Source: Monocercomonoides exilis PA203
Lineage: Eukaryota; Protista; Preaxostyla
Assembly: GCA_001643675.2 (NCBI GenBank)
Contig: LSRY02000054.1
Location: forward strand, 124,001-188,000
Direction of reading: 5' to 3'
DNA length: 64,000 bases
The notes beneath the pieces were generated by a model that worked only from the letters and a program-made list of their open reading frames with translations, made no database searches and had not been told where the DNA came from. Shown here one piece after another: positions 1 to 64,000 of the stretch (its first letter is position 1; each line of letters opens with the position of its first letter). The position numbers were made by a program, and so were the translations under genes.

Positions 1-1427
1 AAAAACTCTAAAAGCTACAATAGTTGCAAACAGATTGAACTTTCCGGATGAAGTTGTGGAGGAGGATTCATTATTTGATACTAATTTAGCGGAGCCTACT
101 GTTTATCACAATGTTCAATTAAAAGATAGTGAATGGAACATTCGGATGATCATAGAAACATTCAACACTTATGTTTTGGAGGTGATAAAATATTCTTGGA
201 GTTTATTGCATTGTCCATATTTGTTTGCAAATAAAACTGAATAGGATGGCAGCAGAAAAATACATCAAAAGTGAAAATATTAAAAAGGAAAAAGGGGAGA
301 CTGCATTATCAGCAGCTCGAAATTATATTTGTCAACAATTAACTGATGTAAAATTGGATGTCATTTCCATCGCAGCAAAATATTTGGAGCATATCAAGGA
401 ATATTTGGATGGAGACGTTATATTGGATATCAAATCAGCAAAGGTGAGAACGAAACTACGAGAGGAAAGAAAAAAAAAAACTTTTCAAAGAGAATCGATC
501 AATGTTCATGTATTCAAAAACAAAAAATGAATTATTGATCAAATTATTCGTTTGCCATAACGAAAAATAACAACTTCATACAGAAAAATATTTCTTAAAA
601 TTAGAGGATAAAAATTTATTGAATATTTTTCTTTCATTTATTAAAAAATTTCTCTCTTTGAATATTCAAAAAATTAATGATAATTTTCAAAAATTTGATA
701 ATAACAAATTGTGAATAAAAGATCTTCAAAAAAATAGCATTTCACATTGCCAAAAGTAAAATTTTCAAAAAGATGGAACAATAGAAATTAAAAACAGATT
801 TCTAAAAATACCTGAAAATTATTCTTATTAACATAACAAACTAACTCACAATAATATGAACATCTTAAAATCTAAGATTTATTTCCAAGACTTAAAAAAC
901 ATTTTAAATAAATACTTTTTAAATATCAAATTGATCTATTTTTAAATCCTTCTTTCATTTCACAAACTAATTTTATCATCCATTTTCTTTACAAATAAAA
1001 TTTAAAAAATTACAAAATATTTCTATTCATATTTTACCAAAAATTTTTATAATTAAATATAATTTTTTAATATCATCAAATTTCTAAATAAAGAATTTTT
1101 ATATATAAAACAAAAATTTTCACAAATAAAAAATTTTTATATTGATCATCGAATATAATCTTTCGAAAAAATAAATATTAAATGATAATTTCCATCTATA
1201 TAAAACTTTGAAATAACATCTTTATAAATTGAAATTATCAGACAAAAAAATATTCATTAATTCGAAAAAATTAAATTACAATTGAAATTATTTGTCTTCA
1301 ATTGTTCTTATAAACAGAATTGGTAATTTTTTACTTTTTCATGTTATTTAAACAATTAATTAAAATCTAGATATATATAAATTGATAAATGAATACACTT
1401 TGTTTGATTTTTTATTTATTATTGTTA

Positions 1428-2405
1428 AACCAAAAATATTTCAAATTCGAAAAAAGTAATTCATTTTCGAAAAAGAATAACTCAAAATCGGTATTAATAA
1501 TTTAATTTCGTAATTAATAATTCGAATTCGAAAAAGAATAATTCGATTTCGGAATTAATAATTCAAAATCGAAAATTAATAATTCGATTTCGGAATTAAT
1601 AATTCAAAATCGAAAATTAATAATTCGATTTCGGAATTAATAATTCAAAATCGAAAATTAATAATTCGATTTCGGAATTAATAATTCAAAATCGAAAATT
1701 AATAATTCAATTTCGTAATTTATTAATTCGATTTCGAAAAAGAATAATTCAATTTCGAAATGAAAAATATTTTGATTTGTGGAATGAATAACTTGTGTTT
1801 TGTGTTTTGAATTCTCATTATTTTTATTTCATCAGTTCACTTTGCTTATCTATATTTGAAAAATGATGCATTTTCTTCAAATAATTTTCATTCATTTTGA
1901 TTGAAAATATTTTGTTTTGAAGTATATTTGAAAAGAAAATGAATTCATTTTTGTATTTAAAATTGATGATTTTAATATATTTACCAAAGTAAAAAAAATA
2001 TTTTTATTGGTAAAAAATTCTTGTTTTTTGTTATTCAATAAACGTGATTGAAATTGACATATTTTTATTTTTTTATTCAATTCCATGAATTTTTTGTAAT
2101 TTCTGTCATTTCGGTGATGATTTTCGAAAATGAATAAAAATTTAAAAAATTGATTTATTGATTATTGTTATAAAAAAAACAGTTTTCTTTGAGTAATAAT
2201 GTTTGTTTGGAAAAAAATAACTTGAACTTTTCCGAAATCCATTCTCTAGAAAAATAGAAAATTTCAGTTTTTAATGAATTTCGAAATTGAAATATTCATT
2301 TTCGAAATTGAATTATTCTTTTCGAAATCTAATTAATAAATTACGAAATTGAATTATTCTTTTTCGAAAATGGATTGTTTTTTTCGAATTAGAATTATTT
2401 TTGGT
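1428..2405. mobile_element. Foldback-like non-autonomous element: long inverted arms built from ~20-nt subrepeats
   Basis: The reverse complement of 2280-2405 (accaaaaataattctaattcgaaaaaaaacaatccattttcgaaaaagaataattcaatttcgtaatttattaatt...) matches 1428-1480 plus 1700-1760. The left arm also holds an expanded tandem array. No coding sequence inside. Confidence 0.6.
1495..1760. repeat. Tandem minisatellite, 41-bp unit of two ~20-nt subunits (aataattcgatttcggaatt + aataattcaaaatcgaaaatt)
   Basis: About 4 near-identical copies at ~1538-1701 with degenerate copies on both sides. Confidence 0.9.
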
Positions 2406-2785
2406 GTATTACTTTAAGTTATATAAATTTTGAAATTGAATTAATTAATATTTAGTTATAAAATATCATAAAAAAGAATTATAAAGTGAAAATAAAAAAT
2501 TGGAAAAATTGCATTAGAAAATATATTTAATTCAATTTCAATGAAATAATATTTATTCTCATGGTAAATGCGAAAATTTATTTTGAAGTTAATAATATAT
2601 TTGTTGAAAAGTTATTTTTATATTGCTTTGGTGAATGAAATTTATGCATTTTTATAATTCATTTATTTCAACTTCTTTCAATTTCTGAAAGATAAATAAA
2701 AATGTTATTTAAAAATCAATTGATTTATTATTTAAAAAGAAATTTAGAAAAGATTGATGAAATTTACAAAATAGCAAAAAACAAC

Positions 2786-3150
2786 TGACATCGCACAAAA
2801 TAATGGAAAAGATCGATGTCACAATAACCACAAGAAGAAAAATTCTGACAATTTTCCTCATTAAATACCTCATCAATACAAACTCATTTGAGAAATAAAA
2901 CTTTCAAAATAGCTTCATTTGGGCTCAGAAAAATATTATTTTTTATATTTCGGAGAAATAGGATGTTGTATTTTTCCGAAATTTTCAAAATTTAGTTTTT
3001 CTGAGCCCAAATGAAGCTATTTTGAAAGTTTTATTTCTCAAATGAGTTTGTATTGATGAGGTATTTAATGAGGAAAATTGTCAGAATAATTCCTCTTGCA
3101 GTTATTGAGATATCGATCTTGTCCGGAATTTTTATTCGATATCTGTATTT
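2786..3150. repeat. Palindromic (foldback) repeat, same family as the centre of the giant palindrome
   Basis: ~90-bp essentially perfect inverted arms (2843-2932 / 2996-3086). Central tttcggagaaata-ggatgttg-tatttttccgaaa. Outer arms align with 24307-24410 and 24618-24687. Confidence 0.85.
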
Positions 3151-3254
3151 CATTTTTATTTTATTTGTTGAAACAGAAAATATGAATAAGAAGGATTTCG
3201 AATTTTTTTTTTCAGTTTTTTGTCAAAGACAAACAACCTTTGAAATATCAATTC

Positions 3255-4049
3255 CCCGAAAAAAGTTATGATTTCATAAATAATCACCCATCTGGCTAAT
3301 TTTTTTAAAAAACTTCCTTTTGTGTAATTTTCAAACAAAATAAAAATTTCATATTTCCATCAAATTTCTGTTCACACTAATAAAACTTCACTGAAAAAAA
3401 AACAAAAACCCTAACAACGTTATTAATTACGTGATGATTTTTGGAATTTTATTATTTCATTCAAAATAATCTGTTTGAAAATTTGTCTTGAATGTCAATA
3501 AAAAAACATTTGAAATAAAAAGGCTTATGAAAGATATCTACATTTTTTTTTTCTAAAACTTTGGTTTAGAATAACAATTGTGATGCATTTAGTAATAGTG
3601 CACAAAACTTCTTGCCAAAGAAGAACATTTTCAGAAAATAATCGCTCAACGAAATAAGTTATGATTTCAAAAATAATAATCCAATTACATTACAGAAAAG
3701 TTTCGAACGTGTGAACATAAATTTTATGGAAATATGAAATTTTTATTTTTTTTGAAAATTACACAAAAGGAAGTTCTAAAAAAAAATGGAAATTTTTATT
3801 ATATGGGTAATTCTTTTTGAAAAGTCGCAAATGTTTAATTTTCAAATAAATCAAAAATTTCATATAATGCTCAAATTTTTGTTGACATACACCAAACTTC
3901 TCTGATATGGAATTTATTTCTGAATAATGCTATTTTATTCATTAAAAAGATGATTCGTGAGAAGAAACAGAAATTTGAGCAAAATATTTAATTTTTGATT
4001 TATTTGAAAATTGAACATTTGCGACTTTTCAAAAATAATTACCCATATA
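3255..4049. repeat. Two adjoining MITE/foldback-like inverted repeats
   Basis: Inverted arms 3301-3377 / 3709-3786 and 3801-3878 / 3972-4049. Both are bounded by the aataatcacccat(at) motif. Confidence 0.75.
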
Positions 4050-4104
4050 GTTTTTTTTCTTTTTGAAACACAAAAGAAAAAATTTAATCATGAACTAATT
4101 ATTT

Positions 4105-4770
4105 CTTCAGTCCCGTACGAGGAAAATCTCTTCGAAGTTGACTCCAAAGTCCCTCAATCATATTGGCGCATATTTCGCTTTCTGGGTCTTTGAAATGATA
4201 TTAATGGCAGACTGTTTTGTGGCCATAACCGAAATCACTGAGAGATGAGTACTCTCTCCATTCATCACTGAAAATTATAGTTCCTGGTAAGATGTTCGCT
4301 TGAATGATTGGCAGCAATGTATCTTTTTTCCTATTAGGGACTCAGATAATAAAAAAGCTTCCTTATTTCACATCCTGAGTTCTTTGAACAGCTCCAAAAA
4401 GCCAGATCTCCTTCTTCCATCTGCCTTTGTGATAATTTCTTGTGTCCAAAATTTCTTCGTCAATTTCCACAATTGTGTTTTCACCTCCAATTGACAAAAA
4501 TGATTTTGCTGCGCTCTGTGCCATTGCTGCTGTTACAGAGGAAAAAAAACCCACTATGCTTCTATGCACACAAAGAAGGAAAGAAGTTTACGTAATTGAT
4601 TGCTTCATCCATTTGAAAAGGAAAATTTGCAGTAATTTTCCAATTCCTATTTTTTGGTTTTCAATTGACAGATATGATAGCAGGCTTATTCTTTGTAATC
4701 TGTGTGATGTGAATGAAATAATTAGTGGAAAATATATGACTTCAGGCATTTTCATAGAAAAATAATGCAC
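4105..4770 (-). pseudogene. Decayed Merlin/IS1016 (IS1595-like, ISXO2) DDE transposase
   Basis: Translation through stops: IGGENTIVEIDEE...YHKGR...IWLFGAVQR...VPNRKKDTLLPIIQANILPGTIIFSDEWREYSSL...GHKTVCH*YHFKDP...NMIEGLWSQLRR. These are the canonical ISXO2 motifs, with several in-frame stops. Confidence 0.9.
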
Positions 4771-5299
4771 TTTTCATTTTCTTTTTTATTACAAAAAACA
4801 CAATAAAAATTGGTCTATTTTTTGACATTCGTGAAAAGTTGGAAAACTTTATGTTTCGATAACAACGATGCCTGTTTACAGATATGAAAATCAAATTTTT
4901 CTTGAAATATGAAAAAGCGAAATAAAGTGATGAGTGAAGCAATTTTTCAATACCTGTGTGATTATTTTTGGAATCATAACTTTTTTCGGGGTGTCGATTT
5001 TTTATACGTAGTTTGTCATTGGGAAGTGATTATATGTTTGAATTGTTGAATTATCACAACTGAATTATTGATAAATATTTTTGCTCTAATAAAGATGATG
5101 ATGTTTCTAATTGGCCTTTACATTTTTCATTCTTCATTTGGCAGCATTCAAGGGATATTTTCGAGCCGAATTTTTTATATGGAAACATATGATATCGAAA
5201 ATAATCACCCACCTTGTGAAAAAATAGCAAAAAAGCATATTTTTTCCCAATTGTCTTCAAGAACTTCAGTGAATAATAGTCACATCAGTTGCATATATA

Positions 5300-5680
5300 T
5301 GTACACAGTTAGTATTAATAATGGAGGACACTTTCAATAACTGTGGACAGTTGCATTTTGACAATTAACCCAATTATTCCTTCATTGAATTTAAACCGAT
5401 ATGAATTATTAAAATCACTTATCCAACACAGTGATATTTCATCATAATAATTTTTTTATTTTCGGAGAAACATGAATAATCTTATTTTTCCGTGTTTCTC
5501 CGAAAAATAAAAAATATATCTTTCAATATTCTTGGGAGCAAGTTGTTTCATTTCTGCATGACTTATAAGTTTGTGTTCAATAAGGGAATAATTGGGTTAA
5601 TTGATGAAATGCAACTATCAATGGTTGTTGACATAATGCGACTGTCCACAGTTATTGAAAGTGTCCACCATTATTAACAC
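5300..5680. repeat. Palindromic (foldback) repeat with ttcggagaaa...tttctccgaa core
   Basis: Arms 5309-5350 / 5635-5677 (taataatggaggacactttcaataactgtggacagt vs actgtccacagttattgaaagtgtccaccattatta) and 5366-5390 / 5576-5599. Centre at 5461-5504. Confidence 0.8.
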
Positions 5681-5719
5681 TAACAATAATCAAGTGATTG
5701 TTCTTCTTTCGAAATGAAA

Positions 5720-6780
5720 AACATTTTAAAGAAAGGATGTGCACATAATGGTTTATGCTATTTTTTTATCAATGAAATTCATTTTATAAAGTTATTTTCA
5801 GATTGTGGATCATTCCGAGCAATCATTGCATGATGAAGAAGAAAAAAAAAATACCAGGTTAAACTGAAGCGTATTATGCAATTCAAAGTCGCAAAGCTTT
5901 TCATTTTGCAGTTTCCAAACCTTTAGACTTAACAAAAATATCTTTGCAATCATCTTGTTCTGGATAAAAATTATTCGAAGAACTTTATTTGATTGAAAAT
6001 AGCATCGAAATTAGTGCATCATGTATCTTTTATTTTGACGAAACTTCACTTCATTTTGGAGACAATTCTTGCAAACTTGTGGTTTGTTTGCAAAATCAGA
6101 AACCCCCTTCTACCCCGTTACCAAAAAAAACTTCAAACACAACTTTATGCCTTTGTGTGTATGTGCGGATGGCTCTTGTCTACCTTCATATCTTCTTTGG
6201 CCAGCAAAAAAAACACCTTCAGAATTTATCACACTTTCTTCATTCAATATCAACTATATATTTGCTTCCTCTGGCTGGATCACAACAAAAATCTTCGAAA
6301 AAATTATTTGCGAAAACTGGTTAAAACAAATTGAAGATAAAATGAAAAAAGGAGAAATAAAATCATCGTTGTCTTTTAAGAATAGCCATTCATCACATTG
6401 TGGTGAAGCCGTGGAAATATTTGTAAAAAGGAGATACATCATCATCAAATAATTTCTACCGAATTTGACTCATCTTCTTTAACCGTTCTATAATTCAATT
6501 TTTGCAAAGTTTAAAAAAAATATATAACAACAACTTCAAAATATCAACTTATCATTTTTCTTATGCATTTCGCTCCTCCATCTTCGATATTTTCCCAGAT
6601 GCTTTTTCTGCTCCAATTAAACCTACCAATACAAAACGTGCATTGAGGCAACCTGCTATTTTGCAGATGACATCATCTGGTTCTTGAAAGAATTATTTGC
6701 ACACCAGAAAAAGAAATCTCATTGAACTACAATAAGAATAAAGAGCAGCTGTTCGAAAGATTTCCTCCAAAAAAAAAAGA
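5720..6780 (+). pseudogene. Decayed pogo/Fot1-like (DDE_1) transposase, paralog of the one at 37.6-39.4 kb
   Basis: Fragments FYFDETSL, CADGSCLPSYLLWPAK, ASSGWIT, FLPNLTHLL*P across frameshifts. Intron 5751-5801 sits at the same position as in the 39-kb copy. Confidence 0.85.
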
Positions 6781-7405
6781 AAATTGAAGATGTAAAAACA
6801 AGAAATTGCGAAAATGAATCAAGTCAAAGGATGAAAGATATCAATTGTGCTTCAATTCAGCGAAATAAATAAAAGAAACAATCGAGAGAAGATTTTTCAT
6901 ATTTGAAAAGAAATGAAGAGAAAGAAGAGAAAATGGAGAAGAAAAAAAAAACAGTTGCAGGAGAAAGAGTGACAAAATGAAATGGAAAAGAAAATGCTTG
7001 TAGATCGATAATGAAGACGATGCAAATTATCAAATTGAAATCAAAAAATATTAATATAAATTCAGTGTATCATTTTTCACTGGATTCATTAACCTGACAT
7101 AAAAAACAACATAAATACAAAAGACGATTCAATGTGATGGAGAATTATCAAAGATTATCATTCGTCATTCAAATTGGAATAGTGTTACCATTTAAGAAAA
7201 TTCCATAAAGAAGACATATAAAGATTGTTTGTCGTTTTTCGATATCTGAAATTTAATCTGATAAGAAAAAAAACAAACTCATATTTAAACAAAGTTCATT
7301 TGAGTAGAAAAAAAATCGAACAACAGCTAATTGTTTCTTTCGAATGTGAGAGTATTTAGATGAAAGAAATTATCTCCATGAACTTTCAAAATTTCACACA
7401 TAATC

Positions 7406-7406
<1 letters not shown>

Positions 7407-7448
<42 letters not shown>

Positions 7449-7460
7449 AGAGAGAGAGAG
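7407..7460. repeat. Poly(A) run (~39 nt) followed by (AG)n microsatellite
   Basis: Directly visible. Confidence 0.95.
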
Positions 7461-8029
7461 AATACAATTCCTTATAAAAACTTTTTTGTATTTCGATTCG
7501 AATAGTTGATAAAAAAATGTTGAATCAGTATTTAGCCAAGATTTGATAATCACTTCAGAAACAAAACTCAGAGTTTTCTAAAAAAATTGAACTGATCATA
7601 AAACAATAATTTTTGACAATGATTTGTGAGTCATCGAATAAATTCATTGCTATTTAATTTCAAAATTTGTCAAAAAAAGTTTCACGCTTTCACATTCACA
7701 AAAAATGAATGGCGGAAATGTGATAATTTTGGAAACAAAATATAAAAAAATGTTGTTGAAAAAAGAAACAAAAAATTCATTAAGTTTGGTTGTTGATAAT
7801 TTGGAATCGAATTTATGAAAGATCCGATCGGTAAGAAAGATTGAAATTGATTTATCTTCGAAATAAAAAACGGTAAACAAAAAAAGAAAAAATTGTGAAT
7901 TTTTCGATTCATTTTCCATGTGAAGCAAAATAATATTTTTGGGTGAAAATGGTTATTTCACTTCTTTTTCTTTTATTAATGAGAGCACAAAAAATTGTGA
8001 AAATGCGTTATTGATTATTAACTTGTATT

Positions 8030-10632
8030 GATATTCTTTTCTTCATTTTGTTTTATTTCCAATTCTATAATTGCTTCGAGATCTCGTTCGGATAAAGTAT
8101 TCAATCTTTGTTTCGTGGATTACTGTCAAGGAGGAATTGTTTTCTTCATTGTCTTCTCGTTCCTTTTCTTTATCTTGGTATGCAAATTTTGTTTGTTGTT
8201 TTTGAATTTGAGCTCCTTTTTCAAATTATTTCTGTATTGATGTTTGTTCTTCGGATTGTGAACTGTAATTTGTTTCGGAATCGGATTCCACCTCAGAATC
8301 TAAATCGGACTCTGAATCAAACCCACTTTCTTCAGGTTGGAGAATAGTTGAATTGCATCTTGCTATCACGCGGGTTAGCTTGCCTGACACATCTGTTTGG
8401 ACGTAATGCTTTGTGGTTGTATTTCCTCTTGGAGAGAGTCTGGCAAACAAAGCAATTTGGTTTAGGGAATTTCCACAATCGTTTGTACAGTGATAGATGC
8501 ATGCCAAATGAGCAAGTTTGTGGACACTTCTGAATCCCTGCCTCTTGAAACATTTTCCCCGCATTTTAACAAATCCTTCTTGCAGAGAAGGTTAGATGGG
8601 TTGTTTCATTAATAAATTGAGAAGTTGCATTTGACTGAGACTCTTTGATTCTGTTTCCATGTTCCTTTGCTGAAGCGGATTGGCACGCAAGCGGCTGTTC
8701 TTTTATGAACGGGATGATAATATCTGTTCGCTTTGTTGATGTTTTTAATGATGAATCGAGTTGTATTGAATCGTCTCCAATTGTTGAATTCTGTTGGTTT
8801 ATCCTTTCCAACTCCGTAAAGCGACAGACGGAGAACAACATTCATATGGATATAGACTATTTTGTCAATTTATGAAAGTCGAGATTCCAGTTATCTCCAA
8901 GCAATGACATTTTCCACAGTTTAGTGTTTCAAATCTCTTGTTTGTCTTTTTTCTTCCTGTTTTCTGATCTTCGGAATGATTTTAATAACCTTTGTTTGAG
9001 AGCAGATTCTCCAAGGCCTCTATTGTTCAGTTATTCTGAGATGAGCAATAATGAAGCACATGTTTATCTGAGCATCGAATCCTTCGAACCTTTGTTTTTC
9101 AGGCTAATGAAAATGGAAGCACATTTTTCAACCCACTCACTCCAAGCTTCCTGTAAATCTCCGTTTCTTTCATCTTTTCATATTTCACAGAAACGCTCAT
9201 AACTATATGAAAACCCTTTCCATGTGTTTTCGGTAACGCTATTTTTGCATTCATCGATTATCCTTTCGGAATATCTTTTTGAAACAAGCATTCTCCGAAA
9301 TCATATTTCTTCTTGTGATTCAAAGGATTGATAAGGACTATTCTCATTCTGCCTTGAGGATGACTTGTTTCAGTCATTTTCATCCGCCTTCCTTTTTTCC
9401 TTCCTTCAGAACCTGGTTCTGTTCTTTCCATCTCCATTCGCAGTGCCTTGACATTCTTATCAGTAGTTCCCATATCTGCCCTCTCCAATCTGGAATCAGA
9501 AGTAGAATACGTGCTTTTTCCTCAATTGATTTTTCAATCGTTGGGACAATTAGTGGGATCGGAGGATGGGCTTAAATAACACCTCTTAGCCATGATTGCT
9601 GGAGTCAGTCCTCGTTTAGTGGACTTCCTGGACCGAACCATCTGTCCGCTTTTGTATTCCCCTTTATTGCAAACGCATCCAACGTTATTTTGAAATTGAG
9701 GTTTTCCGTGATCTCGTTTAGCTCTTCTTGTTCAATGGAGTAATTTCCCCCTCTTTTTAGCCTGGAGAGAGCATCTGCTCTGACATTCTTCGTCCCTGGC
9801 AAGTGTTGGGCTTAAATCTGAATGTTACTGTTCTGGGCAAATGTTCATATTTTAATCTTCAACTTTCTTAGGTCTGTTCGTTCATTCCATCAATTGACAT
9901 TGAAAACCGCTGTTGTATTGTCTGATCTGTTAAGAAAGCTGAAGTCTTTGTTCGCATGAAGAAGGTGTCTGAAATGGTTGAGTGTTCGATTGATTGAATT
10001 TATTCACTGCAATTCGAGCTCCGGCATCTCAACTTCCATGGAAGCGATTGATGGAAATCGTATTTCTTGTTGTTCATCTGTTGTTCCGCTCCAAAAGCTC
10101 TCTCTGATGCATCTGTCGTTTAGGTTGCTTGTAGTTGGAATATTGGACAAAGCTGTCTCGGTTTGTTCGCATTCAGTCCCGATATCCATTTTTGAACGCT
10201 CGGAAGGATTGATGGGTTGATTCTCATTTTTCCTTTCCACCCCACCTTTCTGACCATTCTGTCCAGCAGCATGAACATCGACGGAAGAAGGAGGGAAGCT
10301 CTTTGAAAACGAAGCGAGTTGCAATTAGCTTGCCAATGAAAGATGCGAAATTTCTCACTCTTGTTTGCTTGCATTTCAGAACTCGACTCCTCCATCTGTT
10401 GCATTCCATGAACAGTTCTTTCTTTCTATCTTTCTCCAAAGTTATGGCAAAGTTGGAATAATCCCTTGAATATCCGAGGAATGAAAAACGATTTGATGGT
10501 TGTATGTGGCTCTATTCCAGATTTGATTCAAATCCCAGCTTCAGGGATAGGCTTTAACTTTTTGGGCAATTCTTTTCAGGTTTCACATATCTTTATGGAG
10601 CAACACTACTTCGTCCAAATATGCGGCAGCTT
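8030..10632 (-). mobile_element. 5'-truncated, decayed DIRS-like (tyrosine-recombinase) retrotransposon: RT end, RNase H, methyltransferase-like domain, YR
   Basis: AYLDEVVLL (~10600-10630); FASFIGKLIATRF; SDNTTAVFNVN and HLPGTKNVRADALSR (RNase H); TLDAFAIKGN...AHPPIPLI...LIPDWRGQIW (DIRS MT-like); LFSVCRFTEL...FARLSPRGNTTTKHY (YR). Many stops and frameshifts. Confidence 0.85.
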
Positions 10633-10932
10633 TCACTTTTCATATTTTCCGAATGAAAACAACAATAACAAAAAGAAAGATTCAGAATGGAAAAAATTTC
10701 AACTAAAATGCAGGTGTTTGTTTTCGAAATCATAAAATTTCGATCGAGAATACTGTTTAAATGTTTTTTTCTATTATTTGTTCATGAACACAAAAAAGTG
10801 AAAATTCTAATTCGGAATATCTCTCTTTTTTTTTCTCATTTAACATAGACTTTTAATTCAATTGACATGAATTTCACATTTCAGTGATTTATTTATTTAA
10901 AAATTTTCATGTGATTTTAAATTATCAACATA

Positions 10933-11255
10933 TCGAAAAAAGTTATGATATAAAGAATATATACCCATATGTCTAAATTTTATTGAAAAATTCCTTTTGT
11001 TTAATTTTCAAATAAAGAAAAAATTTTATATTTCGATCAAATTTCTGTTCCTACTTACGAAACTTGATAAAAATGGAAATAAAAACAATGTCGAGATTGT
11101 GTTTTCATGACAGCAAAATTTGGTGAGTGGGAACAGAAATTTGATCGAAATATGAAATTTTCATTTTATTTGAAAATTAAACAAAAGGAATTATTCAAAA
11201 AAATTTTGACATATCGATGTTATTTATTTCAAGAATGAGTGATTATTATCGATAT
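10933..11255. repeat. MITE/foldback-like inverted repeat, same family as 3255-3822
   Basis: Arms 10967-11057 / 11122-11215 (aattccttttgtttaattttcaaataaa...atatttcgatcaaatttctgttcc vs ggaacagaaatttgatcgaaatat...tttatttgaaaattaaacaaaaggaatt). Similar to 3301-3377. Confidence 0.8.
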
Positions 11256-13462
11256 CAAATTTTTCACTTGAAAAATGTGAGATTGGAGAATTTTTCTTGA
11301 AAATCGAAAAAAGTACATTGATAAATGAAAAAATTACTCAAAGACATGGACATCTTTATTAGAGAATAAATATTTGTTATAATAACAGTTGTGAAAAATT
11401 ATGTTTTTGTATTCAGAACTTCTTCTTTAAGAAATGCAACAATTAAATAATCAACATCCCGAAAAAGGTTATGATTACAAAAATTATCACTCAAATATCT
11501 ATTTCAAGCACCGTCAATAATTGTCCGAATTTGTGACTCTGATTTATCAAGAAAAACGAATATGATCTGAGCTGTTATGTTTTTTATTCAACAAGAAACT
11601 TGATAATAAGTTTGCGATTCAAGTTAATTTGAATTCAAAAGTGCATATGTATCAATAAAGAAGAGCTGAATTAAATAATTATCAAATGAGTTTTAGAACA
11701 CAAGTTTCCTATTTTTGAAATTCATTTAACCTAAAATTTCCTCCCACCCCGAATCTTTTGAACAATCTTTGATGAACGCTTCTTGAATTCCTTTTTTCAG
11801 AAAATTTTAGTTAAAAAACCATTTTTGTATGTTTCTTTGAGAAAAAAATTGTAAATTTGGAGAGACCTCATTTTCATTTTTTTTTTTTTTTATTTCAAAA
11901 AGAATATTTGTTTTCAACCCGATCAATTGTAAATTAATATTTTTTATGGATCAAAAATTTGAAATCTAAATAACGATGAATAAAAATTTCTGTTTTTCAC
12001 AAAACGAACACAGGAGAAAAGAAGTCATAGTGCAGAACTACTGTTGAAAGAAATGGTTTCTAGTCACCAATCTGAAAGCTCCATCAAACGACATGTCAAT
12101 TAAGATCATCCAACTCTATTTTTTTGTTTAATTCAATGGGTATTTTCATTGTTCCAGTTGGAGTAATTTATGTTTTTATTATCATCACAATCAAAGAATT
12201 CAAAGCGATATATTTTTTGCATTGAATAAATCCAAATTCATTTTTGTTTTCATTCAAAATGAGTTGTTGATCAAGTTGATATTTGAAGAAAACCGATTCT
12301 CTGAATCATTTTTTGTTATTTTTGCTTTTGACAATTTATGAAAATGAAAAAAAAAAAAATCTGTTTTATAATCTTGATATATTTCTTTCTATATTTTCAA
12401 TCGAATCTGAAAGCTCCAAAATACAACAGGTGAATGAATATATTATGCGAAATTCATTCATTCGTCCTTTCAAACGCAATCACTGGAGAAGAGTCATGAT
12501 GAACTGGAAGAAAAAAAGAAGACCATTTTCTTTCAAAACGAATCAAAATTGTACGAGATGAAGAGTTTTGCAATGCTCCTGTGCTCGTCTTCTCATCTAA
12601 AAGATGGAAGATGAACGAAAAGCAGAACAGAGAAAAATAGAATCGGAGTTACAAAAAAGAAAGAAAGAATGAATGAATGAAAGAATAAAATATTTGATTT
12701 GTAGAGATGAAGAAGAATGGCTCCACAAAATTCTTCATTCTCCCTTCCCCAGCGAAAATGGTGATGCAAAACAATATATCATTCAAAGAATTCAAACAAC
12801 ACAAATAGCTTCAATATCAACAACATAAAAGTGAAATCGCACAATTACTGAAGCAAACAAAAAATGCAAGTGGTTGACAAATAATGAAAAACAAACAAAT
12901 ACAAATACAAATATATAAATACATAAGTGAAGAACAACATTATCCCCAACAAAAAGGAATAAAGGATAAAACAAAACAAAAAAAGAGTTTATATAAAAAT
13001 TAAATTGTTCATGTGATATATTCAAGAAAACAGAAAATATTTCGAAGCAAGCAATAATAAAAATTAATCAGAAGAAAAAAAAACCCTGGGGTTTCTGATG
13101 AATTCAAACACTGCAATTGTTTCTATATAAATGCAATCATGGGCAAGGGAAAATTATTGGCAAATGAACGAAACACACAAATCTTCTTTCAATAAAAAGT
13201 ATTTCAAAAATTTGATCAACAAAACAAAAAGGTGTTGTTGAATAGCAAATAAATTAACAAAAACAAAGTGGCGCCTTTTGCAAATATCTCTGCCCTCCGC
13301 TTTTTTGTTTGGATAAATCCAACGAAACAAAGAATAACAAATCCATTTCTGTTATTACTCATCTCTAATTCATTCTTTATTCATAAAAACATTTCTTCAT
13401 CTTTCTTTCTATTTTTCCTTTTCCCAAAACTCATCAATGCTTGCCCCACTCTCCACTCTGCA

Positions 13463-16400
13463 TCACTCACTGCTTTCTCTTGTTTGCGTTTCGCTTTCAG
13501 ATCCAGAATGCAGCTTCACAATAACCCCGCTTCGCTCAACGTATTCTGACTCACAAACATCCGAACCATCGCAGTATGCAATTGCATCTGACACCGTCGC
13601 CATCGTGTACCCAGACGGCAACCGCCCAACCAGATACCGCTTCACCTGCACAAGCGATGCTCTCCTTTCTGGATCTCCATCCAACCCATTTTTCACCGCC
13701 TCACACATCTCTGATTCCCATATGCTCTCCAGCCCTGGTCTCTCCCCATTCACAATCTTCTGCCCTGCCACATCTGCCTCATATTCTCCAAATGGGATTT
13801 GAAGAGTCAGACACTCCCACAGCATCATCCCGATCGAAAACACCACTGTCTTCTTCGTTGCTCCAATCTTCTTGTTGATCAACAGTTCTGGTGCCTTCCA
13901 TCTCAGACACTCTTTTTTGAAACTATCTTCTTCCTCAAAGGCTGATGAAGGCAGAGAGTCATCATCATCATCATCACTGGCAGATGTGACAACAGTTGAT
14001 GATGAAATGGATGAGGAATCTGAGTCATCATCTGACAATAAGTCAGAGTGCATCACAATACAGATGACCATGTGCTCTGAGAATAGAACAATGTGAGGAC
14101 TCAAATTGGATAATGATTGAAGAGGATTCTCCATTTCATCAAACGAGTGAATGGCTCCGTTCGCCACCCAGAACAGGATCTGAGCAGCTGTTTGTTCTCT
14201 TTCCTTCAATGTGCCAATTGCCATCTCTTTTGTCTTATTCCTTCCGTGGAGCAGCATGAACAATGAATCCCTCAGATCCACTATCAGCTTCTCATGTGGA
14301 GATGAACAGGCCATCGCATCCACCAGATTCGACATTGATGATGTGGTTGGGCACAGATCCTCTCCACGAACAAATGTTGAATCTGAATCAGTTGTTGAAA
14401 TGGATGAGATGGATGAGATAGATGGCCATAGTGTTCTCTTCCTTATCCCTTCTTCCTTCTCATCAACCTTCTCTAGCATCCATTCTGGGATCTTGTCTGA
14501 GTCTCTCCCCAAAATATATTCCGTTGAGCCACATTCACTCAACAAATGCTCTGACGACTCGGAATGTCCCAAGCTTTTCGCATGCACTCTCTTCTTTATC
14601 CTCTCTTCATTCTTCTTCTCTGCTTCCCTCTCTGCTCTCCTCCATTGCTCCTCAGGTGACATCTCCATCGTCACCATCTCAAATGCCTTCGGATCTTTTC
14701 TCACAGTATCATTCACAATCTCTCTCAGATCCTTCTCTTCATTCTTTGCCTTTCTCCATCGAACAATGAATATCACCGAAATTATCAGAACAATCAAAAA
14801 CAAAACAACAAGAACAATCACAATCAACAACCAGTAAGATTTTCCTTCTTTTCCTCCTTCAACAATCCTTTCATTTCCTTTGACCTTTGATTCTGTTTTG
14901 TTCTTCAGAATCTGTGGGCTTGTTGCAGCCAATTGCTTTCCAAACAATATCATCACCGACACCTCTGTTTCATCTGCAATCGTTGAAATATTTTCTGATG
15001 GGATTTTCCCAATCACTTCTGTTTCTGATATGAAACTGTCTTCCTCAAATGGATATGTCTCAACCAATTCCACATCTCCTGTTTTGAATATCAATCTGAA
15101 TGACAAGTCACATGGCACAAAAAGAGATCCCTTGAATTTGATAAAAATATTGCTTCCATTTTCAATGAGAGAAGCATCTTCCAGTCTTGGAATGAAGAAA
15201 GGAGATGACCTTTTCTCCTGCTATCCCTCTCAAATCACATCCATCATTCAAAATCCAAAGTGAAGAATTCTTCTCTTGTCCATCTCCACCTTTCAAGCTG
15301 GAAATGGTCAGTAATGCAGAACCTGAACAAATGATGTTTTGACGAAGAGAGGGATATTTTTCAATGAATGGATTGTTGTTTGCAAACATTCCCATCTCAA
15401 TAACTGTCTTTCCTCCTCTAATCGAAATTCCTCCCTTTGAAGAATCCTCAATCTTAATTTCTTTTGAGTCAAGATTGGAGTTTTCCATGTGGACAAGCGA
15501 TCCATTCCATTCACATATTTCTCTGAAATCATTATTTCTCTCGCTTTCACTTTCTTTGACAAGGGCTCCTGTTAATCGACATAAATCCATTGCTACGTCA
15601 GTCATGTTGTCAAATTCCATGATGCTCCCTTTATCAGAGTGAGAAACGCAGTTGGAACACGAACAATTGGAAAGAACTGTATGAGCAGATGATGAAGAAG
15701 CGGAGAAAACAGAAGCTCCTTCTGAATTCCTTGAACAGTCGTTGAATGATGAATCAACAAGAGTAATTGCTCCTGAAGCTGAACAGTTTATCGAAATGAT
15801 ACAGCAATCAGACAGCTTCACTCCATATGCATAAATTCCATTCAGCACAACACTTCCACATTTTCTAATCTCAAATACATCTGTTGTTGATTCAATTTGT
15901 TTCAATTTAACATTCGTAATATTTATCTCATCTCCATATAACAGAAACGAAGACTTCTTGAATGAAAGCTTTGTTATCGAGCAGTTGTCAACATGAAGAA
16001 TTCCATTTTCGATGCTCAGCAATGTTGAATTGAGAACAACAGATTCAATGTTTTCTGATATCAAAATCGAAGAAAAATCAACAGACAAAAGAGAAAGCTG
16101 GCCATTTTCTTCGAAGATTATAGAACTTCCAGAATAAGAAAATGACTGACCAAAATTGAATTTCAATTTTTCAATCCGAACAGTCTCTGATGAAGTGATA
16201 ATACTCCCTTTGTTGGTTATTGTTGAGTTCAGATGCACCAAAGCAGCTGAGGGAGATTGCAATGAACGGATGATCACATTCAAAGCACTGCTTTCTCCAT
16301 TGATTATTGTCTCTTCTGATATCAACAGCTGTGAGTACAGAGATGGAATAACGTGCTGGATTCCAACATTCAGCGATTGACAAGGAACACTGAACTCTCC

Positions 16401-19400
16401 ACATTGCTTGCTGTCTCCGTGATTATCTGAAACAGAAGAAACAAATATCGTCTCGCTCTGGTATTTCACAACTCTCAGCAAAAGATCTTCTTCCTCCACA
16501 AACGAGTCTGTTGTGCAGCCCCATAAAGCCAGTTCTTTCACAAACGGCGATCTGAAATCCAACAAGAATTGCTCTTCAACAATTTGTGTTTCGATTGAGT
16601 GGCATCGAACATACACATCTCTCCCTCTATATGCAGCGTTGTTTTTGAATGTGATGTTGGATAACATAAAATTCAGAGGCTGCTCAACCACCGTGGTGCA
16701 TTCTAAAAACAGCCACCCACCTCTTCCTGTGGTGGAGCAAAAGCACTCAGAAATCGTACAAAATGAGCAATCGAAGCTCCCTCCCTCATTCAAAACATAA
16801 AACATCCCTCCTCCATTTCCGCACCTTGTTCCCCCACACTTCTTCATCGTTGTGTTTCTTATCACTATTTTCAATGGCTCATCATTCACATTTCGAATGA
16901 CGGGAATATCATCGGTTGCGTTCTGGGTGACTTTTTCGAATAAACTCCACTCAATAAGAACATCTTGTTCCTCTTCATTTGTCTCTCTTCTTGAACTCTT
17001 TGAAATGCTCAATCCGCTTGCTCCCTCCAGCTCAACATTCTTCATTGTCAGGTTTTTCACATTCAATATCGTTGTTGACAACACAGAAATTACATCTTTT
17101 GAAAAGCTGAGTGATTGCATTGTACCAAACTCCAACACAACTGTCCCTCCATCTGCTTTGATCAGACCAAAATTCATTATTTCTTCTCCACTTTCTTCAT
17201 TTTTTGTGAACGAGCAGTCTTTCAGAGTCAATATTCCTTCACTTGAGTCAACAAGCATCAAATAATTGACTCCATTTGTGAATGAAGATGGCATCACAAA
17301 GCTAATCAGTTCGAAATTGGCAATTCCAGAAATCTTCATTGCTGCTCCTTCTGCTCCTTCAAGTGATGAGAGACATTCCAAAGAGCACATTTCTTCATTA
17401 TTTGAGCTTATTGAAATTCCACTGAAATCAGCACCCTTCTGGAGAATTCCTTTTCCAATGATGTTAATTTTCCTTTCATTTCCAACAAGTATTCTCTCCA
17501 ATGAATAATCAATTGATTGACAAGGATAATCTGAGAATCCACAGGCACCAATATCTTTCCCTTCACCGCCAACAAATATCTCTGAGCCAAGTGAGATCCA
17601 GAAATATGCCAATGAAATGGCATTCGTTGTGTCACTTCCATCAAAGCCCCTCATTGAATCCAATGAAATATCATCCAGATGCCCAGACACAAATGGAAGT
17701 GAGTCATTTGTGATGCTCTTCGTCAAGTTGAATGATACAACAAACAGGTCATTTCCATATTTTGCAGAATTTGGCTTGTCTGCCTCAAAAATGGGGGATG
17801 AGATCATAAATGAAGAACCATCATCAATCAGCTTCAGTGCCATTCCTCCTCCAAACCCAATCTTTTCTTCTTCAGCTGGTGCTGTGCATCCTGTGAACGT
17901 GCATGAAATAACATTCATTTGAGTGCTCCCCTTCAATTGGGCATTGATAGCCCCTCCTCTGCTTCCATCAGCCTGCACAGAGCATTCCTCAAAATCACAT
18001 TCTTCAATATTTATTTGTGTGTTCGTATTTTCATCAACGATGTTGTCAATGTTGATGCAGCCTCCACTTCCAGCTGCTCTTTCGATTTTTGTGTAATTGC
18101 TTTTCGTCATGTTCAACCATTTGGTGCTCATTGACTCGGTATTTGTTCCACTTCCACATAAAGAGATTAACGGATTTCCACTCAAAGTGATTGACGAAGC
18201 TGAAAACGAATCAATGGCCAAGGTGCCAGACTCAACTGATAAGAACAGAAATGTCAATTTTGATGAATGCATTTGAAGAGAAATAGAACAATGGGACAGA
18301 GTCAACGAAGAAGACAAAGAAGAAATTAAAGTGGAGTGTGACGAAAGAGAAGATGGAAGAGAGAAGATGAGCTTTGACAAGTCCGTTTCAACATTTGTGG
18401 TTAGCATCGCAGCATCAGATTCAATTTCAATATCGGAGACTATCCAGCCACTTTGATCATCGTTTCCTTTGATTTCATGCTTCTGTTCACCAAATGCCAA
18501 TTCATCGCTCATCTGAATCATTCCATTCACAACAACTTTCTTTTCTTCTGTTTGTCGTGTGAGTGAGTGCTTTATTGTCAAACAAGGGAATTGAGCAATT
18601 CCACAATGTGAGTGATCGGATGCCTCAGAATTGCTCGCATATATTTCTTCTGGGGTGGGAAGGAGATAGATGCACAGAGGAATGGCCACACTGATGTTTC
18701 CATTGTCATATCCTCTCACCTTCTCAACAGGATCCAAAGAGGCTGTCACACATGTGATTTTTTCTGATTTTGCTGTTTCTTCCAAATCTGGTGAAATGAC
18801 GAAGATATCATTCCCCCATTTGGCTGCGTTTGTTCCGAATGAGGAAGAAATCAGGAAATCTGGATTTTCATTCAACAATCGAAGAAGAATTCCTCCCCCA
18901 AGACCATTGGACGTTGAGCAAAAGCAGCCATCAAAAGATCCGCCTTTCACTTTCACTTCGTTTTCATTCCCTGCACACAGCATCATTGATCCTCCATTTT
19001 CTGATGTTGTGCTTCCACATCCAAAAAATGAACAAGAATTCAGATCGATGTTTGGCTTGTCATTGGAAAATGACATCACAGCTGCTCCGTTAGTTGTTCT
19101 TTTGATTCCACTGAAGGCACACTCAGAAAGTGTCAACGATATTTCATTTGTTGAAGAAAGCGAAAACAATGAATTTGTGGAGATAGTCTTTGCCCAGTTC
19201 ACATGTTCCATTTGCAACATCCCATTCTGAACGTTTATCAGTTCTGTCGAAAAAGCTGTTTCTGAAGTTTGCCCACTTCCAGCAGATATATTTAATCTGC
19301 TGATCCTCATTCCTCCAACTCCACTTATCTCAAACAGCCTTGACCCACGGTTATTCGGATGAACCGAGTCATGCACAAGAACAAAGTCCCTGACAGATAA

Positions 19401-21257
19401 CGTTCCTGTGGAGACTGAAAAAAGAGACAAACGAGATGCTTCAAATTCAATATGGACCATTGAACTCAAATCGCTTTGGCCAAATATTGTGAAAGAATTG
19501 ATATTGCAGTCCACACTTTTTGTCTCTGAAATCGTGCCTGTGAGTATCTCGATATCGCTCACACAATCAGGAATTAGTTGAGTGTAACAGTGGCTGATGG
19601 TGCAGCAAGGATGGCTTTCATGCAGTCCGCATGCATATGCATCAATGGCACTGGGTTCTGTTTGAACCGAGGAGACAAATCTGACTTTTCCAAAATCATT
19701 TCGAAGACATTCACTTTTATCAATTATTAATCTATATTCTGTGCTCACTCTGTTATCTGTTTGCCTTGTTGAAAAGCAAGTGGAATCAATGTTGTTTTCT
19801 TTTGATCCCTGAAGAACAATATCATGTCCTCCTTTCACACATGAATTGTTGTGGAAAAAGCAGAAATAAAACAAAATTCCGTAATTGTTTGTATTTATGT
19901 GTTGGTAAACAGCACCTCCTCCGCACATTGAATAGCAATTGCAGAATAGACAGTTTGAAATTACAACTATTTCCGCAGGATTCCAATGTTCAATCGCACC
20001 TCCTGCACCATTTGAAGAGCTATTGCATCGACAGTAATCAAAATGCGAATTAATGATGCATTCTTTCTGTTTTTCTGTTTTCGACCAACTGAGTCCAACT
20101 GCACCTCCGTCGTTTCCGGATGAGCAATTTTGAAAAGAGCAATCATCAACAATTAGCTGAATATTTATATTTTCAATCGTTATTGCACCACCCCCATTAT
20201 CCGTGGTTGCTGCTGCAGAACATTGGACGAATGTGGTATGGAGCACAATACATTCAGCGATATTCAAAGCATATATTCCTCCGCCAAACGTGGACAAAGC
20301 GTTGCATCTCAAAAAGGAAGAGTTCTCAACAGAAAGGATTGCATTTGTATTGTCATGAACATAAAGTGCACCTCCTTGTGGTGCTGTGCAATCAGTCCAT
20401 TCACACAATGAAAAGGATTGGCTATCTGTCAAATTCATTTGCCCTTTTTTCTCAAGTGCATTTGTTTCTCTTTTCCCGAAATTTATCGATGTGTTTTCAC
20501 ATGCAAATTTCTCTGAAGAAAGCGATCCACTTGAAACACCTCCTTCAAATACATTCACGCACGAATAAATGACGCAGTTCTCCATTGAACTCAACAAGCA
20601 TGAATGGTCCATCTGATAATCACTGTTCTTGTCAGATTTCACAGACATGTTCCTGAAGACACAGTTAGAAATCTGTTCACTTTGGCTCTTTCCGGATAAT
20701 AGGAAATAATCTGAAGAGGAAACAGTCAGATCTGTAACGATGGAATTTCTCAAAATGGCAGAATTTAAATCATCAGATGAAAAACAAGACTGGAAGGGTT
20801 GATATTCATTTGGGGGGTCAAACTCAAATTCACCATGTTGACAGTTCCACTTTGCAAATGAAAAGGAGATGTCGATTCTTGGTGGGAAATGCACAAATCC
20901 AACGTTATTTTTGATTTACCTGCGATAAGCATCAAAGGTGAAGAAGAATGTTCAAGTGCCACATTTTTCAGTCCAACTGTAGAATTGAAGAATTCTAAAA
21001 ATGTGTTTTTGACTGAAGATATTCTTGGTTGCAATGTTTTCTCTCCTGAAAATGAACTCTGCTGGAACAAATGATTGTTATCGACTTTCGATTGAAATTG
21101 TGCATTATTTGAGTTTCCTTCACCAAAATAAACACAATTCATGAATTAAACAAAAATTCGAAAGAATACCTTTGTTCTCCAATGTGACTGTTCCAGAGAT
21201 ATCTTGTGCTTCAAATGCCTTTCCAAGAGTCAAACATGCAAAAAGGAGCAAATGCAT
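13463..21257 (-). CDS. Large single-pass receptor-like protein (Cys-rich beta-helix/pectin-lyase-like ectodomain, TM, degenerate kinase-like C-terminus); left copy
   Basis: ATG at 21257, signal peptide MHLLLFACLTLGKA, 52-nt GT-AG intron 21118-21169. ORFs 20765-21142, 15162-20894 and 13463-15118 are joined by single-base homopolymer frameshifts at ~20783 and ~15213 that are absent in the right copy. Confidence 0.85.
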
Positions 21258-24200
21258 TCTCGAATGGAACGACAATCAATTTTGATTTGAAAATTTTTAT
21301 TTTTCCGGATGATCAAATAGAAATAAATTATAGTTATTGACACAATTGGAAATAAAAAGGATTTCTTTCAACAATCGTTTTGTGGACTTTTGAAAGACAT
21401 CTGAGGAACTTTCAATGCAACGCCATTCCTTAGGTTACGATCAGCCATGAATCGGTGTCTGCTGATGCAGGTGACAATTTTCACATCAAAAAACAAAAAT
21501 TAAAAGGATGAAGTTTTAAAAAAATGAACAATAATAAAAAAGAAAAGCAAAATCTGGGGATATGAAATATGCTCAAATTAATATGCACAAATAAAATAAG
21601 AACCAATCTTGCATCACTTGTGAATCAACAAAAAAATATTATTATTTCTGAAAATATTTGGTTTTTCAGAAAACGTTGAATTCTTCATGTTTGCAGCATT
21701 GATTGTATTGAACATAAAAAAAGAAACTCATCAAACAGAAATATCTGTCCAATAAAGGAACAAAAAGTTGAAACTTCTATTTCAAAACACACACCCTCAA
21801 AATTACTCTTTGAAAAGGTGTTGTTTCAAATTATCAAAAGTCTCCTCTCCCAACGCAATTATATGGAGATTCCTTCTTCACCAGTTGTTCCAATATTCGC
21901 TGAAAATATAAGGTGACAATCTTTCTTCATCATTCTGCTTTTGTTGTTGCAAGTGTTCATCCACCTTCTCTTTCTTCTTCCTCTTCTCTCTTTTTCTCAT
22001 CTTCTCTTCATTTGACCTTTCTCCCTGACAGATTTTTATTCTTTCCATCAATCCTATTCCACAGTTTCTCTTCCTTTTCTTCTTTCTTTCTCTCTTCCCT
22101 TCTCTTTTTTCCTCTCATTCTTCCCAAGCATCATAAAAAAATTCATCTTTTCCCTCCAACTGTAATCTTTTTTCTGCCCAAACCTCAAACTCCAAATCTC
22201 CTCTTCTTCAAAGAAGTCTTGTGGGGAGTGATTCATCATCATCATCCCCTCCCTCAAACTTTCTCTTCATTTTCTCTCTTCTCCATTTTTCTCTTCACAC
22301 TCCCTCCTGTTTCACCTTGTTATACCACTTCTCCAGCTTCTTCACCCAAAACATCCAAATACATTCTTCTCCTTTATTCATCCTCCCCTTTCTAACTCCT
22401 TCTGAATTCTTCTTTTTCATCCATTTTGGCAAACATCCGATATTTGACATTCAAAAATACCCATCTGTTTATTTTCTGCGAGGTGAAACTTTTTAGAGAA
22501 CGTTTGTACTGATTGAAAGGAAATGTTTCGTGAAACATTCTCTGCATATATTCTTGAAAAAAAAAATAAAAAATAAAAATAAAAGCTTTTTATATTTTGT
22601 TATTACAATTCAAAAAATACATTTTCCAAAAAAAATCAAAAAAAATAAAATAAAACAAATCAAAAAGTTTTCTATTTCTTTCATTCTGAAAATTTTTCAT
22701 CATTCAAAAAAATCATTTATTTTTGCAAACAAACACTTGCTCATTTTGTCCTTCTTCGTTTGCTAAGCACTCCCATTGCGAAATATCGACAATCCCATTT
22801 GACTCTTCTCTCTTCTCAATCTCTTGTTCCTCGCTTTCCGTTCTGCATTAGCCCTGCTTCAATCTCTTTCCTTCTTCCTCCAATTAACTCCATCCTTTCA
22901 TTCTCTTCTCCGTCTTCTTCTTTTTCCTGTCTATCATTGCTCGCTTTCAATTCCTCCAATAATGTTGTCATTTCTCCTCATGCAAAGCCTTCCAATGCAC
23001 AATCGTTCAACATCACAGCCTTTTCTGATCAATTGCATGCCTTTGAATAAAAATCTGGTATGTCTCCAAAATGCCTCTTGTTGAAATACCTAAAAAGGAA
23101 AAGAAATGTGAAAGCGAATGGCACAGAACAAATGTATAAAAAATTCAAACCTCACAACAAATGCAGAGTGGTTGATGTCCAACGACTGTTCCAAACTTCA
23201 TTTTTCAAGTAAAAGCAGCCAATGTATTTTCAGCAAATTCAAAAAGATTACAATGAAAATGGCAGCATGTTCAACAAAGAATGAAGGCTTTGATTGAATT
23301 GAATGTTATTTTTGTGAAACTGTCGAAATCAGCGTTATTCTTTTGGTTTCGCCTAGCAAGGCAAATAAATGCATAAACTATCAAGGGCATGTTGCACAAA
23401 AAATTGTGGAGCCTTCAAGTGCACCCTTGTCAGCTATCTGATAAATTCTGTGTTTTGTGGATGAAATTGATATCTCCTCCATTGTTTGCAACAATTTGGT
23501 TCTGGCAAATAAAAGAGGGACTGTCATTGAACTAGGTGTTGGATGCTTTGTCATTCTTCCGAATACCGTTTGTTCGCGTCGTTGAGCTGCGTTTGTTGAA
23601 TTATGATTTGATGATTTTCCTTCCTTTGAAAAAAAGCCCTCACTTCCAATCTTTTTGCTTCTGCATCTCCATCACAAATAGAGAGTTAAATAATTTATGA
23701 CCTTTTTTTTCAATGCTTCTCTTAAAAAAAGGTTTAATGAAGAATTTACAGTTGTCAAATCATCTATTATGGTTGAATGAAAGAAAAAATGAGATTTGAC
23801 AAATGATTAATTCAATTTCACAAACTTGGTATAAAGCATATATGAGTGACTATTTATCTTCCATCATTTGACTCATTATGTCCTTCTTTTCTTTTTAAGG
23901 GATTATTCTAATTTCAAACGTTCCATGATTATTTTCAAAAATTCCAAATTTGAGATTCGACTTTTTCTGTGAAACGATGATTTCTCATTTTATGCTTGTT
24001 ATGAAATACTGATTTATCCCAAGAGATTTTTTTTTGATGTTTGTAACTATTTTTGATTTTTGAGAGAAGAAATTGCAAGGGAGTGAAATAATTCTGTCAT
24101 CATCATAAAAAAAAAAATTAAATATAAAGAGAACAAAAATCAAATGATGAGAATGAAGCTGTTTTATTTAAAATTTGATAATCTTGAAATTTCGTTTCAA

Positions 24201-24279
24201 CCATTTTCACTAATTGAAGATTTTTGTTCATAATAATAATTGTTTGACAAAAATGCAAAATACAAAAAATTAACTTTTG

Positions 24280-24690
24280 GAAATACAGATATCGCATAAA
24301 ATACCGGACATCGCACAAAATACCGGACAAGATCGTTTTCTCAATAACCACTCAAAGAGAAAATCTGATAATATTCCTCCAAATATATCTAAACAAAGCT
24401 AACTCATTTGCCATACCGGGCATTCATTTCCATGCAGACTGAATATTTAAAAAATAATTTTTGAAATCTCGGAGAAATAGGATTCTGAGTTTCTCCGAGA
24501 TTTCAAAAATTATTTTTTAAATATTCAGTCTGCATGGAAATGAATGCCCGGTATGGCAAATGAGTTAGCTTTGTTTAGATATATTTGGAGGAATATTATC
24601 AGATTTTCTCTTTGAGTGGTTATTGAGAAAACGATCTTGTCCGGTATTTTGTGCGATGTCCGGTATTTTATGCGATATCTGTATTTCCAA
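24280..24690. repeat. Short palindromic repeat element forming the axis of the giant palindrome
   Basis: gacatcgcacaaaata...aagatcg...caataaccac and cggagaaataggat are shared with the stand-alone palindrome at 2786-3150. Confidence 0.8.
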
Positions 24691-25349
24691 AAGTTAATTT
24701 TTTGTATTTTGCATTTTTGTCAAACAATTATTATTATGAACAAAAATCTTCAATTAGTGAAAATGGTTGAAACGAAATTTCAAGATTATCAAATTTTAAA
24801 TAAAACAGCTTCATTCTCATCATTTGATTTTTGTTCTCTTTTTTATATTTAATTTTTTTTTTTTTATGATGATGACAGAATTATTTCACTCCTTTGCAAT
24901 TTCTTCTCTCAAAAAATCAAAAATAGTTACAAACATCAAAAATTCAAAAAAAAAAAATCTTCTTGGGATAAATCAGTATTTCATAACAAGCATAAAATGA
25001 GAAATCATCGTTTCACAGAAAAAAGTCGAATCTCAAATTTGGAATTTTTGAAAATAATCATGGAACGTTTGAAATTAGAATAATCCCTTAAAAAAGAAAA
25101 AGAAGGACATAATGAGTCAAATGATGGAAGATAAATAGTCACTCATATATGCTTTATACCAAGTTTGTGAAATTGAATTAATCATTTGTCAAATCTCATT
25201 TTTTCTTTCATTCAACCATAATAGATGATTTGACAACTGTAAATTCTTCATTAAACCTTTTTTTAAGAGAAGCATTGAAAAAAAAGGTCATAAATTATTT
25301 AACTCTCTATTTGTGATGGAGATGCAGAAGCAAAAAGATTGGAAGTGAG

Positions 25350-27110
25350 GGCTTTTTTTCAAAGGAAGGAAAATCATCAAATCATAATTCAACAAACGCA
25401 GCTCAACGACGCGAACAAACGGTATTCGGAAGAATGACAAAGCATCCAACACCTAGTTCAATGACAGTCCCTCTTTTATTTGCCAGAACCAAATTGTTGC
25501 AAACAATGGAGGAGATATCAATTTCATCCACAAAACACAGAATTTATCAGATAGCTGACAAGGGTGCACTTGAAGGCTCCACAATTTTTTGTGCAACATG
25601 CCCTTGATAGTTTATGCATTTATTTGCCTTGCTAGGCGAAACCAAAAGAATAACGCTGATTTCGACAGTTTCACAAAAATAACATTCAATTCAATCAAAG
25701 CCTTCATTCTTTGTTGAACATGCTGCCATTTTCATTGTAATCTTTTTGAATTTGCTGAAAATACATTGGCTGCTTTTACTTGAAAAATGAAGTTTGGAAC
25801 AGTCGTTGGACATCAACCACTCTGCATTTGTTGTGAGGTTTGAATTTTTTATACATTTGTTCTGTGCCATTCGCTTTCACATTTCTTTTCCTTTTTAGGT
25901 ATTTCAACAAGAGGCATTTTGGAGACATACCAGATTTTTATTCAAAGGCATGCAATTGATCAGAAAAGGCTGTGATGTTGAACGATTGTGCATTGGAAGG
26001 CTTTGCATGAGGAGAAATGACAACATTATTGGAGGAATTGAAAGCGAGCAATGATAGACAGGAAAAAGAAGAAGACGGAGAAGAGAATGAAAGGATGGAG
26101 TTAATTGGAGGAAGAAGGAAAGAGATTGAAGCAGGGCTAATGCAGAACGGAAAGCGAGGAACAAGAGATTGAGAAGAGAGAAGAGTCAAATGGGATTGTC
26201 GATATTTCGCAATGGGAGTGCTTAGCAAACGAAGAAGGACAAAATGAGCAAGTGTTTGTTTGCAAAAATAAATGATTTTTTTGAATGATGAAAAATTTTC
26301 AGAATGAAAGAAATAGAAAACTTTTTGATTTGTTTTATTTTATTTTTTTTGATTTTTTTTGGAAAATGTATTTTTTGAATTGTAATAACAAAATATAAAA
26401 AGCTTTTATTTTTATTTTTTATTTTTTTTTTCAAGAATATATGCAGAGAATGTTTCACGAAACATTTCCTTTCAATCAGTACAAACGTTCTCTAAAAAGT
26501 TTCACCCTCGCAGAAAATAAACAGATGGGTATTTTTGAATGTCAAATATCGGATGTTTGCCAAAATGGATGAAAAAGAAGAATTCAGAAGGAGTTAGAAA
26601 GGGGAGGATGAATAAAGGAGAAGAATGTATTTGGATGTTTTGGGTGAAGAAGCTGGAGAAGTGGTATAACAAGGTGAAACAGGAGGGAGTGTGAAGAGAA
26701 AAATGGAGAAGAGAGAAAATGAAGAGAAAGTTTGAGGGAGGGGATGATGATGATGAATCACTCCCCACAAGACTTCTTTGAAGAAGAGGAGATTTGGAGT
26801 TTGAGGTTTGGGCAGAAAAAAGATTACAGTTGGAGGGAAAAGATGAATTTTTTATGATGCTTGGGAAGAATGAGAGGAAAAAGAGAAGGGAAGAGAGAAA
26901 GAAAGAAGAAAAGGAAGAGAAACTGTGGAATAGGATTGATGGAAAGAATAAAAATCTGTCAGGGAGAAAGGTCAAATGAAGAGAAGATGAGAAAAAGAGA
27001 GAAGAGGAAGAAGAAAGAGAAGGTGGATGAACACTTGCAACAACAAAAGCAGAATGATGAAGAAAGATTGTCACCTTATATTTTCAGCGAATATTGGAAC
27101 AACTGGTGAA
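25350..27110 (+). pseudogene. Possible decayed multi-exon gene remnant (mirrored at ~21.9-23.6 kb on the minus strand); product unknown
   Basis: Purine-rich, Glu/Lys/Arg-coding-like stretches and an intron-like gtttga...ccttttt-ag at ~25838-25898. All frames carry stops in both arms. Confidence 0.3.
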
Positions 27111-27734
27111 GAAGGAATCTCCATATAATTGCGTTGGGAGAGGAGACTTTTGATAATTTGAAACAACACCTTTTCAAAGAGTAATTTTGAGGGTGTGTGT
27201 TTTGAAATAGAAGTTTCAACTTTTTGTTCCTTTATTGGACAGATATTTCTGTTTGATGAGTTTCTTTTTTTATGTTCAATACAATCAATGCTGCAAACAT
27301 GAAGAATTCAACGTTTTCTGAAAAACCAAATATTTTCAGAAATAATAATATTTTTTTGTTGATTCACAAGTGATGCAAGATTGGTTCTTATTTTATTTGT
27401 GCATATTAATTTGAGCATATTTCATATCCCCAGATTTTGCTTTTCTTTTTTATTATTGTTCATTTTTTTAAAACTTCATCCTTTTAATTTTTTGTTTTTT
27501 GATGTGAAAAATTGTCACCTGCATCAGCAGACACCGATTCATGGCTGATCGTAACCTAAGGAATGGCGTTGCATTGAAAGTTCCTCAGATGTCTTTCAAA
27601 AGTCCACAAAACGATTGTTGAAAGAAATCCTTTTTTATTTCCAATTGTGTCAATAACTATAATTTATTTCTATTTGATCATCCGGAAAAAAATAAAAATT
27701 TTCAAATCAAAATTGATTGTCGTTCCATTCGAGA

Positions 27735-30700
27735 ATGCATTTGCTCCTTTTTGCATGTTTGACTCTTGGAAAGGCATTTGAAGCACAAGATATCTCTGGA
27801 ACAGTCACATTGGAGAACAAAGGTATTCTTTCGAATTTTTGTTTAATTCATGAATTGTGTTTATTTTGGTGAAGGAAACTCAAATAATGCACAATTTCAA
27901 TCGAAAGTCGATAACAATCATTTGTTCCAGCAGAGTTCATTTTCAGGAGAGAAAACATTGCAACCAAGAATATCTTCAGTCAAAAACACATTTTTAGAAT
28001 TCTTCAATTCTACAGTTGGACTGAAAAATGTGGCACTTGAACATTCTTCTTCACCTTTGATGCTTATCGCAGGTAAATCAAAAATAACGTTGGATTTGTG
28101 CATTTCCCACCAAGAATCGACATCTCCTTTTCATTTGCAAAGTGGAACTGTCAACATGGTGAATTTGAGTTTGACCCCCCAAATGAATATCAACCCTTCC
28201 AGTCTTGTTTTTTCATCTGATGATTTAAATTCTGCCATTTTGAGAAATTCCATCGTTACAGATCTGACTGTTTCCTCTTCAGATTATTTCCTATTATCCG
28301 GAAAGAGCCAAAGTGAACAGATTTCTAACTGTGTCTTCAGGAACATGTCTGTGAAATCTGACAAGAACAGTGATTATCAGATGGACCATTCATGCTTGTT
28401 GAGTTCAATGGAGAACTGCGTCATTTATTCGTGCGTGAATGTATTTGAAGGAGGTGTTTCAAGTGGATCGCTTTCTTCAGAGAAATTTGCATGTGAAAAC
28501 ACATCGATAAATTTCGGGAAAAGAGAAACAAATGCACTTGAGAAAAAAGGGCAAATGAATTTGACAGATAGCCAATCCTTTTCATTGTGTGAATGGACTG
28601 ATTGCACAGCACCACAAGGAGGTGCACTTTATGTTCATGACAATACAAATGCAATCCTTTCTGTTGAGAACTCTTCCTTTTTGAGATGCAACGCTTTGTC
28701 CACGTTTGGCGGAGGAATATATGCTTTGAATATCGCTGAATGTATTGTGCTCCATACCACATTCGTCCAATGTTCTGCAGCAGCAACCACGGATAATGGG
28801 GTGGTGCAATAACGATTGAAAATATAAATATTCAGCTAATTGTTGATGATTGCTCTTTCAAAAATTGCTCATCCGGAAACGACGGAGGTGCAGTTGGACT
28901 CAGTTGGTCGAAAACAGAAAAACAGAAAGAATGCATCATTAATTCGCATTTTGATTACTGTCGATGCAATAGCTCTTCAAATGGTGCAGGAGGTGCGATT
29001 GAACATTGGAATCCTGCGGAAATAGTTGTAATTTCAAACTGTCTATTCTGCAATTGCTATTCAATGTGCGGAGGAGGTGCTGTTTACCAACACATAAATA
29101 CAAACAATTACGGAATTTTGTTTTATTTCTGCTTTTTCCACAACAATTCATGTGTGAAAGGAGGACATGATATTGTTCTTCAGGGATCAAAAGAAAACAA
29201 CATTGATTCCACTTGCTTTTCAACAAGGCAAACAGATAACAGAGTGAGCACAGAATATAGATTAATAATTGATAAAAGTGAATGTCTTCGAAATGATTTT
29301 GGAAAAGTCAGATTTGTCTCCTCGGTTCAAACAGAACCCAGTGCCATTGATGCATATGCATGCGGACTGCATGAAAGCCATCCTTGCTGCACCATCAGCC
29401 ACTGTTACACTCAACTAATTCCTGATTGTGTGAGCGATATCGAGATACTCACAGGCACGATTTCAGAGACAAAAAGTGTGGACTGCAATATCAATTCTTT
29501 CACAATATTTGGCCAAAGCGATTTGAGTTCAATGGTCCATATTGAATTTGAAGCATCTCGTTTGTCTCTTTTTTCAGTCTCCACAGGAACGTTATCTGTC
29601 AGGGACTTTGTTCTTGTGCATGACTCGGTTCATCCGAATAACCGTGGGTCAAGGCTGTTTGAGATAAGTGGAGTTGGAGGAATGAGGATCAGCAGATTAA
29701 ATATATCTGCTGGAAGTGGGCAAACTTCAGAAACAGCTTTTTCGACAGAACTGATAAACGTTCAGAATGGGATGTTGCAAATGGAACATGTGAACTGGGC
29801 AAAGACTATCTCCACAAATTCATTGTTTTCGCTTTCTTCAACAAATGAAATATCGTTGACACTTTCTGAGTGTGCCTTCAGTGGAATCAAAAGAACAACT
29901 AACGGAGCAGCTGTGATGTCATTTTCCAATGACAAGCCAAACATCGATCTGAATTCTTGTTCATTTTTTGGATGTGGAAGCACAACATCAGAAAATGGAG
30001 GATCAATGATGCTGTGTGCAGGGAATGAAAACGAAGTGAAAGTGAAAGGCGGATCTTTTGATGGCTGCTTTTGCTCAACGTCCAATGGTCTTGGGGGAGG
30101 AATTCTTCTTCGATTGTTGAATGAAAATCCAGATTTCCTGATTTCTTCCTCATTCGGAACAAACGCAGCCAAATGGGGGAATGATATCTTCGTCATTTCA
30201 CCAGATTTGGAAGAAACAGCAAAATCAGAAAAAATCACATGTGTGACAGCCTCTTTGGATCCTGTTGAGAAGGTGAGAGGATATGACAATGGAAACATCA
30301 GTGTGGCCATTCCTCTGTGCATCTATCTCCTTCCCACCCCAGAAGAAATATATGCGAGCAATTCTGAGGCATCCGATCACTCACATTGTGGAATTGCTCA
30401 ATTCCCTTGTTTGACAATAAAGCACTCACTCACACGACAAACAGAAGAAAAGAAAGTTGTTGTGAATGGAATGATTCAGATGAGCGATGAATTGGCATTT
30501 GGTGAACAGAAGCATGAAATCAAAGGAAACGATGATCAAAGTGGCTGGATAGTCTCCGATATTGAAATTGAATCTGATGCTGCGATGCTAACCACAAATG
30601 TTGAAACGGACTTGTCAAAGCTCATCTTCTCTCTTCCATCTTCTCTTTCGTCACACTCCACTTTAATTTCTTCTTTGTCTTCTTCGTTGACTCTGTCCCA

Positions 30701-33700
30701 TTGTTCTATTTCTCTTCAAATGCATTCATCAAAATTGACATTTCTGTTCTTATCAGTTGAGTCTGGCACCTTGGCCATTGATTCGTTTTCAGCTTCGTCA
30801 ATCACTTTGAGTGGAAATCCGTTAATCTCTTTATGTGGAAGTGGAACAAATACCGAGTCAATGAGCACCAAATGGTTGAACATGACGAAAAGCAATTACA
30901 CAAAAATCGAAAGAGCAGCTGGAAGTGGAGGCTGCATCAACATTGACAACATCGTTGATGAAAATACGAACACACAAATAAATATTGAAGAATGTGATTT
31001 TGAGGAATGCTCTGTGCAGGCTGATGGAAGCAGAGGAGGGGCTATCAATGCCCAATTGAAGGGGAGCACTCAAATGAATGTTATTTCATGCACGTTCACA
31101 GGATGCACAGCACCAGCTGAAGAAGAAAAGATTGGGTTTGGAGGAGGAATGGCACTGAAGCTGATTGATGATGGTTCTTCATTTATGATCTCATCCCCCA
31201 TTTTTGAGGCAGACAAGCCAAATTCTGCAAAATATGGAAATGACCTGTTTGTTGTATCATTCAACTTGACGAAGAGCATCACAAATGACTCACTTCCATT
31301 TGTGTCTGGGCATCTGGATGATATTTCATTGGATTCAATGAGGGGCTTTGATGGAAGTGACACAACGAATGCCATTTCATTGGCATATTTCTGGATCTCA
31401 CTTGGCTCAGAGATATTTGTTGGCGGTGAAGGGAAAGATATTGGTGCCTGTGGATTCTCAGATTATCCTTGTCAATCAATTGATTATTCATTGGAGAGAA
31501 TACTTGTTGGAAATGAAAGGAAAATTAACATCATTGGAAAAGGAATTCTCCAGAAGGGTGCTGATTTCAGTGGAATTTCAATAAGCTCAAATAATGAAGA
31601 AATGTGCTCTTTGGAATGTCTCTCATCACTTGAAGGAGCAGAAGGAGCAGCAATGAAGATTTCTGGAATTGCCAATTTCGAACTGATTAGCTTTGTGATG
31701 CCATCTTCATTCACAAATGGAGTCAATTATTTGATGCTTGTTGACTCAAGTGAAGGAATATTGACTCTGAAAGACTGCTCGTTCACAAAAAATGAAGAAA
31801 GTGGAGAAGAAATAATGAATTTTGGTCTGATCAAAGCAGATGGAGGGACAGTTGTGTTGGAGTTTGGTACAATGCAATCACTCAGCTTTTCAAAAGATGT
31901 AATTTCTGTGTTGTCAACAACGATATTGAATGTGAAAAACCTGACAATGAAGAATGTTGAGCTGGAGGGAGCAAGCGGATTGAGCATTTCAAAGAGTTCA
32001 AGAAGAGAGACAAATGAAGAGGAACAAGATGTTCTTATTGAGTGGAGTTTATTCGAAAAAGTCACCCAGAACGCAACCGATGATATTCCCGTCATTCGAA
32101 ATGTGAATGATGAGCCATTGAAAATAGTGATAAGAAACACAACGATGAAGAAGTGTGGGGGAACAAGGTGCGGAAATGGAGGAGGGATGTTTTATGTTTT
32201 GAATGAGGGAGGGAGCTTCGATTGCTCATTTTGTACGATTTCTGAGTGCTTTTGCTCCACCACAGGAAGAGGTGGGTGGCTGTTTTTAGAATGCACCACG
32301 GTGGTTGAGCAGCCTCTGAATTTTATGTTATCCAACATCACATTCAAAAACAACGCTGCATATAGAGGGAGAGATGTGTATGTTCGATGCCACTCAATCG
32401 AAACACAAATTGTTGAAGAGCAATTCTTGTTGGATTTCAGATCGCCGTTTGTGAAAGAACTGGCTTTATGGGGCTGCACAACAGACTCGTTTGTGGAGGA
32501 AGAAGATCTTTTGCTGAGAGTTGTGAAATACCAGAGCGAGACGATATTTGTTTCTTCTGTTTCAGATAATCACGGAGACAGCAAGCAATGTGGAGAGTTC
32601 AGTGTTCCTTGTCAATCGCTGAATGTTGGAATCCAGCACGTTATTCCATCTCTGTACTCACAGCTGTTGATATCAGAAGAGACAATAATCAATGGAGAAA
32701 GCAGTGCTTTGAATGTGATCATCCGTTCATTGCAATCTCCCTCAGCTGCTTTGGTGCATCTGAACTCAACAATAACCAACAAAGGGAGTATTATCACTTC
32801 ATCAGAGACTGTTCGGATTGAAAAATTGAAATTCAATTTTGGTCAGTCATTTTCTTATTCTGGAAGTTCTATAATCTTCGAAGAAAATGGCCAGCTTTCT
32901 CTTTTGTCTGTTGATTTTTCTTCGATTTTGATATCAGAAAACATTGAATCTGTTGTTCTCAATTCAACATTGCTGAGCATCGAAAATGGAATTCTTCATG
33001 TTGACAACTGCTCGATAACAAAGCTTTCATTCAAGAAGTCTTCGTTTCTGTTATATGGAGATGAGATAAATATTACGAATGTTAAATTGAAACAAATTGA
33101 ATCAACAACAGATGTATTTGAGATTAGAAAATGTGGAAGTGTTGTGCTGAATGGAATTTATGCATATGGAGTGAAGCTGTCTGATTGCTGTATCATTTCG
33201 ATAAACTGTTCAGCTTCAGGAGCAATTACTCTTGTTGATTCATCATTCAACGACTGTTCAAGGAATTCAGAAGGAGCTTCTGTTTTCTCCGCTTCTTCAT
33301 CATCTGCTCATACAGTTCTTTCCAATTGTTCGTGTTCCAACTGCGTTTCTCACTCTGATAAAGGGAGCATCATGGAATTTGACAACATGACTGACGTAGC
33401 AATGGATTTATGTCGATTAACAGGAGCCCTTGTCAAAGAAAGTGAAAGCGAGAGAAATAATGATTTCAGAGAAATATGTGAATGGAATGGATCGCTTGTC
33501 CACATGGAAAACTCCAATCTTGACTCAAAAGAAATTAAGATTGAGGATTCTTCAAAGGGAGGAATTTCGATTAGAGGAGGAAAGACAGTTATTGAGATGG
33601 GAATGTTTGCAAACAACAATCCATTCATTGAAAAATATCCCTCTCTTCGTCAAAACATCATTTGTTCAGGTTCTGCATTACTGACCATTTCCAGCTTGAA

Positions 33701-35528
33701 AGGTGGAGATGGACAAGAGAAGAATTCTTCACTTTGGATTTTGAATGATGGATGTGATTTGAGAGGGATAGCAGGAGAAAGGTCATCTCCTTTCTTCATT
33801 CCAAGACTGGAAGATGCTTCTCTCATTGAAAATGGAAGCAATATTTTTATCAAATTCAAGGGATCTCTTTTTGTGCCATGTGACTTGTCATTCAGATTGA
33901 TATTCAAAACAGGAGATGTGGAATTGGTTGAGACATATCCATTTGAGGAAGACAGTTTCATATCAGAAACAGAAGTGATTGGGAAAATCCCATCAGAAAA
34001 TATTTCAACGATTGCAGATGAAACAGAGGTGTCGGTGATGATATTGTTTGGAAAGCAATTGGCTGCAACAAGCCCACAGATTCTGAAGAACAAAACAGAA
34101 TCAAAGGTCAAAGGAAATGAAAGGATTGTTGAAGGAGGAAAAGAAGGAAAATCTTACTGGTTGTTGATTGTGATTGTTCTTGTTGTTTTGTTTTTGATTG
34201 TTCTGATAATTTCGGTGATATTCATTGTTCGATGGAGAAAGGCAAAGAATGAAGAGAAGGATCTGAGAGAGATTGTGAATGATACTGTGAGAAAAGATCC
34301 GAAGGCATTTGAGATGGTGACGATGGAGATGTCACCTGAGGAGCAATGGAGGAGAGCAGAGAGGGAAGCAGAGAAGAAGAATGAAGAGAGGATAAAGAAG
34401 AGAGTGCATGCGAAAAGCTTGGGACATTCCGAGTCGTCAGAGCATTTGTTGAGTGAATGTGGCTCAACGGAATATATTTTGGGGAGAGACTCAGACAAGA
34501 TCCCAGAATGGATGCTAGAGAAGGTTGATGAGAAGGAAGAAGGGATAAGGAAGAGAACACTATGGCCATCTATCTCATCCATCTCATCCATTTCAACAAC
34601 TGATTCAGATTCAACATTTGTTCGTGGAGAGGATCTGTGCCCAACCACATCATCAATGTCGAATCTGGTGGATGCGATGGCCTGTTCATCTCCACATGAG
34701 AAGCTGATAGTGGATCTGAGGGATTCATTGTTCATGCTGCTCCACGGAAGGAATAAGACAAAAGAGATGGCAATTGGCACATTGAAGGAAAGAGAACAAA
34801 CAGCTGCTCAGATCCTGTTCTGGGTGGCGAACGGAGCCATTCACTCGTTTGATGAAATGGAGAATCCTCTTCAATCATTATCCAATTTGAGTCCTCACAT
34901 TGTTCTATTCTCAGAGCACATGGTCATCTGTATTGTGATGCACTCTGACTTATTGTCAGATGATGACTCAGATTCCTCATCCATTTCATCATCAACTGTT
35001 GTCACATCTGCCAGTGATGATGATGATGATGACTCTCTGCCTTCATCAGCCTTTGAGGAAGAAGATAGTTTCAAAAAAGAGTGTCTGAGATGGAAGGCAC
35101 CAGAACTGTTGATCAACAAGAAGATTGGAGCAACGAAGAAGACAGTGGTGTTTTCGATCGGGATGATGCTGTGGGAGTGTCTGACTCTTCAAATCCCATT
35201 TGGAGAATATGAGGCAGATGTGGCAGGGCAGAAGATTGTGAATGGGGAGAGACCAGGGCTGGAGAGCATATGGGAATCAGAGATGTGTGAGGCGGTGAAA
35301 AATGGGTTGGATGGAGATCCAGAAAGGAGAGCATCGCTTGTGCAGGTGAAGCGGTATCTGGTTGGGCGGTTGCCGTCTGGGTACACGATGGCGACGGTGT
35401 CAGATGCAATTGCATACTGCGATGGTTCGGATGTTTGTGAGTCAGAATACGTTGAGCGAAGCGGGGTTATTGTGAAGCTGCATTCTGGATCTGAAAGCGA
35501 AACGCAAACAAGAGAAAGCAGTGAGTGA
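27735..35528 (+). CDS. Large single-pass receptor-like protein (~2,580 aa after correcting one frameshift): signal peptide, GG(A/G)-rich Cys-rich beta-helix repeats, TM, kinase-like C-lobe (pseudokinase); right copy
   Basis: Exon 1 27735-27822, phase-1 intron 27823-27874. Repeated GGAL/GGAI/GGGI motifs and CGxxxxPCx(T/S)I modules. TM WLLIVIVLVVLFLIVLIISVIFIV followed by RWRK. Kinase-like LRWKAPE, VFSIGMMLWE, IPFG, GERP. A single missing G at ~28800 is intact in the left copy. Confidence 0.9.
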
Positions 35529-37287
35529 TGCAGAGTGGAGAGTGGGGCAAGCATTGATGAGTTTTGGGAAAAGGAAAAATAGAAAGAAAGATGAAGAAAT
35601 GTTTTTATGAATAAAGAATGAATTAGAGATGAGTAATAACAGAAATGGATTTGTTATTCTTTGTTTCGTTGGATTTATCCAAACAAAAAAGCGGAGGGCA
35701 GAGATATTTGCAAAAGGCGCCACTTTGTTTTTGTTAATTTATTTGCTATTCAACAACACCTTTTTGTTTTGTTGATCAAATTTTTGAAATACTTTTTATT
35801 GAAAGAAGATTTGTGTGTTTCGTTCATTTGCCAATAATTTTCCCTTGCCCATGATTGCATTTATATAGAAACAATTGCAGTGTTTGAATTCATCAGAAAC
35901 CCCAGGGTTTTTTTTTCTTCTGATTAATTTTTATTATTGCTTGCTTCGAAATATTTTCTGTTTTCTTGAATATATCACATGAACAATTTAATTTTTATAT
36001 AAACTCTTTTTTTGTTTTGTTTTATCCTTTATTCCTTTTTGTTGGGGATAATGTTGTTCTTCACTTATGTATTTATATATTTGTATTTGTATTTGTTTGT
36101 TTTTCATTATTTGTCAACCACTTGCATTTTTTGTTTGCTTCAGTAATTGTGCGATTTCACTTTTATGTTGTTGATATTGAAGCTATTTGTGTTGTTTGAA
36201 TTCTTTGAATGATATATTGTTTTGCATCACCATTTTCGCTGGGGAAGGGAGAATGAAGAATTTTGTGGAGCCATTCTTCTTCATCTCTACAAATCAAATA
36301 TTTTATTCTTTCATTCATTCATTCTTTCTTTCTTTTTTGTAACTCCGATTCTATTTTTCTCTGTTCTGCTTTTCGTTCATCTTCCATCTTTTAGATGAGA
36401 AGACGAGCACAGGAGCATTGCAAAACTCTTCATCTCGTACAATTTTGATTCGTTTTGAAAGAAAATGGTCTTCTTTTTTTCTTCCAGTTCATCATGACTC
36501 TTCTCCAGTGATTGCGTTTGAAAGGACGAATGAATGAATTTCGCATAATATATTCATTCACCTGTTGTATTTTGGAGCTTTCAGATTCGATTGAAAATAT
36601 AGAAAGAAATATATCAAGATTATAAAACAGATTTTTTTTTTTTTCATTTTCATAAATTGTCAAAAGCAAAAATAACAAAAAATGATTCAGAGAATCGGTT
36701 TTCTTCAAATATCAACTTGATTAACCAATTCTTTTGAATGAAAACAAAAAAAAAAAATATGTGTTTATTCTTGGTTTTATAAATCTCACTTAGAGTCCAT
36801 GATCCTTTCTTCAAAAACACAATTTGAAACATTTGATGAAATAGCGTATGGAATTGATGGAGATTTTTCTTTCAATATACACTGTCATTATTAAACTTAA
36901 CTCATTTTTTGCTCTATGAAGAGAAAAAAATTTATTCGGAGCAATTTTTACAAACCAAATTGAAAGTTACTGAATTCGCACTTAAAAAATACATAATCAT
37001 TGTTATTTGAGTTTACAAATTGAGGAATAATAATTGAAAACTCGAACATGAAAGAATGATTCCCATCTTTTCGTTGTTATTAATATTTTCAAAGAAAAGA
37101 GAATCATTTTTGATTTTCTGACAAGCACTTCAAGATGCTGAAAGAACAATCAAAAAGCTGAACAGCTCTTCTATTGGGAGATAGAAGCAGAGGTACATGC
37201 ATCTGTTTGCTCATAAACCGAGTGGGATAAAACATGAGAAGGCATTCTCCGTTTATCTGATGATTGTCACAGTGAGGCAGATCGGTA

Positions 37288-39787
37288 CCATTGGTGCCAA
37301 AACCGGGACCTTTCGCGAAACCCGGAACTTTTTATGAAACTGAACATTGATAATATTTTTCATTTTATGGAATTTTTTTTAAAATTCTCCTTTGTTTAAC
37401 AATAAATTTAAAAAACCATTGCATGTTTGTTATCAAACGGTTTCAAAACCGATGAAATGATAGAAAAACCATTCAACGATATTGAAAACCAGAATAAAAT
37501 GTTTCTTTGCACATGTTAAACACTTCTGAATAACAATAAAGATATAGTCAACAGCTTATTGAACAAATGATGAATCGATTTTAATTTCATTATTCATCTT
37601 TTTCTTCTTGCATTTTCTTTTTCAAGAAGTGGTTTTCGCGAACCTCCTTTTCTTTTTGAGAGATTATTGGAGATATGCATCTAGTCATCACGCCAACATG
37701 TCTCACTCTTGAAGCTGTCAAACGTTTTGCCTTCACCTTTGTTTTGGCGATTGATTCTTTTAATTCATCTACTTCAAATGCATCTATATCATCTTGTTGA
37801 ATATCCAGCATTCTTCTTTTTTCGAATTTCTTCGTGTCAGAAATCGAATTTTTTTCATTCACAATTGTCACTTTTACTTTTTTCATTCCGTTAACGCCTT
37901 CATCTTCATCATCCTTTGAATCTCTTGCATCTTTCAATTGCTTCCTTGTTTATGTAACACGTTTGCATAAGATATCCAGCTCTCTTTGAAGGCACTCAGT
38001 GCCTTTAATACAATTAGGTTGTGCTATTGCAGATTTTTCATCAAAATTCGTTTTTTTATCCATTTTCTTTGTCGGCGAAAATTTTCTGAACAATTCTGAT
38101 TGAAGATCCGTAGATGACTTGATAACTTTCTTCTCTGCAGACATTTGTTTTTAAAATCCACAAACTCGTGAAAGAACTTCAGTTGCGGGAATAGGCCAAA
38201 CGCCTGTTTTCAAAAAAGCAGTTCTAATTGTGGAAGGCTGAATTGCTTCCGCAATAGCATCAGGAAGAACTTGGGACAAAACAAACCTATAAGAATGCAA
38301 TAAGAAAGGATGTGGAATATGAAGCTGGTTGTAAAGCACAGATTTAAACCTGGAAAAAATACAACTGTCGCAAGGTTGTAGAAAATGAGTCATATTCGGA
38401 GGGAAATACTTAATTATTATTTGGGAATTTTTTGTAGCAGTAATAACTTCAGGGAAGAAATGCGTAACATGATTATCCATCAGAATTAATGCTCTCCTCA
38501 AGCGAGTTGGCTTCACTTTCTCTTTCATTTGAATCATCAAATCGTTGATAAAAATCGTCTTTAATAAATCGTTTGTGATCCATCCGGAGCTTGCGTAAAG
38601 ATATTTGATGGAAAATGAAGGAAAATTCGAAAACTTGGCAGGGATCAACCTGTTTGGTTAGAGCATATAACGATTTAAACATGAGCCATCAGCACCAACA
38701 CAAAAACATACAGTTGTATTCGAGACATTTTGTGGAGCTGGAGGTGAAGGAGGAAGTCGATCCTTCAGGCAAACAACAAGTTTTGACGCTTCTTGTCCAC
38801 ATCGAACAGAAGTTTCGTCAAAATAGAAAATAACTGATCCAACGATATCATTCTTTTTTTCCAAGTCAGCCAAATCAGTAAACCATGTTGGAATGGATTC
38901 TGGTGATTGTTCAATAATCTTTACAGCTTCCAACGGTTTCGCTGCAGCAGTGTGAAGGTTTTCACTTCTTTTCAACAATTCAAAAGCGAATTTCTTATCA
39001 ATGGTTCCATCTTTGTTTGCACTCTCCTTTCTTTTTTGCTTCAACTCAACGCACTGAAACAAAGAAAATAAATAAAATTTCAAACAAAAAAATAGAAATA
39101 CCATTGATTGGACATCTGAAACTCTCACTATTTCATGTTCAGATAATTTCGATAAAACCTGATTCTCTATTATTTCCAATTCTGAATATGAAATCGCAAG
39201 TTCCCGACCAATCCTTCCAACTTCTCACCCTTCCTTTTCTGCTTTTTTTGCACGGTTCCAAGATGATTAAGAAATCAATTGCGCTTTCGTTGCTTTTCTG
39301 CATGTAATTGGAATTTCTTTCTTTGCTACAAAAAGTTTTTGTGATCTGGATTTAATTTTTATATATCCAGATTTATCAATAACTTTTTGCAACTTGCAAA
39401 TGTCTGTTTGAGTTTTTTCCATAACACGTTATGGAATTGATCGAAGCAATAAAAAATCCTTTTTGGAAAAACAAAAAGTGAATTCAAGAAAAATTATATG
39501 AAATATTATTTCTTTTTTGTTTAATTACTGTGCGTTATTGTTTCGTCATAAATTTCTATGATATTTCTCAAATATCAAAAAAATTTATTAATGTTTTTCA
39601 TGAGTAAAATATATCAACACAAGAAAATGGTGCGCATAAAAGTTTTATTTATCCTTCGAATGTTTTATATTTAAAATTGTCTTATGTTTGTTTGAAGAAG
39701 AAATAAGCATTGCCAACAATTTCAATTTATTTCTGGATAACGAATGGTTCCGGGTTTCGTAAAAGGTCCCGGTTTTGGCACCAATGG
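37288..39787 (-). mobile_element. pogo/Fot1-like (Tc1/mariner superfamily) DNA transposon with 41-bp TIRs
   Basis: TIRs 37288-37328 (ccattggtgccaaaaccgggacctttcgcgaaacccggaac) and 39747-39787 match at 39/41. Flanks are TA (left) and TG (right), consistent with a mutated TA target-site duplication. Confidence 0.93.
37590..39422 (-). pseudogene. DDE_1 (pogo/Fot1-type) transposase, disrupted
   Basis: FYFDETSV, CVGADGS, SSGWITNDL, LILMDNHVTH, YFPPNMTHFLQPCDSCIF. 48-nt GT-AG intron 39054-39101, frameshift at ~38650, in-frame stops. Confidence 0.88.
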
Positions 39788-40735
39788 TGCGTTAAACTCG
39801 AAGAAGCTAGAGTACTCTCAGAAAGTTACAGGCAAATTATTTGAAGAAAGGACATTTGCGCGTGATGAAGCAGTGGAATCAAAAGAATAAAAAGAAGAAA
39901 TGATCGATAATCTCACAGTCTGCCTGAAGAAGACAAGCAATCAAACAAAATGCAGAAAATGCATTAGGCTTTAACAAAAATAATAAAACTCTTGCATTTA
40001 TCAGAATTTTATACACTTCATGTGAAGATCGAAATAAGGTTGACTTAACAACCAGATCATATGTTCCTGCAATTTATTTAATCGGTCGCATGTGTTGCAT
40101 TCATCAAAGCTATTGATCATGCACTCACCTGCATCTTCACCTTTCCTATTATAACGAACTCGTTCATTGCCTCTCTTTGCAAACCTGAATTTTAATTCTG
40201 CAATCATACATCTGACAAAAATCAACAATTCATTCTGCCTTTTTTTCTCTCCTCCTTGGCTCATTTTGCCTCTCTCTCCTTCACTCCATTCACTTTATTC
40301 TGCAACCTCCAAAACAGAATCTTTCAATGAACTTGATGCTCATCATTACATCTGGCTGTATCATTCCTTCCACTATTTTCTTCCTCACATTCTTATCCAT
40401 TTCAATGCGCAGCTCCACCTGAGCCTCGATCGTTTTCATCTTAACTTGAGAATCTCTCCTTTATCCATATGCTCCACAATCAATCAGTGTTTCATGTTCT
40501 GGTAAAAATTATACGAAAAGTGGCTTTTCTGTATTTGAAATTTGTTTTTCATTCGTCTTCCTCTTCTTTCTCTTCATAGTTCTACTCCGCTAGATATATT
40601 CATTCATTACAATTCGCAATGGAGCGAATCAACAAACGTAAGTTGCAAGTTTGCTCCTCGATAATGAGTATTATTTTTAATTATGGGTAGTTTGAGATCA
40701 AACTTCGCCAACAATTTAACCTCCTTTGCATTCCA

Positions 40736-41988
40736 TTGTCCACAGGAAGAATGACTCAAGATACTGTTAGAGCGCCAAATAGCGACGGCGAGGACAGAGG
40801 ATATGATCTTATTCACAGGCTATCAAGGGTAGAAAACATGATCGAAGAAATCACCAGAAGCCAAGCATGGCCAAGTCAGTCCGGAGTAGTAAGAATATTA
40901 CCAATGAGAAAGACGAAGAGGGAACGGCCAAGATGAAGATCTCTGACGAGATCAAGCGAATCTGAGTCCGAATCAGATCTTGCAGATATGATCACAAGGA
41001 AGAAACGTGGACAGCCGTGGAGGGGCAGTCGTACACGGAGTAAATGAAGAGATAGGACGAAGAGGGAAGCAGCGAGAGCGATTCCGGAAGTACAGAAAAG
41101 CGGGAAGAAGAGCAGGAAAGATCGGAAGGCTTTTTGGGAATTTTCCCAGACGAATGGCTGACGCCCAGGAGGCAGGCGGGCGAACTGAAGAGATTTATGG
41201 AGTTTTGTAAGGCCGGATAGATCAGGATATACGATGATATCTTAAACACATTTATTCCAGAGACGGAAAAGAACTTCTTCACCAGACACACTGATGCGAG
41301 TTGGAACGCCTTAGCGGTGACGGGGGTCACTGCCAAAGGAAGAAAGGACTCACCAGAAGCTGTCCGGGTTATTGAACTACTCCAACCCACTCTCAAATCG
41401 GGGTTTGAAGCTGCCAAGGCGATTGCAGCCCTAACAACAAGAGAATTGAGGAAGGCACATTTAGAAGAAGAAGAGAAAGAGCAATTGAGGGGACTCTTCT
41501 GCTCATATGCCCTGATTGCAGACTGTATCAGCCGGATTAATATACTAAAAGTTATACCCCAGTCAAACTGGGAGAATGTGAAGTGTTTCCTTGAAGGGTG
41601 AACGACCAAGGACGTCCCAGAGAGCCTGAGGAGGTTGGTGGAGAGTATCAGCTTTTTTCGTCCAGAGGGGGATGGTCCAAGGTACGGAGCATCCCCCGCT
41701 TCTCCCACAGCCTTCGGCCTTGTCGCAACCAGGAGCGGACGCCCAAGCAGGTACAGCACAGGCAGGAACGCTCAGGGCTTCGCTTACATACAACTCCAAA
41801 AGCATGGCTTCGAGGGGAGCTTCACGAATTTCAGGGAAAGAAGGAGATCAACACAGGCCCTACTGCAGCATTCCCCAGCACCAGCTAGGAGATTGGCCTC
41901 GATCACAGTTCCCCTCCCCCCAGCTCCCCCGAGGATACGGGGAGGACCAGCTACAGGCGCAGCTTCTGGATCGAGCCAATGGGCCTAG
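40736..41988 (+). pseudogene. ORF1 (gag-like) of DIRS-like element, disrupted
   Basis: Position upstream of pol, coding-like composition, broken by stops and frameshifts. No diagnostic motif recognised. Confidence 0.55.
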
Positions 41989-44400
41989 AAGAAGCGAGGG
42001 GGAAGGAGGCAGCGCTTTACTGCGAGACAGAAAGAGAAGAGAGAGAAGCAAATTACTACGAAATGAATATTCAACGAGAAACCGTAGCTCCGGGCGAGAA
42101 GCGATCAGAGATGGAAATACAGAAACAATCCGTGAATATCGGAAAGGTGGTGAGCATGCTAGACCAAGAGAATGAGAGAGAACGAGAAACCACAGAGGAT
42201 CGTGTGATGGAGAGACCGAGAGAAGAGGCGCAACACGAGGCAACGAGAACAGAAGGAGACTCCGCATATCTCCGGGTGACGAGACAGAAGAGCGAGAGGA
42301 GGAACGAGAAGATAGTTTGGAGAACTTCTGGGATTGTTATCGGGTCCCCAATTGGGAGCACTCTGGAGGAGGGCTCGAAGACAGTAGTTGCAAATATTTA
42401 CGAAGGGGAAGAGAAAACACAGATGCAGTCTGGCCACAAGACGCTAGGAGTGAAGAGGAGAACAGCGATTGGACCACTGAGGGAACCACTTCCTGGGAGA
42501 CTGGTGAACAGACTGAGCGAATGGAAGAAGATTGGGGGAGACAAACTAGTGAGCCGTGGTATAATAACTCGGTGGAGAAGTCCCCAATCCCCAATCTCAC
42601 TCGAGGAGAGAAGACACAAACAGAAGTTTCGAAGGACGACGGAGATGACGAACAATTATTTATCCCTCTTGGAGGAGGAATTGAAGGACAGAGTGATGAA
42701 GCCCGTGCAGGAGTCGGAGGGTAGTGGTTCAACCCGACATTCATGGAGATAAAGAAGAACGGAAAGTGGAGGAAGATCCTGGATTGCATGGCGTTAAACG
42801 AGGAAGTGCAGGGAAAACACTTCAAGAAGGATTCCCAGGAGAAAGTCGTGGAACTCCTGGAGGAGAACGATTGGATGACCACTCTGGATATATCGAGTGC
42901 ATATCAGCATGTAAAGGTGGACGAGCAATTCAGTCCCTATCTGTGCTTCAGCTTTCAAAGTCAATGTTACGCTTTCGTTGGGATGCCATTTGGAGCGAAA
43001 GACGCCATTAGAGTTTTCACGAAGATAATGAGACGGGCAGCCTCGTTCATCAGAGAGAAGTAGAAAGTGAAGTTAGCAATATATATGGACGACATTCTCC
43101 TCATGCACCCAGACAGGGATGCATTGAGATCGATCTCACAGGAGATAGCCCAGTTCTTGAGAAGTCTGGGCTGGATACTGTCGGAAGAGAAACTGAGTTT
43201 TTAATCCACAAGGAGTGGGGAGTTTTTGGAATGTCTGTGGAATTCGGAGAAGATGGAATTGACGCTCCAAAAGAGGAAGAGAGTGTTGCTGCTAAAGGAT
43301 GTGCGAACCTGGATAGCACTGGCAAAGAAAAGGAAGAGACATAAGACGAGGGATCTAGCAGCACTCCTCGGAAGGCTGAACTTCGTGAGGCTGTAGCACA
43401 CACCAGCGAGCTTGTGGATGAAGCGAATGCAACACGTGCTGAGGCAGGCAATAGCCAGCGTGGGCTGGAATGGAACGGTCGTATCCAACCCTATGATTTT
43501 GGGAGAATTAACACATTGGAAGAAGACCCTGAAAGAAAACAAATAGAGGTGTCTGAGGAAGAGAACAAGGCAAGCAGTACTTACAACGGAAGCTTCATGG
43601 CTGGGATAGGATGCAAAGCTAGCAGTGCTGACAGAGAGCAAAGAGGAGTTGATTTATGTACATGGAAGTTGGACACTCCAGGAGAGTGCGTTAGCGATAA
43701 ACGAGAAGAAGTCCAGAGCAGTGTTGAGGACACTAGAGAGAAAGGGAGCATGGCTGCAGCAACAGAAGATAGACCATATTTGTCTGAAGACAGTCATCAT
43801 GTTCGCGAGATGGACGATACAGAAGAAAAGAGGAGCGCCATCGCTCATTCCAACATTGAGAGCATTGAAGAAGAAACTGAACAACCTGGACATTACAATA
43901 CAAACAGAACATTTCCCGAGAATACAGAACACGGAAGCAGATGCACTCAGCCGGATGGCGAAAAAGCCGGACTATGCACTGAAGGGGGAGAAAGTCGCAG
44001 AGATATTACAAACAATCGCACCGAAAACACTAGATACAATCTTAGAACTGATTGCGCCGTTGCCCTGCGGAAGTACTTGGAGACAATCCTCCATGAGAAG
44101 GAAGAGAGAGAGAGAAACGCAAGGAAAGGAGATAGTGCAAGTCCACCCGTTCCTGAGAAATATTGGACGGGTGTTGAAAGAGAAGATGAACGAAGCTCAG
44201 AGGGAACTGACGATTCTGATTCTGCCAGACTAGCGGGGGCAGACCTGGACCCAGCTGCTGCAGCCTGGGAATTTGATAAAAACCCTGGGGACCTTTCAGG
44301 AGTGCATGATACCGGGAGCGAAGATGAGAAGGGAAGGCTGGAAATTACCACCAGGAGAGGTGATAAGCGTCACACTGGAGAAGAGAATATCCCAGGAAGG
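41979..44400 (+). pseudogene. pol of DIRS-like element: reverse transcriptase, RNase H, degenerate methyltransferase-like domain
   Basis: LPGRLVNRLSEWKKI; WFNPTF..KKNGKWRKILDC..LN; WMTTLDISSAYQHV; GMPFG; YMDDILL; TTEASWLG*DA; INEKKSRAV; HFPRIQNTEADALSR; VHPFL...LILPD*RGQTW. Frameshift at ~42720 and several stops. Confidence 0.92.
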
Positions 44401-45330
44401 GACCTCTTCTTAACATGGGGAGAATACATTGGAGCGAAGGACATAGTTGTAGCAATACTGAAAAATCAGAAGAGTTAAAGAGATACGTGGAGAGCGCTAC
44501 GAAGATTTAAGCAGTTTCTTGAAAGAGAGAGCATAGATGATACCGACACACTCACAACCAGAGATGCCAAAAGGATTATGGCAAAGTTTACCGAAATGCT
44601 TTCAAATACAAACCTGTCTGTTGGAGTGATTTATCAGACAGTTCGGAAAGTACTTGATTCCATTAACCTTTTCAGGGAGACTAAGATTGATGGGAACGAC
44701 ATTGAAATATTTCTAATAATTTATGTTAGTTAGAAGCCAAGAAGAGGCAAACGATACAAATCAATGTGGGACTTAACAATCATCACGAAGTGGGCCGAAA
44801 CTTCCTACGACGCAAAAGATATACGAACACTCCAATGGAGAGCCCTCATCTCTACTATGATTTTTGGGGCTTTAAGGCCAGCTGAGCTGGAAAGAATGAG
44901 AAGAGAGACAACGATAGTCAAGGATCATACAATACTCACTCAAGTTCGAACAAAGACGTCGGGAGGTGAGGTTATTAGAATTATAATAAATAAACACCCC
45001 AATCCACGCATTGATGCAGTAGAGGCGCTCCAACGCTGGCTGGATTATACTAAGACGATTCTTAAGGATGAACATGTGTGGTTTGACATAGAAGAGAGCA
45101 GGCCTGCAAACTTGCAGAGAATTAACGAAGAGTTAACAGCGATTCTGAGAGAGAACGGAATACCAGAAACTTTTACGGCGTACTCAATAAGACACGCTGT
45201 GATTACACACTTCGCAAGACGAGAAGGAGCGGACTGGAAGGCTATCAATGCTTATGCGAGATGGGAGCCAGGTTCGAGAGTAGCCCAGGAGTATTACACC
45301 GTGTAACCGGTACAAGACACAAATTGGATC
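44390..45330 (+). pseudogene. Tyrosine recombinase (YR) of DIRS-like element
   Basis: MIFGALRPAEL (R), RTKTS (K), YSIRHA (HxxR box with H>Y), ARWEPGSRVAQEYY (W, catalytic Y). The N-terminal part is frameshifted. Confidence 0.9.
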
Positions 45331-45894
45331 ATGGAGTCAATCGGTGGACCAGCACCCCAGAGTGGAGAAGATAACAAGCCACATAAGAGTGGAGAATCGA
45401 AGGAGGGGAGGCTGGAGATTGCAGAGGCAGATATGAAAGATTGCACCGAGGAATCACCAAAATCTGGTCTTGAAGAAGGGAAGAAACCTACGAGAAAGCG
45501 ATCAAAAAGAAGAGAGAGTCTAGGAGGGAAGAAAGAAAGAAAAGTGAAACGGTTCAGTCACGAAGCTCTACACCCCGACTACCAGGTAGTCAGAGGACAC
45601 CCTCCATAATCCCCGGCAACATCAGTGAGCTGATTGGAGAGAAGGACACAACTCCACTGAAGAAGAGAGGCAAAGATCGGAAGAAGCGTCACGGAAGAAG
45701 AACATGTCAGATGGGGAATGACACTGAAGAGGCAAGGGCCAGGCCGATGTCGCCTCAAAAATATTCTAAGAAAGGGAGGTTGTAGAGACAGAGGCAGCAC
45801 CTTCGTCCACAATCCCTCCAGACATTTGCCACACTTTATTGTGCTAGGAAGGAGGGTTTTAGATCACGTGTACTGAGACAGAAAAGATTTCGAG

Positions 45895-45990
45895 ACTCAT
45901 TATTGAGGAGCAAACCTGCTCCTTGCGTTCGTAGATTCGCTCTATTGCGAATTGATAGAACGCAGTGAGACAGGTTTGCTCCGAGATAAT
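45895..45990. repeat. Internal complementary region (ICR-like), an imperfect hairpin centred on attcgc-tctatt-gcgaat
   Basis: tgcgttc (45924) pairs with gaacgca (45958) and ggagcaaacctg (45907) pairs with caggtttgctcc (45971). The left half is the reverse complement of the element's left end. Confidence 0.85.
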
Positions 45991-46722
45991 AATAATGCGG
46001 ATGGAGGGAATCAAAGCGGCTGGGTGCGAAGGTGAACCAGAAGTTTGTGGAGAGATGACTAGAAAAAAGGGCGAGACAGAGAAGGAGAGACAGAAAGACC
46101 AACCGCCCGTAGACATTAATGCGCACCTGTAACCTGCATAGAGAAACATGAATTGAATAAAGGGTTTTAAGCACGATCTTACTCCTCTAATTGTTGTCGA
46201 ATAAGTTGAAAAGGAAGAGTCAGAATGGCCTGCACAGCGTGTGATGACCAGTCATCCTTTACTGACGCAACAGAGAAGCTGGAGGCCGAACATCATAGGC
46301 AGTTTTCTTTTCCACGCCTCGCGGAAGCGAGAGTGGTTTTTTTTTTCTGCTCCGACAGAATACTCGTCTCACCGGATCCCTGCACGGCCTGCAAAAGAGA
46401 GCTCCGAGGGGCAATGTCCCCAGCCCTCTGGTCTTCGAGACCATGGCAAAAGGCGAAGTCGGTGGTGAAGTGAAGCGGACAATTCATAGAACACTTTTTA
46501 TTATTTTACATGTTATTGTCTATATTTTCATCTCGCCCTTTTTTCCACGTCATTTTAGGGAAAGCGAAGTTTTCACTCAAACCACACATAATTTAAGATC
46601 AAACTCATTTTCTAGGAGCAGGTTTGCTCCTTGCGTTAATAGATTCGCTCTATTGCGAATTAACACCTCGAAAATAGTTATGATTTCAAATATTATCACC
46701 AATATATGAATTTTTAAAGAAA

Positions 46723-46764
46723 GACCGGGTTTTTGAAAAATTCCCGGGTTTCTGAACGATGGTA
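46723..46764. repeat. Diverged solo TIR related to the pogo-like TIR
   Basis: ccgggtttttgaaaaattcccgggtttctgaacgatggTA resembles ccgggtttcgtaaaaggtcccggttttggcaccaatggTG (39750-39789). Confidence 0.55.
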
Positions 46765-47020
46765 CTTCTTATTTTGATCGTAAAATTGGAACAAACATTT
46801 TTAGGAAAATGGATGTTGTGAAATAACTATTTCCTTTATTATATTGTTTTGATCTGATTATCAATTATTTGATTGATTTCAAAAAATTGTTTTTTTCGTA
46901 ATAGTCTGGAAAAGGAATCAACATTATTTTTAAGTATTTTTCTTTCAACAGTTATTGTCAACAAAAAACAATAACAAATGAATTACAATTTTCGTTATCG
47001 ATATGATTTATTTTTTTTGA

Positions 47021-47284
47021 ATATGGGTGACTATTTTTGAAATCATTTTTTTTCTATCAAAAATTTCGGTTCAAAAAATAACCTTGAATATTATCAAATT
47101 AACATTGGATAGTGAAAAGGCTTATTGAAGACAATTTTATCATTAATTAGGTAAAAACATTAATTTTATAAAATAATTTTCAAATTTCTTCTCTTTAGAA
47201 TTAGAAATTTCTTTTAAAAAACTGACAATTTTTGAAAACCGACACTCCGAAAAAAGTTATGATTTCAAAAATAATCACCCATAT
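47021..47284. mobile_element. ~265-bp MITE-like element
   Basis: atatgggtgactatttttgaaatcat (47021) is inverted to atgatttcaaaaataatcacccatat (47259-47284), 25/26 match. Confidence 0.65.
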
Positions 47285-47577
47285 GTTATTTTCTTGATTT
47301 CTCAAAAGACATAGTAAATTCTTCTCATTCAACAAAAATACAAATATTAAATTGCATCAACATTTATCAATAAAAAGATGAATTTGACGATTTTTTGTAG
47401 TTTTTATTGTGTTAATCAAGTGATAAATAACAAACAAGGGTAAAAATATCATTGAAAAAAACAGTTAAATAAATTGAAAAAGTGATAATAAAGCATGATA
47501 ATAATATACAAATGAATGTACACAGAAATACAAGAACAAATGATGTTTTTGAAAATAAATGATAGATCCCTTTAAAA

Positions 47578-50010
47578 TCATTCATTCATTTCTTGTTCCT
47601 TATTGTCGTTATATTCATTTCTCGATTTCCTTTTCTTTACAACAACAACAACAATCACAATCACAACAACAGCTGCCACAACAACAACCATCGGCACAAC
47701 AATAGCAACAATGATCCCTATTTTATTCTTTTTGTTTTGATCTTTCAGTTTCTCTTGTCTCACTTTCACATACTTCTCATACACATCCTCAGGCTCTGAT
47801 TCTGCATCTTTTGCTCCCTCGATCCACCCAGATGTTGATTCATCATAATCATTCGCAAACTCAAAGGCATCTTCTTGTTTGCAGAACTCTTCGAAGTCTG
47901 GGGCAATGATAAGCAGAGATGTTGTTTTCGAGCCAGCTGTGTTTGAGCTGTCAATCTCCAGGTTGTGTTCTGATGGGAGTTGCAGATTCGATGTTGCCTT
48001 GGGCATGTCAATGAATATTGCTCCTGATTTCCCTTCTGGTGCTGAACATGACTTGAATGAACATTTGCTTGACCTTCCAATGGCCACTCTTGATTCTTTT
48101 GAACTGAGGGTGATATCCAACCCTGCTGCTGCTCCTTTCTCCGATTTCACTTCCTGAACATTCAATCCTTCGATTGAAACCTTCGAAGATGAATTGCTCC
48201 CATCATCGATGCTGATTGCTGCTCCACTTTCCACATTCACTTTGCTGATGTCCATTCCACTCAATGACACTTCACGGGCTCCAGAAAATGAAAATGGTGA
48301 TGATGAGAATGTCACAAATGAGGTTTCATCTGTGCATTTCACTGTGTCCATTTCCACACTTCCAGATGTCACGCTCACAAGACTGCTTGCCAAGGGGCTG
48401 TTTCCATCAGCATTTGAATTCATTCCTTCTTGTGATTGTGATCCAATTCTGACAAATCGACATGTTGATATCTTCAATGATATTGAACCTGATCCTGCAC
48501 TGATTAATGAGTTCCAATTCTTTTCTGTTGAAGAGAATTGGAATGCCAAATACTGGAATTCCACAGTTTTCTGACAAGAAAAGAGTATTGATGAAACAGA
48601 AACATCACAATTAATGGAAACTTCTCTATTTCCTTCTCCGTTGTCATTCACTCCTTCAATTGCTATTCCACTGTTAATGCTGAAACTAATGTCTTCTGCT
48701 TTGATTGGATCTGCAGTTTTGACAACGTCAATGAAACATTTCCCATTCTTTTCCAAGAAATCATAAGCTTCCTTCATGCTGTTGATTGCCGAATTAACAT
48801 CGATTCCATTTACCTTCCCTCCTTTCTTCACAAATGCTCTTGTCATATTAACTGGCTTTTGAGGAATGGGATCAAAAAATGTGCTAATGAAATCACATTC
48901 TTTTTTTGTTTTATTGTCATAACCAACAACAAACCACAAATTATCATCTCGTGTGTAATCAGCTGCAAAACTTTCCCTCATTGCATCCGCTATGTCATTG
49001 AACAAAGAATCATTTTCCATTTCAATATATAACCCAGTACTTCTCTTCACTCCATTATATTCAGATGAGCAATTCTGAAAAGCCAGATTCTTTCCATTTG
49101 TTGGCCATTTTAATTGAGAGGCTGATGCTATATTTGGCATACGCAAATAGATTCCACCAGATTTGGAATAGAATCCACTGCTGCTGCATGAGATGAAAGA
49201 TGTCACACCTCCATTTCCAACTGTGAACGTATTATCATAGGGATTGTTGTAAATGAAAAATATTCCATAATCTTCTGTTTGATACTCAAAGAACGTGCAA
49301 CCGTTCATGGTGACATCCATATTGATTTCATATCCTCCACGGATATAAACAGTTGACCCACCACTTGATATTTTCTTCAAAGTCACATTCGTCAGTGAAA
49401 CTGTTTTAATATTCTGTATGGAAAATACATAATTGGAAAATGCAACTGCAACATTGTCGTCGACACACTCAACTGAATCCATCAACAGATTTTCACCACT
49501 CATGCGCACAATACAATAATCCACAGTTCCACCATTTGATGGTTGACGAATAAATTGGCAGTTATAAAATGTGAGATTCCCACTTCCATCAATCAAAGCA
49601 TCTTCACTTGAGGATCCACCTAATGACATCGGAAAATGGAATGACAAATATTCAAATTCTGCATCTTCGTTGCAATAAAATAGAACTCCGCCTGGATTCA
49701 CATTGCAATCCATTGAAACCATTGTATTTCCATTTCCGTCGTTGTTTATTCCTTCAATGCTGATTCCTTGCTTTTTGTCGAACGTAATTTTCTCAGTTGA
49801 AAATGCAGATGTATCAATGATAACATAGATCTTGCATGCGTGGCCATTTCCCAGCAGATCATATGCACTTTTCAATGATTTCCTTTCCTGACCGATCTCT
49901 GTGCCAGTGTGGCTGTCATCTCCCGTTTGTTTGATGCAAACTTCATATGGTTTTCCTTCATCCAATTCTTGTGAAATTGCGAGTGTGAAAGTCAGAAAAA
50001 CTGAGAGCAT
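47578..50010 (-). CDS. Type I membrane surface protein with two tandem ~365-aa beta-helix-like domains
   Basis: Likely start MLSVFLTFTLAISQE (ATG 50010). Internal duplication (SLKSAYDLL...GISIEGINNDGNGNTMVSMDCNV vs SMKEAYDFL...GIAIEGVNDNGEGNREVSINCDV). C-terminal Val-rich TM followed by KKRKSR. Confidence 0.88.
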   Translation of the reverse strand: MLSVFLTFTLAISQELDEGKPYEVCIKQTGDDSHTGTEIGQERKSLKSAYDLLGNGHACKIYVIIDTSAFSTEKITFDKKQGISIEGINNDGNGNTMVSMDCNVNPGGVLFYCNEDAEFEYLSFHFPMSLGGSSSEDALIDGSGNLTFYNCQFIRQPSNGGTVDYCIVRMSGENLLMDSVECVDDNVAVAFSNYVFSIQNIKTVSLTNVTLKKISSGGSTVYIRGGYEINMDVTMNGCTFFEYQTEDYGIFFIYNNPYDNTFTVGNGGVTSFISCSSSGFYSKSGGIYLRMPNIASASQLKWPTNGKNLAFQNCSSEYNGVKRSTGLYIEMENDSLFNDIADAMRESFAADYTRDDNLWFVVGYDNKTKKECDFISTFFDPIPQKPVNMTRAFVKKGGKVNGIDVNSAINSMKEAYDFLEKNGKCFIDVVKTADPIKAEDISFSINSGIAIEGVNDNGEGNREVSINCDVSVSSILFSCQKTVEFQYLAFQFSSTEKNWNSLISAGSGSISLKISTCRFVRIGSQSQEGMNSNADGNSPLASSLVSVTSGSVEMDTVKCTDETSFVTFSSSPFSFSGAREVSLSGMDISKVNVESGAAISIDDGSNSSSKVSIEGLNVQEVKSEKGAAAGLDITLSSKESRVAIGRSSKCSFKSCSAPEGKSGAIFIDMPKATSNLQLPSEHNLEIDSSNTAGSKTTSLLIIAPDFEEFCKQEDAFEFANDYDESTSGWIEGAKDAESEPEDVYEKYVKVRQEKLKDQNKKNKIGIIVAIVVPMVVVVAAVVVIVIVVVVVKKRKSRNEYNDNKEQEMNE

Positions 50011-51432
50011 GAGTTTTGATGTTTCTTTATCAATATCACAAATTATCAACACATCCTTAATACAAATGCAAACCGATTCAATAAATGGTTTTCTTCAATC
50101 CAAGATCGTTTGAAAAGTGATTTTTTATCTTTGGAAAAATACCTCAACAAATAAAAACTCAACTTGGAATAGTAACTGACGAAGGAATCGAAGCAAAAGT
50201 TAATACCTTGTATATATTCGATCAACCCACTTTTTCAGAGATGGTTTTAAAAATGTTTGAAAAAGTTGATCAAGACAAAGTGATTGATAAAGACAACTAA
50301 ATAAAGAAAAATCATGAAAAAAAAATGTTTCACTATTGGTTTTCATGTTATGAACATGAAAGATTTCAATTTTTTTCAATGCAGAAACTCCTGAAATAAT
50401 TCTTTTACTCAAAAATTGTTTCTTTCACATTAAATGCGGACAACAGAAAAAATGAGGTTTTAAAAAATATTATCAATTTTATGTTGATTCACCATCTCTT
50501 AAGAAAATTTCAGTTTATTTTCTTGTTTCTTCCAAAAGAATTGAAATAGCTCACATATTGTGATATCTTTCTTTTTCAAATCAATATAATTGACTCACTC
50601 TTCGATCGTATTTCCAAATAAACCGTTTCATTGTGATATTTATTAAAATCTATATTAATGTGTTTTTGTTTCCGAGAGAGTGTCTATCTTCCTTAAGCTT
50701 CATATTTTGTTCTTTCTCATCTGTCTCATCTGGAGCCACGCACAGTTCATAGTTGAACATTTAGAGGAGGTGAAACTAAAAAACGGAACTCAATTGCGAC
50801 ATGTGGAAGGAGCATTTCTTGAAATCGACATTTGAAATGAACTCTTCACATGACTTTGTGTTGGCAATTACATGAATATCAGCAAAGATATCAGTCAAAA
50901 TCCAGAGGCTTTTACAGATTAACGTGCCTAAAAATACAAAGTTGTGTGTGAGTTGAACGATTCTGTAAAATGAAATGCTGCAAGTCAAGTCTTGTTCATT
51001 TAGACAAACACCATGACAGTGTCTGTTAAATGTTGAAATGGATTAATATCAATTTTTATAAGATGACACTTTCTCATGTTTGTTAAATGTGGTTTCATAT
51101 TTATGCTCCATTCAACCACCTCAATGTTGAATTATTCTATTTGAAAATTCTTTATGCAGAAAAAGGATGATGAAAGACATTCACAAGCAATAGTGAATGA
51201 AAAACGAAATGAAACATATGAAAAAACTTTCACAAAACGAGAGATTGGTTGATGCAATAGTTATTATTTGAATGATTTTTGATGAAATAAGGAATGAAAC
51301 ATATTTGTTGCAAGATTTTTGAATTGTTTGACATTTTGTTATAATACACAATTTTATAAAAAAAGAAAGTGAATTCCAATTCTTTTTTGATTATCAGAAA
51401 AAAATGCCCATAAATTATTATTTCAGTTTTTC

Positions 51433-53462
51433 ATGGAAACGAGAGAAAGCTCTTCCAAGGGTGCTGTAGATGAATGTTTAGGTGTGGATGTGCAACATTT
51501 GCAATATTTTATGTTTTGGAATCGTTTTCTTCAGGCAGCCTTCCCGATGATATTTTGAAGATGTTTGAGTTTTTATTCATGAAATCTATTGATGAAACAA
51601 GATTTGCCCTTTTTGTGTGTGATTGTTGCAAACAGAATCTTTGGAAAATGCAATTGCTCATCGATTCTTTCGTTATCGCAGGTGAATCGCCGATTCAATC
51701 TCCTCTCAAAAACGGAAGAGTTCGTCTTTTTGGTTTTTTCATATTTTTCAAAGAAAGAATCGACATTTGATGCTTTTTATTGCCTTTTCCCACTGGTTGT
51801 ACAGATGTGCGAAAATCAAGTGTCAAGCGATAATTCCCTTCATGCACAAGATTTGCCTTCTGCCAGATTGTGCATTTCGAGACATTTCCAAATTTCAGCC
51901 AAATTCGGAAGAAGGCTGGAAAGAGAGCTACAAATACGGGGTGAGCACAAAGGGATGGAACGAGACATTGCGGTTTGTATTCTGAAGCATTTGAACATTT
52001 TTTATTTTTTAACTGGTTGTTTGTCTTTAATTTATGTGTTTTGTGCGAATATTCTCTGTTTCATTTAGAATATACAAAGAGTTGGCATACATACGAGATT
52101 TTCCACGGATCTCTGGGGAGAATAGGAAAAAATTGATAAAAAAGACCCTTATAGAAACTCTTTGTTCCATCATGCTAATCACAGCTGTAATTTTATTAGT
52201 TCTTGGATTGCTCAGTTTCTCGAGGAATAGCGAAATTGCTTATAGAGAAAGAATGAATGGAGAAGCAACCAATAAGTCGTTCGCAGACACTTTGACATTT
52301 TCAACACTTCTGATTGGATTGTCTTATTTGATATATCATTTCAGTTCGCACTTGAAAAAGCACGAGTATTCAAACAAATGGTGGTATATTGCCAGCGGAA
52401 TTATTCTTTTGACTGCGATGTATTTCGACTATTTTTGGAAGCACATTCCGATATTTCTGTTCATATGGCCATATTTTGGACTTGTTGCTTTGATATTTGC
52501 AGCAATATTGGTGTGTGAATATGAGCAGGCAGCTTCATTTTCAAAATACCTGTATTTGCTGTTGGATGTCATTTCAGCTGGTCTTATGCTGATGTTTTTT
52601 GTGATTGCTTCGCTGAAAGCAGACGGTTTGATCTGGTTGATGAATTTGAAATTTTTGAAAATTAATCTTTTCTTTTTCTTTCTTTGTTGTCAAATTCATT
52701 GCGTGATGTTAAACAGCACACATTTATCGAGTTTTAGTGAGTTTGACATCACACAAATGGCACGACATATTTATGCTGCCAATTTTGAGTGTTTCGATCA
52801 TCTGTGCCCGCTTCTTTGTCATGTTCTGTTGTGATAGAAAATTTGGAGAAGCATTGACACACACTGACAAAGCGCTTATTTTAGTTGGACTGGCAGGCGC
52901 CAGTGTGATTGTGCTTCCATTTTTGATTCTTGTCCCGCTGAAGTTGGATGGCTCAATCAAGCTGCATTTTGGCTTTTGCATTGCTTCTTTGATTGTTCCT
53001 TTTGCTGCTGTTGAGATTTGTTTGACTTTTTATGGAAATAAGCGCGGGCATTTGGAGTTGAGATATGCGTGGATGCACGAAGAGGGTGTTAGCAAGCATT
53101 GTTTTGCGGTTCAGAAGTTTGAGTGGCTGAGGATGAAACTTGGATTGAGCGAGCTTTCAAAGGGGGAGGCGGTTGTTGGATTTGGCGAGTTCCACAAAAG
53201 GCTTGATTGGATACCAGAGGAAGACATTGGGAGCGCAAAGAGAGACACATCACGATTTCGGCTGAGCAAGTCAGACACCGAAGAAGCATTGAAAATGCGA
53301 AGGGATTATTATGCAAGGTTCGAAGGCTCGGATTGCAAATGGTGGGAAAGCTTTGTTGGCAAAGCAGGATGCTTTGCATTCAACCTCTTCAAAATTGTGG
53401 AATCTACGCTTTTCAGGTGTTTGCTTGCTTTGTTTGTTGTTGCAGTTTATTTGATTCTGTAA
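51433..53462 (+). CDS. Multi-exon F-box protein fused to a multipass membrane region (TMEM185/Fragile-X-F-like motifs)
   Basis: Splicing 51482-51534 and 51563-51635 gives GSLPDDILKIIFGKCNCSSILSLSQVNRRFNLLSKTE (F-box pattern). Downstream hydrophobic helices carry LKADG...WHDIFMLP and LKLDGSI motifs. Later splice sites are not all resolved. Confidence 0.7.
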
Positions 53463-56312
53463 TATTGCATTGTTTGAGTGTTTTGATTTTTTCTTTTCTT
53501 TTTGCTATTTCATTGAGACAAAGAGTTTTTCTTTTCATTTGAAGCAAATTTTGTTTTTGGTTTTCAGTTATCAGTTTTTATTTTCTTTTTCAGTTCAACT
53601 TTGCTTGTTTTGAAATTGAAATTTTTTCTTTTTTTTGAGCATTGTAACTCCGAAAATCGCAAAATAATCATACAAAAGAAAGCCAAGTTTGAGAATAATT
53701 TAATTATTTTATTTTTTTTGATTTTTTCATTCATTCCAATCAAAAATGCCAGTTCAAAAATATCCGTTTGAGATACAAAGTTTCAATTATTTATGATAGA
53801 GTTTTGCGACAAGTATTTATCAATATTGCATGAGATGTCCAGAGCATCAAACAAACGATTGATATTTCAACTGAATGTTAATTGTGTTTGACAAATGTTT
53901 TAAGTCTGAAAGAATAATTTTCAGTGGATGAAGTTTGATACAATTATGCAAAGAAAACGACAAGCAAACACAACATTCAATCTTTCGCAGTTCACTCGGT
54001 TAATGAGAAGGAGAATGAGAAAAATGAATGGGATTATGAAAAAATATGATATATTGCGATAAGAATCAAATTTATTCATATTTGACTATCAATTTGTATT
54101 CTTTAAAGAAGAAATAATTTGCAATGCAAATGAATTGAACAATGCAATTATTTCACTTGAAGTCTGAGTCCTCACATATCTCTGTTCTCTGAGTGCATGT
54201 TTTTCCCAATCACCACTCACTGAGAATGCTCTCTTGAAACAAAAAAAACTTCAATCCCTTCAAAAAGTGATAGAAAATATTCCTTCATAATATTGTGAAT
54301 GAGAAAGATGTTCACTTACATCATGTGACTTTAAACGTAGATTTCGGATGAAAACAAAAAGTGATGACAGATTAAATGAGATAATACTTGAGCGACATTT
54401 GAATAGAAAGATGGAAGAAGATAGAGATCTATAAACATTCTGATCATATAAAACACAAAAAATTTTCTTGATTTTCAAGTTTTGATTAAGTTTAAATGAA
54501 AATGAAGACGCATATACGGATATGAAAAGATAAATAAATTATCCTCAATTGTGATAATTTTCATTTTGAGAAAATTTAAGGAAAAATATAAAAATAAAAC
54601 CACTTCCAAAATAGCATCTTAGATTTTTAATAAGTATAAAATCATTCAAAAAACTTTAGTTAAGTTATTAGCGAGGCAATTGAAAATGATTTTGAAAATC
54701 AAGTTGAAAGAGGAGGATGAAGTTAAATACGAAAGATATGTTATTAAAAACAAAAAAAAAAAACAAATAAGTTGAATGTGGATATCAATATGTTTGAAAA
54801 GATGACAGAATACAAGTGATATTGTTTAGAAATTTATCAATGTGAAAAAATGAAACAGCTTTTTTACATGAAAAATGGAAAAGATAAAAAGGAAATGTGA
54901 AATAACACCACAATCTTGAAAATATATGGTGAAAAAACTAATAATAAATAAATAAAGTCTTTCTTTCAAAACAAATTCGAATATTCGAATGTGTATTGTT
55001 CAAATTTTTTAATTGGAGATTGTTATTCATTTTTTCAAATTATTGGAAATATTGATCATATAGTCGAAAGTGGGAATAACAAAAATTTGTGAAGGAAATG
55101 ATGTGAAGGTTTGAGATTGTTTTATGGTGGATGGTTGCTCATCCCCACAAAGTGTTCTTTTGCATTTTATGTTTGTTGAATGCAAAGGGTCAATTTCGGG
55201 GAAAGAGTTTATTGTCAGATTCTACGGGTGAATTGGATGCAATTGCTATGAATATTCACTAACCATGCTTCTGCAACATTTAGTTGATTTTTATGTTATA
55301 TTTAATTATTTTTATGTTTTAATTTTCGTTATTATTTAATTTTTATATCGTTGCTTCTGAATTTTGTTTTACAGAAAAATAGTTGAATTTTTGTATGATT
55401 GATAAGAAGTGTTTGTACGGAACTTGACGGGTTTTAACCATTGGATTGTTTTGCTCGAACAAAAACATTTGGAACTTTCTTTTTGGGTTTTTGTTAAGTT
55501 TTTATGTTTTTAATTTTTTGTGAGAATTATTTTCAAAATTTTCATCAATTTCACTTATAAAAAAATCAAAACACTTTGAAAAGATACATTTTTGTTAACA
55601 TTTGAAATTCAAAAGTTGCTGAAGAACAAAATTTCAAAAAATATGTTGAAAATGCAAATATGATTGAACATTCACTTAAAGAAATAAAATAATGAACTAT
55701 ATAATAATAGAAATTGCACAAGAAAAGTGTCAAGCAAGTGAAAAGCATGTGATGTGATAAAATAATACAAAAAGAAAGACAAAATGAGTGAAAAATGGTA
55801 ACAAATCCAATTGAAAAGTTTCAAATGCAATTTTGCACTTGTTAAAGCTTCTGTAAAAAAGAACTTGAAAAAAGAAAAGGAAAGCTTTTTGAAGGCAAAT
55901 CTAAATAAAAATCGCACAACACGTTTTCGCATTTAAAAAAAAGAAAAAAGGAAAGAAAAAGAAATATTCAAAATTCAAACAAACAACTTTTAGAAGCATT
56001 ATGTGCGTTCCCCACAATGGCAGTGAGGGCATTTCAGTCAAATCAACATCAAATCATTACAAAAATTATACAGACTTCATTGATTCCATTCGATTTCTCT
56101 ATTTTCCACATGTAAAATAAATCAAAAATAATAAATTAAGAAATAAATAAATTAATTAATAAAAATAATTCTAACTTTCAAATTATTTACACATTCCAAT
56201 TGAAAAAATACAATAATTCTATTGTTTCGAACTACTTTCTATCTTTCCTTCCTTACCTCCTCTCTTCTTCTCCTTCTCCTTCTCCTTCTCCCTCTCCTCA
56301 ACTCCCTCTCCT

Positions 56313-59300
56313 CTATGCCTGTGTCACCCCATAGTCTGACACCACTACCTGCGCCAGGTTCTCCGGCACTGCCCCAACATCGCTGCTTAATGCCTGCACA
56401 GCCGTCACCGACTCCTGGTGCAGCTCTTCCTCCCTCTTCTTCAGCCTCTCCAGCTCTTTCTTCCTCTCCTCCGTCTCTCTCTCTGCTTTCTCCAGCATCT
56501 TCTGTTTTCGCATTTCCTCCTCCCGCGCTGCTTTCTCCTTCTTCCTCTCTTCTTCCTCCTTCTTCCGCCTTTTATCCTCCTTCGCCTTCGCCTTCGCCTT
56601 CTTCATCTTCTCCTTCTTCTCCTCGATTTTCTTCTTCCTCCCTTCGGCCGCTGCCACTATCTTGTCTTCACCTCTCTTCTGCATCTTCCTCATCGCCACA
56701 TTCAGCAGCCGCGACGCAAACTGGGTCTTAAACCCGTCTCCCATCTGTTTTTGCTCCTCGCTCATGTTCTCCTCTATCTTCCTCAGCACCTCTTCGTCTT
56801 TTTTCCCTTCCACATTCTCCACATCCGCCAGGAATGACACAAACACAGCGTCTGCCAGCGACAAAATGAGCTGGTTCACAAGAAACGCCCCTTCAAACGC
56901 AAACCAGAAGACAGCAATGGAGACAAGCCAGACTGCCTGGACTTTCCCTTTTGGATTCAGACTCCACTGCGGAATCGGCAAAAACTCAGGGCAAATGCAA
57001 AGCAAGCTGAAAAACAAAGCAGCCAGCGAAGAAGTGAAAGTGGCACAAAACATGACAAAGGAAGGGATGTTGCGGTGTGCGTCCGAAAGCACCTGGTGCC
57101 TTCGGAACAGCTTCACAGCGCTTCGCCCAGAGCGGATGAAGTTCTGGCCCGAAAGCGCACTCAGCGAAAAAGCGGAGAAGGAAATCCATTCGATTGACGT
57201 TGAGAAGCACGAGCAGCAGCAGTTGAAACAGGAGGAATAGCACGAGACACAGCAGCTCGGCTTGTTCAGATACACTACCATTTCATCATCATCGTCATCT
57301 TCTTCTTCATCATTTTTTGCTCCTTTTCCTCTTTTATTAGCAGCATCACCGCTGCTGTTCCACGCACTTGCAGGAGGTTTCCCATCCTTCGCAACAGACA
57401 CCACAATCGGCGATTCGCTGTCGCTGCTCTGCAGAACAAGCACTTCTCCAACGCTGCCTGCTGACTCCAATTTCTCATTCATTCCATTTTTCTCATCGCT
57501 TCCTCCGCCATAAGACGAGGTAAATGCAGTCACTGACGCACTCCCATTCAATTTACCTTTGCCTTTGTTTTTGCTTTGGCTTTTGCTGAGGCTTCCACTG
57601 CTGCTGCTGGGGGACAGAGGATGAGGAACAATAGAAGACAGAGAAGAGGAAGAAGACATTGAAGAAAAGGAGGAAGAAGAAGAAGAAGATGATGATGATG
57701 ATGATTCTTGTTCCTCTTCCAAATCGACAACTTTCGCCTTCGCTTCCTCTTCTGCTTTCTTCTTTTGTGCTTTCTCGCTGTCTCTTATTTTCTTCTCCTC
57801 CGCGTCCTTTTGGCTGACATCTTTCTCCAGCTCGTTCTGCTCCTTCATTTCTCTCCCAACTTTCTTCAGCCACATCACCAGCTGTCTGTATGGCGAAACC
57901 AGCATCAGTAAGAACGATCCCCAAGCAATCGAACCCGCGTGGCAGCAGGCCGACAAATAGAGCGAACGAGCTGAGGAATAACTAAACACATCGTCTTTGT
58001 CGTGTACAAAGTAATATTCGACACCAATCGTGGAGAGCATGCTGTGGTTGAACCCGCAGAGCACGAAGCAGAAGATGAGGAAGAAGAGGAACGTGTAGAG
58101 GATTAGGATGCGGTAGCCGGTGGAGATCTTCATCACTTTCGGGTAGTCTGGAGAGGAGGAGACGAGAGAGCGAACAACGTCAGCTGTGAGGGAGTCCTGG
58201 GTGTCTTGGTGATTGTGGTTATCAGTGATTGTGTTGGCTTCAGTGTTGAGAGGGACAAAAGAGGAGGAGGAAGAAAATACTGTAGAATTCACAAGATTTG
58301 AAGAAGAAGAAGCAGAGAAAGATGAAGAAGAATCATCGCCCCCACTTGCCGGCTTCCAGTTCTCATCGACTGCCACTTCAGACACGCTTGAGAAATACAC
58401 CACAGTCGTGATCAGCATTGCTGCAGTCCCCACAAACAGCAGCACAACCAGCAGTACGTTGCACAGAACAGAGCAGACCGACTTCATCGCCCTGGACGCC
58501 TCTCTGAAGATCTTCCAGGAGTACTTCATGTCACTCCCGACACACGCACTCACTGCAATCACAACTACACCAGCGACGAAGAAGAGCGCGCCAATGCCGA
58601 TGAACACGTAGCACGTGGTGCGCCCGTGGACAAGAGGGAGCACATTCATGTTTTTGATACCGTAGTAGATGAGTAAGCCTGACATTGCCCAGGCACACAG
58701 GATCGAGAGGACGACCGCCAGCCAGCCGGAGAAGCACTCGCAGCACTGCATCGCGCAAATCCAGAGGATGCTGAGGCCTACGGACACGCACACGGAGAGC
58801 AGGATCACGTACCACGAGGAGGAGAAATCTTGAACCCCCATCGTGAGTGCATCGTGAAACTGGTCAACGTGCTTGTATTTGGAAAGGTCAAGTTTACCTG
58901 AAGGAACACATCTCGATGCTTCATCAACTGTGTCATATGGAACATAGATGGCACCCGGAATTAAATCGCAATCTTGCTTTGATTTTTCAATAATTTGTCC
59001 AATTGGCAAAATGCATTTATTTTTTCCTTTGGGACATTTTTCAACGCATAAAGCAGTTGAAGGATCATCGGGTTCGGAAATGAATAAGAATGGCAAGTGT
59101 GTATTGTTATATGTTTTTTCATCGGATTTTCCGCAAAACTCTCCGCTTAAATGTTGAATATTTGTTCATCAAATAATATTTGAAGAAAGAAGAAAATAAA
59201 ATAATAAAATAAAATTAAATAAAATAAATAACAAAACATTTTCAAACTTTGGAAGCATTGGATGAAGAATGTTTCGAGGTTTTCCAAGAACAAATGAAAG

Positions 59301-59453
59301 CACGAAAAGGAAAACAAACAACAAAAGTGTAATCCAAAACAAAATCATGCAAATGATATCCGTGCAAGATTTGTGTATTTCCTTTATGTTGATTTGCTCT
59401 CCGACCATCGGAAGACCTTTAAAAGATTGCTCATTTTCTTTCGGTTCTATCAT
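56313..59453 (-). CDS. Choline transporter-like (CTL/SLC44/Pns1 family) protein
   Basis: KSCTDIICMILF; intron 59146-59247 gives HPMLPNGEFCG; LCVEKCP; HAGSIAWGSFLL; SGQNFIRSGRSAVKL; DAVFVSFLAD. Many TM helices, Ser-rich inserts and a coiled-coil tail. Confidence 0.9.
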
Positions 59454-59960
59454 AAAATGTTGAACGAGTTAATTGTTATAAACAATTAAAAATGAAAAAT
59501 GAAACAAATGTATATCAAGCATATACCAAGCGAAGAAGAGGAAGCAGTGAGATTTTCTTTCATTTAAAAGTTCACTTTTCAACTTAACTCAAAGCCCTTA
59601 ATATTAATTTTGTCCAACAACGAAAAATTCATTATAAAAGGAAACAGATTTCAATATGCTAAAGTTGCTTTAATGGCAAATTTGAACATCATTATAACTA
59701 TAATTTAAAAGAAAACATTAAATATTTTTTTGTAATTTTATTAATAAAAAAATATTTCTGATTTTCGTATACTCATTTGTGTAAGCAGTCATTTTGATGA
59801 ATAATTGCATTCTTTCAATGGACTTTCGTTTTCAGTATTTTATGCAGAATTCACTGGCTTTTCAATTATATTGATTTTCTTTCAAAAATTCTCTTTGAAC
59901 CCATATTACAAGTCTTCCAGAACATCAACACAGATCCAAAGACGAATTGATCAACCATCA

Positions 59961-61547
59961 ATGCAATTGGTAAAAGTGTGCATATTATCGAAAATGCTTT
60001 TCATGATTTCATTTTTGTTATTTGAAATTAACAATAAACAAATCGATGTTAAAACGATGAATTTTTCAAACTTTAAATCTCATTGTTTTGCAGACAACTT
60101 TGACAGAAAAGTTCACAAGTATTATTATATTTGTTTTTGCTTGTGATGAGTTTCTTTATCATCTAACATCGTTTTTGAACTGATTTTTTTTTAAATTTTT
60201 TTCATAGAACTTTTTGAGCAAATGAAACATTGCATGATCACCGAGAAAATTTTGAATTTGAAAGAGATGGACAGCCTAATTGAAGAAATGAACAAGGAAG
60301 AGTTGACTTCAATTCTTGAAGATAAGTATCTTGTTGGATTCTTCAAAAAGACAAAAGAAAAACCATTATATTTGGAATATTCTGCTTCATTGCTGTCACA
60401 TTACTGTTTCCACATGCTTTTAAAAAATATACGGAAAAATGATTTTAGTACAGGAATTTGGAAAATCATGCTCATGAAGATGATAATTGATGAAGAGAAG
60501 AAAGAAGAAAACAATGAAAAATTATTAACTGATCTTTCTGAATGTTATTTATTTATCTGTGATGATGAGAGCTTTGAGTCAGAAGTTTCGCTTTCAACTT
60601 GCGTATCTTTATTGTTGAAATGTGTGTTATGCGAAGAGAAAAGGAGAAAAACGCAAAAAGAAGTGGAAAGAGCTTTGCTGGCTTTGAGTAACATTCCAAA
60701 TAATCAGGTGAGCTAACAATTTTGAATTTATTTGAATTAGCAAAATATTATTTTCTCGTTTATCTTCATTATTTATATATTATTAAAAAAAAAAAAAAAG
60801 AATGTGATGAATGAGCAGTATCTGAATGAAATTAAAGAAATCATCAAGCAGCATCAACAGAATCACAACCTCACCCAGCTTTCCTATCAATCTGCTTGGA
60901 AAATATTGATTAATAGTTCACGTTTCACAGATACGATTGTTGCAAATGCTGAAGAATTTCATTTTGTGAAAGAAGCAACAATAGAGATGAAAGAACTTAT
61001 CGAAAAAGTTGATTGGACAAAAAAGGAAAAAGAATTGGATGACAAAAAAGAAATATGCGTACTAAGAAGATGGTGTATCTCTCTGGAAAGCTATTTTCAG
61101 TACTGCCAACTTCAAGGCGCAGAAGGCTTGGAATTGTTTTCGTTAATAATAATCATGTGCAGAGTTACGAAAAACAAACATCGTGAAATATTTCAAGAGT
61201 GTCTTTATCTTTATGAAACGATAGCGCATTCGAAAGCAATTCAAATAGAAGATTTGGCGAGCTGTGGGGCTGTTGATTATGCTCTTGAAGAAATTCTTTG
61301 TTCAACGTTAGACATATGTGTATTTGCGAATATTCTGCGATTTTTTGACTGCCTTATAAAAAAATTGAATGGAAAAGAAAATGATGAAAAACTGATTTGG
61401 AAGAAGAGTAAAAGGGAGAAAATGGAAAAGCTTGAGGAAGAAGGATTTGAAGACACAGCCATAAGCGTCTATTTGGAACTGTTTTATGACTGGTACGAGA
61501 GTTATTCATTGAGAAATATGTTCAACATTTTTGGTATTGTTGGATGA
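59961..61547 (+). CDS. Member of an expanded helical-repeat family of unknown function (ALLALSNI / HNLTQLxYQSAW / LEEEGFED)
   Basis: Predicted exons 59961-59969, 60094-60118, 60208-60707, 60801-61547 splice in frame (MQLTTLTEKFTKLFEQMKHC...). Paralog on the opposite strand. Confidence 0.75.
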
Positions 61548-61852
61548 AAAAGTTAATATTGAATATTTGGAAATTTTGTTTTATCGAAATAATGTCAAAC
61601 ATTTTGAGATGTTGATTGAAATCTTTCATTTGTTGATTTGACAATTCTGATTTCAGTTCTTTTTTTTTTTTTCTTTTCCTGAGATCCATCCTGAATGTTA
61701 TGAAATTTGTAATTGAAAGTATTTTCAAAAATGGTTCAACAGCAACATCAGTTAAAATTCATTCAGTCTCAGTTTTTGAATTTTTTTTTTTCGTTTTCAA
61801 TTTTGAAACTTTTTTTTAAAGAAATTTTTTGTTTTGGGGTTGAGATATGTCT

Positions 61853-63200
61853 TTATTCAAAATCAACACATTCATCATAAAAAAATTCACTTGCAAAATC
61901 AAGACTGAAAAATGTTGACAATCGATGAAAAAAATATCTCTGAAGTTTTGCAGAAGCAAAGCTTGTAATAATGTCTTCAAATCCATCTTCCTCCAGTCTT
62001 TTGAATAATTCTCTCTTTGTTGCCTTCAGTTCGACAGAATTGAATTTTTTGAATTTAATACCCAGTTTGCATGAGATAACTTCAAAAAAATGTAAGCAGT
62101 TCATGCGAAGTTTCTCATTGAACGTGTGCTCGTAAATCTCCTCCAAAGCAACATCAAGAACTCCTCCAAGCATTCGCTCAGCCACGCTCACAGAATTAAA
62201 GTTTGCCATTGCATCAAAAATATTAACGCAGGAACTGATAATTCTTTTCATCCCTTTTTTGCTGCTCTGCATAGTCTAACGAGGCAAGCGATAAGTTGTG
62301 AATTTTCTTCTTTTTTGTTCACGCAGCAATTCGAAAAAAACGCATCAAGAAAACTGAGCCATCTCATTATTATCCAAACCTCTTTTATTGTTCCGAGTTA
62401 TTTTGCATTTTTATTCCAATTAACCTTTCGTATCAACTTCTCCAATTCTTTTCTTGCTTCATTCTTAAAATTCAATTCATTGACGATAATATCTTTCAAA
62501 CTTCTGCCATATCTTAACCTATCCACAAGAATAGTCCAAACAGACTGATAAGCAAGTTGAGTTAGATAATGATGCATCTGTTGATATCGAATGATTTCTA
62601 TTCTCTCTTCCAAGCATTGTTTTTTTTCAAAAAGCTGAAAAAGAAAGGAAGGAAAATTTCAATCAACGAAAAAGAAAAAAGAGAATTCAAACAACAAATG
62701 AGTTCATGCCACTCAAAGCCAACAAAGCCATTTCCACATCTTATTGCATCTCTTCGCTTTTGTCCCTGTTCAAAGCAACGTTCAAAAGATGAGATACACA
62801 CACTGTCAGAATCTTGTTTATTTTGCCAACTTTTAGCAAAAGAAAGAATTCACAAAGTTCAATCAGCTTCTTTTCGTCTTTTTCTTTCTTTTTCATGTCT
62901 TCATCAATGATCATCTCCTCAAATCTTTCGTAAAACGAAGATTCTTCAACTCCATAAATCTGCGAGAATTTCAATACCTTGTTATATCCAAAGTGTTTCA
63001 ACAGCACGAGTGAGTCATTCATCAAAAGCTTCTTTTCTTCAATCATTTTGTGCATATTGTCAAAATCTTTGATTGTTAAAAGATATTCCAAATCAATTTC
63101 ATCTATTTCATTAAGCATTCAAGCCAATTCTTGAACCTTCTTTATTTTTTTTTTTTTGTTCTGCTTTTTTAAAGAATTTCATCAAAAAAATATTTTTCTC
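61853..63200 (-). pseudogene. Disrupted paralog of the 59961-61547 gene, convergently oriented
   Basis: Shared motifs HYLTQLAYQSVW, LEEDGFEDII, CVSHLLNVAL. In-frame TAA at 62398 and a frameshift near 62745. Confidence 0.75.
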
Positions 63201-64000
63201 AATTATTTTTTTTTTAAAATAAGAAAACTCATATTGAAAAACGAAAAACTGCAATTATAATAATAAATGAATACCAAAGAATCTTTCGACTAATGAATCT
63301 GTTGCATAATTGTTATGGTTTACAGTCCATATTTAACCATTTTGGTTTCATTGTTAAAAATTGAATTGTCAAGTGGAAATTCATAACATCAAAACACGTT
63401 CAAGTGTACGCAAACTTTTTTATGCTTTCCTCCCATCTGCGTGCAAATCGAGCTCAAATGAAAATAGTTTTAAAATTCTTTCCTTTTGAACTTTCAAAAT
63501 GGGAATGCTTTAGATCTAATTCTAGAATATGGAACGGAATTCTTTCATAATGAAAAATTCAATGATTTGTTCCAGACTTTTTTTGCAATCGCATAATTAC
63601 AAAACTAATATTGGAGTGCAATTTTGAATATTGAAATATTAAAAAGTTGAAAAAATCTTTGAAAGAATTGTGTGGAACAAAATTCATAAAGCAAAAAATT
63701 TCTTCTCAAATGAAGTTATCTGATTCCTTCATTTAAATGTCATTTATTGGTAAATAAGAGAAAGAAAGTTTATGAAAATGGTGAAAATATCTGCTATTGA
63801 ATGAATCTGAGAAGAATTGAGCTCAAAGAATCTTATGCTGTCTTCGAAATGAACACAAAATGCAGAAAAATGCTGAATATAGTTTTGCTGTTCAAAGAGG
63901 GATTTTAAGAAGAGATTGAAAAACAATGCTCTTAGCTAACAGTTTTTATGATTCGAAGATTTAACAATTTAAGAAAGAACGGCCAAGAGAAAAATGAGTT

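Follow-up and report, generated by a model that had tools for sequence, protein, structure and literature searches.

In the 64,000-nucleotide window of the Monocercomonoides exilis genome that we analyzed (contig LSRY02000054.1, positions 124,001 to 188,000), the element described here is very probably an old, frameshifted, dead copy of an abundant DIRS1-like family, with standard anatomy and a third palindrome, at its right end, that is a one-off. The sequence-only reading had proposed a tyrosine-recombinase (DIRS) retroelement, and the presence of RVT_1 and Phage_integrase domains bears this out (Table 1). Eleven full-length family copies, each 5.9-6.5 kb long, are collinear with the window copy at 78-83% identity, and tblastn matches to the gag, pol and tyrosine recombinase (YR) frames of a relative span positions 40712-45519. 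Scanning the genome (82.3 Mb, 101 contigs) with the PF00589 profile also found the recombinase place at 44764-45306, among 98 recombinase matches listed, which include clearly different families. In the relative L034, Pfam identifies RVT_1 (E = 6.7e-28), RT_RNaseH (E = 1.1e-08) and Phage_integrase (E = 1.7e-07), and in both L033 and L034 the YR frame overlaps pol over a long stretch. The family combines a reverse transcriptase and an RNase H of the Ty3/gypsy-related type with a tyrosine recombinase replacing the DDE integrase, as DIRS1-like elements do. The 188-aa tail of pol, in which we sought the methyltransferase-like domain that pol of DIRS1-like elements is expected to carry at its C-terminus, has no Pfam match, even at E = 5; in the protein atlas it falls into Preaxostyla clusters, one of them with PF05869 (Dam) in 12% of its members, a weak lead. 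Elsewhere in the window, at ~9455-10657 on the minus strand, lies a second retroelement remnant, heavily degraded, in which a check for ends revealed neither usable ORFs nor an ITR or ICR.

Table 1. Features of the element and its surroundings, in window coordinates
Feature	Position	Strand	Basis or remark
Whole degenerate DIRS1-like copy, ~6.05 kb (very probable)	40610..46661	+	Collinear with full-length family copies; fragmented ORFs
Left terminus (lTer): CAA at 40610-40612, 19-nt left extension, then ITR	40610..40708	+	Inverted repeat with 46564-46661; 27 independent left ends
Palindrome copy 1 (ATTCGC AATGGA GCGAAT), the left extension	40612..40629	+	Without counterpart in canonical right termini
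Reverse transcriptase fragment	42743..43063	+	Pfam RVT_1, E = 2.8e-10
Tyrosine recombinase catalytic domain fragment	44764..45306	+	Pfam Phage_integrase, E = 1.4e-10
Internal complementary region (ICR)	45895..45990	+	Two halves, lICR and rICR
Palindrome copy 2, tip of the ICR hairpin	45935..45952	+	Pattern match, folding
Right terminus	46564..46661	+	Inner part normal right ITR; outer ~50 nt (~46612-46661) aberrant, resembling lICR/inverted lTer
Palindrome copy 3, only in the window copy and its duplicate	46643..46660	+	Pattern match, motif search
Inverted segmental duplication: final 157 bp of the element, with flank	46505..48015	.	Local blastn, 94-95%; partner C52:231739-233394, same contig, ~62 kb downstream

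The palindrome ATTCGC-N6-GCGAAT matches exactly at the three places given in Table 1 and nowhere else in the 64 kb, against 0.18 matches expected (0 of 100 shuffles reach three), with the spacer AATGGA in the left copy and TCTATT in the other two. It belongs to a ~60-bp module whose three occurrences and mutual orientation, as initially described, hold true of the window copy: the left arm 40610-40669 is complementary to 45895-45954 at 87%, the segments 45895-45953 and 46603-46661 are direct repeats of 85% identity at a distance of 708 bp, and an inverted repeat of 98 nt, 79% complementary, is formed by the outer arms 40611-40708 and 46564-46661. On folding, palindrome copy 1 gives a 6-bp stem with a 6-nt loop, and single-stranded DNA of 45890-45998 gives a single long hairpin that has the palindrome at its apex (-28.2 kcal/mol, z = -8.7, equalled by 0 of 200 shuffles), in agreement with the earlier description of the internal copy as the axis of a ~95-bp hairpin. 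The three modules had also been taken as a trait of the element as such, which they are not, all 11 other full-length copies having two palindromes each. Genome-wide, we found 173 palindrome sites versus 2 in the control; those listed include 15 opposite-orientation pairs, 3.7-7.5 kb apart, of which 11 have matching spacers, and no partner in the same orientation ~700 bp off.

The internal module copy had been proposed to be the ICR, and its two halves are indeed complementary to the left terminus and to the canonical right terminus (rTer). The lICR (45895-45954) is the reverse complement of lTer, the rICR (45952-45990) that of the canonical rTer, and the two overlap on TTG at 45952-45954. In L034, lTer and lICR correspond over 60 nt and rICR and rTer over 39 nt, both at 100%, with the same 3-nt overlap (TTG) between the halves, and the conserved part of the ITR covers 47 nt at 94%. 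Each of the 11 full-length copies has an lTer that agrees with its reverse-complemented lICR at 54-61 of 62 positions; where rTer and rICR are complementary (a 39-nt segment in L034), 10 of the copies show one mismatch or none. Subfamily-specific variants are common to each terminus and its own ICR half, such that terminus and half co-vary. The termini, thought at first to be shorter than typical DIRS ITRs, consist of an ITR of ~70-100 bp plus the 19-nt left extension, within the 66-316 bp published for DIRS1-like ITRs (PMC3266345). This 19-nt extension, shared by lTer and lICR but missing from the canonical rTer, is the palindrome; a normal element therefore has two copies of it, the first marking the left tip and the second, in complementary form, capping the ICR hairpin.

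We then mapped the boundaries between elements and flanks. In all 27 independent left ends, the boundary lies one base outside the palindrome arm, the base at position -1 being A in 22 of them, the arm bases being conserved in 26-27 and position -2 being variable. Both the conservation of the arms and their abutment on the left element boundary, as the sequence-only reading had it, are thus confirmed. Among the 28 right-end loci, 22 are independent canonical ends, and in 21-22 of these TATC is followed by AA and then by variable flank. Right ends stop at ...TATCAA, with no palindrome, in 26 of the 28 loci and in 38 of the 40 ends scored, a sample of the 221-306 candidates per search that rare variants may have escaped. 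The boundaries fall at the CAA/AA junction, which borders one palindrome arm on its outer side; the flanks have nothing in common beyond AA, and there is no target-site duplication. This boundary is the 3-bp circular junction published for DIRS1-like elements (PMC3266345), and the junction motif occurs 73 times genome-wide. The presence of AA at both element ends, versus once in the ICR, suggests that the target would contribute a single AA. A crossover region of 7-9 bp starting at AA was rejected, as it predicts left ends without TTCGC and right ends extended by TTCGC, found in 0 of 27 and 0 of 28 cases, respectively.

The third palindrome is a single historical accident, in which sequence of the lICR/inverted-left-terminus type took the place of the outermost ~50 nt at the right terminus. 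Homology to canonical right ends breaks off ~40 nt before the right end of the window copy, and the tip-specific motif is found only here and in the duplicate of this copy; the tip change is older than the inverted segmental duplication. Read-through of the junction was discarded as the source of the tip: it accounts neither for the way the spacer points nor for the 5 nt preceding the palindrome, and 33 of 35 positions agree with the lICR of the same copy instead. The latter match, which ends exactly at the junction base, would also agree with a replication product, the right end having been restored aberrantly on the wrong (left) ICR arm, and the likeness of the ICR arms makes such mis-annealing conceivable. 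We nevertheless regard this origin as rather unlikely, because it is represented by one occurrence among at least 40 right ends and because the right boundary resembles an ordinary inverted left-end/flank junction, as recombination with an inverted neighbour across the ITR predicts. The hairpin loop of the tip is flipped, which neither replication nor rearrangement predicts. A regular flip/flop of this GGAGCA-loop-TGCTCC hairpin was rejected, none of 27 left termini and none of the 24 lICRs placed in right-end loci being flipped; the flipped form is confined to the right tip of the window copy and its duplicate. The replacement most likely arose when an inverted copy nearby recombined with this one across the ITR that both carry, or else by conversion from the ICR.

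These data bear on the proposal that the palindrome is a loxP/att-like core with the N6 spacer as the YR crossover region, its three copies permitting inversion of the body (left x internal or left x right) and excision of a 708-bp circle. The resemblance is real at the level of the sequence pattern, inverted 6-bp arms enclosing an asymmetric 6-bp spacer as in loxP, FRT and phage att sites. Moreover, the arms are invariant across subfamilies, bar scattered single mutations in dead copies, while variation occurs in the 6-nt spacer and in the 5 nt that follow, and the palindrome adjoins the left element boundary. Nonetheless, we consider a core of this kind highly improbable. None of the 27 left boundaries falls within the spacer, all of them lying outside the arm; canonical right ends lack the palindrome, and the one at the right end of the window copy stems from one historical event. 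Unrelated targets that have only AA in common could not use a 6-bp homologous spacer. In loxP, FRT and att terms, the exchange point maps outside the arm and the partners have only 2-3 nt in common. Collinearity holds at every one of the 27 left-end, 28 right-end and 11 full-length loci, with neither an inverted body nor a loss of the segment between ICR and right end among them, and the spacing between the two stays constant at 673-700 bp wherever the ICR motif could be placed, in 24 right-end loci. Inversion of the body is thus not seen, and the 708-bp circle would require a right-end palindrome that only the window copy and its segmental duplicate possess.

Carrying over the replication and integration steps from Dictyostelium DIRS-1 and from comparative work, we propose that the ICR, which is essential for DIRS-1 retrotransposition (Malicki et al. 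2020, PMC7192593), would template end restoration and specify the right-end/left-end junction in the M. exilis family as well. The predicted circle junction reads ...TATCAATTCGC..., with one AA, and the recombinase would cross it with a target that contains AA and would not become duplicated. Crossover would take place where the palindrome arm ends on its outer side, at a distance of 6-7 bp from the spacer, and the palindrome would therefore be no more than an adjoining element for binding or folding, as opposed to the crossover core itself.

What this neighbouring element does may be read in several ways. The palindrome could possibly act as a duplex site, made up of two inverted half-sites, that binds or positions the recombinase beside the CAA crossover of the circle junction, as an accessory or one-sided core element; the invariance of the arms in all subfamilies, next to a varying spacer and 5-nt stretch, and the direct contact with the crossover dinucleotide point in this direction. 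Known tyrosine recombinases, however, cut between the two arms to which they are bound, at the edges of the spacer, and not outside an arm. A second tentative reading makes the palindrome a putative single-strand hairpin, that is, a self-pairing left extension, with ICR and junction forming one continuous hairpin, either for cDNA end restoration or as a recombinase substrate. Consistent with it are the ICR fold, with the palindrome as apical stem, the folding of the left tip into two small hairpins (z ~ -3.4 to -3.9), and the single-stranded cDNA intermediates of DIRS-1 (PMC7192593). Against it stands the fact that pairing follows from palindromy itself and is equally predicted by a duplex binding site. 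No compensatory arm changes were found within the family to support pairing or to set it apart from binding: the arms do not vary, and for this reason hairpin and protein site are inseparable by within-family covariation. Tyrosine recombinases do use folded single strands at integron attC sites and in CTX phage. It is conceivable, though we think improbable, that the DIRS recombinase likewise acts on a folded single-strand junction/ICR hairpin, with the CAA crossover at the break between apical and ITR stems, a position at the helix break that is set by the architecture itself. If true, such a substrate would explain why only 2-3 nt are common with the target, the lack of target duplication and the single-stranded cDNA intermediates of DIRS-1.

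DIRS1-like elements have been described with left or right extensions, a 3-bp circular junction and no target duplication (Piednoel et al. 2011, PMC3266345), and the nearest to the M. exilis family are left-extension-only elements such as AcasDIRS1 and AmDIRS1. Shared with DIRS1-like elements are the association of RT-RNase H with a tyrosine recombinase, the long YR/pol frame overlap, ITRs that are partly divergent and partly conserved, a bipartite ICR located 3' of the recombinase gene with a 3-nt circular-junction overlap, and the same trinucleotide at both element ends without target duplication; the sizes (ICR 60+39 nt, left extension 19 nt, element 5.9-6.5 kb) lie within the published range (PMC3266345). 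The family differs in its host, an oxymonad (Metamonada), left extensions having been reported only in fungi and Amoebozoa, and in its junction, which is CAA/TTG in coding orientation as opposed to the common NTT/AAT (PMC3266345). A trait of its own is the left extension as a perfect 6+6 palindrome capping the ICR hairpin. Dictyostelium DIRS-1 (Cappello model; PMC7192593) similarly has non-identical inverted termini whose outer sequences are adjacent in an ICR near the right end, but its terminal repeats are ~300 bp long, its extension is on the right and its ICR measures 33+55 nt. PAT-like and Ngaro elements are tyrosine-recombinase retroelements too, and the direct repeat of lICR and right tip in the window copy superficially recalls their split direct repeats; the termini of the M. 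exilis family are inverted, unlike theirs, and the direct repeat is confined to the rearranged window copy.

The three-palindrome geometry, being an accident of one dead copy, is uninformative on inversion or mini-circle excision by DIRS recombinases. In the M. exilis genome paper, most repeats are unclassified and DIRS elements are not mentioned (PMC8767320). For a DIRS1-like family of an oxymonad, the copies compared here provide a copy-supported map of the ends, the ICR and the putative crossover point. We know of no experimental study of site choice and cutting by DIRS recombinases, for which the junction ...TATC AA TTCGC..., together with the invariant palindromic left extension, offers concrete test substrates.

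The element in the window carries its RVT_1 and Phage_integrase domains in broken reading frames, and the gag, pol and recombinase frames of a relative align over it (see table). Pfam matches in the family comprise RT, RNase H and recombinase, and in L034, the least damaged relative, and L033, another family locus, the recombinase frame is open across pol (1431-1482 aa). These domains, together with the complementarity between the termini and the internal copy of a ~60-bp module, bear out the sequence-only reading of a DIRS element whose internal copy is the internal complementary region (ICR). DIRS elements are not mentioned in the M. exilis PA203 genome paper (PMC8767320). The module and its palindrome, ATTCGC-N6-GCGAAT, are indeed present three times: the ICR copy is complementary to the left segment at 87%, the direct repeats, 708 bp apart, are 85% identical, the inverted outer arms are 79% complementary, and the 64-kb window holds three exact palindromes vs 0.18 expected, with no shuffle containing three. 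The internal palindrome caps a hairpin of ~95 nt with a folding energy of -28.2 kcal/mol (z = -8.7). Elsewhere in the window lie a separate inverted repeat and a decayed retroelement pol remnant, in which neither intact ORFs nor recognisable termini were found.

Coordinates of the element, its repeats and related loci (window positions unless a locus or contig is named)
Feature	Coordinates	Remark
Aligned gag, pol, recombinase frames	40712-45519	
RVT_1 domain	42743-43063	
Phage_integrase domain	44764-45306	
Left segment / ICR copy	40610-40669 / 45895-45954	
Direct repeats	45895-45953 / 46603-46661	
Inverted outer arms	46564-46661 / 40611-40708	
Exact palindromes	40612, 45935, 46643	
Flipped loop, ICR / right tip	45906-45923 / 46614-46631	4-6 nt
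Inverted segmental duplication	46505-48015 / C52:231739-233394 (L002)	94-95% identity
Right-flank repeats	46663-46713, 47242-47292, 47021-47053	direct 82%, inverted 85-88%
Inverted repeat	10952-11065 / 11116-11229	114 nt, 84%, 50-nt gap
pol remnant	~9455-10657	minus strand; tblastn 24-38% identity to DIRS family pol
Second left terminus	L061 2626-2728	
Inverted pair of copies	C1:236718-242841 (L018/L019), C1:258967-265091 (L064/L065)	
ICR junction motif	G000:C60:28-46	

We searched the genome (82,301,135 bases, 101 contigs) and fetched 14 full-length regions, together with 30 loci matching the right-end module and 30 matching a longer right-end probe. Of the 30 module matches, 28 proved to be reverse-read left ends of related copies. 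In 11/11 other full-length copies, the palindrome is limited to two places, the left tip and the ICR. Canonical left ends start (N)AATTCGC..., the left extension being the palindrome (19 nt), and canonical right ends terminate in ...CACTGCGTTCTATCAA, without palindrome. In L034, the left ICR half (lICR) is 100% complementary to the first 60 nt of the element and the right half (rICR) to the last 39 nt, the halves overlap on TTG, and the conserved part of the inverted terminal repeat (ITR) measures 47 nt (94%). Across copies, each terminus and its ICR half carry common subfamily-specific variants, and the spacer alleles of left tip and ICR match in 11 of the 15 pairs listed genome-wide. In the L039 locus and the window copy, left terminus and lICR are of different subfamily types (spacer and next 5 nt disagree), which suggests that both are mosaics from recombination between subfamilies.

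The following features of this family all agree with the description of DIRS1-like elements by Piednoel et al. (PMC3266345): the ITRs have a divergent and a conserved part, the two ICRs share a 3-bp circular junction, both ends carry the same trinucleotide, the target is not duplicated, and one terminal extension is complementary to its own ICR only. Elements with a left extension alone had already been published (AcasDIRS1 and AmDIRS1; PMC3266345). The termini, previously taken to be unusually short, are not so, as ITR, ICR and element sizes fall inside the published ranges (PMC3266345). Three further observations concern genomic placement. Copies cluster, since in the L061 locus a right terminus has a second left terminus of the family ~900 bp downstream; two copies on contig C1, in opposite orientation, have identical flanks on both sides, indicating duplication of a whole element and its surroundings into an inverted pair ~16 kb apart; and contig C60 has an ICR junction motif 28 bases from one end, placing a DIRS copy at an assembly break.

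Of 27 independent left ends, 26-27 retain the palindrome arm bases and 22 have an A just before the arm; the base preceding that A is variable (C in 9/27). Right ends show TATC and then AA in 21-22 of 22 independent cases, with an A-rich, variable flank beyond, and this AA is present once only in the ICR. Host and element DNA therefore join at CAA, a junction of 2-3 nt that ends on the first base (A) of the outer palindrome arm and lies 6-7 bp from the N6 spacer. The proposed crossover within the spacer predicts boundaries inside the palindrome; none was seen among 27 left and 22 right ends, the boundaries mapping instead to the arm's outer edge. A 7-9-bp exchange region from the AA predicts left ends without TTCGC and right ends with it, and neither was seen. 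By analogy with the DIRS literature, in which experiments show the ICR to be essential (PMC7192593), integration would proceed across the CAA junction.

The sequence-only reading also envisaged inversion of the body and excision of a 708-bp circle, which the genomic copies do not support: 27/27 left-end loci run collinear into gag, 28/28 right-end loci and 11/11 full-length copies are collinear, and 673-700 bp separate ICR and right end in the 24 loci with a placed ICR. Neither an inverted body nor a copy missing the ICR-to-end segment occurs among these 27, 28 and 11 loci, which are part of the candidates, and very rare variants could escape such a search.

As for the third palindrome, 38 of 40 scored right ends align no further than the canonical tip, the two exceptions being the window copy and C52:233239-233394, on the same contig. 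The latter matches the window in inverted orientation, contains the element's final 157 bp together with flank and, judged by its sequence, is a segmental duplicate, not an independent insertion. A 20-mer that marks the aberrant tip has two genomic sites only, in the window and in this duplicate; the tip therefore had a single origin. The two duplicated segments lie ~62 kb apart, one breakpoint falls inside the right ITR, and the homology extends up to the limit of the locus as fetched, which makes its length a minimum. The right flank itself belongs to a family of short, AT-rich repeats that has inverted repeats of its own and a MITE-like look.

The ICR of the window copy predicts a canonical right end, of the type found in its closest relatives. 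The actual tip matches the copy's own lICR at 33/35 positions and stops exactly at the junction base; it may have arisen by recombination across the shared ITR with an inverted neighbouring copy followed by deletion, or by conversion or mis-templating from the ICR. Inside the tip, the loop of a GGAGCA/TGCTCC hairpin is exactly inverted relative to lICR. This flip was found in 0/27 left termini and 0/24 lICRs placed in right-end loci, which rules out regular flip/flop of the loop and, the flip being limited to the rearranged tip, points to one minute inversion at the hairpin.

The arms are constant across subfamilies while the spacer and next 5 nt vary, and the arms are thus probably functional. 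Because the left extension self-pairs, a single uninterrupted hairpin can form from the ICR, and likewise from the right-end/left-end junction, with the crossover nucleotides at the break that separates the apical from the ITR stem, a position that the architecture dictates and that is not independent evidence. The palindrome might act as a duplex element, bound by the recombinase beside the crossover, or, about equally likely and speculatively, as a single-strand hairpin in end restoration or as a folded recombination substrate. The hairpin role would be compatible with the single-stranded cDNA intermediates of DIRS-1 (PMC7192593).
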